Part shown: positions 1-64,000 of the stretch, one piece after another
How positions within the stretch are numbered: position 1 is the first letter of the stretch
How the letters are laid out: each line of letters starts with the position of its first letter
NCBI GenBank assembly: GCA_963816535.1
Contig: CAWFKW010000006.1
Span: forward strand, 324,334-388,333
DNA length: 64,000 bases
Direction of reading: 5' to 3'
From: an uncultured Ignavibacteria bacterium
GTDB lineage: Bacteria > Bacteroidota > Ignavibacteria > Tepidaquicellales > OLB5
The notes under the pieces: model-generated
Databases searched by the model: none
The model's input: only the letters and a program-made list of their open reading frames with translations
What the model was told of the DNA's origin: nothing
Made by a program: the position numbers and the translations under genes

Positions 1-2
1 TT

Positions 3-722
3 GAACTTCAGGAAAAAATTCATCAGGAAAAGGAAGAACAAAAGAAAATCAGAGAGCAAATGCGCGAAGAACAGAAAGTGCAAATCGAAATGGAGAAAGC
101 TAAACAAGATGCAGAACATGAAGAGGCAATATATCAAAAAGCTTTGGAAAAAGCCAAGGCTGATGTTTCCAAGACAACGGGCACAGAACTTGATCTTCTA
201 AACGAAAAAATCAAAACACTTGAACAAAACTTGCAAAAGGCGCAAGAGCAGAAAGCAAGAGCAATTTCCCGGGCTCAACAAACAAAATCAGGATATGTTT
301 ACATCATCTCGAACATAGGTTCATTTGGTGAAAATGTTTATAAATTTGGGATGACAAGAAGATTAGATCCTCAAGATAGAATCGATGAACTCGGTAATGC
401 TTCTGTTCCGTTTGATTTTGACGTTCACGGTTTAGTTTATACTGAAAATGCACCTGAATTGGAAAACAAACTACATTCTCATCTAAATGAAAAAAGACTT
501 AATCTGGTTCATTTGCGCAGAGAATTCTTTAACGTAACAATGGAAGAGATTGAGCAAGTTATTAAAGAATTTAATCTCGATATCCAGTTAACAAAATTAG
601 CAGAGGCTAAGGAATACAGAATGTCTCAGTCTATAAGAGAAAGCAAGCAGAAACAAACAGCAAATCAAGCAGATGCGACAGTAACGAAGGAACTTGATAA
701 ATTTCCAACGTCTTTAAACTGA
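3..722 (+). CDS. DUF4041-like coiled-coil protein with C-terminal T5orf172 (GIY-YIG-like) domain; 5' end lies outside the window
   Basis: Frame 3 is open from nt 3 (ELQEKIHQEKEEQKK...) to TGA at 720-722. The N-terminal part is K/E/Q-rich coiled coil. It is followed by GYVYIISN..VYKFGMTRR..DRIDELG..VPFDFDVH..LE..LH, which is typical of T5orf172/MUG113 domains. Confidence 0.7.
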   Translation, partial: ELQEKIHQEKEEQKKIREQMREEQKVQIEMEKAKQDAEHEEAIYQKALEKAKADVSKTTGTELDLLNEKIKTLEQNLQKAQEQKARAISRAQQTKSGYVYIISNIGSFGENVYKFGMTRRLDPQDRIDELGNASVPFDFDVHGLVYTENAPELENKLHSHLNEKRLNLVHLRREFFNVTMEEIEQVIKEFNLDIQLTKLAEAKEYRMSQSIRESKQKQTANQADATVTKELDKFPTSLN

Positions 723-776
723 TGAGGGCTTTTTGACCCTACATTTCTTCGAGTCGTAGATTAGCTTCAGAATTAA

Positions 777-806
777 ACCGTTGTAAGTGATTACAGCGGT
801 TTTTTG
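777..806 (+). terminator. Rho-independent terminator
   Basis: ACCGTTGTAA-gtga-TTACAGCGGT stem (10 bp, one G-U pair) followed by TTTTTT. It lies 55 nt after the stop at 722. Confidence 0.7.
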
Positions 807-891
807 TTTTATTATAGATACTTAGGCCGATATATCGTTTTCATCTCCAAATAATAGCTTATATTTAGCAAAGTAAATAAATAATACAACT

Positions 892-1797
892 ATGAAACAA
901 AAGTTATTTACGCTCATCCTTACATTATCAATAATTTCAATAAATAGTTATTCACAAAGCAAACATGAAACAGCGTCTGTTTCTCTCGGGTATGATTCGC
1001 TGTTATTCGACGGCGAAAATGGGAACCAATACAATTTATTAAATACATCAGACGGTAAATGTAAGATAAAAGTTCAGGATGTTTTCGGGGATGCAACGGG
1101 AACATTCATGGTTGATACGGTATTTGAAACCTGCGGAGAGAAGCATACAGATAAGGTCCGCAAAACCGGGCCGCTAAAAAGAGGGGTTGAGTTGATACCC
1201 GGATATGAAATAACCACCGGCGGAGAGGGATATAAGGGCAAGTCAGGGCACTTATATTCTAATATACTTATGCTGGATTTAGGCCCATCAGCTGTGATGC
1301 TCGGCAGAAGAACCAGCGCTATTGTAGGCTCTGATTGTGAAATAAAACTTAATACCGGCTCCGCATTGGTTTCAGGCGACCATGAAATTATTACACCAAG
1401 AACAATAATAACGCATAAACAGACTAAGTATTCTGTAGAAAGCGTTCCGGACGGGTCGGATACAATGGATATTGTAAAAGTATTTGAAGGATCAGTTAAG
1501 GTAAATCCGCATACAAACACAGATTCTTCGGTCGCTCATTTCAAAAAAATAGGCGATATGCAGACTGAAATGGCTAAATTGAATGATGATTTGATAAATA
1601 AAAGAATTACAGTTGATGAGTACAAAGCTAAGATCACAGAATTAAACAATGAAATGAAAACAAGTGAAAATAGTCTGTCCAAAGAAGTTGATGTTAATGC
1701 AGGCTATCAGTGTACCGTTGACCACACCGGCAAAATTTCCGACCCTGTCCCGATTGAAACAACCGAAACCCAATGGTTCGAAGATGTGGACAAGTAA
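892..1797 (+). CDS. Hypothetical secreted protein
   Basis: 301-aa ORF with an N-terminal signal-like segment (MKQKLFTLILTLSIISINSYSQ). It is flanked by terminators. No family motif recognised. Confidence 0.55.
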   Translation: MKQKLFTLILTLSIISINSYSQSKHETASVSLGYDSLLFDGENGNQYNLLNTSDGKCKIKVQDVFGDATGTFMVDTVFETCGEKHTDKVRKTGPLKRGVELIPGYEITTGGEGYKGKSGHLYSNILMLDLGPSAVMLGRRTSAIVGSDCEIKLNTGSALVSGDHEIITPRTIITHKQTKYSVESVPDGSDTMDIVKVFEGSVKVNPHTNTDSSVAHFKKIGDMQTEMAKLNDDLINKRITVDEYKAKITELNNEMKTSENSLSKEVDVNAGYQCTVDHTGKISDPVPIETTETQWFEDVDK

Positions 1798-1832
1798 AAC
1801 CCCGGAATACTGCAAGCAAAGTAATGGCAATA

Positions 1833-1860
1833 AAAATGGCTCGAAATTTCGAGCCATTTT
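1833..1860. terminator. Bidirectional terminator between convergent genes
   Basis: Perfect palindrome AAAATGGCTCGAAATTTCGAGCCATTTT, with an A-run on one side and a T-run on the other. It lies between the + gene ending at 1797 and the - gene ending at 1912. Confidence 0.75.
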
Positions 1861-1911
1861 CTATGTTAGAATTACTTATTTATCGCGGTTTTAAAATGCG
1901 AATAAGAATCG

Positions 1912-3591
1912 TCATTTTGTTAATGCAAGCTTTCTTATTTCAGAATAACTACCGGCGGTCATCCTGTAAAAGTAAAGACCTGATGCAAGCGAGCTCATCG
2001 AAAGCGATATTTCATAGCTTCCCTGGTTCATGTATTCATTAACAGGCGTCATAACCTCGCGCCCAAGAACATCATAGATCGAGATCCGTACGTTTGATGC
2101 CTGTCCAACGTCGAACCTGATGGTCGTGGACGGGTTAAACGGATTCGGGAAATTCTGGTTGAGCGCAAAGCTGTTTGGCGGCGCAGTCTCAAGATTTGTG
2201 ACGCCGGTTATATTCCCTGGCATGAATGACCCTGTGCCGTACTTAGCGCAAACCATGTTGGAGATCACTCGATGTGTTGTCGGAAGCCCTGCAAGGAAAC
2301 CGGTGATATACAAGTTTCCGTTATAGTCGGTCGCGAGGTCGTACCCGCAGTCGGTTCCGTTATTTGAAATGTGATACTTAGCCCTCAGAGTTCCATTACC
2401 TCTCAGAGAAAGGACGACAATATCTTCGCTTCCTGCAGCCGCTGATTGCTTGCTTGAGCCAATTACATAATATGTGCTGTCGCCGTATCTTGCAACCGAG
2501 TATGCAATATCCGCGTTATGCGCCGTCGGGTCGTCATATCTCGAAAGGAACTGCTGAGTCCCGTCTGAAGCTTTGTACTTGATTGTAAGATAATCTTCGG
2601 TGTTTGCCGCAGTCGAGCTTTTGCTTGAACCTGTTACAACAACGTCTCCTGAGCTTGCAAAAATAATTTTCCTTGCGATGTCGTCGCTGTTAGCCGAACC
2701 GTTGTAAGTTTTCAGCCACTGCTGCGCTCCCGATGTATTGTATTTAATAGTAACGAAATCTTTTCCGTTGCTGTAGGTAATAACGTACCCAGTAATGTAA
2801 CTGTTGCCTGAACCGTCTGTAACTATTGAATTCGATTCTCCGTCGGTATTTGTGCACTCGCCGTTTGATGTAGCAATCCACTGGCGGGCGCCTGCAGAAT
2901 TGTATTTGACGGTCTCGAATTGTTTATAATTGCCGTTCCCTGAAGCCAGAGTATATCCTGTTACATAAATATTTGAACTGTTATCCACGGCAATTCCGTT
3001 CACGCCGTTTGTGCCTGAAGTGCCGTCCCCGGTTTTTACCCATTGCTGGGTTCCGGCCGGGTTGTACTTAATTACCGTTAATTGATTTCCGCCGTTGCCG
3101 TAACTGTATCCGCCTATAATAGGGTTGCCGGCCGCATCTAAAACGATGCAGGTTGCAACATCGGGATGGCTGCCTGAGCTTGTATATCTTTGCATCCACA
3201 TCATTGCCCCGTCGGGGCCGTATTTAATGAGCGTCATATCTTTATCAGATGAAGCGCCTGTGCTTGTTCCGGCAACGTAGATATATCCGGAAGCGTCTTT
3301 TGCTATAGCGTAGCCTTCGTCAGTGGAGTTGCCTGGCCCGTTATAAATGGCCTTCCATTGCAGCGATCCGTCTGCGCCGTATTTAATTGTTGTGATATCG
3401 TGGCCTGAAACAGGGCCTGAGGTATAACCGGTTATGTATGAATTTCCTGAAGAGTCAACCGTAATTGCTGTCCCAACATTTTCCCCGTCCCCCGAACCGC
3501 TGAAGCGATCCAAAAACACTGGCTGCGTATAAGTGTTTCCCCCGAAACACAATGCCAGAAAACTGAGTAGAATAGAAAGTTTTGTTTTCAT
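1912..3591 (-). CDS. SBBP-type beta-propeller repeat protein with T9SS C-terminal sorting domain
   Basis: Signal peptide. At least 8 repeats of the form SGN.YITGYT / SGYIYVAGTS / NGNLYITGFL. C-terminus reads NQNFPNPFNPSTTIRFDV...GLYFYRMTAGSYSEIRKLALTK. Confidence 0.8.
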   Translation of the reverse strand: MKTKLSILLSFLALCFGGNTYTQPVFLDRFSGSGDGENVGTAITVDSSGNSYITGYTSGPVSGHDITTIKYGADGSLQWKAIYNGPGNSTDEGYAIAKDASGYIYVAGTSTGASSDKDMTLIKYGPDGAMMWMQRYTSSGSHPDVATCIVLDAAGNPIIGGYSYGNGGNQLTVIKYNPAGTQQWVKTGDGTSGTNGVNGIAVDNSSNIYVTGYTLASGNGNYKQFETVKYNSAGARQWIATSNGECTNTDGESNSIVTDGSGNSYITGYVITYSNGKDFVTIKYNTSGAQQWLKTYNGSANSDDIARKIIFASSGDVVVTGSSKSSTAANTEDYLTIKYKASDGTQQFLSRYDDPTAHNADIAYSVARYGDSTYYVIGSSKQSAAAGSEDIVVLSLRGNGTLRAKYHISNNGTDCGYDLATDYNGNLYITGFLAGLPTTHRVISNMVCAKYGTGSFMPGNITGVTNLETAPPNSFALNQNFPNPFNPSTTIRFDVGQASNVRISIYDVLGREVMTPVNEYMNQGSYEISLSMSSLASGLYFYRMTAGSYSEIRKLALTK

Positions 3592-4169
3592 CGGGATTGT
3601 TTGTTTTAATTAATGAATGATTATTAATAAAAAATTCTGAAACTGAATTTTTTTTATGTGTAAAGAACTCCCTCTTTACCGTAAAGCTATTTATAAAATT
3701 CCGATTCAACAATCACTCAAAAAGGGTAAACGCGTGTTCATCAAAAAAAAATACATTTAACGTTTGTATACTGTGAAAAGGTGAGGAAAATAAAAGACAT
3801 AAAGCTTATAATTGACGTTAATTTATAAGCGATACGTCTTTTACCGTTCAATTAAATCATAGCGTGAAAAGGTGAGAAGATACGCGAGAAAACGGGCACG
3901 CGGGCTTAATTTCAATATATTTCTCTTTGGCTTGGCAAATATAGAACGCATCATTTTATTCCTGTAAACCGTTCAATTAAGACTAAGCAAAGAAATGTAT
4001 TGATTGAGGATTGCCTGATGAAATAGAGGCTTTCCACATTAACCGCGGGAAACTATCGCTTTGAGTCAAAAGAATTTGCCGGCTATGTGTTGATATGGCT
4101 GTTGGCAAGGATCAAGGGCCGACTTAAAAGACGGCGGGAAATCGAACTGAACGAGTATTTTTTTTATAA

Positions 4170-5390
4170 CTAAAGATATATTATTTCTTTTTTATTGAAC
4201 AAATAAAGGAACATTAACAGGTAATCCCTGATATGCCTCGTGATCAGAAAATTATCTTTGATATGTTCTTTTCCGTTTATTCCAAGCTCTCTTGCGTAAA
4301 CCGGTTCATTAAGAAGCTGTTTCAGATAATACGCCGTTCCGTCAATTGAATAGCTGAGGATCCCCGAATATTGGTGCTTTATCTGCAGCGGGATGCCTCC
4401 TACGGCGCCGGCAATAACCGGCTTTCCTTTCCAAAGCGCTTCAGCCACGGTTAAGCCGAATCCTTCTTTCAGAGATTTCTGAAGTATTACAGTGGAAGCC
4501 CTTTGCAGCGCATTTATTTCTATGTTGCTTGAAGGCGGCAGGAACAGAATATGTATATCCGGGTCGGCGCCGGCGGCTTCCCGGACTTCATCAAGAACTT
4601 TCATGCCTTCTGGATCGTCGGTAGCTCCGCCGCCCGCAAGAACAAGCTGACAATCAATGTACTTCTTGACTTTTTTGTATACGTGCACCACGCCGACCGG
4701 GTCCTTAAGATAATCAAACCTTGAGATCTGGGTTACAATGGGCCTGCTCAGATCCAGCCCGAAGCTTTCCGCAATTTGTTTAACCTGTTCCGGCGGGAGC
4801 GGCTTGTTTTTATCCGCAAGCGGGTCGATAGAGGGAGGGATCAGGATTTGCAGTATATCAAGCTTCCTGGAAAACGCGGGCGCCGAAAAAACCGCGCAAT
4901 CGTATTGACAGATGTACTTATTGAGGAAGTTCATCACATCTGCCTGCGGGCTTGTGAAATCTATATGGCATCTCCATGCCCAGCGTCCTCTGACTTTATT
5001 TCTCTGTTCAACCAGCGCAACGGGCTGAGGATCGTGTATAAAGAACACATCGGCTTTAAGGTTCATGTTCTTCACGTTTTGCTCGTTAATTTCCAGGAAG
5101 TAGTCAAAATCTTCTTTTGTAAACGCTGTTTCGGAACCGTGAAGCGCGTTGTGCATTCTTTTGGTTATATCAAAATATTTTTCGTCTCCCTTAATCACAT
5201 CCCATTTCGCATTTACTCCAAGCTGTTCAAGCAGCGGGATCACCCTGGAGAGTATTTCGGCTACTCCGCCGCCAACCGCCGTCGAATTTATATTCAGTAT
5301 GGTTTTGCCTTTAAGCTTCCGGGAAAGAAGAAACAGGTCGTCGATGCGGCTCTGCCCAACAACTTCAGCGTAATCCTCAAGATTATTCAT
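4170..5390 (-). CDS. treT: Trehalose glycosyltransferring synthase (TreT-like GT4 glycosyltransferase)
   Basis: Blocks NSTAVGGGVAEIL, HDPQP, WRCHID, PPSIDPL, ITQISRFD, DDPEG, LQKSLKEGFGLTVAEALWKGKPVI, VGGIPLQI and NFLITRH match archaeal TreT as I remember it. It is the last gene of the trehalose operon. Confidence 0.75.
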   Translation of the reverse strand: MNNLEDYAEVVGQSRIDDLFLLSRKLKGKTILNINSTAVGGGVAEILSRVIPLLEQLGVNAKWDVIKGDEKYFDITKRMHNALHGSETAFTKEDFDYFLEINEQNVKNMNLKADVFFIHDPQPVALVEQRNKVRGRWAWRCHIDFTSPQADVMNFLNKYICQYDCAVFSAPAFSRKLDILQILIPPSIDPLADKNKPLPPEQVKQIAESFGLDLSRPIVTQISRFDYLKDPVGVVHVYKKVKKYIDCQLVLAGGGATDDPEGMKVLDEVREAAGADPDIHILFLPPSSNIEINALQRASTVILQKSLKEGFGLTVAEALWKGKPVIAGAVGGIPLQIKHQYSGILSYSIDGTAYYLKQLLNEPVYARELGINGKEHIKDNFLITRHIRDYLLMFLYLFNKKEIIYL

Positions 5391-6021
5391 ATTCTTTTAC
5401 AAGTTTAATTATATTTTTTCTCAATCCTTCAAGCGTAGTTGTATAAGGATCCAGCCGGGATACTTTTTCTGCAAGTTCTTTCTGCCCGATGGTATCAAAC
5501 CATTCGGCAAAGTCATTTCTTTTTCTGCCAAGCCTCAACTGTGTTTCAAAAACATGGTAATAAAAAGAGTCGATTGTGACTTTCTCCATAATTTCGGCAA
5601 ATTCCTTTAGATTTGACGCTTTATATTTCAGGGGGATGCAGAATGTCTTGCATGACATAAACTGAAAAGCGTCTCCCTCGTTGCAATTTACGTTATAAGC
5701 CTCTTTGCTGCGGAAATCTTCCAGCTTTGATACAAATGCCTGCCTCAAATCCTCGATACTTTTGAATGCAGTTATGTTGACGCTTGCAACCTGTTCGCCC
5801 AGCTCTCTCTGGTTTATTACATTTCTTATCCAGTAAGCAAAGTCATTTGGCGGTTCGGGGATCAGGTAATGATGCTGTTTCAGAAACCTGTGAGTATGAT
5901 AATAAATACAGCTATCAGGGGCTGTCTTAATATTTTCAAGAAGGCCCGCAACGTTGCGCGTCTTGATTCCCATCAAAACCGGGAGGTTGTATTCGGAATA
6001 AAAATGAAACGTCCTAGACAT
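5383..6021 (-). CDS. Conserved hypothetical protein, translationally coupled within the trehalose operon
   Basis: 212-aa ORF overlapping both neighbours by 8 nt. It has an internal repeat (NDFAYWIRNVINQRELGEQVASVN versus NDFAEWFDTIGQKELAEKVSRLD). Confidence 0.6.
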   Translation of the reverse strand: MSRTFHFYSEYNLPVLMGIKTRNVAGLLENIKTAPDSCIYYHTHRFLKQHHYLIPEPPNDFAYWIRNVINQRELGEQVASVNITAFKSIEDLRQAFVSKLEDFRSKEAYNVNCNEGDAFQFMSCKTFCIPLKYKASNLKEFAEIMEKVTIDSFYYHVFETQLRLGRKRNDFAEWFDTIGQKELAEKVSRLDPYTTTLEGLRKNIIKLVKEYE

Positions 6022-8215
6022 TTATCATGCTCCTTAATAATTTTCTTAATTCTCCAATATTCAGAAGATTAAACCGGGCATGCGAAGAGAGCGCTCCCAT
6101 TTTTACGGTGTAAGCGCTATCAGGCAGAGCCTTGAACATATCTTCGTCTGTCCAGTCATCGCCGGCGGCGAAAATAAAATCATATTTAGCTTCATCAGTC
6201 AGCGTTTTGATAATGGCGCCTTTGTTTACGCCGTTATTTCTTATTTCGATAATTTTATTTCCCTGCATTACCTGCACATCCATATTAGCCGTAAGTTGAA
6301 CAAGGTCGTCCATTATTTCTTTTGCTTTCACTGAGCTCTGCTCAGGGTCCGATTTCCTGTAATGCCAAACGAGGGCAAATTCTTTTTCCTCAACGAAAGA
6401 GCCGGGAAGCAGGTCGGCAAAATTTTCAAGCAAAGGAAATATTAATCTTTTCCAATCGGCGTTCAAAACGGTCTGCTGTTTCCATTCATGCCCTTTGTCT
6501 TTCAGCCATGCCCCATGCTCCGCGGCAAGCGTAATATAAAACCCGCCAAACCAATCTTCCATCGTGCTTCTATCCCTTCCGCTGATCATAACTAATCTTG
6601 TATTTTTACAAGAACATAGTTCGCCGATCAATTTCTGCAGCTCATGGCCAGGCGCGGCCTGCTCCGGGTGAACTTCGAAAGGCGCTAATGTGCCGTCGTA
6701 ATCCAAAAATAATATTTTGTTCTTTGCTGTTCTAAACGAGCTAACAATTTCCTTTTTATGTTCTGAATCAAGTATCTTAGCGCCCCATTGTTTTTGGTTT
6801 TTCTTTACATCACCCAGCGAAGCGATGAAAAGTTCGGCCCACCTGTTGACATTGTATCTCTTAATTCTTGAGCGCATCACAATGTTTCTTCTCTTCTGTT
6901 CCTCGGCGGGCATTTCTAAAGCCTCCTTAATTGCAGAGGCAATTTCATTTGTATTGTTCGGGTTTATTATCAGAGCTTCCCCGAGTTCCTTTGACGCGCC
7001 TGCCATTTCGCTCAGTATTAATACTCCCGAAAGATCTGTTTTACAGGCCAAATACTCTTTTGAGATCAGGTTCATACCGTCTCTTAGCGGTGTAATAAGC
7101 GCGGCGTCGCTCGCTTTATACAATCCCGACAAGGCGTTCTGGTTTATGAACCTGTACTGGTATATGATAGGCGTCCAGCTAATATTGCCGTATTTTCCGT
7201 TTATGTAACCTACAAGCTCGTTTATTTCCCTTTTCATCAGGCTGTATTTTTCAACTCCGATCCTTGAAGGCACAACTATCATAAGCAGGTTGACCTTGTT
7301 GTGCCACCCGGGATTAGATTTAAGAAACTGCTTGAATCCTTTCAGCCTGTTTAAGATGCCTTTGGTGTAATCAAGCCTGTCAATCGAGAGAAGTATCTTA
7401 CAGTTTTCAAATTTTTCGTTGATGGTTCTTATCTCGTTTTCAGCTTCGGCGCTTGATGACGACCTGACAAAACTATCGTAGTCAATACCCATAGGGAACG
7501 TTTCGGCGTGTACGAGCCGTTCGGGATGAAAAATCTGGCCCAAGTTGATCTCGTAGCCGAGCAATCTCTGTACGCAGCTGAAGAAATATTTTGTGTAGTC
7601 ATAAGTATGGAATCCCACGAGGTCAGCGCCTAAAATTCCTTCAAGTATCCCTCGCCTCCAGTCTTTTGGCAGCATTCTGAATATTTCAAAGGACGGGAAC
7701 GGTATGTGAAGGAAGAAACCTATTTTTGCATCGGGAATTTTATCCCTGATAAGCTTGGGAAGCAGCATGAGGTGATAATCGTGGATCCAGATAGTATCGC
7801 CCGGGGAAACAATTTTCAGGATCTCATCGCAGAAAGTCTGGTTTACTTTCTTATAGATTTCCCATGATTCCTCATCATAAACTGCATAAGAAGTAAAATA
7901 GTGGAACAGCGGCCATATAGTTTTGTTGCAGAAACCGAGGTAGAATTTATCCATCACTTTTTCCGGAACGAACACAGGCTTCAGGTTAAGCGACGAAGCT
8001 TCTGCCAGAAAGGCCTGTTTATTCGATTCAGAAAGCGCTCTTCCGGGCCAGCCAATCCATTTGTAATCGGAATTCTTATCCTTTGCGCCTTTGATTGAAG
8101 AAAGGTAGGCGCTTACTCCTGAAACCAATCCTCCAGAGCTTTCCCTCAAAGAAATTCCTCCCTCATCCTCAATAATCGTAACAGGAAGCCTGTTTGAAAC
8201 AATCAATAAGCTCAT
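6014..8215 (-). CDS. otsA: Bifunctional trehalose-6-phosphate synthase/phosphatase (GT20 OtsA fused to HAD OtsB)
   Basis: 733 aa. The N-terminal part is SNRLPV...GGLVSG...WIHDYHLMLLP...GFFLHIPFP...LRDGMNL (GT20). The C-terminal part is LFLDYDGTL...GDDWTDEDMF (HAD phosphatase). Confidence 0.9.
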   Translation of the reverse strand: MSLLIVSNRLPVTIIEDEGGISLRESSGGLVSGVSAYLSSIKGAKDKNSDYKWIGWPGRALSESNKQAFLAEASSLNLKPVFVPEKVMDKFYLGFCNKTIWPLFHYFTSYAVYDEESWEIYKKVNQTFCDEILKIVSPGDTIWIHDYHLMLLPKLIRDKIPDAKIGFFLHIPFPSFEIFRMLPKDWRRGILEGILGADLVGFHTYDYTKYFFSCVQRLLGYEINLGQIFHPERLVHAETFPMGIDYDSFVRSSSSAEAENEIRTINEKFENCKILLSIDRLDYTKGILNRLKGFKQFLKSNPGWHNKVNLLMIVVPSRIGVEKYSLMKREINELVGYINGKYGNISWTPIIYQYRFINQNALSGLYKASDAALITPLRDGMNLISKEYLACKTDLSGVLILSEMAGASKELGEALIINPNNTNEIASAIKEALEMPAEEQKRRNIVMRSRIKRYNVNRWAELFIASLGDVKKNQKQWGAKILDSEHKKEIVSSFRTAKNKILFLDYDGTLAPFEVHPEQAAPGHELQKLIGELCSCKNTRLVMISGRDRSTMEDWFGGFYITLAAEHGAWLKDKGHEWKQQTVLNADWKRLIFPLLENFADLLPGSFVEEKEFALVWHYRKSDPEQSSVKAKEIMDDLVQLTANMDVQVMQGNKIIEIRNNGVNKGAIIKTLTDEAKYDFIFAAGDDWTDEDMFKALPDSAYTVKMGALSSHARFNLLNIGELRKLLRSMINV

Positions 8216-8924
8216 ATGGCTCCGTCTCCTTCAACTCTTCATAATATAATAAAAGCGTACATATTCAAAAAAGTTTCGTTTTATTTAATTATTTCGGCGC
8301 CGCACACTAGTCCGTGTCAAAACCCTCGCCGCTTGAGCAGCATATGTCAAGCAGCGATATTCTCGTTTCTTTTTTCAAAAAACCTGATATAAAAGGACGG
8401 CACAGCGTCTTAATGTACATATCTTCCCAGTATTTGCGGACATTATCTTTTGGCCCGAACAAACCTGCATCCCCGTCTCCGTAAAATCCTTTTGACGCGG
8501 CAGATTCGTATAATCAGTTCTTTTCTGATTGATGTTGATCATTTTGAGGTGATTATTAAAATTTGAACGAAATTGTGAATGGCGTATGCTTAATTAAGAG
8601 CGAACAGAATATCTTTTGTAATTGTGGTTATATTGCCAATATAAAAAAATTTAAATGAATCGCAAGGTAAACACGAAATAAATCCCTAATGTCTGAAAAA
8701 TTATTTATCATAGGTTCATGATTTCTATTTGAGGGCACATAGCCTCATATTGCATCGCAATTACAGGAACGGATTTTCCTTTTTACGCCTATGCTCAGCT
8801 TTTACGAATGCCATACTGAAAAGCAATCGGCCATGGCTTATATAAAGCAAATAGAATTTTATGTGAAATTATTATTTTGTAAATTTAAAAGATGGCGGTT
8901 TTAACGCAAATTATAAGCATATAA

Positions 8925-10300
8925 TTGAAAAGATATTTCTCAGAAAGCACTGTATTATTTGTCAGCGTGCTCAAGTGGGTTTTTTTATCCACGATTGTTG
9001 GTGTGATTGTCGGGTTGGCTACTACGGGCTTTTTGAAGCTCTTAAACATCAGCATTGCCGCGCTAAAGATTACCAATATTATTTTCTGCTGCTTCCGGCG
9101 GCTTTTTTTGTAAGCACTTTTATAATCCAATACCTTGCCCCCGATGCCGAAGGGCACGGCACTGAAAAAGTTATCGAAGCAGTGCACAAGAATTCGGGAA
9201 GAATAAAAGCTGCCGTAGTACCCGTTAAATTAGTTTCTACAATAATAACTCTTGCCGCGGGAGGCTCTGTAGGTAAAGAGGGGCCGTGTGCGCAGATAGG
9301 CGGCGGGCTCTCATCGTTGTTTGCCGACCTTTTAAGATTCGGCGATGAAGACCGGCGGAAACTTGTAATCTGCGGAATCAGCGCCGGGTTTGCGGCAGTG
9401 TTCGGCACGCCAATTGCCGGGGCGATCTTCGGGGTCGAAGTTCTATTTATCGGAAGTATCTTATATGAAGTGCTTCTCCCTTCCTTTATCGCCGGGATAA
9501 CAGCATACCAGATATCATCGTCGCTAGGATTAACTTATTTCCACCACACTATAAATTTTGTTCCCGTATTCAGCGAGGGTTTTTTCCTGAAGATCATGCT
9601 GGCAGGTTTGTTCTTTGGCGTGGTTTCCATAATATTCATTGAGACGCTCAAATATTTCGAAAAGCTTTCGGAAAAAATTAAAATATGGAAACCTCTTAAA
9701 GGCGTTATTGGCGGAGTTGTTTTAATAGGGCTCACGCTGATCTTTTCAAGTCAATATCTTGGGCTGGGCCTGGATTCAATTGAATCGAACTTAAAAGGCG
9801 GAAGTATTCCGTGGTACGCTTTTCTTGTAAAGATCCTTTTTACAAGTATTACATTGAGCTTCGGCGGAAGCGGCGGAATTGTTACGCCGATATTTTTTGC
9901 AGGAGCGGCATCGGGTTCTCTGTTTGCAGTCATTCTTGGGCTTGATCTTGCCACATTTTCCGGTATTGGGCTGGTTAGCGTCCTTGCTGGAGCGGCTAAT
10001 ACCCCGATTGCAGCGAGCATAATGGCTGTTGAATTATTCGGCCCCAAAATAGCGCCGTATGCTACTGTAGCTTGCGTTATCAGCTTTCTTATCACCGGCC
10101 ACAGAAGCGTTTACCCTTCGCAAATTCTTTCATTCAAGAAATCATCCTCCCTTAACGCGGATATAGGTATTGAAATAGAAGATGTTGAACCGCAGGAACA
10201 ACAGCAAATAGTCAACTTCAAGCGCCGAAGCCTTATAGCATTTGGAAAACTAAGAAGGCGAAAAAAAGCAAAGACTGAAAAAATGGATGATCCCGGCTGA
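8925..10300 (+). pseudogene. ClC-family chloride channel gene interrupted by an apparent 1-nt frameshift (or a sequencing error)
   Basis: Frame 3 (8925-~9080) encodes the first TM helix, KWVFLSTIVGVIVGLATTGFLKLL. Frame 2 from ~9080 encodes YFLLLPAAFFV..APDAEGHGTEKVIEA..GKEGPCAQIG..GIFGVEV..GIVTPIFF. Adding one T to the T4 run at 9082-9085 joins the two frames. Confidence 0.7.
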
Positions 10301-10386
10301 GGACGGATTCCCCTGGGACCAATACCGGTTGCTGATTGAAGGGGAGGATCCGAAATGGATTATACTCTTATTAACATGCGTTTTTG

Positions 10387-10415
10387 CCCGTTTCATTAAT
10401 AGAAACGGGTTTTTT
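10387..10415 (+). terminator. Rho-independent terminator
   Basis: CCCGTTTC-attaata-GAAACGGG followed by TTTTTT, downstream of the ClC gene. Confidence 0.75.
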
Positions 10416-10521
10416 GTTTACTAAACCTATATTATAACCCCAATTATTAGCTATTCTATTTCTCATAAAATTAGATTATTATTAGAGGTTATTTTTAAAC
10501 AAAGTACCGGAAGTCCGTCAT

Positions 10522-13500
10522 TTGGAAGCCACAAAAGTATTAGTAATTGAGGACGAGCAGTTTATCGCTGATGATATTTCGGCGGCTCTTGTCAGGCTTG
10601 GCTACGAAGTATGCGGCGTTTTTGATAACGGCCGCGAGGCGATAAGTTCTGTTGGCAGGTTGAAACCGGATATCGCGCTTGTTGACGTTACAATAAAAGG
10701 CGATTTGGACGGCTTGCAGACCGCAACAAAAATAAATGAGCTCATCGATATTCCAATCGTATATCTTACCGCAAATCAATCCAGCGAAGTAATTGAGAAA
10801 ATGAATGCAACGCACCCGTTCGGGCTGCTTCTTAAACCTGTAAATGATAAAGAGCTGAAAACACGCCTGACGCTTGCACTGTACCGCTTTGAAACTGATA
10901 AAAGACTGAGGGAAAGCGAAGAAAGATATTTCCGCCTTACCGAGAACGCAAGGGATATGATCTACAGGATGCAGCTTCCCCAGGGAAATTACGAATATGT
11001 AAATAACGCTTCCATTGAATTAACCGGGTACTCTCCCGAAGATTTTTATAAGAACAGGGAGCTCATATCAGAAATAATTCACCCGGACTGGAAGCATTAC
11101 TTCGAAGTCCAATGGGAAAAGCTGCTTGGCGGCGAAGCTGACAGTTATTATGAATTCCAGATTATTCATAAGTCAGGCGAGGTAAAATGGCTAAACCAGA
11201 GAAACGTAATTGTTTACGGGCCGGATGGCGAGCCTGCGGCTGTTGAAGGAATAGCGACCGATGTTACCGCCCAGAAAAGATCGGAAAGCTTTATAAGAAG
11301 GCAGAGCGAGGAGTACAGGTCCATATTCGACGCGTTTCCGGATATGGTTCTTCTGAAGGATACAAACAACAGGATAGTAAGAGCCAACAAATTATGCGCT
11401 TCATACTTTGGGCGCAGGGTTGAAGAGCTGGAAGGAAAGTACATTGATGAATTTTTCCCCGGCGATGCTGAAGCTTCTCTGAAACAGGACAGGGAAATTG
11501 TTCTTTCCGGTATGCCTATGCTCGGAATTATTGAAAGGTACGATAATCCTGTTAAAGGAGATGTTTGGTTAAAGTTTGACAAGTACCCATTCAGAAATGA
11601 TAAGGGAGAGATAACCGGCATAATAGTTATGGGGCAGGATATCACCAGGGAAAAAGAATATGAACGGCAGCTTCAGGAGGCGGAGGCACAAAGCGCCGCC
11701 CTGGTTAATACTATACCCGATCTTCTCTTCGAGTATGACAGGGAAGGCAGACATGTGAGCTATAAAGTGAAAGATGAAAAGGATCTTTTTGTCCCGCCTG
11801 AAATGTTTTTGGGAAAGACGGTTACTGATGCGCTGCCCGGAGAAGTTGGCAGAAACTTCTTTAATTTTATTAAGAAGGCGTTTGAAACCGGGGAGATCCA
11901 GGTTTATGAATACGAGCTTGTTATCGACGAGGATATCAGGGATTTTGAAGTTCGGTTCGTAAAGAGCGGCGATGACAAAGTCCTGGGAATTGTGAGAGAC
12001 GTAAGCGACAGGCTGAAAGCGGAGCGCGCGCTAAGGGAAAGCGAGGAAAAATACAAGAACCTCGTGCAAAACGCCCCGATCGCGCTCACACGGTACATCC
12101 CTGTTAAGAAAATGTACGAATTTGCAAACGAAGAGCTTGTAAAACAGGCGGGCTTTACGCTTGAAGAGCTTAACGCTATGGACGATGAAGAATTCTATTC
12201 GCAGATACATGATGAAGACCGGGTGCTGGTCCTTGCAGAATATGACAAATGGGGGCTTGAGGGATATAAGGGAATCAAGAAATTAACTTACAGAATAGTT
12301 AACAAACAGGGAAAGCTCCTCTGGCTTGATTCATATCATTACGCAGATTTTAATTCAGAAGGCAAACTGCATGCAATTAACCAGATATACATAGATATCT
12401 CAGAACGGAAAAAGGCCGAAGAAGCGCTCTCAAAAAGCGAGGTGCAATACAAAAACCTTGCCCGCAACGCCCCGGTTGCCGTCACAAGGCTTGTTCTTAA
12501 AGACCGGAAGTATGATTTTGTCAATGATGAATTTGTGAGACAGTGCGGATACACTATGGATGAGATAAATAATATGAGAATGGCTGATTTTGCCGACATG
12601 GTTTACGAAGAGGACAGGCGGAAGATATCCGAAGAATATAACGAGTGGAGAGATGCAGGATGCAGCGGCGTAAAATTCATGGAATACAGGGTTATCAAGA
12701 AAAACGGCGACATTCTCTGGCTGAACACTTATGTCTACGGCGAGTTTTCTGAGAATGGCGAGCCGGAAACTATAAACCAGATATGCATAGACGTTACGGA
12801 CAGGAAAGAAGCCGATGAGGCAATAAAACAAAGCGAGGAAAAGTTCAGGGCGGTCTCTGAATCGATGCGCGCGCAGATTGTAATCTTCCAGGACGAAAGA
12901 TTTGTCTATGTGAACCCTTATTCGGAAGAACTTACCGGATATTCTACAGAAGAGCTGCTGAAGATGAATTTTTGGGGACTGATGCATCCTGAAGATAAGG
13001 ATATCGCAATGCAAAGGGGGCTGGCAAGGCAGAAGGGCGAGAATGCGCCGAGCGAATACGAAATGAAGATCATAACCAAGAGCGGCGCCGTGAAGTGGCT
13101 TTATTATTCAGCGGTAATGATAAAGTATATCGGCAGGCCGGCGGTGCTTGGTATAGCGTTTGATATATCTGACAGGAAAAAGTATGAAGAAGCCCTTAAA
13201 AAAAGCGAAGAGCGGTACCGCGCATTTATCGACCAGAGTTTCGAAGGAATCTACAGGATAGAACTTCTTAGCCCAATTTCAACTGACCTGCCTGTAGAAG
13301 AGCAGCTGAACCTGATGTACAGGTATAGCTATATAGCCGAATGCAACGAGGTATTTTCGGAGATGATGGGTTTTCGCGATACCGCCGAAATTGCCGGCAA
13401 AAGGATCAGCGAAATTGCGGATACTTCGGGCTGGGACTACTTCAGTAACATGAAGTCTTTTGTGGCAGGCGGGTACAGAGAGCTGAATGAGGAATCCCAT

Positions 13501-14277
13501 GAACGCAGAAAAGACGGCGGCGATGGTTATTACTTAAACAATTCAGTTGGGATAATCGAAGACGGGATGCTGCACAGGATTTGGGGCACAAGGCAGGATA
13601 TTACAGAAAAAAAGATGGCGGAGGACCTGTTGAAAAAATCTTTGCACGAGAAAGATATTCTTCTGAAAGAAATTCATCACCGCGTTAAAAATAACCTGCA
13701 GATAGTCTCAAGCCTATTAAAGCTCCAATCGCAGTACGTAAAAGATAAAAAGACGCTCGAGCTTTTCCAGGAAAGCCAGAACCGCGTCCATTCAATGTCG
13801 ATTATTCATCAGAAGCTTTATCAGTCCCGCGACCTCAGCAACATAAATTTCGGCGAATATATAGGTATGCTTGTATCGCACCTGATGCAAACATTCGGTC
13901 TGAACCCGTACGATTTCAAAATAAAAATTGATACTGAAAGCCTGGTAATGTCTCTTGATAATGCAATCCCGGCGGGCCTGATCATAAATGAGCTGGTAAC
14001 AAATTCACTGAAGCACGCATTTGAGGGCGATAGCGGCGGCGGGTCGATAGAAATAAAGGTCAGTTATGAAGAGAAAATCAACTCATATAAGATAGTTGTT
14101 AAAGATAACGGGAAAGGTATGTCTCCCGGTTTTGACATTGCAAACTCATCTTCGTTCGGCCTTAAGCTTGTATCTATGCTTACAAACCAGATGAACGGCA
14201 GCGTAAGCCATATAAGCGAAAAAGGCGCGGAATTCACAGTTATTCTAAAAAGCGCCGAATATAAGGAACGCTCCTGA
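10522..14277 (+). CDS. Hybrid sensor: REC + multiple PAS + HisKA_2 histidine kinase
   Basis: TTG start. N-terminal receiver (VLVIEDE..ALVDVTIKGDLDG..LLKP). About 7 PAS-like blocks are separated by D(I/V)(T/S)(D/E)RK..E linkers. H-box is HHRVKNNLQIVSSLLKLQ. ATPase boxes are NELVTNSLKHAF and DNGKGM. Confidence 0.85.
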   Translation: MEATKVLVIEDEQFIADDISAALVRLGYEVCGVFDNGREAISSVGRLKPDIALVDVTIKGDLDGLQTATKINELIDIPIVYLTANQSSEVIEKMNATHPFGLLLKPVNDKELKTRLTLALYRFETDKRLRESEERYFRLTENARDMIYRMQLPQGNYEYVNNASIELTGYSPEDFYKNRELISEIIHPDWKHYFEVQWEKLLGGEADSYYEFQIIHKSGEVKWLNQRNVIVYGPDGEPAAVEGIATDVTAQKRSESFIRRQSEEYRSIFDAFPDMVLLKDTNNRIVRANKLCASYFGRRVEELEGKYIDEFFPGDAEASLKQDREIVLSGMPMLGIIERYDNPVKGDVWLKFDKYPFRNDKGEITGIIVMGQDITREKEYERQLQEAEAQSAALVNTIPDLLFEYDREGRHVSYKVKDEKDLFVPPEMFLGKTVTDALPGEVGRNFFNFIKKAFETGEIQVYEYELVIDEDIRDFEVRFVKSGDDKVLGIVRDVSDRLKAERALRESEEKYKNLVQNAPIALTRYIPVKKMYEFANEELVKQAGFTLEELNAMDDEEFYSQIHDEDRVLVLAEYDKWGLEGYKGIKKLTYRIVNKQGKLLWLDSYHYADFNSEGKLHAINQIYIDISERKKAEEALSKSEVQYKNLARNAPVAVTRLVLKDRKYDFVNDEFVRQCGYTMDEINNMRMADFADMVYEEDRRKISEEYNEWRDAGCSGVKFMEYRVIKKNGDILWLNTYVYGEFSENGEPETINQICIDVTDRKEADEAIKQSEEKFRAVSESMRAQIVIFQDERFVYVNPYSEELTGYSTEELLKMNFWGLMHPEDKDIAMQRGLARQKGENAPSEYEMKIITKSGAVKWLYYSAVMIKYIGRPAVLGIAFDISDRKKYEEALKKSEERYRAFIDQSFEGIYRIELLSPISTDLPVEEQLNLMYRYSYIAECNEVFSEMMGFRDTAEIAGKRISEIADTSGWDYFSNMKSFVAGGYRELNEESHERRKDGGDGYYLNNSVGIIEDGMLHRIWGTRQDITEKKMAEDLLKKSLHEKDILLKEIHHRVKNNLQIVSSLLKLQSQYVKDKKTLELFQESQNRVHSMSIIHQKLYQSRDLSNINFGEYIGMLVSHLMQTFGLNPYDFKIKIDTESLVMSLDNAIPAGLIINELVTNSLKHAFEGDSGGGSIEIKVSYEEKINSYKIVVKDNGKGMSPGFDIANSSSFGLKLVSMLTNQMNGSVSHISEKGAEFTVILKSAEYKERS

Positions 14278-14393
14278 ATCCTTATTATGTATTGACAAAG
14301 CGACGTAAATACGTTATTTTTTAGCGGCTTTAAATAATTGTGCATTAACCGTCCTCATATGCCTGATTATGAATAATCTAAGAGAGATCTTCA

Positions 14394-17246
14394 ATGACTG
14401 ACCTTAACCGGAAACCTATAAATCCTGCCGGAATGTCTGCTACTGCAAGAATTACTTTAATATATTTTATTATAGGCGCGCTTTGGATATTCTCTTCCGA
14501 CTATATCCTCTCTTTGCTTGTTTCAAACGTTGAGACAATTAAATGGATCTCTATATATAAAGGCTGGTTATTCGTATTAGTTACCGGCATTTTGCTTTTT
14601 TTGCTTATGAAAAGAGCTGAATCGGCGCGTGATGAGCTTCAGGCAGAGCTGGTAAAGAGCGAGCGCAAGTACAGGTCAATAGTCGAGACTTTCAATGAAG
14701 TGGTATGGACGTTCGATGAAGAAGGGAAGATAACGTTTATAAATGGCGCCTGCAGAAGGCACTTTGGATACGGGCCGGAAGAAATGACCGGGAAGATCTT
14801 TTTGCAGTACGTAGCTCCGGAATGCAAACAGAGGGATATGGAATATTTTGCAGGCGCTGTTTCAGGCGGTCGCGATATAGTTGATTACGAAACAAAAATA
14901 ATTGATAACCTTGGAAATGTAAAAAACGTTATTGTTAACGCAGTGATCGCAAAAGACGCTGCAGGCAAAAAGACAGCTATATACGGGACAATATTTGACG
15001 TTACCGAACAAAAGCGATATGAAGAGGCGCTTGTTGCGAGCGAAGAGAAATACAGAAAACTGGTTGAATCATCTCACGGCCTTGTATGGACGTTCGATAA
15101 GAATTTTAATATAACATTTGTTAACCAGCCTTCAAATGAGATCCTGGGATATAAACCCGATGAACTTATAGGCAAGAACATTTATTCGATTTCCGACCCT
15201 GTTTATGCGCACAGGAACATGGCGATAATCACGCAGGTAATAAAGCTCAGGAAGTCAAAGGCTCAATTTGAATCTGCGCTGAAAGCAAAAGACGGCAGGC
15301 AGGTGTTTTTCCTGGTGAATTTATTGCTGGAGTATGACAGCGGAGGGAATTTCACAGGCTCTATCAGCAAATCTCTCGACATAACCGAAAGAAAGAAAAT
15401 TGAAGAGCAGGTAAGGATAAGCGAAGAAAAATACAGAAACATTGTTGAAACTGCTAACGAGGGCGTATGGATCACCGACAAAGAGAACAAGACCACTTTT
15501 GTAAACAGGGCGCTGGCAAAGATGCTGGGATACGAAGTGCGCGAAATGCTCGGAAGGCTCATTTACGAGTTTATAGATACGAGCGGCGCATCTGAAACCG
15601 GAACCGGCATTCTTATGGATAACCGCAGCAATGCTTCTATTTACGAGCTGAAGTTCCTGAAAAAAAACGGCGAAACGCTGTGGATATTGCTGAATACGAC
15701 CCCGATCTTCGATAAGGATGAGAATTTTGACGGCACGCTTGCAATGCTGACCGATATTAACGGGCGTAAGCTGGCCCTGGATGCGCTGGCTGCAAGCGAA
15801 AACAGGTACAGGACAGTTTTAGATACGTCTCCTTCGTCAATCAGAATAATCGACCTGAACGGGAAGATCCTGTATGGGAACAGGCGCACGGCGGTATTGC
15901 ATGGATATAACGATATTTCTGAGATGATCGGGATGAGCGTTTTCGAACTAATGAAAGGAGAAAACGAGGTAATTTCAAGGAATTCGCTTCAGGCGGTTAA
16001 GGATAAAGGCTTTGCCAGCGGTGAAATTTATTTTGCGAGAAAAGACGGTTCCGAATTCCCCGCGGAGTTCTATTCATCTATGCTGAATGATGAGTCGGAC
16101 AGGCCGATTGGGTTTATTTCCATTATTAACGACATAAGCGAGAAAAAGAAAGCGCAGCAGGAAGTTCTGGAAAGCAGGGAAAGACTCAGCTCCATCTTGA
16201 ATACAGCTATGGATGCGATTGTAACAACCGATGAAAGCAGAAAAATTGTTTTGTTCAATAAATCCGCTGAAAAACTTTTTAAATGCAGCGAATCAGCTGC
16301 GCTGGGCAGCGACGTTAATAAGTTCATACCGGAGAGGTTTCAGAAAATTCATAACAGGCACGTTGAAAAATTTTCACAGACTGCGGAAACATTCAGTTCC
16401 ATGCTCTCCGGAAGTTCTCCGGTTGCGATCACGCTTGACGGAGAAGAAATCCCGGTGGAGACTTCTGTTTCAAAAACAGAGATAGGCGGCATGAAATTTT
16501 ATACTGTGATCCTTCGGGACATTACAGAGAGGATCAGGTATGAGACCGACCTTAAAGATTCGAATTCAAAGCTTCACCACCTGGCTTCTCATCTTCAAAA
16601 CATAAGGGAAGAAGAGCGAATGCTGATATCAAGAGATATTCATGACCAGGTTGGGCAGGAGTTAACCGCGCTGAAGATGGACATGGTCATGCTCTCTAAG
16701 GAGCTTGAAAGAAACGGCGCTCCCTCTGACGGGAAGAAAGTTATTGAAGAATTGCGCTCAATGGCCGATCTTACTGATAAGAGCATCAAGTGGATAAGAA
16801 ACCTCTCAACTGAACTTAGGCCGGATGTGCTTGACAGGCTGGGTCTTTTTGAAGCAGTCGAATGGCATTGCAAAGAATTCGAAAAACGTTCAGGCATCGG
16901 GTGCAAGGTAAGATTAAACGGCAACGATTCGGACCTTTCAAAAGAACATTCAGTTGTTTTTTTCAGGATACTGCAGGAATCGCTTACAAATGTGCTTCGG
17001 CATTCCGGCGCTTCCGGCGTTGAAGTAAATATGACCGAATCCGGAGATGACTTTACGCTTATGGTAAAAGACAACGGGAAGGGAATTACTGAAGAGAGGT
17101 TGGAAGGGACTGCATCGCTTGGGCTGATAGGGATGAAAGAAAGGGCATATATGCTGGGCGGCGCGGTGGAAGTTTGCGGCAATGAAGGGAAAGGCGCAAT
17201 TATTAAGGCTGTCATTCCCAAAATAAATAAATCGTATCATGAATGA
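14394..17246 (+). CDS. Membrane-anchored multi-PAS histidine kinase (HisKA_3/NarX type)
   Basis: Two N-terminal TM helices and at least 5 PAS blocks. H-box is DIHDQVGQELTALK. HATPase boxes are QESLTNVLRHSGA, DNGKGI and GLIGMKERA. Its 3' end overlaps the response-regulator gene by 8 nt. Confidence 0.85.
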   Translation: MTDLNRKPINPAGMSATARITLIYFIIGALWIFSSDYILSLLVSNVETIKWISIYKGWLFVLVTGILLFLLMKRAESARDELQAELVKSERKYRSIVETFNEVVWTFDEEGKITFINGACRRHFGYGPEEMTGKIFLQYVAPECKQRDMEYFAGAVSGGRDIVDYETKIIDNLGNVKNVIVNAVIAKDAAGKKTAIYGTIFDVTEQKRYEEALVASEEKYRKLVESSHGLVWTFDKNFNITFVNQPSNEILGYKPDELIGKNIYSISDPVYAHRNMAIITQVIKLRKSKAQFESALKAKDGRQVFFLVNLLLEYDSGGNFTGSISKSLDITERKKIEEQVRISEEKYRNIVETANEGVWITDKENKTTFVNRALAKMLGYEVREMLGRLIYEFIDTSGASETGTGILMDNRSNASIYELKFLKKNGETLWILLNTTPIFDKDENFDGTLAMLTDINGRKLALDALAASENRYRTVLDTSPSSIRIIDLNGKILYGNRRTAVLHGYNDISEMIGMSVFELMKGENEVISRNSLQAVKDKGFASGEIYFARKDGSEFPAEFYSSMLNDESDRPIGFISIINDISEKKKAQQEVLESRERLSSILNTAMDAIVTTDESRKIVLFNKSAEKLFKCSESAALGSDVNKFIPERFQKIHNRHVEKFSQTAETFSSMLSGSSPVAITLDGEEIPVETSVSKTEIGGMKFYTVILRDITERIRYETDLKDSNSKLHHLASHLQNIREEERMLISRDIHDQVGQELTALKMDMVMLSKELERNGAPSDGKKVIEELRSMADLTDKSIKWIRNLSTELRPDVLDRLGLFEAVEWHCKEFEKRSGIGCKVRLNGNDSDLSKEHSVVFFRILQESLTNVLRHSGASGVEVNMTESGDDFTLMVKDNGKGITEERLEGTASLGLIGMKERAYMLGGAVEVCGNEGKGAIIKAVIPKINKSYHE

Positions 17247-17880
17247 AGGAATCATAAATATAATTGTAGCTGACGACCATGCGCTAATGAGGGCCGGCCT
17301 GAAGAGAATTATCAAAGATGAAACCGACATGAGGGTGTCTGCGGAAGCTAAAAGCGGGGACGAGCTGCAGGAGCTGCTGAAGAGCCACGGCGCAGAGTTC
17401 ATAATTCTCGATCTCACTATGCCCGGCGGCGGAATCGAGCTTATTAAGTTCATTAAGAAAAACTACCGCGATATAAAGATACTTGTACTCAGCATGCACC
17501 CGGAAGAAAGATTTGCTGTGAGGGCATTCAAAGCGGGAGCATCAGGGTATATGACAAAAGAAAGCGCCCCCGACCTGCTTGTTTCCGCAATCAGGCGAAT
17601 AGTGGCGGGAGGTAAATATGTCAGCGGAAGCCTTGCCGAACAGCTGGCCGAAGGCGCTAACGAAGATAAAACGCAGCTGCCTCATACGTCTCTTTCCGAC
17701 AGGGAGTTCCAGATATTCATAATGATTGCCTCGGGAAAAAAGGTGAGCGAAATAGCCAAAGACCTGTCTCTCAGCATTCACACCGTTAACACTTACCGCT
17801 CACGAATTCTTGAAAAAATGAACATTAAATCGAATGTTCAGATGACGCACTATGCTATGGAGAACGGCCTAATAGAGTGA
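17239..17880 (+). CDS. NarL/FixJ-family response regulator (REC + LuxR HTH)
   Basis: IIVADDH..ILDLTMPGG..LVLSMH..KAGASGY receiver, followed by LSDREFQIFIMIASGKKVSEIAKDLSLSIHTVNTYRSRILEKM. Confidence 0.9.
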   Translation: MNEGIINIIVADDHALMRAGLKRIIKDETDMRVSAEAKSGDELQELLKSHGAEFIILDLTMPGGGIELIKFIKKNYRDIKILVLSMHPEERFAVRAFKAGASGYMTKESAPDLLVSAIRRIVAGGKYVSGSLAEQLAEGANEDKTQLPHTSLSDREFQIFIMIASGKKVSEIAKDLSLSIHTVNTYRSRILEKMNIKSNVQMTHYAMENGLIE

Positions 17881-17970
17881 TTTACATTCCCTTAGAATGT
17901 AGTATTTAGTGTTACAATTCTTTCAAACTTTCGCTTATACCCCCTGCGTTATTAACCGGTTATTTTTGCA

Positions 17971-18393
17971 GTGAGATATGAAATTAATTGTATGATACTT
18001 GTCAAAATTTACATAGTGGAAGATTCGGAACTGATCAGGCAAAGAATTGACAGGTTAATTTCCTTTGTTGATGAAGTTGAAATCGCCGGGTACTCCGATA
18101 ACGTGGATGAGGCGATCGACGATATAAAGCGGTTAAAACCCGAGGTAGTGATACTTGACATTTCAGTCGAAAAAGTGAAAGGCCTTAAAATGATATATAA
18201 TATTAAACAGATCGATCCTCCGCCAACAGTTATCATGTTTACAAATTATGATTTTGAAAGCTACAGGGAAAAATCATTTGAGAACGGCGCCGACTATTAC
18301 CTTGACAAGTCTCATGACTTCGAAAAAGTAACCTTGATACTTGAAAAAGTGAAGATGGGTCATAAGTCGATTGACCTCATTGAGAGTCTTTAA
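17971..18393 (+). CDS. Stand-alone receiver (CheY-like) domain protein
   Basis: IYIVEDSE..VVILDISV..IMFTNY..YYLDKS pattern of a REC domain with no output domain. The real start may be the internal M at about 17992. Confidence 0.7.
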   Translation: MRYEINCMILVKIYIVEDSELIRQRIDRLISFVDEVEIAGYSDNVDEAIDDIKRLKPEVVILDISVEKVKGLKMIYNIKQIDPPPTVIMFTNYDFESYREKSFENGADYYLDKSHDFEKVTLILEKVKMGHKSIDLIESL

Positions 18394-18645
18394 CGGCGAC
18401 TAAGCAAAGTTTTAAAGTCAACCTTTTTTCTAAAAAATACGGGATCGGCTGGGGAAGCAACGCAAAGAGATTCCGTAAATTAACTTGGGAGCCTTGTAAT
18501 TGAAAAAGCCCTTACAAAGTTTTAATATTAACAATTTGGGCCCCGTCGGTTTTTACTTCGCCGGGGCTCGTTAATCGGGAAAATAAATCAAACCGGGTAA
18601 CTCTTAAAGTTAGCCTTTGGAAATTGCAGAAAGAGTATTGTAACT

Positions 18646-20853
18646 ATGAATATACGCGGAAATCTTAATATACTCGTTGTAGACGACGGGCTCTCAGAGG
18701 CCGAGACTCTTATGAACGAGCTGAAAAGTGAAGGCATGCCTCATATCCTTAAAAGAACGAAATCAAAAGACAGCTTTGAGGGCGCGCTGAACGATTTTAA
18801 ACCGAATCTGATAATTGCCGATTACTGCTTCCCTGATTTCGACGGCAAAAATATTCTTGACATAGCGCGGACCTCGAACCCCGATATGATGTTCATTCTT
18901 GTCGATAGAAAGCTAGGCGAAGAAGTTATAATCGATTTGATGCGCGACGGAAGGAATGAGTTCAAGCTTGTCGATAAGCCGTCAAATTTTATACCTGCGA
19001 TCAAGTCGGCTATTCAAAGGGCGTCTTTGAGGATAAAAGATCGAAGTAGCGTTGAAGATTTCGGCGACCTGTTGGGCAGGCTAGACGATGCGCTTGAAGG
19101 CATAGCAAAAGTTGATGAAAACGGAGCGATAATAAAATGCAACAATACGTTTTGCCGGATTTTGGATGAAGACGGCGGTTCTTATAACGGGGAAGAAATT
19201 GAAAATATTGTTGATTTAAACGACGTGGAGGCATGGTCCGGCGCATATAATTCAATGTTGAAAAGGGGCAAAGCGAAGGCCGAAATCAAGACGGTGAAAA
19301 GAAACGGAACTTCATTTTATGCCGGAATACAAATACTGAAGAATACAGGCAACGATGGAGAATACACCGGCTATTATTTTTTCATGGAAGATATCAGCGA
19401 AAAAAAGCGGGCGGAGCGTTCCATTAGGGAAGCTCAGAACATAACCGCCGCTTCTCTTAATTCTCTGAATGAACGCGTTGCGATAATAGATAGCGACGGA
19501 ATAATTCTGGCGGTGAACAGAGCATGGACCGCTTTTGCCCTGCAGAACCATGAGAACCCCAAAAAAACTTCTGTTGGCGTTAACTACATTGAGGTGTGCG
19601 AAGACCCGGCGGATAAGAATCCGCGTGAAAGCAGAGAATTCGCAAATGGAATAAGGAGGGTGCTTGACGGCGAAATAAGTGAATTTTCGGTCATGTATCC
19701 CCATAATACCCCGCTTCAGAAACGCTGGTTTCTTGCCAAGGTATCAAAATTCTACGGCGAAGGATCCCGAAAAGCGGTTGTTCTGCACGCCGATATCACC
19801 AAAAGCAGACAGTCGGAAATTGAGCTGGCAAAAAATGAGGAAAAATTCCGAAATCTGGTAAAACATTCTTCTGACATAATTTCCGTTCTTGATAAAGACG
19901 GGACATTAAAATATATAAGCGATTCGGCGGCCAGGGTATTCGGCGTTAACACTAATTACAGGAAAGGGAGAAATGTTTTTGAATTTATACATCCCGATGA
20001 TATTGAAAAGGTGAAGCTTGCCTTTCAAAGGGGATTTGAATCGCCAAACGACCCTGTAACAATAGAGTTCAGGTATAAGAAACCCGACGGCTCTTATATC
20101 TGTCTTGAGTCAATAGCCAATAATCTTCTTCTTGACCCGAGCGTAGAAGGTATTGTTGTCAATTCAAGGGATGTAACTGATAGAAAGGCCGCTGAAGAAC
20201 TTACGAAAGCGGCTCTCAAGGAAAAGAACCTTTTGCTTAGGGAAGTGCATCATAGGGTGAAGAACAATCTTCAAATAGTATCAAGCCTCTTAAAGCTTCA
20301 GGAAGATAATATCAGCGATAAGGGTTTTAAAAAAATATTCAAAGAAAGCATTAACAGGATAAAGGCAATGTCGCTCATTCACCAGCGTCTTTACCAGGAG
20401 CGCCGTCTTTCGCAGATTAATTTTGGCGCGTACCTGAGCGGCATAGTTGAATTTCTTAAAGAAACTTATGATGCAAATTCGAAAAATATCAACTGCAAAA
20501 TAATAGCGGAGAACGTGGATCTTAACCTGGAAACAGCCGTTCCGGCCGGGTTAATTGTTAATGAGATTGTCTCAAACTCGCTTAGGCATGCGTTCCGTGG
20601 GCGCAAAGAAGGCGAACTGCTTGTTAAGCTTGAATCAAACGGCTCAAACAGCATTACAATATCAGATAACGGCATTGGGCTGCCCAAAGGTTTTAATTTG
20701 CAGGAAGCTAAGACTCTTGGCCTCCAAATGGTGTACAATTTGGCAGTGCAGCTTAATGCCGACGTAAAGTTAGAGACCGGCAAAGGTACAACTTATGTAA
20801 TCACCTTTGACAATCTAATATATACCCAGCGTGTAAAAGAAGAGAAAATATAA
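18646..20853 (+). CDS. REC-like + PAS + HisKA_2 histidine kinase
   Basis: N-terminal receiver-like domain (ILVVDDG..IIADYCFPDFDG), about 3 PAS blocks, H-box HHRVKNNLQIVSSLLKLQ, and ATPase boxes NEIVSNSLRHAF and DNGIGL. It is a paralogue of the 10522 kinase core. Confidence 0.85.
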   Translation: MNIRGNLNILVVDDGLSEAETLMNELKSEGMPHILKRTKSKDSFEGALNDFKPNLIIADYCFPDFDGKNILDIARTSNPDMMFILVDRKLGEEVIIDLMRDGRNEFKLVDKPSNFIPAIKSAIQRASLRIKDRSSVEDFGDLLGRLDDALEGIAKVDENGAIIKCNNTFCRILDEDGGSYNGEEIENIVDLNDVEAWSGAYNSMLKRGKAKAEIKTVKRNGTSFYAGIQILKNTGNDGEYTGYYFFMEDISEKKRAERSIREAQNITAASLNSLNERVAIIDSDGIILAVNRAWTAFALQNHENPKKTSVGVNYIEVCEDPADKNPRESREFANGIRRVLDGEISEFSVMYPHNTPLQKRWFLAKVSKFYGEGSRKAVVLHADITKSRQSEIELAKNEEKFRNLVKHSSDIISVLDKDGTLKYISDSAARVFGVNTNYRKGRNVFEFIHPDDIEKVKLAFQRGFESPNDPVTIEFRYKKPDGSYICLESIANNLLLDPSVEGIVVNSRDVTDRKAAEELTKAALKEKNLLLREVHHRVKNNLQIVSSLLKLQEDNISDKGFKKIFKESINRIKAMSLIHQRLYQERRLSQINFGAYLSGIVEFLKETYDANSKNINCKIIAENVDLNLETAVPAGLIVNEIVSNSLRHAFRGRKEGELLVKLESNGSNSITISDNGIGLPKGFNLQEAKTLGLQMVYNLAVQLNADVKLETGKGTTYVITFDNLIYTQRVKEEKI

Positions 20854-20931
20854 TTATTTTTGTAATGGCGAAACTTCATAATAGGAAATAGGGTTTATTG
20901 TATGTAGAAATTGGTATAAAAAACGGCAGAA

Positions 20932-21192
20932 ATGTCATACGGAAGAATTTCTAAGTATTATAATAACAATTATTTAATAACCAAAAGGAAGGTAAAAAGT
21001 AATATGGAATACCTGACCGACGATCAGATGAAAAGAGAAAGACCCATCAAGAATGCATATACGAAGAAGAATAATGTAATACAGAAGTATTTTACAACGC
21101 CCGGGCAGCATACAACAGCGATAAAGAAACCAACTCCTGGAAGTCCGCTAAGTTTGAGTTTTATGCCTCGAAAGTTTTACCATAACAATTAA
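20932..21192 (+). CDS. Small hypothetical protein (weak call)
   Basis: 86-aa K/N-rich ORF. The only support is a good terminator directly after its stop codon. Confidence 0.25.
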   Translation: MSYGRISKYYNNNYLITKRKVKSNMEYLTDDQMKRERPIKNAYTKKNNVIQKYFTTPGQHTTAIKKPTPGSPLSLSFMPRKFYHNN

Positions 21193-21199
21193 TAAAACA

Positions 21200-21221
21200 G
21201 GGGGTTAACGCCCCCTTTTTT
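21200..21221 (+). terminator. Rho-independent terminator
   Basis: GGGGG-ttaacg-CCCCC followed by TTTTTT. Confidence 0.65.
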
Positions 21222-21320
21222 ATTACTACTCCTTCAACTGCAACTGAAATGTTTCAGCCAGCCTATTTTGATACGCATTTCTTCATTCAAAACATCTTAT
21301 TTTATGGATATTTTTGATGC

Positions 21321-22136
21321 ATGACAAGGAGAATTTCATATGGAATTATTGATCCTATTTATGAAGAATTCAGACCGGAAGAGCCGTTAAAGAACCTCAT
21401 TGAAAAGTTCTGGTATTTTAAATGCGGTAAAGGTAAAAAGAAACAAATCAGTTTTTATTTTTTACCTTCATATACATCATCTGTTGTTTTTTTGCGGGGT
21501 CTTGATTCAGGCGACACAAAGTTTATTTTCTCAAGCCCGATACTCAGGAAAATCAAAATTAGATCCAGCGAGAGTATTGAAATCGCGGCAGCTTCTGTAA
21601 AACCGCTTGTTACCGGATCTATTTTTAAAATCAGCAATACTTCTGCTGTGAATAAAATTTTTGAGATGAAATCGGCTGTCGGCCCGGATATTTTCGAAGA
21701 TGTAAGCATGAGAATTGGCGGTTCCCATACAGCCGCTGAACTGATAAGATCGCTGACACATCTTTTCATTCTGCTAAAAGAAAAGTACAAACAGCCAGAT
21801 AAGGACATCCGGTGCGCCATGGAACAGATGCTTGAGTCAGGAGGTAATTTAAAGCTTGCAGAAGTTTATTCTAAGCTTTCCATAAGCGCCAGGCAGTTTC
21901 AGAGAAATTTTTCAGCTCTCTCGGGCCTTAAGCCTAAGGAATTTCTTCGGCTTGTTAGACTTTCTAACGTAGCGTCAAATCTGGTAAAGAACGGGTACAA
22001 CCATTTTGACGTTCTTACCGAGGCCGGTTATTACGACCAGTCGCATTATGACAGGGAATTCAGGGAGATATACGGAACCAAACCTACAGAATTTGAGGCG
22101 AAACAAAAACTGATAAAACACATAAATCTTTTCTAA
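21321..22136 (+). CDS. AraC-family transcriptional regulator
   Basis: C-terminal HTH_18-like region: ISARQFQRNFSALSGLKPKEFLRLVRL...AGYYDQSHYDREFREIYGTKPTEF. Confidence 0.8.
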   Translation: MTRRISYGIIDPIYEEFRPEEPLKNLIEKFWYFKCGKGKKKQISFYFLPSYTSSVVFLRGLDSGDTKFIFSSPILRKIKIRSSESIEIAAASVKPLVTGSIFKISNTSAVNKIFEMKSAVGPDIFEDVSMRIGGSHTAAELIRSLTHLFILLKEKYKQPDKDIRCAMEQMLESGGNLKLAEVYSKLSISARQFQRNFSALSGLKPKEFLRLVRLSNVASNLVKNGYNHFDVLTEAGYYDQSHYDREFREIYGTKPTEFEAKQKLIKHINLF

Positions 22137-22241
22137 CCCCGGTAAATTCATTCGGCGGTAATTCATTCCTCCTGTCGTTTTTTTACAATACCTTGCAAAC
22201 TAATTAAGCTATGTTACATTCAGAATTAAAACCAAAACGGA

Positions 22242-23534
22242 GTGATTATGAAATATATCTCAATTATTACATTTATTATTATGATTACAATTCCGCCGCT
22301 TACAACAATACAGGCGCAGAATAATGTTTCGGATGAATTATTCAGCATGATTCACAGCAAAGACCTGTTTAGATTTCTTAATACGTTCAATACAGGAAAA
22401 GATAATCTGGATGACTGGCAGAGACTGTATTTTGAAGCATGGTCAATGAGCGTATTAAATAAATGCGAAGAATCTAGCCGGAAAATAGATGAATTCCTTC
22501 TAAAGTATCAGGATAAGCTTAACGAGATACAGTCGAAATTGATATATGAGGCGCGTGAGAACAACCAGCTTAAGCTGGGTATGTATAAGGAAGCTTCGGC
22601 AACGTCTGTATACCTTCTCAGTAAATACTCTTACCTGATGACCAAAGATGAGAAAGAAGAAGAGGAAAACGCTTTGATAATATGGAAAGCGTGCGCAGAT
22701 GTAGCGCCGCAAACAGCGGCAATTTCTGCTGATTCGCATATAAAAACCAAAAGAGATATGGCCGGGCTTTTAAACGTTCCGCTAAGCGTAAACGGCATTC
22801 AGGATGAATTCGTATTTGATACGGGGGCTAATATATCAACAGTTTCTAAATCGGAAGCTCTTAAATTAAAGCTAAAGATGATGGCGGGTACTTTAAAAAT
22901 AGGCACTGCCACAGGCATTAAAGTGGATGGGGGAATAGCGGTTACCGATAATCTGGTAATAGGGAATGTATCATTCAAAAATGTTTTGTTCCTTGTAGTT
23001 TCAGATGAATCGTTAAGCTTTGCGGGCGGAGCGTATGTAATCAACGGCATAATCGGGCTGCCGCTCATAAAAGACATGAAAGAACTTCACATATCCGATA
23101 ATGAATTGTTTGTTCCAAAAACTCCTGCTCCAACTGACCTTAATAATCTTGCGCTTGAAGGATTTATGCCCGTCATAAAAGTAATGGAAGGCTCCGATAC
23201 GCTGGCATTTAATTTTGATACCGGCGCAAGAACAACAATATTATACCAGCCTTATTATATGTTTCACAAAAAAGAAATTGAAAGTAAATTTACGCAGCAG
23301 GATATAGTTGTTGGCGGTGCAGGCGGGGATATGAAGGTTAAAGGATTTATCATTGATAATGTTCATCTAAATATCGGAAGCTCAAACGCAGGCCTTGGAG
23401 ATATTCAGCTTGCGGCAGAATTACTTAAAGAGAGCGACAAATACGCGTATGGAAATTTCGGGCAGGATTATATAAAACAATTCAAGACAATGATAATTAA
23501 TTTTGAAAGCATGTATGTGGATTTTCAGAATTAA
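22242..23534 (+). CDS. Secreted retropepsin-like aspartyl protease with two DTG lobes and an N-terminal helical domain
   Basis: Signal peptide. Two catalytic-type motifs, FVFDTGANIS and FNFDTGARTT, each followed by a G(I/N)IG/FG flap-like segment. Confidence 0.7.
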   Translation: MIMKYISIITFIIMITIPPLTTIQAQNNVSDELFSMIHSKDLFRFLNTFNTGKDNLDDWQRLYFEAWSMSVLNKCEESSRKIDEFLLKYQDKLNEIQSKLIYEARENNQLKLGMYKEASATSVYLLSKYSYLMTKDEKEEEENALIIWKACADVAPQTAAISADSHIKTKRDMAGLLNVPLSVNGIQDEFVFDTGANISTVSKSEALKLKLKMMAGTLKIGTATGIKVDGGIAVTDNLVIGNVSFKNVLFLVVSDESLSFAGGAYVINGIIGLPLIKDMKELHISDNELFVPKTPAPTDLNNLALEGFMPVIKVMEGSDTLAFNFDTGARTTILYQPYYMFHKKEIESKFTQQDIVVGGAGGDMKVKGFIIDNVHLNIGSSNAGLGDIQLAAELLKESDKYAYGNFGQDYIKQFKTMIINFESMYVDFQN

Positions 23535-23549
23535 TGAATGAGAACATAT

Positions 23550-23586
23550 TCATCCGATGACTTCGGAGTCATCGGATGAATTTTTG
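23550..23586 (+). terminator. Rho-independent terminator
   Basis: 13-bp stem TCATCCGATGACT-tcgg-AGTCATCGGATGA followed by ATTTTTG. Confidence 0.8.
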
Positions 23587-23622
23587 TTCTCCTTTCAGTT
23601 TCATGAATATCAATGAACCTTA

Positions 23623-24126
23623 TTACCGGTTTTCAGAGGCCCTATAATCTCTGAAATCCCGGATTGGCTTTGTATGCTTTACGACGCCGTAATAATCAGC
23701 TTCCGGAATAATTGTCTTAACGTCATAGGACCTAAAGTCGCGGATTGGCCCGTTAGAAGAAGTCCTGTAAAAGTATTCCATATCATAAAGCGGATACATC
23801 GATGTTACTGCGACCGCAGGCGCGACGAACGGATCGATGGCTGAAGCGGCTCCGCCGCTTTCGTTTAATTCAGCCGCGTGCGCTTCTTTCTGGCTGCCTT
23901 TCATGTCGTACTTATTTTGGCCGACTGAATTGTTCACGCTTTCAAGCCATTTAGCCATATGTGCGTAATACCTTACAGCTTTATTAGCATGATCGTTTCC
24001 GTAGGACAAAGCCTGCGTAAAAATTAGTAAGGTTATTACAACCAGCGCTGAAAAGATTTTTTGTGCAGTCATGTTTGCGCCCTCCTTTACCAATAAAAAC
24101 GAAATGATATTTGAACGGGTTTCCAT
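23623..24126 (-). CDS. Hypothetical secreted protein (likely start at 24072)
   Basis: The internal M gives a signal peptide, MTAQKIFSALVVITLLIFTQALSYG. There is a repeated PIRDFR(S/D)Y motif near the C-terminus. No family recognised. Confidence 0.45.
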   Translation of the reverse strand: METRSNIISFLLVKEGANMTAQKIFSALVVITLLIFTQALSYGNDHANKAVRYYAHMAKWLESVNNSVGQNKYDMKGSQKEAHAAELNESGGAASAIDPFVAPAVAVTSMYPLYDMEYFYRTSSNGPIRDFRSYDVKTIIPEADYYGVVKHTKPIRDFRDYRASENR

Positions 24127-24279
24127 AGGTCATGCTCAAAATCAGCAGTTTACAATTTTATTTTCGTATATGTATGAAAAAGAGAAGCTTAGATATTAAG
24201 CAGCAGTTTATAAGAAGTTTAGCGGTGTGATTAGGTCTTTTTATTTTTGCTTGATCCAGGAAGGTCGTGTTTTCCGGAG

Positions 24280-24369
24280 CGGAGAGGGAGGGATTCGAAC
24301 CCTCGATAGCCCTTAACAGACTATGTCGGTTTAGCAAACCGGTGGTTTCAGCCACTCACCCACCTCTCC
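24280..24369 (-). tRNA. tRNA-Ser (anticodon GCU)
   Basis: The reverse complement folds by hand. Acceptor GGAGAGG/CCTCTCC. 3-bp D-stem with a long D-loop. Anticodon stem CCGGT/ACCGA with loop TTGCTAA (GCT). Long variable arm. T-arm GAGGG-TTCGAAT-CCCTC. Discriminator G. No encoded CCA. Confidence 0.9.
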
Positions 24370-24370
24370 G
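24327..24370. repeat. attL core: 44-bp direct repeat (tRNA-Ser nt 1-43 plus 1 nt)
   Basis: cggtttagcaaaccggtggtttcagccactcacccacctctccg is identical to 32908-32951. Confidence 0.9.
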
Positions 24371-24457
24371 GTGGTTAAAAGCTCAAACAAAACACTTGTA
24401 AAGAGCAAATATAGCGAAAAGGCAGGATATAAAAAACGGACAAAATCAGAATCCAGA

Positions 24458-24502
24458 GTACCCAAATAGTACCTAACAGTACCCAAAATAGTGCCCAAAA
24501 TC
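24458..24502 (+). promoter_or_regulatory. Four tandem ~11-bp iterons (candidate integrase arm-type or operator sites)
   Basis: GTACCCAAATA GTACCTAACA GTACCCAAAATA GTGCCCAAAATC, ending 32 bp upstream of the int1 ATG. Related sequences lie near attR (32449, 32479, 32855). Confidence 0.55.
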
Positions 24503-24534
24503 TTTTTAAGTGAGTTCTGGAAAGGGGTTCAACT

Positions 24535-25575
24535 ATGTTTCTCTCAAAACAACACAAAGGGACTTACTACCTGTTCTACAATGATGAAATTACAGGCAAA
24601 AGGAAAAAAATCTCAACCAAAACAAAAAAGAAACCGGAAGCATATAATTTTCTAAATTCATTCAAAGCAGGTTTAACGCCTAAGAAAAACCCTGTAATCT
24701 ATTTGGAAGGTCTAAAAGATGAAGTGCTTAAATACACACAAACTAACCTGTCCCCCGCTACACACTGCCTTTATATAACTGCTTTTAAAAACCTGTTAAG
24801 TTTCTTAGGTAATAAGCCTATTAAGTTAATTACTACAAAGGAACTGGATAACTATAAAAACAAGCGGGCTAATGAGATAAGAAAAGCTACCGTCAATATT
24901 GAGCTATGCTGTATCAAAGCTATTTTCAATCTTGCTTTAAAATGGGACTTTATAAACAGTAACCCCGCTAAAGAAGTTAAGAAATTCAAAATTGAGGAAC
25001 GGGAAATATTAAGTTTCTCGGATACGGAGCTTAAAATATTGTTTGACGCTATTCCCGAAGGCAACATCAGGAATATTGTTCTTTTTGCCCTAAACACAGG
25101 TTGCAGGATTAACGAAATTCTAAACGTACAGATAAAGGATATTAACCTAAAAGAAAAAGTCCTTACCATAATGAATAAGGACGATTTTAGAACTAAGTCG
25201 GGCAGAATAAGACAGATACCGGTTTCGGACGCCTTAGAAACGCTGTTAAGGGGGTTATTAGGGCAGGAAACTAATGTATTTGAATTAAACGACCCTGAAA
25301 CATATTTGTTCGTTAATAGCAAGCGCTGTAAGTATGATAAAAATTTCATTTCAAAAAAGTTCAAGGAATATCTTCGCATGGCGGGTTTACCGGAAAAGTT
25401 TCATTTTCACTGCCTTAGGCATACATATATAACCAACCTTGTTAAAGCAGGGGCGAATATCAACTATATTAAACAGATAGCGGGGCACGCTGACCTGAAA
25501 ACAACGGAAAATTATATTCATATAGGAATTGAGGATTTGCGAAATGCAGTTAATAAAGTGAATGTAAATTATTAG
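24535..25575 (+). CDS. int: Tyrosine recombinase/integrase (full length, with N-terminal arm-binding-type domain)
   Basis: C-terminal catalytic pattern ..TGCRINEIL.. / FHFHCLRHTYITNL / GHADLKTTENYIH (R..HxxR..Y). N-terminal KGTYYLFYNDEITGKRKKISTKTKKKPEA resembles Bacteroidota integrase arm-binding domains. Confidence 0.9.
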   Translation: MFLSKQHKGTYYLFYNDEITGKRKKISTKTKKKPEAYNFLNSFKAGLTPKKNPVIYLEGLKDEVLKYTQTNLSPATHCLYITAFKNLLSFLGNKPIKLITTKELDNYKNKRANEIRKATVNIELCCIKAIFNLALKWDFINSNPAKEVKKFKIEEREILSFSDTELKILFDAIPEGNIRNIVLFALNTGCRINEILNVQIKDINLKEKVLTIMNKDDFRTKSGRIRQIPVSDALETLLRGLLGQETNVFELNDPETYLFVNSKRCKYDKNFISKKFKEYLRMAGLPEKFHFHCLRHTYITNLVKAGANINYIKQIAGHADLKTTENYIHIGIEDLRNAVNKVNVNY

Positions 25576-25640
25576 AAAATAACGTTATATTTTATAGAAT
25601 TTAATTCAAAGAATGGCGTAAAAACATAATAAAAATATAA

Positions 25641-25797
25641 TCAGCGTTTCTTATCTCATAGCTTAAACTCGCAAGTTTAAAATTTTACACGAAGATAAGG
25701 AGACGCTCACGCATTCCAGCGTGGGCTCTCTTATTCGTGTAAGGGTTTCTTGCGAGACCTAAGCTGCGGTAAGATGTAGTTTCACGCTGGTTTTTTT
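25641..25797 (+). other. 157-nt rod-like imperfect palindrome ending in a T7 run (candidate structured RNA, large terminator, or folded-DNA site)
   Basis: Hand-paired nested stems: 25642-47/25784-89, 25649-55/25768-74, 25660-65/25760-65, 25668-75/25749-56, 25685-25703/25727-42 (with bulges), and 25705-12/25719-26 closing a 6-nt loop. T7 follows at 25791-97. Confidence 0.5.
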
Positions 25798-26136
25798 ATT
25801 TAGCAGCAAACACAAAACAAAACACTGACTATGAAAGAGATGTCGATTAGAACGCATCGATAATATTTTCAAGTCAACTCTTGAATATTTAATTAATCAA
25901 ATGGGTAAATATAACGAACATAAATTTTTATCAAAGAGGTACATTTGGGATGCGCAAGAGGGAAATGTAATATATGAACAATTAGGTAATTTGGGATATT
26001 ATTGTATTAATATTTTCCTCACGTCAAGCTCAATAAATAACCAAGTAAAAGATTATCACTCAAAACATTAATAACAGTACATAAATTAATTAAATCTCAA
26101 ACCTATTCTTAATGCCTAAATTAACTGGAGGCTAAA

Positions 26137-26286
26137 ATGAAAAAAATGTTAATATTTTTATCTTTATTATTAGCGTTGCATATAATACAAATGCTGGAGC
26201 ATAAATTTTGTCACGTTGTGGCTATAGACAGAATGTTGTATAAGCCGTTTCCGCTATGTCCATACTTTTATGCCCATTTTACTTAA
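26137..26286 (+). CDS. Unlisted 49-aa small protein, copy A (hydrophobic N-terminus, Cys/His-rich C-terminus)
   Basis: MKKMLIFLSLLLALHIIQMLEHKFCHVVAIDRMLYKPFPLCPYFYAHFT. The paralogue at 27579 differs at 13 nt, of which 9 are synonymous. Confidence 0.6.
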   Translation: MKKMLIFLSLLLALHIIQMLEHKFCHVVAIDRMLYKPFPLCPYFYAHFT

Positions 26287-26356
26287 CAGTTAACGGCATT
26301 AGGTTGTTGTTTCACGCTGGTTTTTTTATTGACCTAAACACAAAACATTTACTTAG

Positions 26357-26740
26357 ATGAACAATACTGAAATAGAATTCTTTGAAGCAGAAGTCCAATC
26401 TCTCAGAGCCAATGGCTATACAATACATGTGAAAAACACTACGTCAGCAGTTCTCGTAAAGAAAGAAAAGATTAATTATTTAATAGCATTCGCTCTCGCC
26501 GCAATTGAAGCCTTATTTTTTGTAATGCTTTGCAGAACATCAGTTAACACAACGAACCTCATTATTCTATTCGGAATTACCTGTGTAGTGTACTATCTTG
26601 TGCGAAAGGAACACTATTTGTTTATTAAATTGAATTCTATTGGACAATTAGAGAAGAAAAAATACAAATCCGTGAAGCCCGGCGAATTGCTAAATCTCTT
26701 TGACTTGTTTCAACAAGATGCCTTCTCAAATGATTATTAA
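26357..26740 (+). CDS. Hypothetical small membrane protein (2 predicted TM helices)
   Basis: 127-aa ORF with hydrophobic segments YLIAFALAAIEALFFVML and LIILFGITCVVYYLV. Island cargo. Confidence 0.5.
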   Translation: MNNTEIEFFEAEVQSLRANGYTIHVKNTTSAVLVKKEKINYLIAFALAAIEALFFVMLCRTSVNTTNLIILFGITCVVYYLVRKEHYLFIKLNSIGQLEKKKYKSVKPGELLNLFDLFQQDAFSNDY

Positions 26741-26805
26741 CGGCTTTATTGAACCTTGAAAATGATAACACAGTTTTTGAACAATAAGCACTAATTCGCA
26801 ATTCT

Positions 26806-27519
26806 ATGAGTTTGAAATGTCCTAAATGCGGTCTGTTTAATCCCGACAATGCTCTTAGGTGCGATTGTGGTCATTCCTTTGTTAAAAAGCCTGAGACGAG
26901 CGTCCCGTCCGAAAACGAATTTGAATCTACAAATCGGCATGACTTTCTCAGAAAGCAAGTACTGAGCGGGAAAACAACTGCCGAAGCACTACAACTATGG
27001 AAGGAACGACAACTAGTACCCGTGTCAACTGAGAAGGTAAGAGAAGCAGAAGCGGGTAACGACCCAATAAAACCAGTGGAAGAAAAACCCGTTACCCAAG
27101 ATGATGCAACCGTCAATCAAAAAAGTACAAAAAAGATTGCTTTTGTTAAACGAAAAATTGTAATTTTTTCCTTAGTGATTGTTTCAATTGTTGTATTAGT
27201 CCTCATTGCTAAAGGCTATTTCTTTTCAACCGCAGAAGACTTCAATTCCACTTACATAATAAAAGTCTTCCCTTCAATTAAAGATGACCCTTATGATATT
27301 CAATATGAAATTAAAAGGAAAGATGGAACAATAATAATAAAGGATTTGAAAAGTCAAGAGGGTTATAATGATTACGAGGCTAATGGTAAAAAGCTGTCTG
27401 TAACAATCAGTCAAAGGTACAATGACCAAAACATAAAACTTGAAATATGGGAAAAGTTAAGTCTAAAGTTAAATGACGAATTGAAAGGAACGGGGAAACT
27501 AACGCTAAAGACTGAATGA
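26806..27519 (+). CDS. Zinc-ribbon / single-pass membrane protein of unknown function
   Basis: N-terminal CPKCG..(11)..CDCGH zinc ribbon, a charged linker, TM segment IVIFSLVIVSIVVLVLIA, then a ~90-aa C-terminal domain. Confidence 0.55.
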   Translation: MSLKCPKCGLFNPDNALRCDCGHSFVKKPETSVPSENEFESTNRHDFLRKQVLSGKTTAEALQLWKERQLVPVSTEKVREAEAGNDPIKPVEEKPVTQDDATVNQKSTKKIAFVKRKIVIFSLVIVSIVVLVLIAKGYFFSTAEDFNSTYIIKVFPSIKDDPYDIQYEIKRKDGTIIIKDLKSQEGYNDYEANGKKLSVTISQRYNDQNIKLEIWEKLSLKLNDELKGTGKLTLKTE

Positions 27520-27578
27520 TGATACCGCAAAACAAAACATTTTTGGCATATTTATAGCTAAATAAACTGGACGCTAAA

Positions 27579-27728
27579 ATGAAAAAAATGCTGATATTTT
27601 TATCTTTATTATTAGCTCTGCATATAATACACGTGCTGGAGCACAAATTTTGTCACGTTGTGGCTATAGATAAAATGTTATATAAGCCGTTGCCGCTATG
27701 TCCCTACTTTTATGCTCATTTTACTTAA
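27579..27728 (+). CDS. Unlisted 49-aa small protein, copy B
   Basis: MKKMLIFLSLLLALHIIHVLEHKFCHVVAIDKMLYKPLPLCPYFYAHFT. It lies in the second copy of the 175-bp repeat. Confidence 0.6.
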   Translation: MKKMLIFLSLLLALHIIHVLEHKFCHVVAIDKMLYKPLPLCPYFYAHFT

Positions 27729-28506
27729 CAGTGCTATGATACTCAAAACAAAACATATAAAAATGAAAGCATTATTACCCGTCTCAATATTATTCATTTC
27801 CTTACTTTCATTTATTTGCTCGACTAATACAGAAATAGAGCAGAACAAAAATATAAATGCGGTCAAAGGTATACGTTTATACTATGATACTTTACATCTG
27901 AATCCTATAAACAAAGAATTTTACTTCCCCACAAATTTATATACTCATGATTCAATTTATTTATCGGATAGGTCTGACACAATTACCTTTAAGAGTTATT
28001 TGAAACCCAATAATGACCATTGGCAACGAATGAATGAATGGTATTCCGAAGCGCTGAGGGCATTAAAAGAACCAAAAATATATAATTTGGATACAACGCT
28101 AGAAATTTATCGCTTTACTTGGCTAAGAACCTTTCATAAACCCGTAGCTATAAGAATTGAAAACAATAATAATAAATACAAACTGTTTTTGAAAATAAGT
28201 GACGGGGCAGGCGGGTATTCACCGGGTAAACTAATTGTGAATGAAAATAAAATTCTAACATATGATGAATGGAATATTTTTAAAGATATGCTAAGTAAAA
28301 TAAATTTTTGGCAACTCGTTCCAGAAACCCTCGAAAACATGGGTAATGATGGTGCAGGGTGGATTTTAGAAGGCAAAACAAAAGATAAGTATAATTTTAT
28401 GACAATATGGAATCCAAACGAAAAACATCATCAAGATTTTCGTGAGTGCTGTGAATATTTAATAAATTTAAGCAAACTCAAAATAAAGAAATCTGAATTA
28501 TATTAA
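27712..28506 (+). CDS. Hypothetical secreted protein (likely start ATG 27763)
   Basis: Starting at 27763 gives the signal peptide MKALLPVSILFISLLSFICSTN. The upstream 17 codons overlap the small ORF and the repeat. Confidence 0.5.
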   Translation: MLILLNSAMILKTKHIKMKALLPVSILFISLLSFICSTNTEIEQNKNINAVKGIRLYYDTLHLNPINKEFYFPTNLYTHDSIYLSDRSDTITFKSYLKPNNDHWQRMNEWYSEALRALKEPKIYNLDTTLEIYRFTWLRTFHKPVAIRIENNNNKYKLFLKISDGAGGYSPGKLIVNENKILTYDEWNIFKDMLSKINFWQLVPETLENMGNDGAGWILEGKTKDKYNFMTIWNPNEKHHQDFRECCEYLINLSKLKIKKSELY

Positions 28507-28530
28507 GGCAATAAAAACTTTGAGAGAAAA

Positions 28531-29376
28531 ATGAAAACAATATATTTATTTCCTGTTCTAATTATCTGTTTGTTGATAAATTTTAATACCAGCGTATCTC
28601 AAAATAATCAGGGCAGCGACAAAAAATCCGCTTCTGGTATAAAGTCTACAACAACATTCTTAATACTTTACGATAATGGTAAGCCTACGGGGGATTCCTT
28701 AATAAATTATTATATTGAATATGACAAAGAAGGAAATATATTGCAGGATTCCGATTATTATAAAGGGCATTTATTTGCAAAATATTTTTATAAGTACGGT
28801 AAAAATGGTTTTATAAAAGCCGAAACGTTTGAATATTATAACGAAAAAACGGGGCAAGTTAATGACGTCATAAAGACAAATTACAACAATGATGGGAAGA
28901 AGCTGGAAACAATCCATTACACTTTTATATTAGGGGATACTCTTTTAGATAGAAGTATTTATAAATATGACACAAAAAATGACTGTGAACTTAGCGTAAA
29001 CGTCACTGATAACGATTCAATTGTTAGCAAGACGTGTTTTAAATATGATAAAAATGGTAACGCTATTAAAGAAACCCATACAAACTCAAATGGTGTAGTA
29101 AATCTAACTTATAGCAGATTGTTTAATGACTCCGGTAATTTGATACAGGAAATATCGACTAACACAGATAAAGATTTTGAGTATAAAATTATTTGCAAAT
29201 ACAATGATTCTAATATAAAAACCGAGCAAATCAGATACGACGGCAACGGGAATTTACAAAGCAGTACAAAATTTACAAAATACGATTCAAATGGAAATCT
29301 TTTGGAAAGTATTACATACAATAGCAATGATAATATACTTTCAGTTTACCGCAACCAATTTCAATATTTTAAATAG
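28531..29376 (+). CDS. Secreted protein with YD-like repeats
   Basis: Signal peptide, then recurring (K)YD..GN(L/I)..(E/D).. units (YDKEGNILQDSDYY, KYDKNGNAIKETH, RYDGNGNLQSS, KYDSNGNLLESITY). Confidence 0.5.
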   Translation: MKTIYLFPVLIICLLINFNTSVSQNNQGSDKKSASGIKSTTTFLILYDNGKPTGDSLINYYIEYDKEGNILQDSDYYKGHLFAKYFYKYGKNGFIKAETFEYYNEKTGQVNDVIKTNYNNDGKKLETIHYTFILGDTLLDRSIYKYDTKNDCELSVNVTDNDSIVSKTCFKYDKNGNAIKETHTNSNGVVNLTYSRLFNDSGNLIQEISTNTDKDFEYKIICKYNDSNIKTEQIRYDGNGNLQSSTKFTKYDSNGNLLESITYNSNDNILSVYRNQFQYFK

Positions 29377-29407
29377 CAACAAACCATGAAATCAACATTA
29401 GTTATAA

Positions 29408-29431
29408 AGCGGATTAAATCCCGCTTTTTTT
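29408..29431 (+). terminator. Rho-independent terminator
   Basis: AGCGGAT-taa-ATCCCGCT (one bulged C) followed by TTTTTTT. Confidence 0.6.
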
Positions 29432-29459
29432 ATTTCTATACCCCTCTTAAATACTTATA

Positions 29460-29975
29460 TTGGTTAACGGGAAGGGAAAAATGAGTAAAAAAGACGCTAA
29501 AACCAGTACAGGTGAATTACCACAACGGTTATTTAAAATTGCCATGTCTTATATTGATTCCATGACAGACGAGGAGCGAAAGGAATTACTTATTAGAAAC
29601 TATGTTCCTAACGAAACTTATGAACAATGGCAACTTAAAATTAAAGAATCCGAAATACAGTACTTAAAACAGGATGTTGAATTAGAGAAAGAAAGTTCTC
29701 AACGGCTAAAAAATTTATACCTTGAATTGGCTTCAAAAAGCCCGTACGATTTAGCTTGTAAAATTGTACGAGTAAATCCCTCAAAGTATAATGACCTGTT
29801 AGTACCGCTATATGAATATATTGCCGAAAGGTTCACTTACAAAAAGAAAGACGGCAGTATAAACCGCTCTCAGGTCGCAAGACATATCAGAAAAATAGCA
29901 GGTAATACCAAAAAATCAGAACGAACAGTTCAAGCCGCATTAAGCCGTTACATTAACTCAAAACAGAAACGCTAA
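29460..29975 (+). CDS. Hypothetical protein, possible C-terminal HTH (likely start ATG 29481)
   Basis: ORF of 164-171 aa. The C-terminal INRSQVARHIRKIAGNTKKSERTVQAALSRYI looks HTH-like. No family recognised. Confidence 0.45.
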   Translation: MVNGKGKMSKKDAKTSTGELPQRLFKIAMSYIDSMTDEERKELLIRNYVPNETYEQWQLKIKESEIQYLKQDVELEKESSQRLKNLYLELASKSPYDLACKIVRVNPSKYNDLLVPLYEYIAERFTYKKKDGSINRSQVARHIRKIAGNTKKSERTVQAALSRYINSKQKR

Positions 29976-30168
29976 ATTCATGCAATTATTTTTCTCCAAC
30001 AAATTGTAGTAAAAAGTGTATTTAATTTTGTTCTATGAATGAGAAAATCATAGTTCAAAAATCAGTTAGGTATTCAACGGCAGCAAGGTTTCTTTTTGAT
30101 GTGCATTCCCTTTCCCGCACTCAATTGGTTTTCTCCCCTGTTGCCGTTTCTGTTTTCAGAGAAAATCA

Positions 30169-31083
30169 ATGCCTCGCTCCCAGATAAATAAATCTCCTGT
30201 AATATATCTTGAACAACTACAAGCGCAAGTGTTAAAATACACAGCGTCAAATCTTGCTCTAAGCACTCATCAACTGTACGTTACGGCTTTCAAAAACTTA
30301 ATTGGTTTCTTAGGCAATGTTCCCGTTACGCTAATTACTTCAAAGCACATTGACGATTTTAAGAGTTTTCGCTCTGAACAAATATCAAAATCAACTGTAA
30401 ATATTCAATTATGTTGTATAAAAGCAGCTTTTAACCTTGCTGTTAGATGGAATATGCTTGAAGTCAGTCCCGCCGAAAACGTTAAGAAGTTCCGAGTAGA
30501 GCAAACGGAAATACTGTCATTCCGAGATGATGAATTAAGGGTACTGCTTTCAGAAATTCCAGACGGCAACTTAAAAAATATTGTTTTATTTGCCATATAC
30601 ACTGGTTGTCGTATAAACGAAATCCTAAACATTCAGCATAAAGACATTGACCTCACAGAAAGAATTTTATTTATACGCAACAATGCAGAAACGGGATTCA
30701 AAACCAAAACAGGGCGCAACCGTCAAATCCCTATTTCAGATAGCTTGTACAACCCCTTACAACGCCTTTTAAAGCACGATAGCAACGTTTACTGCTTATC
30801 TGAACCTGACAGATACCTATTTACCAACCGCAAGGGCTTCAAATTCCAAAAAGACTATATAAGCAAGCAATTCAAAAATCATTTAAGAGCTTGTAACCTG
30901 CCAGAAAAATTTCATTTTCATTGCCTGCGTCACACATTCGTAACAAACCTTATCCGAAACGGGGTCAATATTTCTTTCGTTAAGGAGTTAGCGGGGCATT
31001 CTAATATTTCAACCACGATGAATTATATACACCTTGTTACGGATGACCTTCGAGACGCTGTAAACAAGATTAAGTTTGGTTAG
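30169..31083 (+). CDS. int: Tyrosine recombinase/integrase paralogue lacking the N-terminal arm-binding-type domain
   Basis: By eye roughly 55-60% identical to Int1 from Int1 residue ~46 onward (PVIYLEQL.., TGCRINEILN, FHFHCLRHTFVTNL, GHSNISTTMNYIH). An in-frame TGA at 30097-99 prevents any N-terminal extension. Confidence 0.85.
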   Translation: MPRSQINKSPVIYLEQLQAQVLKYTASNLALSTHQLYVTAFKNLIGFLGNVPVTLITSKHIDDFKSFRSEQISKSTVNIQLCCIKAAFNLAVRWNMLEVSPAENVKKFRVEQTEILSFRDDELRVLLSEIPDGNLKNIVLFAIYTGCRINEILNIQHKDIDLTERILFIRNNAETGFKTKTGRNRQIPISDSLYNPLQRLLKHDSNVYCLSEPDRYLFTNRKGFKFQKDYISKQFKNHLRACNLPEKFHFHCLRHTFVTNLIRNGVNISFVKELAGHSNISTTMNYIHLVTDDLRDAVNKIKFG

Positions 31084-31085
31084 GC

Positions 31086-32330
31086 TTGAATATGAAAGTT
31101 TACATCCCCTCCACTTTGCCAATAGCCCTGTTTCCTGAAAAGCATAAGGACAAGTATTTCTATTTCCTTCACAAAATTTATGAGGAAAGAGTATTTAATA
31201 AGGAATATGAATATAACTCTTACGTTAACCTGAATGCTTCAATTATGAGATATATTATAGGTCGAGGAAGCTTTGAACCTGTTAGAAGTGCCTTAATCGC
31301 TAAAGGTATTATTGAAACTGATAACTGGTATGTTGTAGGTAAGAAGTCCAAAGGTTACAGGTTAACTTTTCAATATAGCGGTGTTAAACATCAGCAGTTA
31401 GAGATAACGGATAGTAATATTATTAACAGGGTAAGCGTATTTAAGCAAAGGCAGGAATACAACATTCCGCTGGGAATAGAATATCAAAAACTCCATGAAT
31501 GGCTTAATTTATTTTCTATTGACTATGAAAAAGCTATCCAGTTCATTAATTCAAACTACGCCGCCGACACTCACAAATGGATATGTAATACCATTTCTGT
31601 AGATAAAATTAAGGAAAAGGACATCTTTTTTGTTGCCGATAGTTCAGCAGGACGGGTTCATACTAATATAACCAATCTTTCAAGAGAGTTGAGGCGGTTT
31701 CTGCTATTTGATAATAAGCCTCTTGTCAATATTGACCTTGCAAACTCCCAACCGTTTTTGTTTAATATCTTAATCAAAAAATATGTTGACGGCGGCAACG
31801 TTTCTTTTTCTAACAATCTTCCCAATTCTCAATCACATCTTCTACCTTATGATGGCTACTATGATGGAAAAGTTAATAATGACATTGATTTATATTTACA
31901 ACTAACAAGCGACGGCAAGTTTTATGAGTATTTAATGCAACAAATGAATTACAACGGCGATAGGAACATGTTTAAAAAAGAGTTTTTCGGTAAGGTTTTT
32001 TACTCTAAAAATAGCTCTAATTATGTTTTCAGGGAACGGAAAGAGTTTAAACGGCTATTCCCTACAGTTTCTAACATTATTGATTACCTCAAAAAGGATG
32101 ACTATAGGGCGCTGCCCGTCATGTTACAACGTGCAGAACGTAAGATTATCATTAATAAAATTGTCAGGAGAATTGTCATTGAGCGTCCCGAACTCCCTAT
32201 TAGCACTATTCATGATAGCATTCTGACAACCAAAGGGAATGAAAACTATGTTAGCGATGTAATAAGGGAGGAATTTTCTAAAGAAATTAATTTGATACCG
32301 TCCATTAAGACCGAAATATATGGTTCTTAA
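31086..32330 (+). CDS. Minimal family-A (PolA/T7-like, TV-Pol-like) polymerase-like protein
   Basis: Ordered motifs AGRVHTN, PLVNIDLANSQPFLFNIL (A), RNMFKKEFFGKVFY (B) and ISTIHDSILTT (C). It starts 3 nt (TTG) or 9 nt (ATG 31092) after the int2 stop. Confidence 0.55.
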   Translation: MNMKVYIPSTLPIALFPEKHKDKYFYFLHKIYEERVFNKEYEYNSYVNLNASIMRYIIGRGSFEPVRSALIAKGIIETDNWYVVGKKSKGYRLTFQYSGVKHQQLEITDSNIINRVSVFKQRQEYNIPLGIEYQKLHEWLNLFSIDYEKAIQFINSNYAADTHKWICNTISVDKIKEKDIFFVADSSAGRVHTNITNLSRELRRFLLFDNKPLVNIDLANSQPFLFNILIKKYVDGGNVSFSNNLPNSQSHLLPYDGYYDGKVNNDIDLYLQLTSDGKFYEYLMQQMNYNGDRNMFKKEFFGKVFYSKNSSNYVFRERKEFKRLFPTVSNIIDYLKKDDYRALPVMLQRAERKIIINKIVRRIVIERPELPISTIHDSILTTKGNENYVSDVIREEFSKEINLIPSIKTEIYGS

Positions 32331-32907
32331 AGGCACAGTGAATGACGTTAGCGGCGTTTGCCATCAAGCGCTGTTTTCACTTTTTAGGTAATATTATATT
32401 TTTTTTAACTTCGCTTTTTAGCGTAATTTATATTAAGAGGCTATTAAGGTACTCACAAGCCATTCCAAAATCGGAATAGTGCCGAAATATGATAATACGA
32501 TACTTAGAAATTTGAGAAATCTGACATATCGTTATAAGCTAAACAAAGTTAATATAATAAAGATATTGTTACTTAATGTTGTATAGGCGGAAACGTCATA
32601 GAGAAATTACTACCTTACAAAGTTAGAAATTTTAACCATAACAGCTATTGATTTTATTTTGCAGTTGAATTAATTTGCAGACGTTAAAACTTCAAACAGC
32701 TAAAATTGAAAACAGAAATTTTATTTACACATTCCCGTCAGGGTTACAAAAAGGGTTTAGCTGCCCCGAAGTTTTCCTTGACGGGATTTGTGTTTAAAAG
32801 GAACTCACTACAAAAGAAATTAATCATTTTTTAGGGCTTGAAGTAACTAAAGAAGTACCTACGTTTTCGATTTGTTTTGTTTCCCCTGCAAATTTGCCAC
32901 TTACCAA

Positions 32908-32951
32908 CGGTTTAGCAAACCGGTGGTTTCAGCCACTCACCCACCTCTCCG
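32908..32951. repeat. attR core: orphan 5' fragment of tRNA-Ser
   Basis: Identical 44 bp. The sequence on the side where the tRNA 3' half should be (..ttaccaa) is not tRNA-like. Confidence 0.9.
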
Positions 32952-33381
32952 TGATAAATTAGCTGAATTATTACCAAACATAATCATTTCTCAGGAATTT
33001 TCACAGACAAAAAAATAGACCACCGAGAGTTCAATTTACGATGAACATATTCTGGATCCAAATCTCCTGTATAGAAACCTCCTTACTCCGAAATCCTATT
33101 ATGCCTCTCCCAGGCAGTAGCTTGGGAGGGAGTAATGAGTTTAGCCGCTGTTTTCACAAATTACTGCCGCTGGTGGCGTTATAGCCAACAACTTTTAAAT
33201 ATAATGTATCCTTAGAAAAATATCTTTCATAAAAAACTCATATTACTGCCGTTGTTGGCGTTATCACCAGCAACTTTTAAGCCGGGAACTTCTTACGAAA
33301 TTCAGCATTGAGAATTAAATGGCAAAAAGCGAACTTAAGCTAAATATTTTCCTAATCTTGAATTCAAACCTCAACTAGTAT

Positions 33382-34167
33382 ATGAAAACTCAGAAAAATA
33401 TCTTTCATAAAAAACTCATTGGCAAGTGGGGTAAATTTACTATTTATCTGGTTGATGATGAAATAGTCCGCAACAAAGCCGAATATGCAGAAGAATTCAG
33501 CGACTACGGCGTGAACATTGGCAAGAGAGGACTGGCTACGCTGAATTTCAAATTCATACCGAAAGATGAAATATGGATAGCAAAATCCATCAAAGCGTCA
33601 GAAAGACATTTTATTATCGGTAACGCGCTATCTTACATAAAAAATATTGAAAACGGAGTAGAACCCGGCAAGGCATATGATAATGCCCTTAAACAGGAGC
33701 AGGACCGCCGCACAAATGAGGCAATAAATAAGCTTCATATAAAGACAAAGACGCTTTTTGATAATCCGCTTCATAAAAATGTGCCAAAGAAAGTTTATAA
33801 GAAGAAATATCTTGTAATAAAAGATAAGAAAGATATCGTAAGCGTATACTTAATCAATGCGCAGGTTGTGCGCGATTTGTACAAACCCGATTATGTTGAA
33901 GGCGGGCACGGTTATGTTTATGAATGGATACCTGAAAATGAAATATGGATTGATGTGAAAGTGAAGCAGGATGAAATACCGGTAATAATACTCCACGAAT
34001 ACCTGGAAAGGATATTGATGAAGTATAAGAAGTTTCCTTATGTAAGGGCGCATAACGCCGCGCTAAGAGTTGAGTTTGAGCACAGGGGAATTTTCAACAA
34101 GAAAGACGCCGCCGCGCTGAGCAGGAATGTTGTGCTGAATAAGCTCTTGCAGAATATCAAATACTAA
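33382..34167 (+). CDS. Hypothetical protein with internal two-fold repeat
   Basis: 261-aa ORF with repeated IP(K/E)(D/N)EIWI blocks. HEYLE is not a canonical HExxH motif. No family recognised. Confidence 0.5.
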   Translation: MKTQKNIFHKKLIGKWGKFTIYLVDDEIVRNKAEYAEEFSDYGVNIGKRGLATLNFKFIPKDEIWIAKSIKASERHFIIGNALSYIKNIENGVEPGKAYDNALKQEQDRRTNEAINKLHIKTKTLFDNPLHKNVPKKVYKKKYLVIKDKKDIVSVYLINAQVVRDLYKPDYVEGGHGYVYEWIPENEIWIDVKVKQDEIPVIILHEYLERILMKYKKFPYVRAHNAALRVEFEHRGIFNKKDAAALSRNVVLNKLLQNIKY

Positions 34168-34333
34168 GCCTTCACCGGCCATCTAAGTTAAATTGACTTA
34201 ATTGAGTTTATATTAGTTATGTCAGAATACCACGTTTGCGGCCCTAAAATCACGAAATCCGTTAGCAATTTCCTTTTAATAAACTTTATTATCAGTTAAA
34301 TTTAATGCGCTAAAAATTTACTAATTACATTCT

Positions 34334-35830
34334 ATGAAAAAGAGCCTTTTTCTCATTTGGGTTTTTCTGGCATCGTTCATAATTTATTCTCCTTCGGATC
34401 TGCACAGCCAGGAATCCGATCTGAATAAGATAATTAAATCAGGCCAGGACGCAGAGCAAACAGGCAATTATACCGAAGCCCTGTTTTATTATTCGGCAGC
34501 CATAGACGCCGACCCTGCATACGTGGATAGTTATGTGTACCGCGGCGGGTTGTACAAAAGAATGAAGAATTATCCCAAGGCCAAGCTAGACTTCCAGCAG
34601 GTGGTTAAAATAAACCCGCAGAATGAACAGGCGTATATGGACCTTGGATTGATCGACACTGAACTTAAGAGCTTCGCCGACGCGGTAAACGATTACAGCT
34701 CGGTTCTCTCTATCAACCCTAACAACGCCGATGCATATTATTTTAGGGGCAATAGTTATAATTCGCTTGGAAAGCTTAAAGAAGCGGCGGGCGATTATTC
34801 AAAAGCTGTTGAGCTTAACCCTTCAAATACCGATGCAAGCGCAAAGCTGGCGTCTGTTAACAACCAGCTTAATCAGAACGTGCAGATAACCTCAGCGGAT
34901 AACCAGAAATCAACAGATAACCAGAAATCAACAGATAACCAGAAATCAACGGATGAGAAAAACGAAAAGAGGAATGATGTAAGCGTTGAAAAGAAAACAG
35001 ACGTAACGACGGAAAACAAAACGGAAGATAACAGCCGGAAGAAACCCGATGTGACCGTAGACAATAAAACCGATGACAGCAAACAAGTTGCGGTAAATGA
35101 ACCTGAGAAAACAGGCGATTCTAAGAATGTACTTGTCAGAGAAAAACCCACTGAAGATAACAGCGTTTCAGATACCGACGGCGACAACCAGCAGCAGGAT
35201 ATTGCGGACAATACTCAGACGACAAACCCGGACAATACACAGGCCGATAACCAAAATACGAATCAAACAGAAAACACAAATAATACTTCTCCTGAAGTTA
35301 CTAACAATACTCAAACAGAAAATAATGTAAATACCGAAGAGAAAAAGGAAGAAGTAGCGCCCATAGTAGAGCCAAAGCCCGATATAGAGAATTTTATAAT
35401 GACAGGACTAGGGTACTATGAAAAGAAACAGTTCCAGAAAGCGCTTGATGAATATGACAAGGCGGTGCAGATAGACCCCGATTTTTACGAAGCCCATTAT
35501 CATAAAGGCAGAGCCTACACCGAGCTAAACGATTATGACGACGCTATTATGGAATATACCAGGACCATAGAGCTTGATCCTTCGCATGAAAAAGCTCACG
35601 TTAACCGCGGGTATATTTATAACGAACTGAAACAGTACGATAAGGCGATAGCCGATTATCAGAAAGCTGTGGAGATAAATCCAAAATCAGTTTTCGGATA
35701 TTACAACATGGGAATTACTTATTATAACATGAAAGATAAAGATGATGCTGCAAAAAGCTTTCAGCAGGCCGCGAGGCTGGGAGATACAGATTCACAGGAG
35801 TGGCTTCAGTCGAACGGTTACAGCTGGTAA
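34334..35830 (+). CDS. TPR-repeat protein with a long low-complexity central linker
   Basis: Signal peptide. TPR units are present at both ends (A..Y..A...DP....AY..RG..Y). The central region is D/N/Q/T/K-rich. Confidence 0.8.
   Translation: MKKSLFLIWVFLASFIIYSPSDLHSQESDLNKIIKSGQDAEQTGNYTEALFYYSAAIDADPAYVDSYVYRGGLYKRMKNYPKAKLDFQQVVKINPQNEQAYMDLGLIDTELKSFADAVNDYSSVLSINPNNADAYYFRGNSYNSLGKLKEAAGDYSKAVELNPSNTDASAKLASVNNQLNQNVQITSADNQKSTDNQKSTDNQKSTDEKNEKRNDVSVEKKTDVTTENKTEDNSRKKPDVTVDNKTDDSKQVAVNEPEKTGDSKNVLVREKPTEDNSVSDTDGDNQQQDIADNTQTTNPDNTQADNQNTNQTENTNNTSPEVTNNTQTENNVNTEEKKEEVAPIVEPKPDIENFIMTGLGYYEKKQFQKALDEYDKAVQIDPDFYEAHYHKGRAYTELNDYDDAIMEYTRTIELDPSHEKAHVNRGYIYNELKQYDKAIADYQKAVEINPKSVFGYYNMGITYYNMKDKDDAAKSFQQAARLGDTDSQEWLQSNGYSW
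34898..34951 (+). repeat. 3 x 18-bp in-frame tandem repeat (DNQKST)
   Basis: gataaccagaaatcaaca x3; the last base of the third unit is g. Confidence 0.9.
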
Positions 35831-35858
35831 AAGTAAAATTTATTTATTGTGAACTGTA

Positions 35859-35890
35859 GGGGCGAACTAAAGGTTCGCCCTTAATTTTTT
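35859..35890. terminator. REP-like hairpin acting as terminator between convergent genes
   Basis: GGGCGAAC-taaag-GTTCGCCC followed by ttaatttttt. It belongs to the GTAGGGGCG...CGCCC hairpin family. Confidence 0.65.
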
Positions 35891-36783
35891 CAGAACCTGT
35901 AATTCAGGATTCTATAGATTAGCTTTGCTGTTAGAAAATCCGGGAAAGCGTAGTCTTTTCGCGGGGCAAGTTCAACAACGTCAAACCCCACCAGGTTTCT
36001 TTTCTCACAAACCGATCTCAAAAGCCTCATTGTTTCATCCCAGTAAAATCCGTTAGGCTCCGGAGTGCCTGTTGAAGGCATAATAGACGGGTCAAAGTAA
36101 TCCACATCGAATGTAATATAGACATTCTGATCAAGCGAATTTACAATAATATCTATAAGCTGCCCGTCAAAACCTTCATGCCGCATTTGGTGTGCATAGA
36201 AGGTTGTAATTCCTTTATCTATAATAAAATCATGCTCTTCTTTTGACTGTGCGCGGATCCCCACCTGCGTTAATTTAGTCGTGAATTCAACTACCCGCTT
36301 AGCGAAACAAGCGTGCGAGTATTTTGTGCCTCCATATTCTTCGCGCAGATCCGAATGAGCGTCAAAATGCAGGATGGAGAGATTCTCATAAGAATCAAAG
36401 TGCGCCCTTATGGGCGCAGTTGATATGGTATGCTCGCCGCCAAGCGTAATTACAAACTTTCCGGCGTCTATCAGGGCTTTAACATTTTTGTAAATGAGGT
36501 CGAGAGCCTTTTTTCCGCTTAGCTTGCTGAAATCAAGCGCTTTTAACGCGGCAATACCTTCGGTAAAACATATTTCTTTTCCTGTTTCTTCATCGAAGAA
36601 TTCAACGTAGTGCGAAGCCTCAAGAATTGCGGCCGGCCCCTTGCCCGTTCCCTTGCCGTATGTAACCGTTTTTTCGTATGGACAAGGGAGAATAACTATT
36701 TTCGAGTTATCAAAATCAGAATACTGTTTTTCAATCGCCAGGAAGTTCTTTTTTAAAGGCAGAGTGCGGAATTTGTGCGGCAT
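35890..36783 (-). CDS. speB: Agmatinase / ureohydrolase-family enzyme
   Basis: Arginase-fold metal motifs GGEHTIS, HFDAHSDL, FDVDYFDPS and TGTPEPNG. Its ATG overlaps the dnaX TAA by 1 nt. Confidence 0.7.
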   Translation of the reverse strand: MPHKFRTLPLKKNFLAIEKQYSDFDNSKIVILPCPYEKTVTYGKGTGKGPAAILEASHYVEFFDEETGKEICFTEGIAALKALDFSKLSGKKALDLIYKNVKALIDAGKFVITLGGEHTISTAPIRAHFDSYENLSILHFDAHSDLREEYGGTKYSHACFAKRVVEFTTKLTQVGIRAQSKEEHDFIIDKGITTFYAHQMRHEGFDGQLIDIIVNSLDQNVYITFDVDYFDPSIMPSTGTPEPNGFYWDETMRLLRSVCEKRNLVGFDVVELAPRKDYAFPDFLTAKLIYRILNYRF

Positions 36784-38489
36784 TATCTTATTTCTTTTGC
36801 GTTAAACTCGTTTACAAGAATCGAGCGTATCTTATCGTAGGAGCTCTCAGAGTTTTCTTTGGCGGCAGATTTTTCATCGTTGTTTTCTGTGCGGGCGGGG
36901 ATAGTCTTTTCAACTGTGACATTGAGCGGGACTCCAAAATAGGCTGAGATCTTCTCGGCGATATAATCTTTGTACCCGCTCAGAAGTTCATAATTGCTCT
37001 CATCGATTCTGATGACGCAATTCCTTTTTCCGTCTGATTCAAAATATGAATCCTTTACAATGCTGTAAATCCACATCTTCTTCTCGGCTTTAATCCCGTC
37101 CTTAATTGAGGTCCAGTGGGAATCAAGATCGCCTAATACTGATGAAATATCCACAGCCTGGAACTGCGTTTGGACCGGCGTCGGCGTTTCTTTTAATGTT
37201 GCGGTTTCCGTGGCGGCCGCCGATTCGTTCTTCATATCATAATTTACTTTAACCGGGCTGCCTGCTTCTGATTTTACCGCGGTTTTGGTTTCGGTTGAAA
37301 CGCCTGAACGGCCTGAGTTTCTGCCTGTTTGACCCGCGCTTATTTCCTTTATTTCATCAAGTAATGTCGATATATCTTTCGTATCGGTAAACTTGATCAG
37401 CTCTATCAGGAGCGCTTCAATTAACGTTCTCTGGTTTGCCGAATATTTGAATGTATATTCAGTCTGCAGAATTAATTTAAGCGAGTTAATTGTTTCTATC
37501 TGCGTAAACTTACCGGCGAGCTGAAGATATTTTTCCTTCGTGGATTCCGATTCAAGTATTAATGCCGCTGAATTTGTGGATGCGGCTATCATCAGGTTGC
37601 GGTAATGCTCTGCCAGCCCGTCAAGAAAAGTCTGCATGTCGTATCCTTTGTTCATCAGTTCATCGAAGTAGTCAAGCAGTCCCTTTGCATCTCTCGCTTT
37701 AACAAGCCACGAGATGTTGAAATATACATCGGATTGCGCGATATTAAAAAACTCTTTCAGTTTATCGAACGTAATATTATTATCCGAGTATGCGGCGGAC
37801 ATATCGAACAATCCCTGCGCGTCGCGCATGGAGCCGTCGCCTTTTTTTGCGATGAAAAAAAGCGATTCGTCGTCTATCCTGATATTTTCTTTTTTCGCTA
37901 TTTCAATTGTGCGCGCTTTTATTTCGTCAATTGTAAGGCGCTTGAAATCAAATTTCTGGCACCTGCCAAGTATCGTCATAGGCACCTTTTCAGGGGATGT
38001 TGTGGCGAATATAAAAACAACATACGGAGGCGGCTCTTCCAGCGTTTTCAGCAGTGCGTTGAACGATGCGCCTGTAAGCATATGGACTTCATCAATAATG
38101 AATATCTTATATTTTGAGCGAACCGGCCCGTATTTTACTTTTTCTTTCAGCTCTCTTACATCTTCAATGTTCCTGTTCGAGGCGCCGTCGATCTCAAAAA
38201 CGTCGGGGTGGTTGCGGTTATCGTTCTGAATCTCTTTGCAGCTTTCGCAAACGCCGCACGGGTCGCCGTCAGGTTTGCGGTTCAGGCAGTTGAGCGATTT
38301 GGCCAGGATCCTCGCAACGGTAGTTTTGCCAACTCCGCGCGGTCCGCAGAACAGGTAAGCATGCGATACTCGTCCGCTTTTGACGGCGTTTTTCAGCGTC
38401 CTTGTGATAAATTCCTGAGACGTTACATCGTCGAACACCTGCGGCCGCCACTTGCGCGCCGTAACTCTGAATTCTAATTCTTCCGGCAT
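36783..38489 (-). CDS. dnaX: DNA polymerase III subunit gamma/tau
   Basis: ARKWRPQVFDDVTSQEFITRTLKNAV..HAYLFCGPRGVGKTT..CGVCESC..IIDEVHMLT..FNALLKTLEEPP. Confidence 0.95.
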   Translation of the reverse strand: MPEELEFRVTARKWRPQVFDDVTSQEFITRTLKNAVKSGRVSHAYLFCGPRGVGKTTVARILAKSLNCLNRKPDGDPCGVCESCKEIQNDNRNHPDVFEIDGASNRNIEDVRELKEKVKYGPVRSKYKIFIIDEVHMLTGASFNALLKTLEEPPPYVVFIFATTSPEKVPMTILGRCQKFDFKRLTIDEIKARTIEIAKKENIRIDDESLFFIAKKGDGSMRDAQGLFDMSAAYSDNNITFDKLKEFFNIAQSDVYFNISWLVKARDAKGLLDYFDELMNKGYDMQTFLDGLAEHYRNLMIAASTNSAALILESESTKEKYLQLAGKFTQIETINSLKLILQTEYTFKYSANQRTLIEALLIELIKFTDTKDISTLLDEIKEISAGQTGRNSGRSGVSTETKTAVKSEAGSPVKVNYDMKNESAAATETATLKETPTPVQTQFQAVDISSVLGDLDSHWTSIKDGIKAEKKMWIYSIVKDSYFESDGKRNCVIRIDESNYELLSGYKDYIAEKISAYFGVPLNVTVEKTIPARTENNDEKSAAKENSESSYDKIRSILVNEFNAKEIR

Positions 38490-38662
38490 TAATTATTTAT
38501 GATTAATATGCTAAGATAACGTTAAATTTAAACTTTAAATATCAAAAATCAAAACGAAAATGAAAAATCCTGCATGTTCCCAAAGTCCGTGATTGGGAAA
38601 CGGTTACTTGCATTATCTGCCCTGCTCCGCTGCCGCGGATTAGCATGCTGCGCCTATTGGAT

Positions 38663-39949
38663 TTACTTTTTAAAATCAATTCCGCAATACTGAACGCTTA
38701 GATATCCCTTATCATATCTCATCCAGCAGTTCGCGGTAAAATCGTTGTAAGAAGAAACGTTTATGTAATCGCCGAAGAATACTTTCTTTTTCGGCATGAA
38801 CGGCGATTCTGAAATTTTTATGTTCTTAAAGTTATCTCCGCCGTCTGTTGAGCGCGCAAGATATACATCTGTGTTTGCGTCGGAATAATTCCTCCTGTCA
38901 TAAAATAAAACATTTATTGCGCCGGTAACAGGGTCAACGCTCATCCAGCTCATGAACTGTTGCTTGCCGTTTCTCAGTGGGTCGTCGTTTACGCGCTTTA
39001 CCGGGCTCCATGTGTTCCCGCCGTCTGATGATTTCATAAAGAACACATCCACGTCGTTAACGCCGTTGGTTCTGTCAGACCAGCTTACGTAAATATTCCC
39101 GCGGAAAGGCGAGTGGCTGATATCGCATCCTGTGCTTGGCATCCCGTTGCAGCGGTAAATGCTGTCGATATCATAGCACCAGCCGCCGGGCATCTGCGTT
39201 ATTACTGATTCGGCCGGCAACCATTTTATGCCGCCATCTGTTGAACGGTTGAAAGAAATCCCCATCGGTCCGGCCCAGCATACATATATCTCGCCGCCCG
39301 GGCCAACGCACGGAACGGCGCCTTCCACTGTGAGAGACGAGTCTTTACAATCCCCTGCATAAGTATTAATTCGTTTTGCTTCGCTCCATGTGATGCCGCC
39401 ATCGGCTGACATTGAGAAATGAATATTTGAGCTGTCAAGCGGGTTCTTGCTTTCGTACCCGTCAAACTGCGTCCACGCAATATAGATACTGTTCCGCCAC
39501 TTGCTGTCGGATAGGTCAACGCAAACGCCGGGTTTATCCTGTTGTTTGGGACGGTTCAATCCCGTAAAGGAACCCGGGTTACTCCATGTTTTTCCCCAGT
39601 CGGTCGATTTCTGGCATACCATTCTGTCTATCCAGTTCTCCCGCGAGGGCATCGAGAGATGAAAATAATAACCGTTGCCTTTCAGGTCGCATACCACAAT
39701 AGGGTCGCCCCACACTCCGTAATCATCCGATTTGATGTAACCGTATCCCCATGTACCTCCTGCATCGGTTGAGTAATAATAATTGCTGAGGTTAGATGCG
39801 GCTATAATGTCCTGCGGATTAGCAGGGTTAACAACGATCGAAACTTCGTTGGGCCCGTTATTTTCGCTGTTAACTTGTATGTTTTTGTACTGCGCCATGC
39901 TTGCGGCGCTGAAGAGGAGGGCTGAAAGTAATATTATTTTTTTCATCAA
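38663..39949 (-). CDS. BNR/Asp-box repeat beta-propeller (sialidase-like) protein, no T9SS domain
   Basis: Signal peptide and six S-x-D-x-G-x-(T/K)-W boxes (STDAGGTW, STDWGKTW, SADGGITW, STDGGIKW, SSDGGNTW, STDGGDNF). Confidence 0.8.
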   Translation of the reverse strand: MMKKIILLSALLFSAASMAQYKNIQVNSENNGPNEVSIVVNPANPQDIIAASNLSNYYYSTDAGGTWGYGYIKSDDYGVWGDPIVVCDLKGNGYYFHLSMPSRENWIDRMVCQKSTDWGKTWSNPGSFTGLNRPKQQDKPGVCVDLSDSKWRNSIYIAWTQFDGYESKNPLDSSNIHFSMSADGGITWSEAKRINTYAGDCKDSSLTVEGAVPCVGPGGEIYVCWAGPMGISFNRSTDGGIKWLPAESVITQMPGGWCYDIDSIYRCNGMPSTGCDISHSPFRGNIYVSWSDRTNGVNDVDVFFMKSSDGGNTWSPVKRVNDDPLRNGKQQFMSWMSVDPVTGAINVLFYDRRNYSDANTDVYLARSTDGGDNFKNIKISESPFMPKKKVFFGDYINVSSYNDFTANCWMRYDKGYLSVQYCGIDFKK

Positions 39950-40054
39950 ATAGATTTTAGTTGGTCAAAAGAGCAAAACAAAAATCCTGCGCATCATTAC
40001 GTTCGCGTTTTAACGCGCAGGATAATTGAAAAATCACATTGGCGGCGCTTCCGG

Positions 40055-41644
40055 TTATTTTACCAATACCATTTTCTTTGTTTCTATATAAGACCCAGTG
40101 TGGAGTGTATAATAATAAACCCCCGATGCGTAATCGGCCGCGTCCCAGTTGATTTCGTACGAGCCGGGCTTCAGGTTTCCGCTCGCTAAAGTGGCGACTT
40201 CTCTCCCGAGCTGGTCATAAACTTTCAGGCTCGTTTGTCCCGAAACCTGTTTAGGAATATCGAACCGTATCTTTGTAGTTGGGTTAAACGGATTTGGATA
40301 GTTCTGGCTGAGAGAAAATGAATTTGGTACCTGACCGCTTACTGGTTCTATTCCGACCGGGAAATCAATTAAAGCGGTCCATACGCTGAGCCCGCTGCCG
40401 GTTAGCCTGGTCCACATTGGCCTTATTCTGCCGTTAGCGGCTGTAATGTTGTTATAATCCCCGAAAAATGTACCCGAGGTCGGCGTGAACGGGCTGGCGC
40501 TTATTCTTTCGTTGATCCAAGTTGTGCCGCCATCGGTTGAATGCGCCATATAAACGTCGGTGCCTGCGTTAGTATAATTTCTCCTGTCATAAAAAACTGT
40601 GTAAAGATAACCTGTTGTCTGGTCAATCGTCATCCATGTAAAGAATTGCTCTCTTGCGGTGGTGTCATCATTAACCCTTATCGGGGCGCTCCAGTTGAGT
40701 CCGCCGTTTGTCGACCTTATGATCTTCACGTCATGATCTCCGGGCGCGACGCTATCGGTGTAGTTAATATAGATGTAGCCTCTGTACGGCCCGTTGCTTA
40801 CGTCGCAGCATGTAATTGGCAAGCCATTGGCTCTGTATATTCCGCTTATATCATAATCCCATCCGCCAACCTGTGTGCCCGCAATAATGTTATTTGCCAG
40901 CCATGTACTGCCCCCGTCCGTAGATTTTGTGAAGAACAGCCTGGGAACATTATGGCTTAGCGGCCCGGCCCAGCCTACATAAACTTCGCCGTTGGGACCC
41001 ACGCAAGGTACGGCTCCCTCCTGTGTGTTATCGCTATCCACGCAATCGCCTGCAACCTGGTTAAGCCTTGCGGGCGTACTCCATGTTAAGCCGCCGTCTG
41101 TAGATCTTGAGAACATTATGTTTGAACTATCATTCGAATTTGTCGTGCCATAGACATCGAACCTTGTCCAGGTTACATAGATCCAGTTGCCATGCGAACC
41201 ATGAGTAAAATCTACGCAGGGCCAGGCCTTATCTTCCTGCCTGGGAAGCTGGAAGCCTGTAAAGGAACCATCGTTGTAACTTGCTCCGCCATTAGTTGAT
41301 TTCTGGATAACAATTCGGTCTATGAATGTGCCGCCCCCGGGATTAGTAAGATGAACATAATAGAAATTACCGGCTGTATCACAAGTAAGCGCAGGGTCTC
41401 CCCAAACGCTGTAGCTTGACGATATGGTATTTATGTTCCATGTTGTTCCGCCATCAGACGAATAATAAGCATTATTAATATTAGCTCCGGCAGTTAGCTG
41501 GTTTATGTTCTTTGGGTTTATTGTTATCGAAACTTCCTCGGGTTGGTTTTGCGAGCTTATCATCACGTTTGTGTAAGACGACTGGCTGTATAAGATGTTA
41601 ACCGAGATCAGCAAAGTTACAGTAAGTAAAAATATCCGCTTCAT
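40055..41644 (-). CDS. BNR/Asp-box repeat beta-propeller protein with T9SS C-terminal sorting domain
   Basis: Paralogue of 38663, with Asp-boxes SSDGGTTW, STNGGASY, STDGGLTW, STDGGSTW, STNGGLNW and STDGGTTW. C-terminus reads NYPNPFNPTTKIRFD...GVYYYTL..K. Confidence 0.8.
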   Translation of the reverse strand: MKRIFLLTVTLLISVNILYSQSSYTNVMISSQNQPEEVSITINPKNINQLTAGANINNAYYSSDGGTTWNINTISSSYSVWGDPALTCDTAGNFYYVHLTNPGGGTFIDRIVIQKSTNGGASYNDGSFTGFQLPRQEDKAWPCVDFTHGSHGNWIYVTWTRFDVYGTTNSNDSSNIMFSRSTDGGLTWSTPARLNQVAGDCVDSDNTQEGAVPCVGPNGEVYVGWAGPLSHNVPRLFFTKSTDGGSTWLANNIIAGTQVGGWDYDISGIYRANGLPITCCDVSNGPYRGYIYINYTDSVAPGDHDVKIIRSTNGGLNWSAPIRVNDDTTAREQFFTWMTIDQTTGYLYTVFYDRRNYTNAGTDVYMAHSTDGGTTWINERISASPFTPTSGTFFGDYNNITAANGRIRPMWTRLTGSGLSVWTALIDFPVGIEPVSGQVPNSFSLSQNYPNPFNPTTKIRFDIPKQVSGQTSLKVYDQLGREVATLASGNLKPGSYEINWDAADYASGVYYYTLHTGSYIETKKMVLVK

Positions 41645-41850
41645 TTGTTGTTACTTTTATTGAGTTTAAGCATTACGTAATGCCCTTAAATTAAGCAAAA
41701 ATCCCGAAATATGTATTTATATTCAAGATAATTCGATTGCGGATTTTAGAGTTGAGAATGTGGATTTTGCACCAAAAATCAAATATCGGGAGATCATTTT
41801 TGAGTTGTCATTTTACAGTTTAGTATTTGAACTTCGGCTTATTGTCTAAT

Positions 41851-42006
41851 GTAGGGGCGGACCTGTGTGTCCGCCCTCTTATTTTGTAAAAGAAAATTCG
41901 AATCAAACTTAAATTAGGAAGGGAAATAATGTTCATTCGTTATTTTTTGTTTTTCGGCATTTGCAAATCAAACGTAAGGGCGGACACACAGGTCCGCCCC
42001 TACAGG
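41851..42006. repeat. Two identical REP-like hairpins in inverted orientation flanking ~98 bp
   Basis: gtaggggcggacctgtgtgtccgccct at 41851, and its exact reverse complement ending at about 42004. Confidence 0.85.
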
Positions 42007-42018
42007 AATTCTAAATAC

Positions 42019-43674
42019 CTATTTCACCAAAACCATTTTTTTGGTTTCAGTAAATGAACCTGAAACAAGCTTATAATAATATATCCCGGAAGCATAGTCT
42101 GCGGCATCCCAGTTAACTTCGTACGAGCCGGGATTTATATTGCCGCTTACTAAAGTTGTAACCTCTCTGCCCAGCTGGTCGTAAACTTTTAATGTTGTTT
42201 CACCTTTCACGCCGGCCGGGATATCATATCTTATTTTCGTAGTCGGGTTAAATGGGTTCGGATAATTCTGGCTCAATCCAAACGATTTTGGAACCTGGTT
42301 GCTTGCTGTGTTAATTCCTACCGGGAAATCTATCAATGCGGTCCACACGCTGAGGCTGCCTGAAAGCCGTGTCCACATTGGCCTTACGCGTCCGCTTGCA
42401 GCCGAAATCCCGATGTAATCGCCAAAGAAATTTCCTGTAGTAGGTAAAAACGGACTTGAGCTTATCCTCTCATTTATCCACGTATTACCGCCGTCCGTTG
42501 AGTGCGCCATATAGACGTCTGTGTTTGCATTGGTATAATTTCTTCTGTCGTAAAAGTCAATATAAATAATTCCGGTCGACTGGTCAATCGCCATCCACGA
42601 TAAGAACTGTTCCTTCCCTGCGGGGTCGTCATTCACTCTTATCGGGGCGCTCCAGCTAACTCCGCCGTTTGTTGACTTAACTATTTTTACGTCGTGGTCA
42701 TTCGGGCCGGCGCTATCGGTATAATTAATATATATGTTTCCTCTGTATGGACCGTTGCTTACATCGCATAGAGTGCAAGGCAGGCCGTTGCATCTTTGGA
42801 GCCCGTTTATTAAATAATCCCATCCCCCCGGTTGAGGAGCGACGATCATGTTATTAGGGAGCCATGTGTTCCCTCCGTCGGTTGATTTGTCAAAAAATAC
42901 AGAAAAACTATTTACGCCTGATGGCCCCACCCATGCGTCGTACAACTCGCCATTTGGCCCTACGCAAGGCACAGCGCCTTCGGTAGTGTAATCAGCGTCC
43001 ATGCAATCGCCTCCGCGCCTGCTAAGCTTGTAAGGCGTTGACCATGTGCCGCCGGCATCTGTTGAGCGCGAGAACATAATGTGAGAGCTATCAGCGGGAT
43101 TAGGCGTGCCGTAATCGTCAAACTCTGTCCATGTAACATATATCCAGTTGCCTCGGGGCCCGTGAGTCCAGTCAATACCTATGCCGTGCTTATCCTGGAT
43201 CTTTGGCAGGTCAAGCCCGGTGAACGAACCAGGGTCGTTCCATGTGGCGCCGCCATTGCTTGATTTCTGACATATAATTCTGTCTACATAATACGGAAAC
43301 GGATGCCCGGGATCATTGGCGAGATGGAAATAATAAAATGAGCCCGCTGTATCGATGGCTATTATTGGGTCGCCCCACACGCCCCAGGAAGAGTTCACTA
43401 TAAATCCGGTTACCCATGTGGCTCCGCCGTCAGTTGAATAATCTGAATGATCTAAATTGGCTCCGCCGTCAGTTGAATAATCTGAATGATCTAAATTGGC
43501 CCCGCCTACAACCTGGTTAATGTTTTTTGGATTTACGCAAATGGACGGTTCTTCCGGTGCAAACCCGTTATGAGTCGAATTATCGATCATAACATTTGTA
43601 TATGACAACTGGCTGAACAATAGGGAAGGTAAAATCAATATTGAAACGAGAATAGTAAAATATATCTTCATCAT
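42019..43674 (-). CDS. BNR/Asp-box repeat beta-propeller protein with T9SS C-terminal sorting domain
   Basis: Closest paralogue of 40055. It contains a 13-aa in-frame duplication (GGANLDHSDYSTD x2) and the same T9SS C-terminus. Confidence 0.8.
   Translation of the reverse strand: MMKIYFTILVSILILPSLLFSQLSYTNVMIDNSTHNGFAPEEPSICVNPKNINQVVGGANLDHSDYSTDGGANLDHSDYSTDGGATWVTGFIVNSSWGVWGDPIIAIDTAGSFYYFHLANDPGHPFPYYVDRIICQKSSNGGATWNDPGSFTGLDLPKIQDKHGIGIDWTHGPRGNWIYVTWTEFDDYGTPNPADSSHIMFSRSTDAGGTWSTPYKLSRRGGDCMDADYTTEGAVPCVGPNGELYDAWVGPSGVNSFSVFFDKSTDGGNTWLPNNMIVAPQPGGWDYLINGLQRCNGLPCTLCDVSNGPYRGNIYINYTDSAGPNDHDVKIVKSTNGGVSWSAPIRVNDDPAGKEQFLSWMAIDQSTGIIYIDFYDRRNYTNANTDVYMAHSTDGGNTWINERISSSPFLPTTGNFFGDYIGISAASGRVRPMWTRLSGSLSVWTALIDFPVGINTASNQVPKSFGLSQNYPNPFNPTTKIRYDIPAGVKGETTLKVYDQLGREVTTLVSGNINPGSYEVNWDAADYASGIYYYKLVSGSFTETKKMVLVK
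43420..43497. repeat. Perfect 2 x 39-bp tandem duplication inside the BNR gene
   Basis: ggctccgccgtcagttgaataatctgaatgatctaaatt occurs twice back to back. Confidence 0.95.
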
Positions 43675-43819
43675 TAATTGAATTAAATTAGGTACAAAAT
43701 CTCCAATAATGATTTTACATTCAAGCTAATATTTTTGAATTGAATTAATTAAAACAGATGAGACCGCCCGGGAACGGGGTTACATCAAACATTTGAAGCG
43801 CTGAATATTTGGCAATAAA

Positions 43820-45133
43820 CTAATTTTCATTGATTATTGCAGTCCATAGGCTGGATGCCGAACCGTCAAGGCGCGTCCATACGGGCCGAACCACGCCGTT
43901 TATAGCGGCAATGCTGATATAATCGCCAAAGAAAGTGCTTTCCCCGGGAATAAAAGGCGATTCGCTGATCCTTTCACAGGTAAATGCAGCTCCTCCATTG
44001 TTCGACTTTGCAATATACACTTCTGTCATCTCCGTTGCGCTGTCGGGCCTGTTGTAATACAGGAAATATAGATTGCCGTCCGATTGGTCAATAGTCATTG
44101 CGCTGCAGAACTGCTGAGTTCCACGCGGATCGTTTGTAACTCTTTTTGCTTTGCTCCAGTGGCTGCCGCCATCAGAGGAAAAGGAGAACCAGATATCTGT
44201 ATCTTCCGGCCCGTTGCGCTGGTCGGTCCACGAAACATAAATTTTCCCGTTCTCCGTACCGCCGCTCCTGTCGCAGGCAATCGACGGGAACCCAAAGCAC
44301 CGGTAAATTCCGGGAACGTCGTATTTAAAACCTGCCGGCAGCAGGTCGATTGTTATTTCCTTTTCAAGCCATGTTGCGCCGCCATCGGTTGAACGGTTAA
44401 ATATTATTCCTTTCCCGCTTGACCAGCATTCATACAATTGACCATCGGGGCCCACCGTCGAAGTAACTCCAAGCAGCGTATTTGGCACGTCTGTGCATGC
44501 CGCGCCCGGCGTAGTGCTGATTATTTTAGGCTGCTCCCAGGAAACCCCCTGGTCTGACGACGATGAAAAAAATATATCAGTTTTTGGCTTGGTTTCATCC
44601 GGCGTGTGCGTTCCTTCATCTTTGTTTATCGCATAGTCGCCCTGCCCGCACTGCGTCCATGCAAGATAAATATTATCGCGGAACGGGCTGTTAGTAACAT
44701 CTATGCATGCCCACTCTTTATCCTGCATATGAGGAGGGTTTTGCCCTATCGCTGTATCAACCGCCGTCCATGTGATTCCGCCGTCTTCGGATTTCTGGCA
44801 AACTATTCTGTCATTGCTGAACCCGTTTGCAAGAGCCAGGTGGAAATAGTATAGGTTTTCCTTGGTATCGAATACGAGGCACGGATCGCCCCAAACGCCG
44901 AACTTTGATTCCAGCTTGCGGATCCCCCATGTGTAGCCCCCGTCGAAGCTGAAGAAGTAACTATCTATGTTGCAGGCTGCCACTATATGGTTTGTATTGT
45001 TCGGATTTATTACAACCGTGGGCTCATCCGGGCTGTTTTCGTTTGTTATCATAATATTTCTGTATGCGGACTGCGCGTATAATGCCGAGTACACAAACAC
45101 AAGCAACAGCAGGACAGGAATTTTTTTGAGCAT
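43820..45133 (-). CDS. BNR/Asp-box repeat beta-propeller protein, no T9SS domain
   Basis: Signal peptide. Asp-boxes SFDGGYTW, SEDGGITW, SSDQGVSW, STDGGATW, SSDGGSHW and SNNGGAAF. Confidence 0.8.
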   Translation of the reverse strand: MLKKIPVLLLLVFVYSALYAQSAYRNIMITNENSPDEPTVVINPNNTNHIVAACNIDSYFFSFDGGYTWGIRKLESKFGVWGDPCLVFDTKENLYYFHLALANGFSNDRIVCQKSEDGGITWTAVDTAIGQNPPHMQDKEWACIDVTNSPFRDNIYLAWTQCGQGDYAINKDEGTHTPDETKPKTDIFFSSSSDQGVSWEQPKIISTTPGAACTDVPNTLLGVTSTVGPDGQLYECWSSGKGIIFNRSTDGGATWLEKEITIDLLPAGFKYDVPGIYRCFGFPSIACDRSGGTENGKIYVSWTDQRNGPEDTDIWFSFSSDGGSHWSKAKRVTNDPRGTQQFCSAMTIDQSDGNLYFLYYNRPDSATEMTEVYIAKSNNGGAAFTCERISESPFIPGESTFFGDYISIAAINGVVRPVWTRLDGSASSLWTAIINEN

Positions 45134-45474
45134 AAAAATACATTTAAAATAATTCAGAAATCAAAATTAGATGTTATACGGCGAAACAGAAGTTTTAGTT
45201 CCAAAATTTAACTGATTGAATAAATTTCCACCCCCTCTGTATCTCCCCCTGATAGGGGGAGACGGAAACAGGCATGCTAAAGGAATAGATATTGTCCCAT
45301 CCTTACAGGAGGGGGTAGGTCTGCCCGCCTTCGGATGAGGAAGTGAAACTATAAACACCTTGTCGGGATATTCCGGGTTTGGCGAAAATTAATGCTTTCA
45401 ACCCCTGCTATTCTTTTAACATATGCGAAAATCTTTGACGGTGGTTTATTTTTTCGGTTAATGCGTTCTGCAAA

Positions 45475-48093
45475 TTAATACTTAATTTCAATATTGTCAT
45501 CACCCCCATCCGGGGATGCGATATTCAGCAGGTTCTGTTCAATATATGTGAGCGCCGATGCAGTTAAAACGTCTGAAACAGTTTCACCTCCGGGCACGGA
45601 ATAATAAACAAGTTTGAAGCGTTTGCCGATTCCCGTCTTACGTTTAGCATATTTGACGGCATCGTACAACCCTCCTATTTCATCAACAAGCCCTTTATTG
45701 ATTGCATCGGCGCCCAGCCAAACGTGTCCCTGCGCCACCTGTTCAACTTCTTCACGCGAGAGCTTTCTGCCCTGGGATACCGCGTCAACAAAGCGGTCAT
45801 AGTAAAAATCTATAAGCCCCTGGATTATCTCTATCTCCTGCGGAGTAAGCTTCCTGTAGTATGTGGCAATGTCTGAATTTTCCCCGCGCTTGAAATTTTC
45901 GACCTTAATTTTTTGCTGTTCCAGCAGGCTATCCACATTCGGCCGGGTTGTAAACACCCCAATGCTTCCGGTTATGGTAAGTTCATCCGAGAAAATCTTA
46001 TCGGCGCTTGCCGAAACGTAATAACCGCCCGATGCGGCCGCGCCGCCCATCGAAACATAGAAAGGTTTTCTGTATTTCTTCTTCAGCCTGATAACGGCGT
46101 CGTTAATTTCGCCCGATGCAAGCGCCGAGCCGCCGCCTGAATCGACGCGTAAAATTACGGCTTTAATTTTTGGGTTTGCAAATGCGTCTTCAAGCTGGCG
46201 GACAACGGATTCGGAACCTGTTGAGCGTCCGCCGCCCAAATAGGGAATTGGCAAAGTAACTGGCGGGGGAGGCTGGCTCTCGCCCGGCGTAATAGAAGCA
46301 TAAACTCCTATTATCGCAATGCCGTCAGGTTCGCCCCAATCATTATCCCACTCGCTCCGGTTAAGATACTTCACAACATTTGCGGTTTTTGTGTGGTCCT
46401 CGGATATTTTTTTCGCGTCATCATACCACCCAAGCTTATCGACCAGTCCCAGCCTTAGCGCGTCATTGGCGCTCATAGGCTGTGATATCTTTGTCTTCAT
46501 GTAATCATCCAAAATGATATTGCGTGCAGAAACAAGCCGCCCCATCATTTTTTCGTAAATAATATCCAGAACCCTGTTGATAACCTCTTTTCCTTCTTCA
46601 GATGATGAATCCAAAATTCCCTGGAAAGTGAGCTTGTATTTCCCTGCGTAAACATTCTGAAGTTCGATCCCGTATTTCTGCAGGAACTGTTTGTAGTTAA
46701 AAACGTTTATGCTCAGTCCATAAAAGAACAGTCCTTCTGGGGGGAGCACAATATCGTTTGCGTATGTGGCAATATAGTATTCCGCCGGGCCGGCGTCCTG
46801 CGGGAAGTAAGCGGTAATGGTTTTCTTCCTGGCCTTGAACCTGTCCATCGCCTCGCCAAGCTCCTCCAGCGGCGCGCTGATATCAAGCCTGCCGGTTGAG
46901 AGCGGGTAGATCCTCAGCAGCATTCCTTTCACCGAAGGGTCGTTTGCGGCAAAATCGATATCGGCAATAACTTCGTGAACGCTGCGTTTGGCTTTACCAA
47001 GCAGCCCGAAGAATACGTCATCTGTGTTATAATCCTGCAGGGATCCGGAAAGAGTTATTTCGATAACTCTTTTCTTTTCGGGAATGAAGCTTTCCTTTTT
47101 TTCTGAAAAGTAGGAAAATGAAAGTGAAGAACCGACATACTTATACCTGTTATTTGGGTAATAATTGAAAATATGTTCCCTCGTAATGACCGGGAAACCC
47201 CCGACAGTAACATCTCTTGTAACTGTGTTGCTGAGCGACTGGTTGTATCTTACCGATGCATGGGGGCTCTCAATCCTGAAGCCAACGCTGAACATATCGT
47301 TTTTAATATCATCATTGATCCTTGTAAAATTTGCGCTCAGTGAAATACCCGGAACCAACTTAACATCGGCTCCCAATTTTACCGAGTAATGGTCAAACGT
47401 TTCCTGGTTGGATCTTGGTGTAATTTTGAAATCTCCCAATAGCGTCAGCCTGTCATTTCTGAGCGGCCTGATAGCGAAACCCGCCATAAACAAATTCCCA
47501 ATATTATTATGAATTGACAGAGCTTCGCGGTTCTTATATACAAATGAAGCCGATACAAAATCTGTTGGACGGTATAATAAACCAAATCCGAACTTATAAC
47601 GCGAATTGGGCAGATAAAAATCCGCTAAACTGCCATCGTACTCAGTCATGAGGTACTCCATCAAAAGACCCGCTGACACAGTCTTGTTGCCGACCCCAAA
47701 TCCTAACGAAAATGTGTGCATTGTGTAACCGGCAGTATCAGTAAACGCAGGTATTCTTAATCCGTAATATGCGGATTCATAGACCGCTGAAAATATGTTT
47801 TCACGGACGTTTCTGTATGCAAGTCCAACTCTGCCGAAATTCAGCAGGTAATCGAATTCATCAACTCCGGAATTTCCGTTCAGAGTCTTTAAAAAAGCGT
47901 TTATTGTTGCGTTAAACTTATGATTTAAGCCCAGAACGGCCGGATTGTACCTGAAAGCGTTTGCGCCTTCGTCATATGCGGAAAATAAGTACAGCTCATT
48001 GGATGGATTGAGCAGATTGAAATCCTGGGCAAATGAATTTACTGAAAATCCAATTATGAATATTAAAACGGGCAGTAATGGATTTTTTTTCAT
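45475..48093 (-). CDS. sppA: Signal peptide peptidase SppA (67K type, two S49 domains) with an extra ~330-aa N-terminal beta-rich domain
   Basis: S49 motifs: DSGGGSALASGEI, GGAAASGGYYVSA, TGSIGVF. The N-terminal third shows alternating hydrophobic beta-strand patterns after a signal peptide. Confidence 0.8.
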   Translation of the reverse strand: MKKNPLLPVLIFIIGFSVNSFAQDFNLLNPSNELYLFSAYDEGANAFRYNPAVLGLNHKFNATINAFLKTLNGNSGVDEFDYLLNFGRVGLAYRNVRENIFSAVYESAYYGLRIPAFTDTAGYTMHTFSLGFGVGNKTVSAGLLMEYLMTEYDGSLADFYLPNSRYKFGFGLLYRPTDFVSASFVYKNREALSIHNNIGNLFMAGFAIRPLRNDRLTLLGDFKITPRSNQETFDHYSVKLGADVKLVPGISLSANFTRINDDIKNDMFSVGFRIESPHASVRYNQSLSNTVTRDVTVGGFPVITREHIFNYYPNNRYKYVGSSLSFSYFSEKKESFIPEKKRVIEITLSGSLQDYNTDDVFFGLLGKAKRSVHEVIADIDFAANDPSVKGMLLRIYPLSTGRLDISAPLEELGEAMDRFKARKKTITAYFPQDAGPAEYYIATYANDIVLPPEGLFFYGLSINVFNYKQFLQKYGIELQNVYAGKYKLTFQGILDSSSEEGKEVINRVLDIIYEKMMGRLVSARNIILDDYMKTKISQPMSANDALRLGLVDKLGWYDDAKKISEDHTKTANVVKYLNRSEWDNDWGEPDGIAIIGVYASITPGESQPPPPVTLPIPYLGGGRSTGSESVVRQLEDAFANPKIKAVILRVDSGGGSALASGEINDAVIRLKKKYRKPFYVSMGGAAASGGYYVSASADKIFSDELTITGSIGVFTTRPNVDSLLEQQKIKVENFKRGENSDIATYYRKLTPQEIEIIQGLIDFYYDRFVDAVSQGRKLSREEVEQVAQGHVWLGADAINKGLVDEIGGLYDAVKYAKRKTGIGKRFKLVYYSVPGGETVSDVLTASALTYIEQNLLNIASPDGGDDNIEIKY

Positions 48094-48167
48094 CTTATTG
48101 CGGTTTAGATTAACAGGCTTGCGAAATATTAGATTTAATTACTCAATATATAAATAAATTTAAAATT

Positions 48168-48701
48168 ATGTACCAGCAAATTTCCAATTTACTAAGGGTT
48201 TTCGGCGTTGCGCTATTTGTGTTGATCTCGTTCATTAACGCGAAAGCGCAGGACATAACCCTCAAAGAAGGCGACTTGGCGCCCGATTTTAAGCTCCAGT
48301 CCGATGACGGCAGCTGGATAAAGTTATCCGATTATAAGGGAAATTCCAATGTGGTGCTTTATTTTTATCCCAAAGATAAAACCACGGGCTGCACTAAGGA
48401 GGCATGCAGCTTCAGGGATAATATTTCGAAGATAACTGATCAAAACGCGGTGGTCCTTGGCGTTAGCGTGGATGACGTGGTTTCGCACAAATCTTTTAAG
48501 GATGATGACCACCTGAATTTTACGTTACTTGCAGATACAACTAAAGAAGTGTGTAAAGAGTATGGCGGACTGAACCAATACGGCATGGCAAACCGCGTGA
48601 CGTTCATAATCGGTAAAGACGGGACGATAAAGAAGATCTATCCGAATGTGGATGTGAATGAGCACTACAAAGAGATAATAGAAGAATTGGGAAAAATATA
48701 G
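48168..48701 (+). CDS. bcp: Thiol peroxidase Bcp (peroxiredoxin, AhpC/TSA family)
   Basis: VVLYFYPKDKTTGCTKEACSFRD peroxidatic-Cys motif. It has a signal-like N-terminus. Confidence 0.85.
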   Translation: MYQQISNLLRVFGVALFVLISFINAKAQDITLKEGDLAPDFKLQSDDGSWIKLSDYKGNSNVVLYFYPKDKTTGCTKEACSFRDNISKITDQNAVVLGVSVDDVVSHKSFKDDDHLNFTLLADTTKEVCKEYGGLNQYGMANRVTFIIGKDGTIKKIYPNVDVNEHYKEIIEELGKI

Positions 48702-48711
48702 AATGGTTAAT

Positions 48712-48770
48712 ACCTCACCCCCGGCCCCTCTCCATGTGGAGAGGGGTGGCGCGAAGCGACGGGGAGAGGT
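48712..48770. repeat. GC-rich nested hairpin repeat (CCCCTCTCCA..TGGAGAGGGG family)
   Basis: Outer arms ACCTCACCCC/GGGGAGAGGT enclose CCCCTCTCCAtgTGGAGAGGGG. Confidence 0.8.
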
Positions 48771-48826
48771 GAATTATGATTTATAGTATTTCAGTTTTGG
48801 GAGAATGAGAAAACAAGAAGAATCCC

Positions 48827-48858
48827 GTAGGGGCGGATAGAATTGTCCGCCCTTTTTT
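48827..48858 (+). terminator. REP-like hairpin plus T-run
   Basis: gtaGGGGCGGAtagaattgTCCGCCC followed by TTTTTT. Confidence 0.6.
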
Positions 48859-48953
48859 ATGGAATTTTATGCAGCAGTAGGGGACGCATCTCCGGGATGA
48901 TCTAGCCCGTAAAAGTTTTAACGACGGTTTGCGTAATATTGTTTTCAAAAACA

Positions 48954-49367
48954 TTTTCTAAGATGCGTCCCCTGCATGAAGAGAAATAGGAAGGCGATTT
49001 AAAGAATTCGTGCCACGACTTGGAGTCGTAGGCACGATAACATATTTCTATAGTGTTTTCTAAGATGCGTCCCCTGCATGAAGAGAAATGGGAAGGCGAT
49101 TTAAAGAATTCGTGCCACGACTTGGAGTCGTAGGCACGAGAAACATATTTTCGTGGCGCCTGCCTGTCCACGACTCCATCGAGTCGTTGACTCGTAGAGT
49201 TGCTGGCAGGCGACTTGGAGTCGTAGGCACGAGAAACATATTTTCGTGGCGCCTGCCTGTCCACGACTCCATCGAGTCGTTGACTCGTAGAGCTGCTGGC
49301 AGGCGACTTGGAGTCGTAGGCACGAGAAACATATTTCGTGGCACGACTTCCCGTCGTGCCTACGAAT
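48954..49367. repeat. Complex tandem array: 2 x 84-bp unit A (102-bp period), 2 x 93-bp unit B and a partial third B
   Basis: A at 48954-49037 and 49056-49139. B at 49140-49232 and 49233-49325 (1 mismatch). Partial B at 49326-49367. Every unit ends in GACTTGGAGTCGTAGGCACGA. Confidence 0.9.
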
Positions 49368-49484
49368 GAAATAGAGGGGGGCTGCGGGGTGAGGCGTAAA
49401 AAAAGGCTGCCCTTTTAAGACAGCCCCTTTGAAAATATTAGTTTATGATCCCGCTTTCAGCGGGATTGAAATAATCCTACCGGA

Positions 49485-51455
49485 TTATTTCAACAATATC
49501 ATTTTTCTTACGTCTGTAAATCCGTCGGCATTTATTCTGTAATAATAAATCCCGCTTGGCAAATTGGAACCGTCAAAGTTCAGGTCATGATCGCCGGCCT
49601 GGACAACCTGGTTAACAGGCGTGGCAACTACCCTGCCGAGAACATCGTACACTTTTAAAGTTACAAAGGTCGATTTAGGAACCTTGTAATATATTACAGT
49701 GGACGGGTTGAACGGATTCGGATAGTTTTGTAAAAGCTGGTACGCCTGAGGAACGTCTGTTCCGTTTCCCGAGATACCTGTAAAGTTGCCAACAAGAATA
49801 TTGAAATTGCGCGAGTGCACCCTCGGTCCGCCGGTCTCTGTTCCGGTTACAGTAACAGTATACGTTCCCAAAGGAACTGTAGCTGATACAACAGGGGTCA
49901 CCACTAACTGGTCAGGAGTTCCCGTTAAAACCTTAACGTTGCTGGGCGACCACTGGAACGTAATTGTTCCGGGCGACGGCGACGGAGTAACTGATTGAGT
50001 ATAAGTGACCGTGCCGGAATAATTGCCCATCATAGGAATGTAAACTATGTTAGGCACAGCGCCATTTTGTGAAATACTGTCAACTGCTCTGCTGAATGAA
50101 ATACCATAATCCGGCAGATAGGCTGTGAAATCAGCTTTACTGTTATTCTGTCCAACGTAACATGGGAAAGTCGGCGCCTTACCTGAAATACTCTGGTAAT
50201 CTCCGGCATAATTTGTGCTTCCCTGATTGAAAAAGCAGCTGTATGTGTTAAACGTCTGGTTGCTGACTTTAAAGTTAACGAAAGTATTTCCGCCGTCTGT
50301 TGATTCGCCGCACCACAATTCATTTAGCGTATTTGATGCGTCGTTTCTTGTGTCCCACCAGATCACCCAAACACGTCCCAGGTTATCAACTGAAACATCG
50401 GGCATCCACTGCTGGGTTGTGGTCGCGTCATCGTTTACTCTAACAGCTGTGCTCCATGTTGCGCCACCGTCAGTTGAGTGCGCGCAATAAACATCGGCTT
50501 CATCTGGTCCCGGCGGGTTTGTCGGGTAAACGTCATAAACATAACCTGCATGCGAGCCTGTTGTATTATCAATAGCTATGTGCGGCATTCCGTTTACGCG
50601 GATATTATTCTGTACGCATTGCCTCCCGCCGTAAGCATGTCCCGGCTGGCTATGGCTATCTGCCACTACTTCTGTAGACCATGTTGTGCCACCATCCGTA
50701 GATGTTCTCACGTTGGTGCCGCCTGTGCTGTTCCATGCAAGGTACACTTTTCCGTTTGCATCAACCGCTATATCGGGGCCCGGGTTGTTGCTGCTTGTTC
50801 CGAGATTAGCGCTGACAAGGGTCCATGTAGAACCGTTATTTGTGCTGCGCATAAGGGCTACACCGGCAGGGTTGACTGAAAAATTATCAAATGCTAAGTA
50901 AACATAATTTTTATAAGTTCCCTGTGTTTGGTCGGCGGCTATCCATTCCTTATCGATAGAAGCGATTCCACCGCCCGGCAGGAAAGGTATTGCCGTCCAG
51001 TTGACTCCCTGGTTAGAGGATTTATAAACAACAAATCCGTTAACGGCATTATTCAGCGTTGCAAGATAAAAATTATTCTGACCGTCCGCAGCAAATGCAG
51101 GGTCTCCCTGGTTGGCTGAAATAGTTGAAGCAGTCCAGTTCAAACCCGCGTCGCTTGTATAAAAGATTGATATGCCTCCGCCGAAGAACCCTGTTATCCT
51201 GTTATCAGTTGCGACAAAATTCAGCGGGTTTGAGGGATTTACAATTATGTCAGTTTCAAAGCCGCCCGGGGATGAGGTAACATAATAATTATCGAATGGC
51301 CCGTTTGATATGGCATCAATACCATATGGTTCGGGCGGCAAATACATTGGTTTCTCAACATGAAAGCGCGGCTGTGCAAAAGAAACGCTAACCATTAACG
51401 ATAGGGCGATAACTGCAAATAATCCCTTTGCAATTGCTGTAGTGAAGTTCTTCAT
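49485..51455 (-). CDS. BNR/Asp-box repeat beta-propeller protein with an extra Ig-like region and T9SS C-terminal sorting domain
   Basis: Asp-boxes TSDAGLNW, SSNQGVNW, STNNGSTW, STDGGTTW, STDGGATW and STDGGNTF. C-terminus reads NYPNPFNPSTVIYY...GIYYYRI..K. Confidence 0.8.
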   Translation of the reverse strand: MKNFTTAIAKGLFAVIALSLMVSVSFAQPRFHVEKPMYLPPEPYGIDAISNGPFDNYYVTSSPGGFETDIIVNPSNPLNFVATDNRITGFFGGGISIFYTSDAGLNWTASTISANQGDPAFAADGQNNFYLATLNNAVNGFVVYKSSNQGVNWTAIPFLPGGGIASIDKEWIAADQTQGTYKNYVYLAFDNFSVNPAGVALMRSTNNGSTWTLVSANLGTSSNNPGPDIAVDANGKVYLAWNSTGGTNVRTSTDGGTTWSTEVVADSHSQPGHAYGGRQCVQNNIRVNGMPHIAIDNTTGSHAGYVYDVYPTNPPGPDEADVYCAHSTDGGATWSTAVRVNDDATTTQQWMPDVSVDNLGRVWVIWWDTRNDASNTLNELWCGESTDGGNTFVNFKVSNQTFNTYSCFFNQGSTNYAGDYQSISGKAPTFPCYVGQNNSKADFTAYLPDYGISFSRAVDSISQNGAVPNIVYIPMMGNYSGTVTYTQSVTPSPSPGTITFQWSPSNVKVLTGTPDQLVVTPVVSATVPLGTYTVTVTGTETGGPRVHSRNFNILVGNFTGISGNGTDVPQAYQLLQNYPNPFNPSTVIYYKVPKSTFVTLKVYDVLGRVVATPVNQVVQAGDHDLNFDGSNLPSGIYYYRINADGFTDVRKMILLK

Positions 51456-51686
51456 TTGTGAAATAACATTAAATTTGAAAATAATGTAATAATATCACTT
51501 CAAAACCCTAAAATCAATAAACAAATTAGTATTTTAGTAACCAAATGCCTTAGCTTCTAATCAGTAGGTTCCGTTTACGCCGCTTCTTGCGGAAAAAGTT
51601 ACCTTTTATTTCAATCTTTGCTTGATTAATTTGTGTGATTGATACTGATTTTCACAATTTTCACTTAATCACACTACTCAATTTTT

Positions 51687-52607
51687 ATGTCATTATTAGT
51701 TGTAGGCTCGTTGGCTCTTGATACAATCGAAACACCCTTTGGCAAAGCGGAAAGAACTCTTGGGGGCTCCGCGACCTTCGTGTCGGTTGCCGCATCTTAC
51801 TTTCTTCAGCCGGTCAGGCTTGTTGGAGTCGTTGGCGGCGATTTCCCGAAAGAGGATATTGAATTCCTCAAAGACAGGGGCGTCGACCTGGAAGGGCTCC
51901 AGATCATCGAAGACGGGAAAACTTTCCACTGGCACGGCAAATATCACTATGACTTAAATTCGCGCGATACCATAACAACTGAATTAAACGTGTTCGCGGA
52001 TTTCGACCCGATAATCCCTGAGGCGTTCCAAAGAAGCTCATATCTATGTCTGGGGAATATAAACCCCGAGCTTCAGAAAAAAGTATTGCTGCAAATGTCA
52101 GGACCAAAACTTATTGTTGCAGATACTATGAATTTCTGGATTGAGGGGAAACACGATGCGCTGCTTGACGTTATTAAACATATTAATGTTTTGATAATAA
52201 ACGATTCTGAAGCAAGAGAGCTTTCGGGCGAAGCAAACCTGATAAAAGCGGCAAGGCGCATCGAAGAGATGGGACCGAAAACATTGATAATAAAAAAAGG
52301 CGAACACGGCGCCCTTTTGTTTCATGAGAACGAAATGTTCAGCGCGCCCGCTTACCCGCTCGAATCTATTTTTGACCCGACCGGCGCCGGCGATAGCTTC
52401 GCAGGCGGTTTTATAGGTTACCTTGCAAAGACAGATGATATCTCGTACGAGAATATGAAACGCGCCGTAGTTTACGGCAGCACAATCGCATCTTTCGCAG
52501 TAGAAAAGTTTTCGCTCGAGGGGATAAAGGACCTTTCATATTTTGAGATCAAAGACCGCTTCAACGAATTCAAAAGATTCTCGAGCTTCGACGCAAAAGA
52601 ACTTTAA
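51687..52607 (+). CDS. PfkB-family carbohydrate/nucleoside kinase
   Basis: N-terminal GSLALDTI..GGSA, and the C-terminal PfkB signature DPTGAGDSFAGGF. Confidence 0.8.
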   Translation: MSLLVVGSLALDTIETPFGKAERTLGGSATFVSVAASYFLQPVRLVGVVGGDFPKEDIEFLKDRGVDLEGLQIIEDGKTFHWHGKYHYDLNSRDTITTELNVFADFDPIIPEAFQRSSYLCLGNINPELQKKVLLQMSGPKLIVADTMNFWIEGKHDALLDVIKHINVLIINDSEARELSGEANLIKAARRIEEMGPKTLIIKKGEHGALLFHENEMFSAPAYPLESIFDPTGAGDSFAGGFIGYLAKTDDISYENMKRAVVYGSTIASFAVEKFSLEGIKDLSYFEIKDRFNEFKRFSSFDAKEL

Positions 52608-52622
52608 AGGCAATGAGTTGCT

Positions 52623-52693
52623 ACCTCTCCCCCTAACCCCCTCTCCACATGGAGAGGGGGAAGCGAACCCGAAGGGAGAGCAGGGGGTGAGGT
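52623..52693. repeat. GC-rich nested hairpin repeat
   Basis: ACCTCTCCCC...CCCCCTCTCCAcaTGGAGAGGGGG...GGGGGTGAGGT. Confidence 0.8.
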
Positions 52694-52716
52694 ATAAGAG
52701 AAAATTTCTCTGATGT

Positions 52717-53796
52717 ATGATTGATAAACTTGAATATACCAACAACCACGAGCTGGTTTACCTTGACCAGACTTTGCTGCCGCTAAAGGAAAAATACGTC
52801 AAGGCAAAAACTTACAAAGATGTTATAGACGCGATTGTTAAGCTCAAGATCCGGGGGGCGCCGCTGATAGGCATAGCCGCCGCTTACGGAGTTGTTATAG
52901 GCGTGCACAGCATCAAAACAGATAACAGGAAGAACTTTGAAATTCATTTTTTCAAAGTTATAGATGCTTTCAGAAATTCGCGCCCAACAGCTAAAAACCT
53001 GTTTTACGCTTTGGACAGAATGACAAAAGTTTATAATGAGAACTCCGGCAAAGATTTTTTGGATATTGAAGACGCGCTGCTTAGAGAGGCCGATAGCATA
53101 CTGGACGAAGATACCGAGATGTGCAAAAGGATTGGTGTTAACGGCTCGGACCTTATCGGTGAAAAATCTAACATAATTACCCACTGTAATACAGGCGAGC
53201 TTGCAACCGGAGGAATTGGAACGGCGCTTGGTATAATAACTACCGCCAAAACCCAGGGCAAGGATGTTTTTGTTTACGTTGACGAAACAAGGCCGCTTCT
53301 TCAGGGCGCAAGACTCACAACTTATGAGCTTGATAAAAATGATATTGATTACGACCTTATTATAGACTCGATGGCGGCAAACCTGATGAAGGAAGAACAG
53401 GTAGATTGCGTGATAATAGGCGCCGACAGGATAGCTTCCAACGGCGACGCCGTGAATAAAGTGGGAAGTTATTCGCTTGCAGTTAACGCCGCGTTTCACA
53501 AAATTCCGTTTTACGTTGCCGCCCCAAGCTCCACAATTGATTTTGATATCGAATCAGGGGATAAGATAAAGATCGAGGAACGCGACGCAGACGAGATAAG
53601 GACAATCAACGGTGAATATGTCACGGGCTCTCACGTGAACGTGATGAACCCTGCGTTTGACCTCGTCCCGAATGAGCTGATAACGGCGATAATAACCGAG
53701 TATAAGGTGCATTATGCGCCGTATAATTTTAAAGGATTAAAGCATATGTTCCGTTCGTATGTTCAAACGATATCTCATAAAGAAGATGAAGTGTAA
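52717..53796 (+). CDS. mtnA: S-methyl-5-thioribose-1-phosphate isomerase
   Basis: LDQTLLP..IRGAPLIGIAAAYG..RPTA.NL..THCNTGELAT..GTALG..VDETRPLLQGARLT..GADRIASNGDAVNKVG. Confidence 0.9.
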   Translation: MIDKLEYTNNHELVYLDQTLLPLKEKYVKAKTYKDVIDAIVKLKIRGAPLIGIAAAYGVVIGVHSIKTDNRKNFEIHFFKVIDAFRNSRPTAKNLFYALDRMTKVYNENSGKDFLDIEDALLREADSILDEDTEMCKRIGVNGSDLIGEKSNIITHCNTGELATGGIGTALGIITTAKTQGKDVFVYVDETRPLLQGARLTTYELDKNDIDYDLIIDSMAANLMKEEQVDCVIIGADRIASNGDAVNKVGSYSLAVNAAFHKIPFYVAAPSSTIDFDIESGDKIKIEERDADEIRTINGEYVTGSHVNVMNPAFDLVPNELITAIITEYKVHYAPYNFKGLKHMFRSYVQTISHKEDEV

Positions 53797-54525
53797 ATGC
53801 CCCAGGTAAAAACCGAAGCCATACTGCTGAAAGGAAACAATTACAGGGAGAGGAGCAAGATCCTTACTCTATACACACGCTCTCACGGGAAGATGAGCAT
53901 GATAGCCAAAGGGGTGAGGGACGTAAAGAGCCGGTGGGGCGGAGTACTGCAGTCTATGGCGCATCTGAATATTATTTTTTATTATAACGAGAACCGCACG
54001 CTTCATCTTATTACGGGCGCCGATTATGCCGGATCGTTCAGCGGAATTTACGGCGATTTTGAAAAAATGCAGATCGGCTTCAGAATTATTGAGCTGCTGA
54101 ACAAAACTACCGAGGAACACCAGGATAACGAAGAATTGTTTTCACTGGCAGTCTCGTCACTTGAAAGGCTTGACGAAGCAACTAAAAATTATGTAAATTT
54201 GTTATTTAATTTTGAGATTTGCCTGGCAAAGATACTGGGCTTCGAGCTAAACCCTGAGGCTCCCGCCGGCGTCTTATTTACAGGAGGCGGCTCTGTTGGT
54301 GACGGATTTTACCGGAACCTTTCTTTATCGAAAGGCGACTTAAAAACAATAAATACAATAGCTGAAGGGAACTTTAATAGCCTGATGGCTCTTAATATTT
54401 CAGAAGCTTCCGGGAAAAATCTGGACAGGTTCTTTGATATGTACTTCAGGATCCACATTGAAAATTTGAGTATTTCTAAAACACAAAAAGTGATAAATTC
54501 GAAGGAGTTTTCTATTAGAGCCTGA
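53797..54525 (+). CDS. recO: DNA repair protein RecO
   Basis: N-terminal OB-fold pattern EAILLKGNNYRERSKILTLYTRSHGKMSMIAKGVR. Length of 242 aa fits. Confidence 0.75.
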   Translation: MPQVKTEAILLKGNNYRERSKILTLYTRSHGKMSMIAKGVRDVKSRWGGVLQSMAHLNIIFYYNENRTLHLITGADYAGSFSGIYGDFEKMQIGFRIIELLNKTTEEHQDNEELFSLAVSSLERLDEATKNYVNLLFNFEICLAKILGFELNPEAPAGVLFTGGGSVGDGFYRNLSLSKGDLKTINTIAEGNFNSLMALNISEASGKNLDRFFDMYFRIHIENLSISKTQKVINSKEFSIRA

Positions 54526-54580
54526 AAAACTACGGATTGATTTAACAAAAGTAAAATAAATCATAAGGAGAATCATTAAA

Positions 54581-56098
54581 ATGTCCAAAAAATCAATTAT
54601 TGCTGCGGGATTTGTAGTTTTGTTCGCGCTTGTTTTCGGGGCTTTGTTGATAGCCAACTTCAGCGGAGTTAGGGTTGTTTATTCCGATTCACAGATCGAG
54701 TTTAATACAACGCCTCCCCTGAAAGTGAGCCCGGAAGTCAAGAGCATGAACGATGCTTTTGTAGATATCTGCAAAGCAGTCACGCCTACCGTAGTCAGTA
54801 TCACAGTAAAAACAGACCGCAAGACTGAAAAAAATCCGCAGGATAACGACCAGTTCAAGTTCTTCTTCGGGCCGGATTTCCAGATGCCTGAACAGGGACC
54901 TGAAATAGGCAGCGGTTCAGGAGTTATTATTTCCAAAGACGGTTACATAGTAACCAATAACCACGTTGTTAAAGAAGCTGGCGAAGACGGTATCACTGTA
55001 ACGCTTCTTGATAAAAGAGAGTTCAAAGCTAAAGTGATCGGCACGGATGCCAACACAGATCTTGCGGTAATTAAAATAGAAGCAAATGACCTGCCGACAA
55101 TGTCATTCGGTAATTCAGATAATTGCCAGGTTGGCGAGTGGGTTCTTGCGATAGGCAACCCGCTGGGCTTAAATTACACTGTTACTGCCGGTATTGTAAG
55201 CGCAATGGGAAGAAATATTGGTATTAACGGCGGCGGCTACGGAATAGAGAGTTTTATACAAACCGATGCGGCTATAAACCCGGGGAACAGCGGCGGCGCG
55301 CTAGTTGATATTAACGGCCAGCTTGTCGGGATAAACTCTGCGATAAAATCAAATAACGGTTATTACGAAGGGTATGGATTTGCAATTCCGGTTAACCTCG
55401 TTAAGGGAGTTGTATCAGAGCTTATTAAAAACGGAAAAGTATCCCGCGGATACATTGGCGTGCAGATACAGCAGATAGACGAGACCATGGCAAAGGCTCT
55501 GGGCCTTGATAAAGCAAAAGGCGTTCTTGTTCAGTCGGTTCAAAAGGGCGGCGCGGGCGAAGATGCCGGGATAAAAGAAGGCGATGTAATTTTATCCGTT
55601 GACGGAAAAGAAGTCAATGCGCCGAACGAGCTCCAGGTTATAATTGGCAGCCACCATCCTGGCGAGTCGGTTAAGCTTGCTCTTTTCAGAGACGGAAAGA
55701 CGCTGGATAAAGATGTAACGCTGAAACCCAAAGCTGATGACAATCAGCAGACAGCTTTAAACAATCCTCATAACGATCAGGAAGGTACAAACGGCGAATC
55801 TTCGTCCGGTAAAGAAATAAAGCCTATGGGCGTTTCTGTAGCTTCGATCACAGGTTCAATGAAGGATAAGCTGAAGATCAGCGGCGGAGTAATGGTAACA
55901 GCCGTAGATAACTATTCCGATGCTTTTATGAGAGGGCTCAGAAAAGGCATGGTTATTGTTGAGGCCAATAAGAAGTCAGTAAGCAATGTTGAAGACCTTG
56001 CAGAATCAGTGAAGGGCAAAAACAAGGGCGATTCAGTGCTTCTTAAGGTAGTTGACCAAACCGGCCAGGAGCGTATTATGGCGGTTGAACTGCAATAA
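54581..56098 (+). CDS. htrA: Periplasmic serine endoprotease DegP/HtrA (trypsin domain plus 2 PDZ)
   Basis: Catalytic triad context TNNHVV / DLAVIKI / TDAAINPGNSGGALVD. Two PDZ-like regions follow. Confidence 0.9.
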   Translation: MSKKSIIAAGFVVLFALVFGALLIANFSGVRVVYSDSQIEFNTTPPLKVSPEVKSMNDAFVDICKAVTPTVVSITVKTDRKTEKNPQDNDQFKFFFGPDFQMPEQGPEIGSGSGVIISKDGYIVTNNHVVKEAGEDGITVTLLDKREFKAKVIGTDANTDLAVIKIEANDLPTMSFGNSDNCQVGEWVLAIGNPLGLNYTVTAGIVSAMGRNIGINGGGYGIESFIQTDAAINPGNSGGALVDINGQLVGINSAIKSNNGYYEGYGFAIPVNLVKGVVSELIKNGKVSRGYIGVQIQQIDETMAKALGLDKAKGVLVQSVQKGGAGEDAGIKEGDVILSVDGKEVNAPNELQVIIGSHHPGESVKLALFRDGKTLDKDVTLKPKADDNQQTALNNPHNDQEGTNGESSSGKEIKPMGVSVASITGSMKDKLKISGGVMVTAVDNYSDAFMRGLRKGMVIVEANKKSVSNVEDLAESVKGKNKGDSVLLKVVDQTGQERIMAVELQ

Positions 56099-56115
56099 AG
56101 TTGACATGCTTTAAA

Positions 56116-56150
56116 GGAAAACGGCTAATTTAGCCGTTTTCCTGCATTTT
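56116..56150 (+). terminator. Rho-independent terminator
   Basis: GGAAAACGGCTAA-t-TTAGCCGTTTTCC palindrome followed by tgcatttt. Confidence 0.7.
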
Positions 56151-56248
56151 ATACGGCTTTTTTCTCATATAACGCTTTCCGGTGAGAAATTTAAGCTTGA
56201 CATTAGTTGCAAAATTTGATAATTTTGTGAAACTTTATAGAAAGGTAA

Positions 56249-56620
56249 ATGTATAAAGTATTAGTCATAGCGATTTGTCTATTTTTTATCTTAGGTACGG
56301 CCTTACATGCCAGCGCCTTTAATAAAAAACAGCCGGTGGATTTCAGAGGCAATCCTGATAAGTTTACGCTTAATCAGAATTACCCAAATCCATTCAATCC
56401 CAGTACTGTACTTTCCTATACACTCAAGTCCGACGCTTCGGTAAAATTAACAATTTACAATCTCGTCGGGCAGTCCGTGCAGGTTTTAGTTGACAGTTAT
56501 CAATCAGCCGGAGACTATGAAATAGTCTTCGATGCCAATGATCTGCCTGCAGGGGTTTACCTCTATAAACTACAGGTCGGAGATTATTCCTCGGTAAAGA
56601 GGATGACTCTGGTTAAGTAG
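56249..56620 (+). CDS. Small protein consisting essentially of a signal peptide plus a T9SS C-terminal sorting domain
   Basis: 123 aa: signal peptide, a ~25-aa linker, then NQNYPNPFNPSTVLSY...GVYLYKLQVGDYSSVKRMTLVK. Confidence 0.7.
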   Translation: MYKVLVIAICLFFILGTALHASAFNKKQPVDFRGNPDKFTLNQNYPNPFNPSTVLSYTLKSDASVKLTIYNLVGQSVQVLVDSYQSAGDYEIVFDANDLPAGVYLYKLQVGDYSSVKRMTLVK

Positions 56621-56660
56621 TTCTTTCTTTTTATTTAAATCAATAAGGGGTAACAACTAA

Positions 56661-57575
56661 ATGATGAAAGTCATTACGCGATTTGTGTTTACATTTTTTG
56701 CCGTCATATTTTCGTTTTCAACCGCTCTTTCACAATCCACCAACGTTATAGATAGTTTCGGCGATCATAAGCTCCCGGGCTGGTACTGGGGCGGAAGCAT
56801 TGCTATGAAATATTCACATTCCGAAGATAATGCAGAAAACGGTTACGGCATAATCTCATCGGCAGGGCAGCAAACGCCGCTTTCTTATGTCGGCTTGATC
56901 AGGAAAGAAGCAAAGATCCAGGTTACGGAAGATAACATTCTTTCAGTGATGCTTCAGGGCGTCGGCAACGACCTCTCAGCTACCGTTTCGATATTATTCG
57001 ACAGGAATAACGACGGGAAGTATGACGAAGATAAAGATACAAGGCTTGAAGCCAAACCGATATCTCTCAATTTTTCAGGATGGAAAGAGTTCCATATTAA
57101 CATCAACGAAAACGAAATGAAGGTTATCTCGAAGAACAAGAGCGAAGATTTCTCTGTTCTCGAAGATGACGCAATGGGGATCCAGATATCATACCAGACC
57201 GGCAAGGATTACAAACCGGCTGCATTTGAAACAGGCATAGCTTTAATATCTGAAAGGCCGAACAAAGAAGTTAAGCAGGAAACCGCTGGCAACAATGACC
57301 CGGTTCAGGGCGAATCATATTTCGGACTGAAGAATTATCCGAACCCGTTCAATCCTGAGACAAACATTACATATACTCTGAAAACCGCAAGCAGCGTGAA
57401 GATCACCGTCTATGATAAATTAGGCAGGGAAGTCGCGGTGCTGGTTGACGGCTCGCAGTCAGAAGGCGACCATACGGTTGTTTTCAACGCTTCGAACCTC
57501 CCAAGCGGAGTTTACTTCTACAGGGTAAAAACCGCCGACAGAACCGAAGTAAAGAAAATGGTATTGGCGAAGTAA
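56661..57575 (+). CDS. Secreted protein of unknown function with T9SS C-terminal sorting domain
   Basis: Signal peptide, a ~200-aa N-terminal domain, and C-terminus NYPNPFNPETNITY...GVYFYRVKTADRTEVKKMVLAK. Confidence 0.7.
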   Translation: MMKVITRFVFTFFAVIFSFSTALSQSTNVIDSFGDHKLPGWYWGGSIAMKYSHSEDNAENGYGIISSAGQQTPLSYVGLIRKEAKIQVTEDNILSVMLQGVGNDLSATVSILFDRNNDGKYDEDKDTRLEAKPISLNFSGWKEFHININENEMKVISKNKSEDFSVLEDDAMGIQISYQTGKDYKPAAFETGIALISERPNKEVKQETAGNNDPVQGESYFGLKNYPNPFNPETNITYTLKTASSVKITVYDKLGREVAVLVDGSQSEGDHTVVFNASNLPSGVYFYRVKTADRTEVKKMVLAK

Positions 57576-57598
57576 TATTTAATTAAGTTTTTCTAAGG

Positions 57599-57635
57599 GC
57601 CCCGCATCTGATGAAGATGCGGGGCTTTTGTTTTT
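57599..57635 (+). terminator. Rho-independent terminator
   Basis: GCCCCGCATC-tgatgaa-GATGCGGGGC followed by TTTTGTTTTT. Confidence 0.85.
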
Positions 57636-57640
57636 ATGTT

Positions 57641-57700
57641 ACCCCTCCCTGCGCACTAAAGTGCGCTTTCCCTCCCCTTCGGGGAGGGTTAGGGTGGGGT
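57641..57700. repeat. GC-rich double-hairpin repeat
   Basis: GCGCACTaaAGTGCGC and CCCTCCCCttcgGGGGAGGG, enclosed by ACCCCTCCC/GGGTGGGGT. A related copy lies at 59172-59220. Confidence 0.8.
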
Positions 57701-57764
57701 TCCGTTCATTTCCTTTTTTCTTAACGCTCCAAAAATTATTTTACACTAACCAAATTACTCATTT

Positions 57765-58562
57765 ATGAAATTACCTATAAATATAGTCGACGCTTTCACA
57801 GATGTAGCTTTCAAAGGGAACCCCGCCGCAGTATGCATACTCGAAGAGAGAATTCATGACAGCCTGCAGCAGTCAATAGCGTTCGAAATGAATCTTGCCG
57901 AAACGGCGTTTCTTTACAGGGAAGATGACGGCAGCTATCATTTAAGATGGTTTACTCCCGAAGCCGAGGTTGACCTGTGCGGACACGCAACCTTAGCCAG
58001 TACGCATATTCTATTTGAACATGGCATTTGCGGGCCGGATGAAACAATACGTTTCAACACTCGCAGCGGCGAGCTTAGAACCAAACGCGTTAACGGCTCT
58101 ATAGAAATGGACTTCCCCGCGATACCGCAAAAGAAAATAGATTATCCCAAAGAGCTTGAAACGGCGCTGGGCGTAAAACCCGCTTATGTAGGCATGACCA
58201 AATGGAACTACCTTGTTGAGGTTGAAAACGAAGATGTATTGCGGGCTATCAAACCTGATTTTAAAGCGTTAATGGAGCTTCCCGGCTGGGGAACAATTGT
58301 AACTACGCGTGCAAGCTCTATGCCGGGATATGATTTTGTCTCGCGATTCTTCGCACCGGAAAAAGGAGTGATGGAAGATCCCGTTACAGGCTCGGCGCAT
58401 TGCGCGCTAGGACCGTACTGGATGGAGAAACTCGGTAAAAATGAATTCACCGCATACCAGGCGTCAGAGCGCGGCGGCACGGTTGGAGTGAAAGTCGTAG
58501 GCGACAGAGTTTTTCTCACAGGCAAAGCCGTTACGGTACTAAATGGAACGATAGAAGTTTGA
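57765..58562 (+). CDS. PhzF-family isomerase
   Basis: VDAFTDVAFKGNPAAVC..LAETAF..RWFTPEAEVDLCGHATLAS..DPVTGSAHCALGPYW. Confidence 0.85.
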   Translation: MKLPINIVDAFTDVAFKGNPAAVCILEERIHDSLQQSIAFEMNLAETAFLYREDDGSYHLRWFTPEAEVDLCGHATLASTHILFEHGICGPDETIRFNTRSGELRTKRVNGSIEMDFPAIPQKKIDYPKELETALGVKPAYVGMTKWNYLVEVENEDVLRAIKPDFKALMELPGWGTIVTTRASSMPGYDFVSRFFAPEKGVMEDPVTGSAHCALGPYWMEKLGKNEFTAYQASERGGTVGVKVVGDRVFLTGKAVTVLNGTIEV

Positions 58563-58590
58563 TTAATTATAATACTATTGATAATGTTTC

Positions 58591-58621
58591 TGTAGGGGCG
58601 TTCGAAAGAACGCCCCTACAG
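58591..58621. repeat. REP-like hairpin
   Basis: tgtaGGGGCGTTCgaaaGAACGCCCCtaca. Confidence 0.8.
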
Positions 58622-58671
58622 GATTTTCGAAAAGAGAATATTATTCTAAAATCTCTCCCGGTAAAGGAGTT

Positions 58672-58855
58672 CTGGGAACTGTAATAAGATCATTTAAATC
58701 TTCATTTACACTTTGGTGCAGGTGAAATGGCTATAAAGATTTTAAATGGCAGAGAAATTTCTTTGAACGCATCATTAGAAACGAAAGTGAACTGGATAAA
58801 TCAGGCAATATATTTGCGATAATCCCGCAAAATGAGAACTGGAAGATGAAATAAA
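58672..58855 (+). pseudogene. Decayed C-terminal remnant of a RAYT/IS200-like (REP-associated tyrosine) transposase
   Basis: One frame reads GTVIRSFKSSFTLWCR*NGYKDFKWQRNFFERIIRNESELDK. A second frame then reads IRQYICDNPAK*ELEDE (TGA where W is expected). The pattern matches the WQRNFY(E/D)HIIRNE..L..IR.YI..NP..W tail of RAYTs as I remember it. Confidence 0.45.
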
Positions 58856-58886
58856 ACCGGACAATGATTTTTTCCTGAATATTTTC

Positions 58887-58917
58887 TTGACACTCTCGGA
58901 ATTTATACTTAATTTTG
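58887..58917 (+). promoter_or_regulatory. Candidate promoter
   Basis: TTGACA, a 17-nt spacer, then TAATTTTG. The second element fits both a weak -10 and the Bacteroidota-type TAnnTTTG -7 element. Confidence 0.35.
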
Positions 58918-58979
58918 TATAAGCTAAATTACAGACAATTTATAATTTAATCGGAGGAGATGAAGCTCTCTAAAGTATA

Positions 58980-59096
58980 ATGAAAATCAGAATCATAAAT
59001 ATCGCATGCATTAAGTACGATGCATCAGTCGTATTTGATACACCTCTCATGGGGGGAGCGCCGTGGTTTAGCCGAAAACAGGAGAATACAGAATAG
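58980..59096 (+). CDS. Possible 38-aa small ORF inside an orphan promoter-terminator unit (weak call)
   Basis: MKIRIINIACIKYDASVVFDTPLMGGAPWFSRKQENTE. It lies between the candidate promoter and a strong terminator. No conservation evidence is available. Confidence 0.2.
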   Translation: MKIRIINIACIKYDASVVFDTPLMGGAPWFSRKQENTE

Positions 59097-59124
59097 GGTC
59101 ACAATCTCATAAAAGTTTAAGCAA

Positions 59125-59162
59125 ACCGCGGACAAGTTAAAAAGTCTGCGGTTTTTTTTTGG
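59125..59162 (+). terminator. Rho-independent terminator
   Basis: ACCGCGGAC-(10 nt)-GTCTGCGGT followed by a run of nine or more T. Confidence 0.8.
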
Positions 59163-59171
59163 AGTAAAAAG

Positions 59172-59220
59172 AACCCCTCCCGCGCACCATAGGTGCGCTT
59201 ACCTCCCCGAAGGGGAGGGT
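59172..59220. repeat. GC-rich double-hairpin repeat
   Basis: GCGCACCataGGTGCGC and CCTCCCCgaaGGGGAGG. Confidence 0.8.
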
Positions 59221-59377
59221 AAAAGAAAAGCTAGGCTTTGGGTTTATCAAAATGAATCAAAAACCTATCCTTCCCTCCTTAAGGGGGATCAAGGGGTTAA
59301 GTCAGCGAACAAGTAAATTTAAAATAGAGATTGCCGCGCCGCCTTCGGCGGACTCGCAATTAACCATAAAAGTTTAA

Positions 59378-59408
59378 CCCTCCCCCCTTCGGGGGGATCG
59401 AGGGGGGT
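59378..59408. repeat. GC-rich hairpin abutting the ABC gene start
   Basis: TCCCCCCttcgGGGGGGA followed by tcGAGGGGGG, ending 4 nt before the ATG at 59413. Confidence 0.75.
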
Positions 59409-59412
59409 CAAA

Positions 59413-61308
59413 ATGAAAAATCTAAGAAAACTATTCGAAATATTAGATAAGTGGAAGTACCGCTACCTGCTGGCGGGCTTGCTGCTGGTTATTACAATCG
59501 CTTTTCGCTCGCTTGAGCCTAAAGTGCTGCAAATTGCCGTGGATAAAGTGGTTGTGTATTTTGCAAGCTCAGGCGCTAAAATAGTTGAGCCGGGCGATGG
59601 CGTAACGGCGTTCCTGTATTCGTTCCTGCCGGAACTTAAGATGGGAAACCTGCACATGATCCTGCTGGGACTCGGGCTTATGTACATGACGCTTGCGCTT
59701 GCCAGGGGCGGTTTCAGCTTCTTATCAGGAGTTATTTCAGCTTCTTCAACTGAAAAAGCCATAAAGCGCCTGCGCGATAAGCTGTTCAAACACCTGCAGC
59801 GGCTGCCAATGGCGTACCACAGCAGGAACACAACAGGCGAGCTCATCCAGCGGTGCACCGGCGATGTTGAAACTGTGGCAAAGTTTGCAAACATGCAGGT
59901 GGTTGAAGCTCTCAGAATGTCGGCGATATTTTGTTTCGCTTTCGGGATGATGGCTATGATAGATATTTCGTATGCGTTAATTGCGATATCCATAATTCCT
60001 GTTATACTGGTCGGTTCATTCTTCTTCTTCCGGAAAGAAGGCGAAGTCTGGGCCCAGCATGAGAAGGAACAGGATAAGCTTACCGCGATGGTTCAGGAAA
60101 ATCTTTCCGGTATCCGCGTGGTCAAAGCGTTTGCAAAGGAAAGATATGAGATAGAAAAATTCACGAAACAGAATCTCGAAAAAAGGAGATGGGGAATCAA
60201 ATTGATGAGGCTGCACTCCATGTACTGGCCGTCGTCTGATTTCTTCTCGCACCTGCAGATCGCCGTTTCGCTTTTTGCAGGCGGGTACTTTGCGCTTAAA
60301 AACAGGATATCTATAGGCGAGTACGTTGCGTTTTATTCGTATGCAGTCACGGTTACATGGCCGATGCGCAGGCTTGCACAGCTTGTTAGCGAAATGGGTA
60401 TGACATCGGTCGCAATAAAACGAATATATGAGATTCTCAACTCGCCTGTTGAGGATAACTCAGGTTTTGACGATGATTCGGTGGAGCTTAACGGCGAAAT
60501 AGAATTTGAGAACGTGAGCTTCAATTATAATGAGGGCGAAAAGCACAGGGTGCTGGATGGAGTCAGCTTCAAAGTTCTGCCGGGCGAAAAAATTGCGCTT
60601 CTTGGGCCGACCGGCGCGGGTAAATCGACTATAATCTCGCTGCTTATGCGGTTCTATGAGCCTGATAAAGGAACCATAAGGATCGATGGCAGGGATATCC
60701 GGGAATATTCTCCGGCATACCTCAGGAAAAAGATAGGCGTGGTGCTGCAGAGGCCGTTTTTGTTCTCCACTACCATCAAAGAGAACATTGCGTACGCCGA
60801 ACCGGAAACTGAGCTTGAGGATATTGTTGAATCGGCTAAGATAGCCAGCATCCACAGGATAATCGAAGACGTGTTCCCGAAGTCATATGATACTATTATC
60901 GGGGAAAAAGGCGTAACGCTATCAGGCGGACAAAAACAGAGGGTCACTATTGCAAGAACTCTGCTTAAAGAACCTGACGTGCTTGTGCTTGACGACTCAA
61001 CTTCATCGGTAGATACCGAAACCGAATTTGAGATACAGAAAGCTTTGCGCCCTGTCACGAAACATAAAACAACTTTTGTGATAGCGCACAGGATAACCTC
61101 GGTGCAGGATTCGGACAGAATAATAGTTCTCGAAAAAGGAAAAGTCATCGAAATGGGCTCGCACAATGAGCTAATTAAGAATAACGGATTCTATAAGAGA
61201 ATATTCGATATCCAGGTATCTATAGAAGATGAGATCAGCAGGGATATTGACGGAGCAGCGAATCCAAAGAGACAAAGAACAACAAATAAAACAAATGTAA
61301 TTGGTTAA
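59413..61308 (+). CDS. ABC exporter, fused permease/ATPase (MdlA/MsbA-like half transporter)
   Basis: Six-TM N-terminal domain. Walker A GPTGAGKST, signature LSGGQKQR, Walker B VLVLDDSTS. Confidence 0.9.
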   Translation: MKNLRKLFEILDKWKYRYLLAGLLLVITIAFRSLEPKVLQIAVDKVVVYFASSGAKIVEPGDGVTAFLYSFLPELKMGNLHMILLGLGLMYMTLALARGGFSFLSGVISASSTEKAIKRLRDKLFKHLQRLPMAYHSRNTTGELIQRCTGDVETVAKFANMQVVEALRMSAIFCFAFGMMAMIDISYALIAISIIPVILVGSFFFFRKEGEVWAQHEKEQDKLTAMVQENLSGIRVVKAFAKERYEIEKFTKQNLEKRRWGIKLMRLHSMYWPSSDFFSHLQIAVSLFAGGYFALKNRISIGEYVAFYSYAVTVTWPMRRLAQLVSEMGMTSVAIKRIYEILNSPVEDNSGFDDDSVELNGEIEFENVSFNYNEGEKHRVLDGVSFKVLPGEKIALLGPTGAGKSTIISLLMRFYEPDKGTIRIDGRDIREYSPAYLRKKIGVVLQRPFLFSTTIKENIAYAEPETELEDIVESAKIASIHRIIEDVFPKSYDTIIGEKGVTLSGGQKQRVTIARTLLKEPDVLVLDDSTSSVDTETEFEIQKALRPVTKHKTTFVIAHRITSVQDSDRIIVLEKGKVIEMGSHNELIKNNGFYKRIFDIQVSIEDEISRDIDGAANPKRQRTTNKTNVIG

Positions 61309-61314
61309 TTCTTT

Positions 61315-61355
61315 CCTCCCCCTCTCCAAATGGAGAGGGGGATGGGGGGTGAGGT
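61315..61355. repeat. GC-rich hairpin filling the gap between the two ABC genes
   Basis: CCCCCTCTCCAaaTGGAGAGGGGG followed by atGGGGGGTGAGGTaaaATG. Confidence 0.8.
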
Positions 61356-61358
61356 AAA

Positions 61359-63185
61359 ATGAGCAGATTAAAAGATAAACAATTTCGTACAAAAGGAGCA
61401 TTATGGCCGTTTCTGAAACGGCTGCTCGGCTACAGCTTCCGTTATCCTAAGTGGGTCGCGGGATTTGCCGTGTGCGTGCTTATGGTTGCATTGATGGAAG
61501 CGCTAATGCCGCTTGTGTGGCGCGCATTGCTTGATTCAGCGGTTATTCCGGCGGTGGATAAATATAAGCAAACAGGAATAATACAGTTTGACCTTGGCGG
61601 CGTTTGGAAATACTCTCTCCTGTTTTCAGGAATGGGCGCTGTGATAGCGGCTTCGGTTTTTGGCTTCATAAACTTTGCCGGCAGGATACAGGAATTTGCA
61701 ATGTATGATATCAGGGAAGGCCTGTTCATCAAATTGCAGGGATTATCGTTTTCATTTTATGATAAATCTGCGGTAGGCTGGCTGCTTTCCAGGATTTCGT
61801 CCGATACCAACAAAGTCACCGAGCTGATTTCATGGAACATGATAGAAGCTATCTGGGGGAGCGGTATGATATTGTTCTGCATAGTCGGTATGCTGTTTAT
61901 CAACTGGAAGCTGGCCCTGATAGTATCCTCTATACTTCCCGTTCTGATTGTTGTTTCTATCAAGATCAGGATGCTGATACTTAAGTACTCGCGCGAAGCA
62001 AGGAAGTATAACAGCGAAATGACGGCAAGATACAACGAGCACATTAACGGCGTCGAGGTTAACAAAAGCCTTGTGCAGGAAGACAGGGTTAGCGAGGAAT
62101 TCGAAAGCCTTAGCGAGAAGATGCGCGGCTCGTCGTACAAAGCTGCATTCTACCAGGCGGTGTTCACGCCGGTTGTAATTTTCGGCGGCTCTTTTGCCGC
62201 GGGCGTTGTGATCTACTACGGTGGAAACATGGCGGTATTTCTGCCTCCCGAAATTTCTGTCGGCACGCTTGCAGCGTTCTTCGGTTACGCTGCCGTTATA
62301 TGGGAGCCGATATTTGATATCTCCCGCTTCTACATGCAGGCGCAGGGAAGCATCTCTGCGGGCGAAAGAATATTTTCGCTGCTGGATACGAATCCTGCGA
62401 TAACAGATAAAGAAGGCGCGGGCGGGTTCAGCAAGATAAACGGGGATATTGAATTCGAAAATGTTTCCTTCTGGTACGAAGAAGGAAAATCGGTTCTGGG
62501 AAATCTGAACCTGAAAATAGAAGCAGGCGAATCGGTTGCGCTTGTCGGAGAAACCGGCGGCGGTAAATCTACTATAGTCAGCCTCATATGCAGGTTTTAT
62601 GAGCCGACAAGAGGCAGGCTCATGATTGACGGAGTTGATTATAAAGACATGAAAATTGAGAGCTTAAGAAGCCAGTTCGGAGTTGTGCTTCAGACTCCTC
62701 ACCTGTTTTCAGGCACAGTCCGTGAAAACATAAAATACGGCAGGGACCGGGCAAGTGACGAAGAAGTTATTGAAACACTGAAACAGGTTGGCGCGGAAGA
62801 CTTTGCCTTCAGGCTTGATGAGCAGGTAGGTGAAGGCGGCGAAAATCTTTCTATGGGCGAGAAACAGCTGATTTCGTTCGCGCGCGCTGTGCTGGCTGAC
62901 CCCAGGATATTCATAATGGATGAAGCTACATCATCTGTTGATACTCTAACCGAGGAAAAGATCCAGAACGGTATTTACAGCATGATGCAGGGCAGGACTT
63001 CAATAATTATCGCGCACAGGCTATCGACCATAAGACATTGCGACAGGATACTGGTTATAAACAAAGGAATGATTTTGGAAGACGGAAGCCATCACGACCT
63101 GATGAGGAAACGCGGATACTATTACAGCCTGTATACGCGGCAGCTAAGAGAGCAAAGAGAAAAAGAAGTTCTCAATGCAGAATAA
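61359..63185 (+). CDS. ABC exporter, fused permease/ATPase (MdlB-like partner half transporter)
   Basis: TM domain. Walker A GETGGGKST, signature LSMGEKQL, Walker B IFIMDEATS. Confidence 0.9.
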   Translation: MSRLKDKQFRTKGALWPFLKRLLGYSFRYPKWVAGFAVCVLMVALMEALMPLVWRALLDSAVIPAVDKYKQTGIIQFDLGGVWKYSLLFSGMGAVIAASVFGFINFAGRIQEFAMYDIREGLFIKLQGLSFSFYDKSAVGWLLSRISSDTNKVTELISWNMIEAIWGSGMILFCIVGMLFINWKLALIVSSILPVLIVVSIKIRMLILKYSREARKYNSEMTARYNEHINGVEVNKSLVQEDRVSEEFESLSEKMRGSSYKAAFYQAVFTPVVIFGGSFAAGVVIYYGGNMAVFLPPEISVGTLAAFFGYAAVIWEPIFDISRFYMQAQGSISAGERIFSLLDTNPAITDKEGAGGFSKINGDIEFENVSFWYEEGKSVLGNLNLKIEAGESVALVGETGGGKSTIVSLICRFYEPTRGRLMIDGVDYKDMKIESLRSQFGVVLQTPHLFSGTVRENIKYGRDRASDEEVIETLKQVGAEDFAFRLDEQVGEGGENLSMGEKQLISFARAVLADPRIFIMDEATSSVDTLTEEKIQNGIYSMMQGRTSIIIAHRLSTIRHCDRILVINKGMILEDGSHHDLMRKRGYYYSLYTRQLREQREKEVLNAE

Positions 63186-63325
63186 TAAATTAATAATGAA
63201 TCCTAACTCTCGTCTCCTCCAAAATGGGGAGATACAGAGAGGTGCAGAATAAGTCCGGGCCCTTGCCTGCATTTGAAGGGCTGCTCGGACTCGAAGTCCG
63301 CCACTGTCGGGTTTCGAGTGACAGT

Positions 63326-63567
63326 AACCCCACACTTCAGGGTGGGGATTTGATGTACAACTTATTCAGGACTTTAGTCCTGACAGAAAAAAAGTTCAGG
63401 GCTAAAGCCCGGCGTTCCGGTGTTTATTAATCCCCGACCTAAAGGTCGGGGTTAGTTAAAAAGATTCTTAACCCTGCTAAAGGTCGGGGTTAGTTAAAAA
63501 GATTCTTAACCCCGCTCTTTAGAGCGGGGATTGGGAAGAACTAAAAATTCAGGACTTTAGTCCTGAA
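63326..63567. repeat. Cluster of 6-7 short hairpins sharing (C)TTTA(G)/(C)TAAA(G) loops, including a 2 x 38-bp tandem repeat
   Basis: TCAGGACtttaGTCCTGA occurs at 63366 and 63549. Also present are CCCCGACCtaaaGGTCGGGG and CCCCGCTCtttaGAGCGGGG. The tandem units lie at 63439-63476 and 63477-63514. Confidence 0.85.
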
Positions 63568-63579
63568 AACAAGAATCAT

Positions 63580-64000
63580 ATGGAAGACAAATACAAATAC
63601 AACGAGCCGATGGTCCGGTTTTACGACGCCATATACGATAAAATGGCGGGCCCGCTTAATAAACATTTTTATATCGATAAAATGGTTAATGCCAGGGGCC
63701 CCGTTCTGGAAATTGGATGCGGAACCGGTAGATTGTTTTGCGAAGCATTAAAACAAGGCGCTGATGTATACGGTATTGACCATAGCGAGCTGATGCTCAA
63801 TGTGCTGAAAAATAAAATCGATGAAAAAGACCATCACCGCGTTAAACTTGTTGATGCGAAGGAATTTTTTTTATCAGAAAGAAAATATAATTTGATAATA
63901 GCTCCGTTCAGAGTGTTCCAGCATATTTATGAAGTTAAGGACCAGATAAGTTTTCTGAAGAATATCAAAAACAATCTGGCCGAAGGAGGCGAGTTTATTT
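63580..64000 (+). CDS. Class I SAM-dependent methyltransferase (3' end outside the window; not in the ORF track)
   Basis: ATG at 63580, open to the window end: MEDKYKYNEPMVRFYDAIY...GPVLEIGCGTGRL (motif I)...VYGIDHS...LIIAPFRVFQHI. Confidence 0.8.
   Translation, partial: MEDKYKYNEPMVRFYDAIYDKMAGPLNKHFYIDKMVNARGPVLEIGCGTGRLFCEALKQGADVYGIDHSELMLNVLKNKIDEKDHHRVKLVDAKEFFLSERKYNLIIAPFRVFQHIYEVKDQISFLKNIKNNLAEGGEFI

Follow-up and report, generated by a model that had tools for sequence, protein, structure and literature searches.

A conserved protein combining a predicted winged helix with a minimal PolA-type polymerase fold in small tRNA-bounded integrative elements

Results

A low-GC island with two tyrosine integrases and a polymerase-like gene

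The DNA analysed here (the window) is a 64,000-nucleotide stretch of a contig (CAWFKW010000006.1) from an uncultured Ignavibacteria bacterium. The gene under study lies in an 8.6-kb low-GC island that has identical 44-bp copies of the tRNA-Ser 5' half at its two ends (Table 1); 0 occurrences of the 27-nt core of this repeat are expected by chance. Two tyrosine integrases, 57% identical to each other, are encoded in the island. An arrangement of two tandem elements, one with int1 and one with int2 and the polymerase gene, was considered and rejected, as no third att copy could be found within 3 mismatches. Clusters of the GAGAAAATCA motif upstream of int2, and of an 11-bp repeat upstream of int1, could not be linked to the polymerase.

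As the first-pass annotation had stated, the polymerase reading frame starts just past the int2 stop codon (TAG, 31081-31083): 2 nt separate this stop from the TTG, and 8 nt separate it from the ATG at 31092. Since homologues begin MKxYIPS, translation probably starts at the ATG. From the polymerase stop to the end of the island no ORF exceeds 48 aa, and no small OB-fold partner gene was found there; no MP-like gene was seen in the window, and neither the island nor related elements showed a helicase.

Table 1. Coordinates of the features discussed, numbered from the first nucleotide of the window
Feature	Position	Strand	Evidence or remark
tRNA-Ser(GCT), integration target	24279..24369	-	ARAGORN; Rfam RF00005, 56 bits
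Left copy of 44-bp direct repeat (5' half of tRNA)	24327..24370	.	perfect repeat
int1, tyrosine integrase, 346 aa, tRNA-proximal island end	24535..25575	+	PF00589, E 1.9e-31
int2, tyrosine integrase, 304 aa, directly 5' of polymerase gene	30169..31083	+	PF00589, E 1.6e-33
wHTH-PolA gene	31086..32330	+	414 aa from TTG; AlphaFold pLDDT 93.7; Foldseek
Predicted N-terminal winged-helix domain (aa 1-107)	31086..31406	+	stand-alone model pLDDT 96.8; Foldseek PDB
Helical region, thumb position (aa 108-180)	31407..31625	+	helices 110-125, 131-140, 147-158, 162-176
AGRVHTN (aa 188-194), second strand of beta-hairpin, invariant R190	31647..31667	+	strands 182-184, 191-193
Motif A block PLVNIDLANSQPFLFNIL (aa 212-229), predicted catalytic D217 and invariant N-S-Q-P	31719..31772	+	
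Fingers loop (aa 242-260)	31809..31865	+	pLDDT <50; length varies in alignment
Motif B, O-helix-like, RNMFKKEFFGKVFY (aa 293-306)	31962..32003	+	helix 293-304
Long helix (aa 342-366) with conserved L-Q348-R-x-E351 motif	32109..32183	+	
Motif C hairpin ISTIHDSILTT (aa 372-382), H376-D377-S378	32199..32231	+	strands 372-375, 378-382
AT-rich non-coding stretch, candidate attP arm or origin	32331..32907	.	sole ORFs <=48 aa
Right copy of 44-bp direct repeat	32908..32951	.	island end, 577 nt past polymerase stop

The predicted structure resembles family-A DNA polymerases

Structure prediction, as the first-pass annotation had proposed, gave a full-length AlphaFold model (pLDDT 93.7, pTM 0.89), which in Foldseek comparisons with known structures showed significant similarity to the PolA right hand. 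There were 109 PDB matches at E<=1e-3, with family-A DNA polymerases filling all of the top 50 places (prob 1.0, E 5.7e-6 to 2e-4). A viral structure library returned full-length look-alikes with TM-scores of 0.76-0.82, among which one carries the name 'putative DNA polymerase I'. With palm and O-helix features both present, the model supports a family-A (PolA/T7-like right-hand) fold. The best structural matches were DNA polymerase I enzymes (Klenow, KlenTaq, Aquifex and M. smegmatis Pol1), with which motifs A, B and C are colinear, whereas the island protein is about half the size of Klenow-type polymerases, shares ~10-14% identity with them and lacks 3'-5' and 5'-3' exonucleases. We agree with the earlier description that the 414-aa ORF holds no exonuclease domain; its palm and fingers core spans ~230 aa.

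The roughly 185 N-terminal residues, previously left unassigned, can be divided into a predicted winged helix (aa 1-107) followed by thumb-like helices (aa 108-180). The latter are colinear in hhalign with Klenow residues ~597-652, which suggests that they form the thumb. For the N-terminal domain, the Foldseek PDB matches were winged-helix proteins, although none reached E<=1e-3. Best by probability and TM-score were the N-terminal domains of RepA_N initiators (5kbj, 4pql and 4pt7; prob 0.84-0.97, TMq 0.53-0.56, E-values 0.1-0.3), which have a similar fold but no sequence similarity, and many unrelated winged-helix transcription factors score about as well. This match therefore supports a DNA-binding winged helix in the model and not membership of the RepA_N family. 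The domain is conserved family-wide, P8 and L70 being near-invariant. Winged helices normally bind duplex DNA and not ssDNA.

The predicted active site is conserved

To assess conservation we used 143 diverse homologues, 25-65% identical to the query. R190, D217, Q222, K297, E351, H376 and D377 are each present in 143/143, R203 in 142/143, Q348 in 140/143 and S378 in 129/143. R293 is found in 123/143, with K in 10 more, and F301 in 118/143; position 305 is F in 85 and L in 46, while at position 306 F occurs 85 times and Y 57 times. In a colinear hhalign profile alignment D217 corresponds to Klenow D705 and Q222 to E710, R293, K297, F301 and position 305 of motif B correspond to R754, K758, F762 and Y766, and H376-D377 corresponds to H881-D882. 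The AlphaFold model places these residues as in PolA: D217 ends a beta-strand (211-218) that is followed by a helix (221-235), as in motif A, K297 lies within a helix, as in motif B, and H376-D377 occupies the turn of a beta-hairpin, the place of motif C. Motifs A, B and C thus occur in the order claimed by the first-pass annotation, all four blocks it quoted being present and the three motifs colinear with Klenow, and the two Asp residues it proposed as catalytic, D217 and D377, are invariant. Since the key residues are kept across the 143 homologues, the blocks are not chance look-alikes. Two differences from Klenow-type enzymes stand out: N-S-Q-P follows the motif A Asp and puts Gln in the place of the steric-gate Glu of Klenow, and motif C reads HDS and not HDE.

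One assignment had to be changed. AGRVHTN had been equated with the GR(V/I)HT segment that precedes motif A. In GR190VHTNITN197L198, however, the spacing from R to NL is the same as in Klenow TGR668LSSTDPN675L676, and the GGRLST of a PF00476-positive neighbour in one related locus (L036, see below) aligns with AGRVHT. Judged from these two comparisons, R190 is probably the hairpin arginine of a TGRLSS-type segment.

Sequence searches and family size

The relationship to PolA is visible solely in profile-profile and fold comparisons. An HMM check against PF00476, suggested earlier, gave no match; neither the query nor 44 family members matched PF00476 or PF00940, the nearest being one of the 44 with PF00940 at a non-significant E of 0.054. 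Pfam returned DUF6339 alone for the polymerase ORF, below the cut-off (E 0.0025), and a literature search on DUF6339 and DUF6965 found nothing. Searches of the PDB with phmmer (query) and hmmsearch (family profile) gave nothing relevant, PHROG and NCBIfam searches of the ORF nothing useful, PADLOC no match for the gene, and the family HMM no match to E. coli PolA or to MAP_030 of Microcystis phage Ma-LMM01. In hhalign, the comparison with a 12-sequence PolA profile was colinear but, taken alone, not significant (E 0.05, prob 1%). A further test was provided by the 429-aa PolA of locus L036, a bona fide PF00476 protein (E 2.8e-18): the family profile aligned to it from motif B to motif C with a score of 28.7, while 82 shuffles of the same protein scored 15.3 +/- 2.3, with a maximum of 20.8. 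Sequence similarity to a PF00476 protein therefore exceeds chance. The weakness of the sequence-only links (no PF00476 or PF00940, no PDB sequence match) speaks against our preferred explanation as a whole, which we take up in the Discussion.

An exhaustive search (E<=1e-3) collected homologues in 5103 clusters at 50% identity. None of the sources that name homologues gave an informative name, nearly all being 'hypothetical protein'. The polymerase belongs to a very large family that has no Pfam or NCBIfam model.

Relatives reside with an integrase in tRNA-bounded elements

The elements that carry relatives of the polymerase are 4.8-9.2 kb long and have tRNA repeats at their ends. Of the close metagenomic loci with at least 3 kb of sequence upstream of the polymerase, 12/12 have an integrase there on the same strand, and the same arrangement is seen in genome loci. 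The proposed coupling to the integrase holds in part: int2 is a tyrosine integrase and its adjacency to the polymerase recurs, but adjacency is not the rule. What is conserved across relatives is co-residence with an integrase, on the same strand, within one tRNA-bounded element. The position of the polymerase gene is fixed, often beside the integrase or an excisionase-like gene. The genes carried between the integrase and the polymerase, by contrast, differ among elements. Related elements carry restriction-modification genes as cargo. Even the smallest elements (4.8-5.2 kb) retain the polymerase gene, and in some relatives it is followed by ORFs of 61-87 aa that have no Pfam match. No helicase, Rep, SSB or relaxase was found in the Pfam-annotated neighbourhoods of these elements, and the polymerase is the sole candidate replication gene found in them. 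Locus L036 encodes two polymerases: translation of the homologue is coupled to that of the 429-aa protein used above, which is a classical minimal PolA.

Several observations on replication and distribution weigh against an initiator-primase. In the 32331-32907 stretch next to the polymerase gene we found weak repeats alone and no convincing iterons or origin. Terminal overlap suggesting a free circle was present in 0/80 metagenomic loci, whole contigs among them. Huge-phage genomes and viral contigs carry homologues as well, with no integrase next to them. Finally, a Hymenobacter plasmid carries a homologue together with a separate annotated replication initiator and ParA; we considered the homologue as the replication protein of this plasmid and rejected it, given that initiator.

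Comparison with TV-Pols

Iyer et al. predicted TV-Pols computationally in 2008 as prim-pols of elements bearing integrases or resolvases (PMC2579912). As defined there, a TV-Pol has a thumb of helices, a beta-hairpin in which one Arg is absolutely conserved, two Asp in the palm and RxxxK in the fingers, and it lacks a nuclease domain; its gene neighbours a D5-like helicase or, for a subset with an N-terminal domain, a resolvase, lambda-type integrase or transposase (PMC2579912). In our protein the corresponding parts are the helices of 110-176, the hairpin of 182-193 with R190, D217 and D377, and R293/K297; a tyrosine integrase lies within the same tRNA-bounded element, and no helicase was seen. 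It shares with the TV-PolN subset the minimal PolA core, the lack of a nuclease domain and an extra N-terminal globular domain, and both families occur in mobile elements with tyrosine integrases and in Bacteroidetes and Planctomycetes. TV-PolN was, however, predicted to be all-helical (PMC2579912), whereas the N-terminal domain here is modelled as a winged helix with beta-strands.

Direct comparisons were less telling. MAP_030 of Ma-LMM01 is a probable TV-Pol, judged by its own motifs and the neighbouring IS605-type transposase genes; hhalign against its family gave a weak N-terminal match alone (E 0.007, prob 5%) and no match in the catalytic part, where the trimmed core scored no better than a reversed control. 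In the viral structure search a virophage TV-Pol-helicase fusion (Zamilon V6BPG7) ranked 34, under several classical phage PolAs. A search from a planctomycete homologue returned Gemmataceae and Bremerella members, and none of the exact species named in PMC2579912 was among its matches. The protein would thus fit the TV-Pols by architecture and context, and not by sequence statistics.

Comparison with CcPol-MP, pipolins and T7-like RNA polymerases

The earlier statement that TV-Pols had not been studied biochemically is out of date, as the TV-Pol member CcPol, a distant relative of our protein, has been characterised together with MP as a dNTP-using PolA-type primase-polymerase (PMC7581432). 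CcPol alone extends primers but does not prime without MP, a separate ssDNA-binding OB-fold partner, and among relatives of this type CcPol-MP alone has been shown to synthesise DNA de novo (PMC7581432). CcPol-MP of SCCmec and the PolA-SSB primases of Bacillota likewise have a PolA-fold subunit and reside in integrative elements next to recombinases (PMC7581432, PMC10061031). The differences are considerable. CcPol needs the separate MP and lies in an operon with the helicase Cch2 and large serine recombinases, and it has no TV-Pol N-terminal domain (PMC10061031); the island polymerase has a fused, predicted DNA-binding domain, a tyrosine integrase, no MP-like gene and no helicase. That CcPol needs an ssDNA-binding partner, while the window encodes none and a winged helix prefers duplex, is a further point against an initiator-primase.

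Pipolins, as outlined in PMC5695915 and PMC11551731, are small to mid-size elements at tRNA genes, with direct repeats, tyrosine recombinases and their own polymerase, which is thought to prime replication. Their polymerase, as described in these sources, is the primer-independent family-B piPolB, whereas the one studied here is of family A; pipolins are therefore analogues and not homologues. With T7-like RNA polymerases the ORF has only the HDS triplet in common, and no RNA polymerase was among the top 50 PDB matches.

Discussion

We propose, with a probability of roughly 0.6, that the protein is an active minimal family-A polymerase that most likely serves as replication initiator and primase-polymerase of the excised circular element. 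The polymerase would be a core gene of a family of elements, 5-9 kb in size, that are inserted at tRNA genes by a tyrosine integrase. Its winged helix would recognise a site in the element, and the PolA core would then start and/or extend a DNA strand, using D217 and D377 with two metal ions, while the helix bearing R293/K297 would handle the incoming nucleotide, which may be a dNTP or an NTP. Host enzymes would finish replication. A bolder version, which we put forward tentatively and think somewhat doubtful, is that the protein is a self-sufficient, site-specific PolA-fold initiator-primase whose winged helix replaces both the ssDNA-binding partner and the helicase of CcPol.

The protein could instead be a primer-dependent DNA polymerase only, one that fills gaps, copies the element during integrase-mediated movement (Iyer et al. 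proposed 'replicative transposition', PMC2579912) or extends primers made by the host primase. CcPol, which extends but cannot prime without MP (PMC7581432), offers a precedent, and the window has no MP-like gene; the coupled polymerase pair of locus L036 suggests, moreover, that tasks can be divided between two proteins. Nevertheless we regard this reading as unlikely, though worth taking seriously: the conservation of the fused winged helix throughout the family, including P8 and L70, points to a specific DNA-recognition step that would be superfluous for a plain elongating polymerase, and the elements carry no other initiator.

A T7-type single-subunit RNA polymerase or RNA primase, with the winged helix as its promoter-recognition module, would account for the H-D-S of motif C, which is as in T7 RNAP, for the invariant Gln aligned with the steric-gate E710 of Klenow and for the faint PF00940 match of one member. 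That match is not significant, however, and the top 50 structural matches are all DNA polymerases. Y639 of T7 RNAP is the ribose-discriminating position of motif B; the equivalent of Y639 and of Klenow Y766 in our family, F305, is mostly Phe or Leu, so that the ribose-sensing hydroxyl is missing. We consider an RNA polymerase improbable.

There is little to recommend a cargo or defence gene either, for example an abortive-infection polymerase making untemplated or decoy nucleic acid. Related elements do carry restriction-modification cargo and homologues do occur in phage genomes, but PADLOC did not match the gene, which keeps a fixed position on the strand of the integrase while cargo varies and is retained in the smallest elements. 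Finally, the polymerase fold might have lost catalysis and now serve as a DNA-binding regulator. Some PolA-SSB pairs that keep little beyond a possibly inactive RRM core offer a parallel (Rice 2023, PMC10061031), but this reading is scarcely credible, since 143/143 homologues, down to 25% identity, keep the two metal-binding Asp residues together with the Lys of the O-helix and the Arg of the hairpin.

An assignment to the PolA fold, together with an intact predicted active site and a fused, predicted DNA-binding domain, gives a concrete, testable function to a family of hypothetical proteins whose genes belong to the core of small tRNA-targeting elements, a widespread class. Being so small, the polymerase is also a candidate for use as a minimal family-A enzyme in enzymology or engineering. 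If the preferred initiator and primase-polymerase is self-priming, it would follow CcPol-MP as only the second PolA-type primase to be examined and would be the first single-chain one, with implications for what normally stops polymerases from starting synthesis de novo. Should the bolder, self-sufficient version be true, a minimal integrative element could replicate itself with no more than an integrase and this one polymerase gene. Such elements, which are abundant in Ignavibacteriota, Bacteroidota and Planctomycetota and target the 5' half of tRNA genes, would then be the PolA-based equivalent of pipolins.

Results

The ORF that the first-pass annotation had read as a PolA-like polymerase is real: it runs from 31086 to 32330 on the plus strand and encodes 414 aa counted from a TTG, the stop codon of the integrase gene int2 being at 31081-31083. 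Because homologues start with MKxYIPS, the true start is probably the ATG present at 31092. The four sequence blocks quoted in that annotation were located at aa 188-194, 212-229, 293-306 and 372-382. PHROGs, NCBIfam and PADLOC gave no match, neither the protein nor the family profile found anything relevant among PDB sequences, and the sole Pfam signal was a sub-threshold one to DUF6339 (E 0.0025; 18 bits versus a cut-off of 23.2 bits). This match spans aa 276-408 of the product of the ORF (window:31086-32327), exactly the region from motif B to motif C, and DUF6339 proteins may themselves be PolA-like fingers/palm fragments. A word-indexed search yielded 120 homologues from Ignavibacteria, Chlorobi, Bacteroidota and Planctomycetota, none with an informative name in any source; an exhaustive search of 50%-identity cluster representatives yielded 5103 proteins at E<=1e-3 and 3161 at E<=1e-10. 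The wHTH-PolA family (winged helix plus minimal PolA-like core) is very large and unannotated. Some members carry C-terminal additions, namely NUMOD4, NUMOD1 and HNH_3 homing-endonuclease-like modules in P0106 (640 aa) and DUF6965 in P0118 (538 aa, L021:7001-8617).

In an alignment of 143 family members, 25-65% identical to the query, R190, D217, Q222, K297, E351, H376 and D377 are invariant and R203 (142/143), N220, S221, P223, Y280, K336, Q348, T374 and S378 nearly so; position 293 holds R in 123 of the 143 members and K in another 10. The invariant residues include the two proposed catalytic Asp, D217 and D377, whose conservation the first-pass annotation had made a test of its reading, and the reading came through. 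Against a Klenow-type profile of 12 sequences (E. coli PolA and IMG/VR phage PolAs) the family profile gave a match that is non-significant alone (E 0.05) and colinear across 305 columns, pairing D217 with D705, Q222 with E710, R293/K297/F301 with R754/K758/F762, and H376-D377 with H881-D882. At locus L036 the stop of a homologue's gene overlaps the start of the next gene, whose 429-aa product has a true PF00476 match (E 2.8e-18). The family profile matches this protein at E 0.0036, aligning its GGRLST, KRAFCKNCLFLPVVYG and HIHDG with AGRVHT, RNMFKKEFFGKVFY and TIHDS of the family, and the bridge score is 28.7, against 15.3 +/- 2.3 (maximum 20.8) for 82 composition-preserving shuffles. Since R190 and N197-L198 are spaced like R668 and N675-L676 of Klenow, and since GGRLST pairs with AGRVHT, R190 probably corresponds to the hairpin arginine in TGRLSS. 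The homologue in L036:8768-11217 (IMG/VR UViG_3300037264_005791) is translationally coupled to this minimal, bona fide family-A polymerase, and the two may form a pair of primase/initiator and elongating polymerase; nearby lie an aspartate/ornithine carbamoyltransferase gene and a gene for an intein-containing AAA_3 ATPase.

The AlphaFold2 model built from the 143-member alignment (pLDDT 93.7, pTM 0.89) has one disordered loop, aa 242-260, and its predicted secondary structure fits the PolA topology (table). Foldseek against the PDB gave 109 matches at E<=1e-3, the best 50 of which are all family-A DNA polymerases (probability 1.0, E 5.7e-6 to 2e-4), including Aquifex Pol1, M. smegmatis Pol1, the apicoplast polymerase, KlenTaq, Bst, T7 DNA polymerase and Pol theta; TM-scores of 0.24-0.41 are in line with the query being much smaller. 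A library of predicted viral structures yielded, as best matches, proteins that resemble the query over its full length (TM 0.82 and 0.76), among them a 'putative DNA polymerase I' from an uncultured marine phage. A series of 400-450 aa phage proteins comes next, then classical phage PolAs; at rank 34 (E 1.6e-4) stands the replication protein of the Zamilon virophage, in which a TV-Pol is fused to a helicase. An exonuclease domain is absent from the protein, and four helices (aa 108-180) lie where the thumb would sit. Modelled separately (pLDDT 96.8), aa 1-112 retrieved winged-helix proteins only, with the N-terminal domains of the RepA_N plasmid initiators 5kbj (a Rep-DNA complex), 4pql and 4pt7 highest in probability and TM-score (prob 0.84-0.97, TMq 0.53-0.56, rmsd 2.6-3.7). 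Because no PDB match to this model reached E<=1e-3 and MarR, ArsR and PadR regulators score similarly, we describe it as a predicted winged-helix DNA-binding domain and assign it to no family.

GC content is 0.31-0.36 around the polymerase gene versus 0.43-0.47 in the flanks. The 44-bp repeat that bounds the island has a 27-nt core with a chance expectation of 0, and a search of the window for a third att copy found none within 3 mismatches. The integrases int1 and int2 are 57% identical. The four tandem 11-bp copies directly upstream of int1, A(T/G/C)AGT(A/G)CC(C/T)AA (8 occurrences of the motif in the window versus 1.5 expected), may be arm-type sites of the integrase or an operator. Both copies of a 182-nt repeat contain a possible ORF of ~49 aa starting MKKMLIFLSLLLALH (signal-peptide-like, Cys-containing). 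Low GC extends ~1.2 kb past the right att copy, a stretch perhaps left over from an older insertion.

Features of the window, related loci and model of the polymerase protein
Feature	Location	Position or size	Remark
tRNA-Ser(GCT)	window	24279-24369	minus strand
44-bp direct repeat, perfect	window	24327-24370; 32908-32951	bounds 8.6-kb island
11-bp motif, four tandem copies	window	24455-24498	
int1	window	24535-25575	first gene of island
Several small or secreted-protein ORFs	window		between int1 and 171-aa ORF; no family match
182-nt repeat	window	26109-26290; 27551-27732	within island; 90% identical
Larger cargo ORFs	window	26357-26740; 27712-28506	each just downstream of a 182-nt copy
171-aa ORF	window		between small ORFs and int2
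GAGAAAATCA motif	window	30041-30168	3 copies, both orientations, in 190 nt upstream of int2
int2	window	30169-31083	directly before polymerase gene
AT-rich non-coding DNA	window	577 nt	after polymerase gene; last part of island
Low-GC stretch	window	32952-34200	past right att copy
42-nt and 38-nt repeats	window	33157-33419	in low-GC stretch
261-aa ORF	window	33382-34167	no family match; internal duplication IPKDEIWI / IPENEIWI (nt 33551-33578, 33923-33950)
TPR-repeat lipoprotein-like ORF	window	34334-35830	long low-complexity T/N/D/Q-rich linker separates two TPR blocks
18-nt tandem repeat	window	34892-34954	in TPR ORF; encodes (S/T)DNQKS
Repeat-bounded element	L009	4.8 kb	
Repeat-bounded element	L021	5.2 kb	
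Repeat-bounded elements	L006, L010, L013, L019	about 8-9 kb each	
Small ORFs at polymerase stop, one type	L005, L009, L013	L005:8293-8478; L009:8251-8445; L013:8255-8446	
Small ORFs, other type	L006, L010, L007	L006:8182-8439; L010:8236-8499; L007:6652-6906	
Beta-hairpin bearing R190	AlphaFold2 model	strands 182-184, 191-193	
Motif A	AlphaFold2 model	strand ending at D217	then helix
R293, K297	AlphaFold2 model	helix 293-304	
Q348, E351	AlphaFold2 model		on one long helix
H376-D377	AlphaFold2 model		turn of beta-hairpin

The organisation of the window's island recurs among the loci with homologues. The intact tRNA or tmRNA stands at the polymerase end in L001, L006, L008-L010, L013 and L021; in L019, which resembles the window in this respect, the integrase end has the intact tRNA. 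A same-strand tyrosine integrase directly adjoins the polymerase gene in the window, L005, L019/L020, L069 and L073, and in reverse order (polymerase then integrase) in L047/L048; at other loci it lies 0.4-7 kb off, with varying cargo between, including restriction-modification genes. All 12 close metagenomic relatives with at least 3 kb of upstream sequence have an upstream same-strand integrase. In L001, L008, L011 and L014 the gene next upstream of the polymerase gene is of an HTH_17 excisionase-like type; in L021 a gene of this type is also found upstream, with one small ORF in between. By tblastn, similar genes were detected in L053, L055 and L058. No helicase, Rep, SSB or relaxase family occurs in any Pfam-annotated neighbourhood. 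Homologues are also found in huge-phage genomes, other viral contigs and one Hymenobacter plasmid, which has its own initiator. The huge-phage homologues (LR756511.1, LR756501.1/03.1, LR745206.1, LR756502.1, LR756504.1) are 24-35% identical, in unannotated records of metagenomic genomes of 595-735 kb.

In the window, L006, L009, L010, L013 and L019 the bounding repeats (39-54 nt; targets tRNA-Ser, tRNA-Ala and tRNA-His) copy the tRNA 5' half, from the 5' end to just past the anticodon stem, and not the usual 3' end, with the effect that the intact tRNA is cut off from the region originally upstream of it. Relative to the tRNA, the genes are oriented differently in the window and L019 than in L006, L009, L010 and L013. 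L021, a Bacteroidales relative with another integrase type (carrying an Arm-DNA-bind_5 domain), has as att the classical 3' part of tRNA-Asn; its 11-bp unit TCTGTTACAAA, with ~5 copies by one att and 2 by the other (L021:4290-4376 and 9270-9315), probably represents arm-type sites. Alternating 21-bp units (42-bp period, ~6 periods; L019:5027-5292) directly adjoin the tRNA-His attachment site, on the side facing away from the element. In relatives the polymerase stop codon is overlapped or abutted by small ORFs (61-87 aa) of two types, one of which sits upstream instead in L007. Neither type has a Pfam match or a counterpart in the window; both might encode accessory subunits comparable to MP in the SCCmec enzyme CcPol-MP.

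Discussion

The intact, invariant active site argues that the protein is a working polymerase. The two Asp would bind metal, the O-helix Arg and Lys would contact the incoming triphosphate, and the hairpin Arg would contact the duplex. The steric-gate position is an invariant Gln, and the position aligned with Klenow Y766, which corresponds to Y639 of T7 RNAP, is Phe/Leu; this combination allows no prediction of sugar selectivity. That the protein helps to start replication of the excised circle is suggested by three features: the core is fused to a DNA-binding domain that the whole family conserves, the position of the gene beside the integrase/excisionase module is fixed, and the elements are without another replication gene. 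On this reading the protein would be initiator and primase-polymerase for the circle; it may prime with dNTPs as substrate, and the winged helix may substitute for MP. No iterons were found next to the polymerase gene, and no circular contigs among the 80 metagenomic loci with homologues.

An initiator/primase-polymerase role was predicted by Iyer et al. for TV-Pols, minimal PolA/T7-like polymerases, of integrase- or resolvase-bearing elements (PMC2579912). Most probably our protein works like this group and belongs to it. It shares all the architectural and contextual features of the 2008 paper: a four-part minimal core, no nuclease, an extra N-terminal domain, a lambda-type integrase neighbourhood, and a family present in Bacteroidetes and Planctomycetes. 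The N-terminal domain modelled here is a winged helix with beta-strands, where the paper predicted an all-helical TV-PolN. In sequence, however, the sole member compared, MAP_030 of Ma-LMM01 (a probable TV-Pol, identified here by motifs and neighbouring transposase genes), gave a weak match to the N-terminal part only, and in the structure search several classical PolAs score ahead of the virophage TV-Pol. At the level of the element the closest analogue is the pipolin, in which a family-B polymerase has the same role (PMC5695915, PMC11551731). CcPol, a distant relative, is a PolA-type enzyme that primes with dNTPs only when bound to the ssDNA-binding MP (Bebel et al., PMC7581432; PMC10061031); a system of that type was rejected here, as MP, helicase and serine recombinase are all missing.

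The reading of the ORF as a PolA-like polymerase is supported, and the protein is best filed as a well-resolved one of a kind known from computation. What is new is that the winged-helix domain has been recognised and that the elements of ~5-9 kb, which rest on an integrase and a polymerase, have clear bounds; if the protein primes by itself, its interest would rise.
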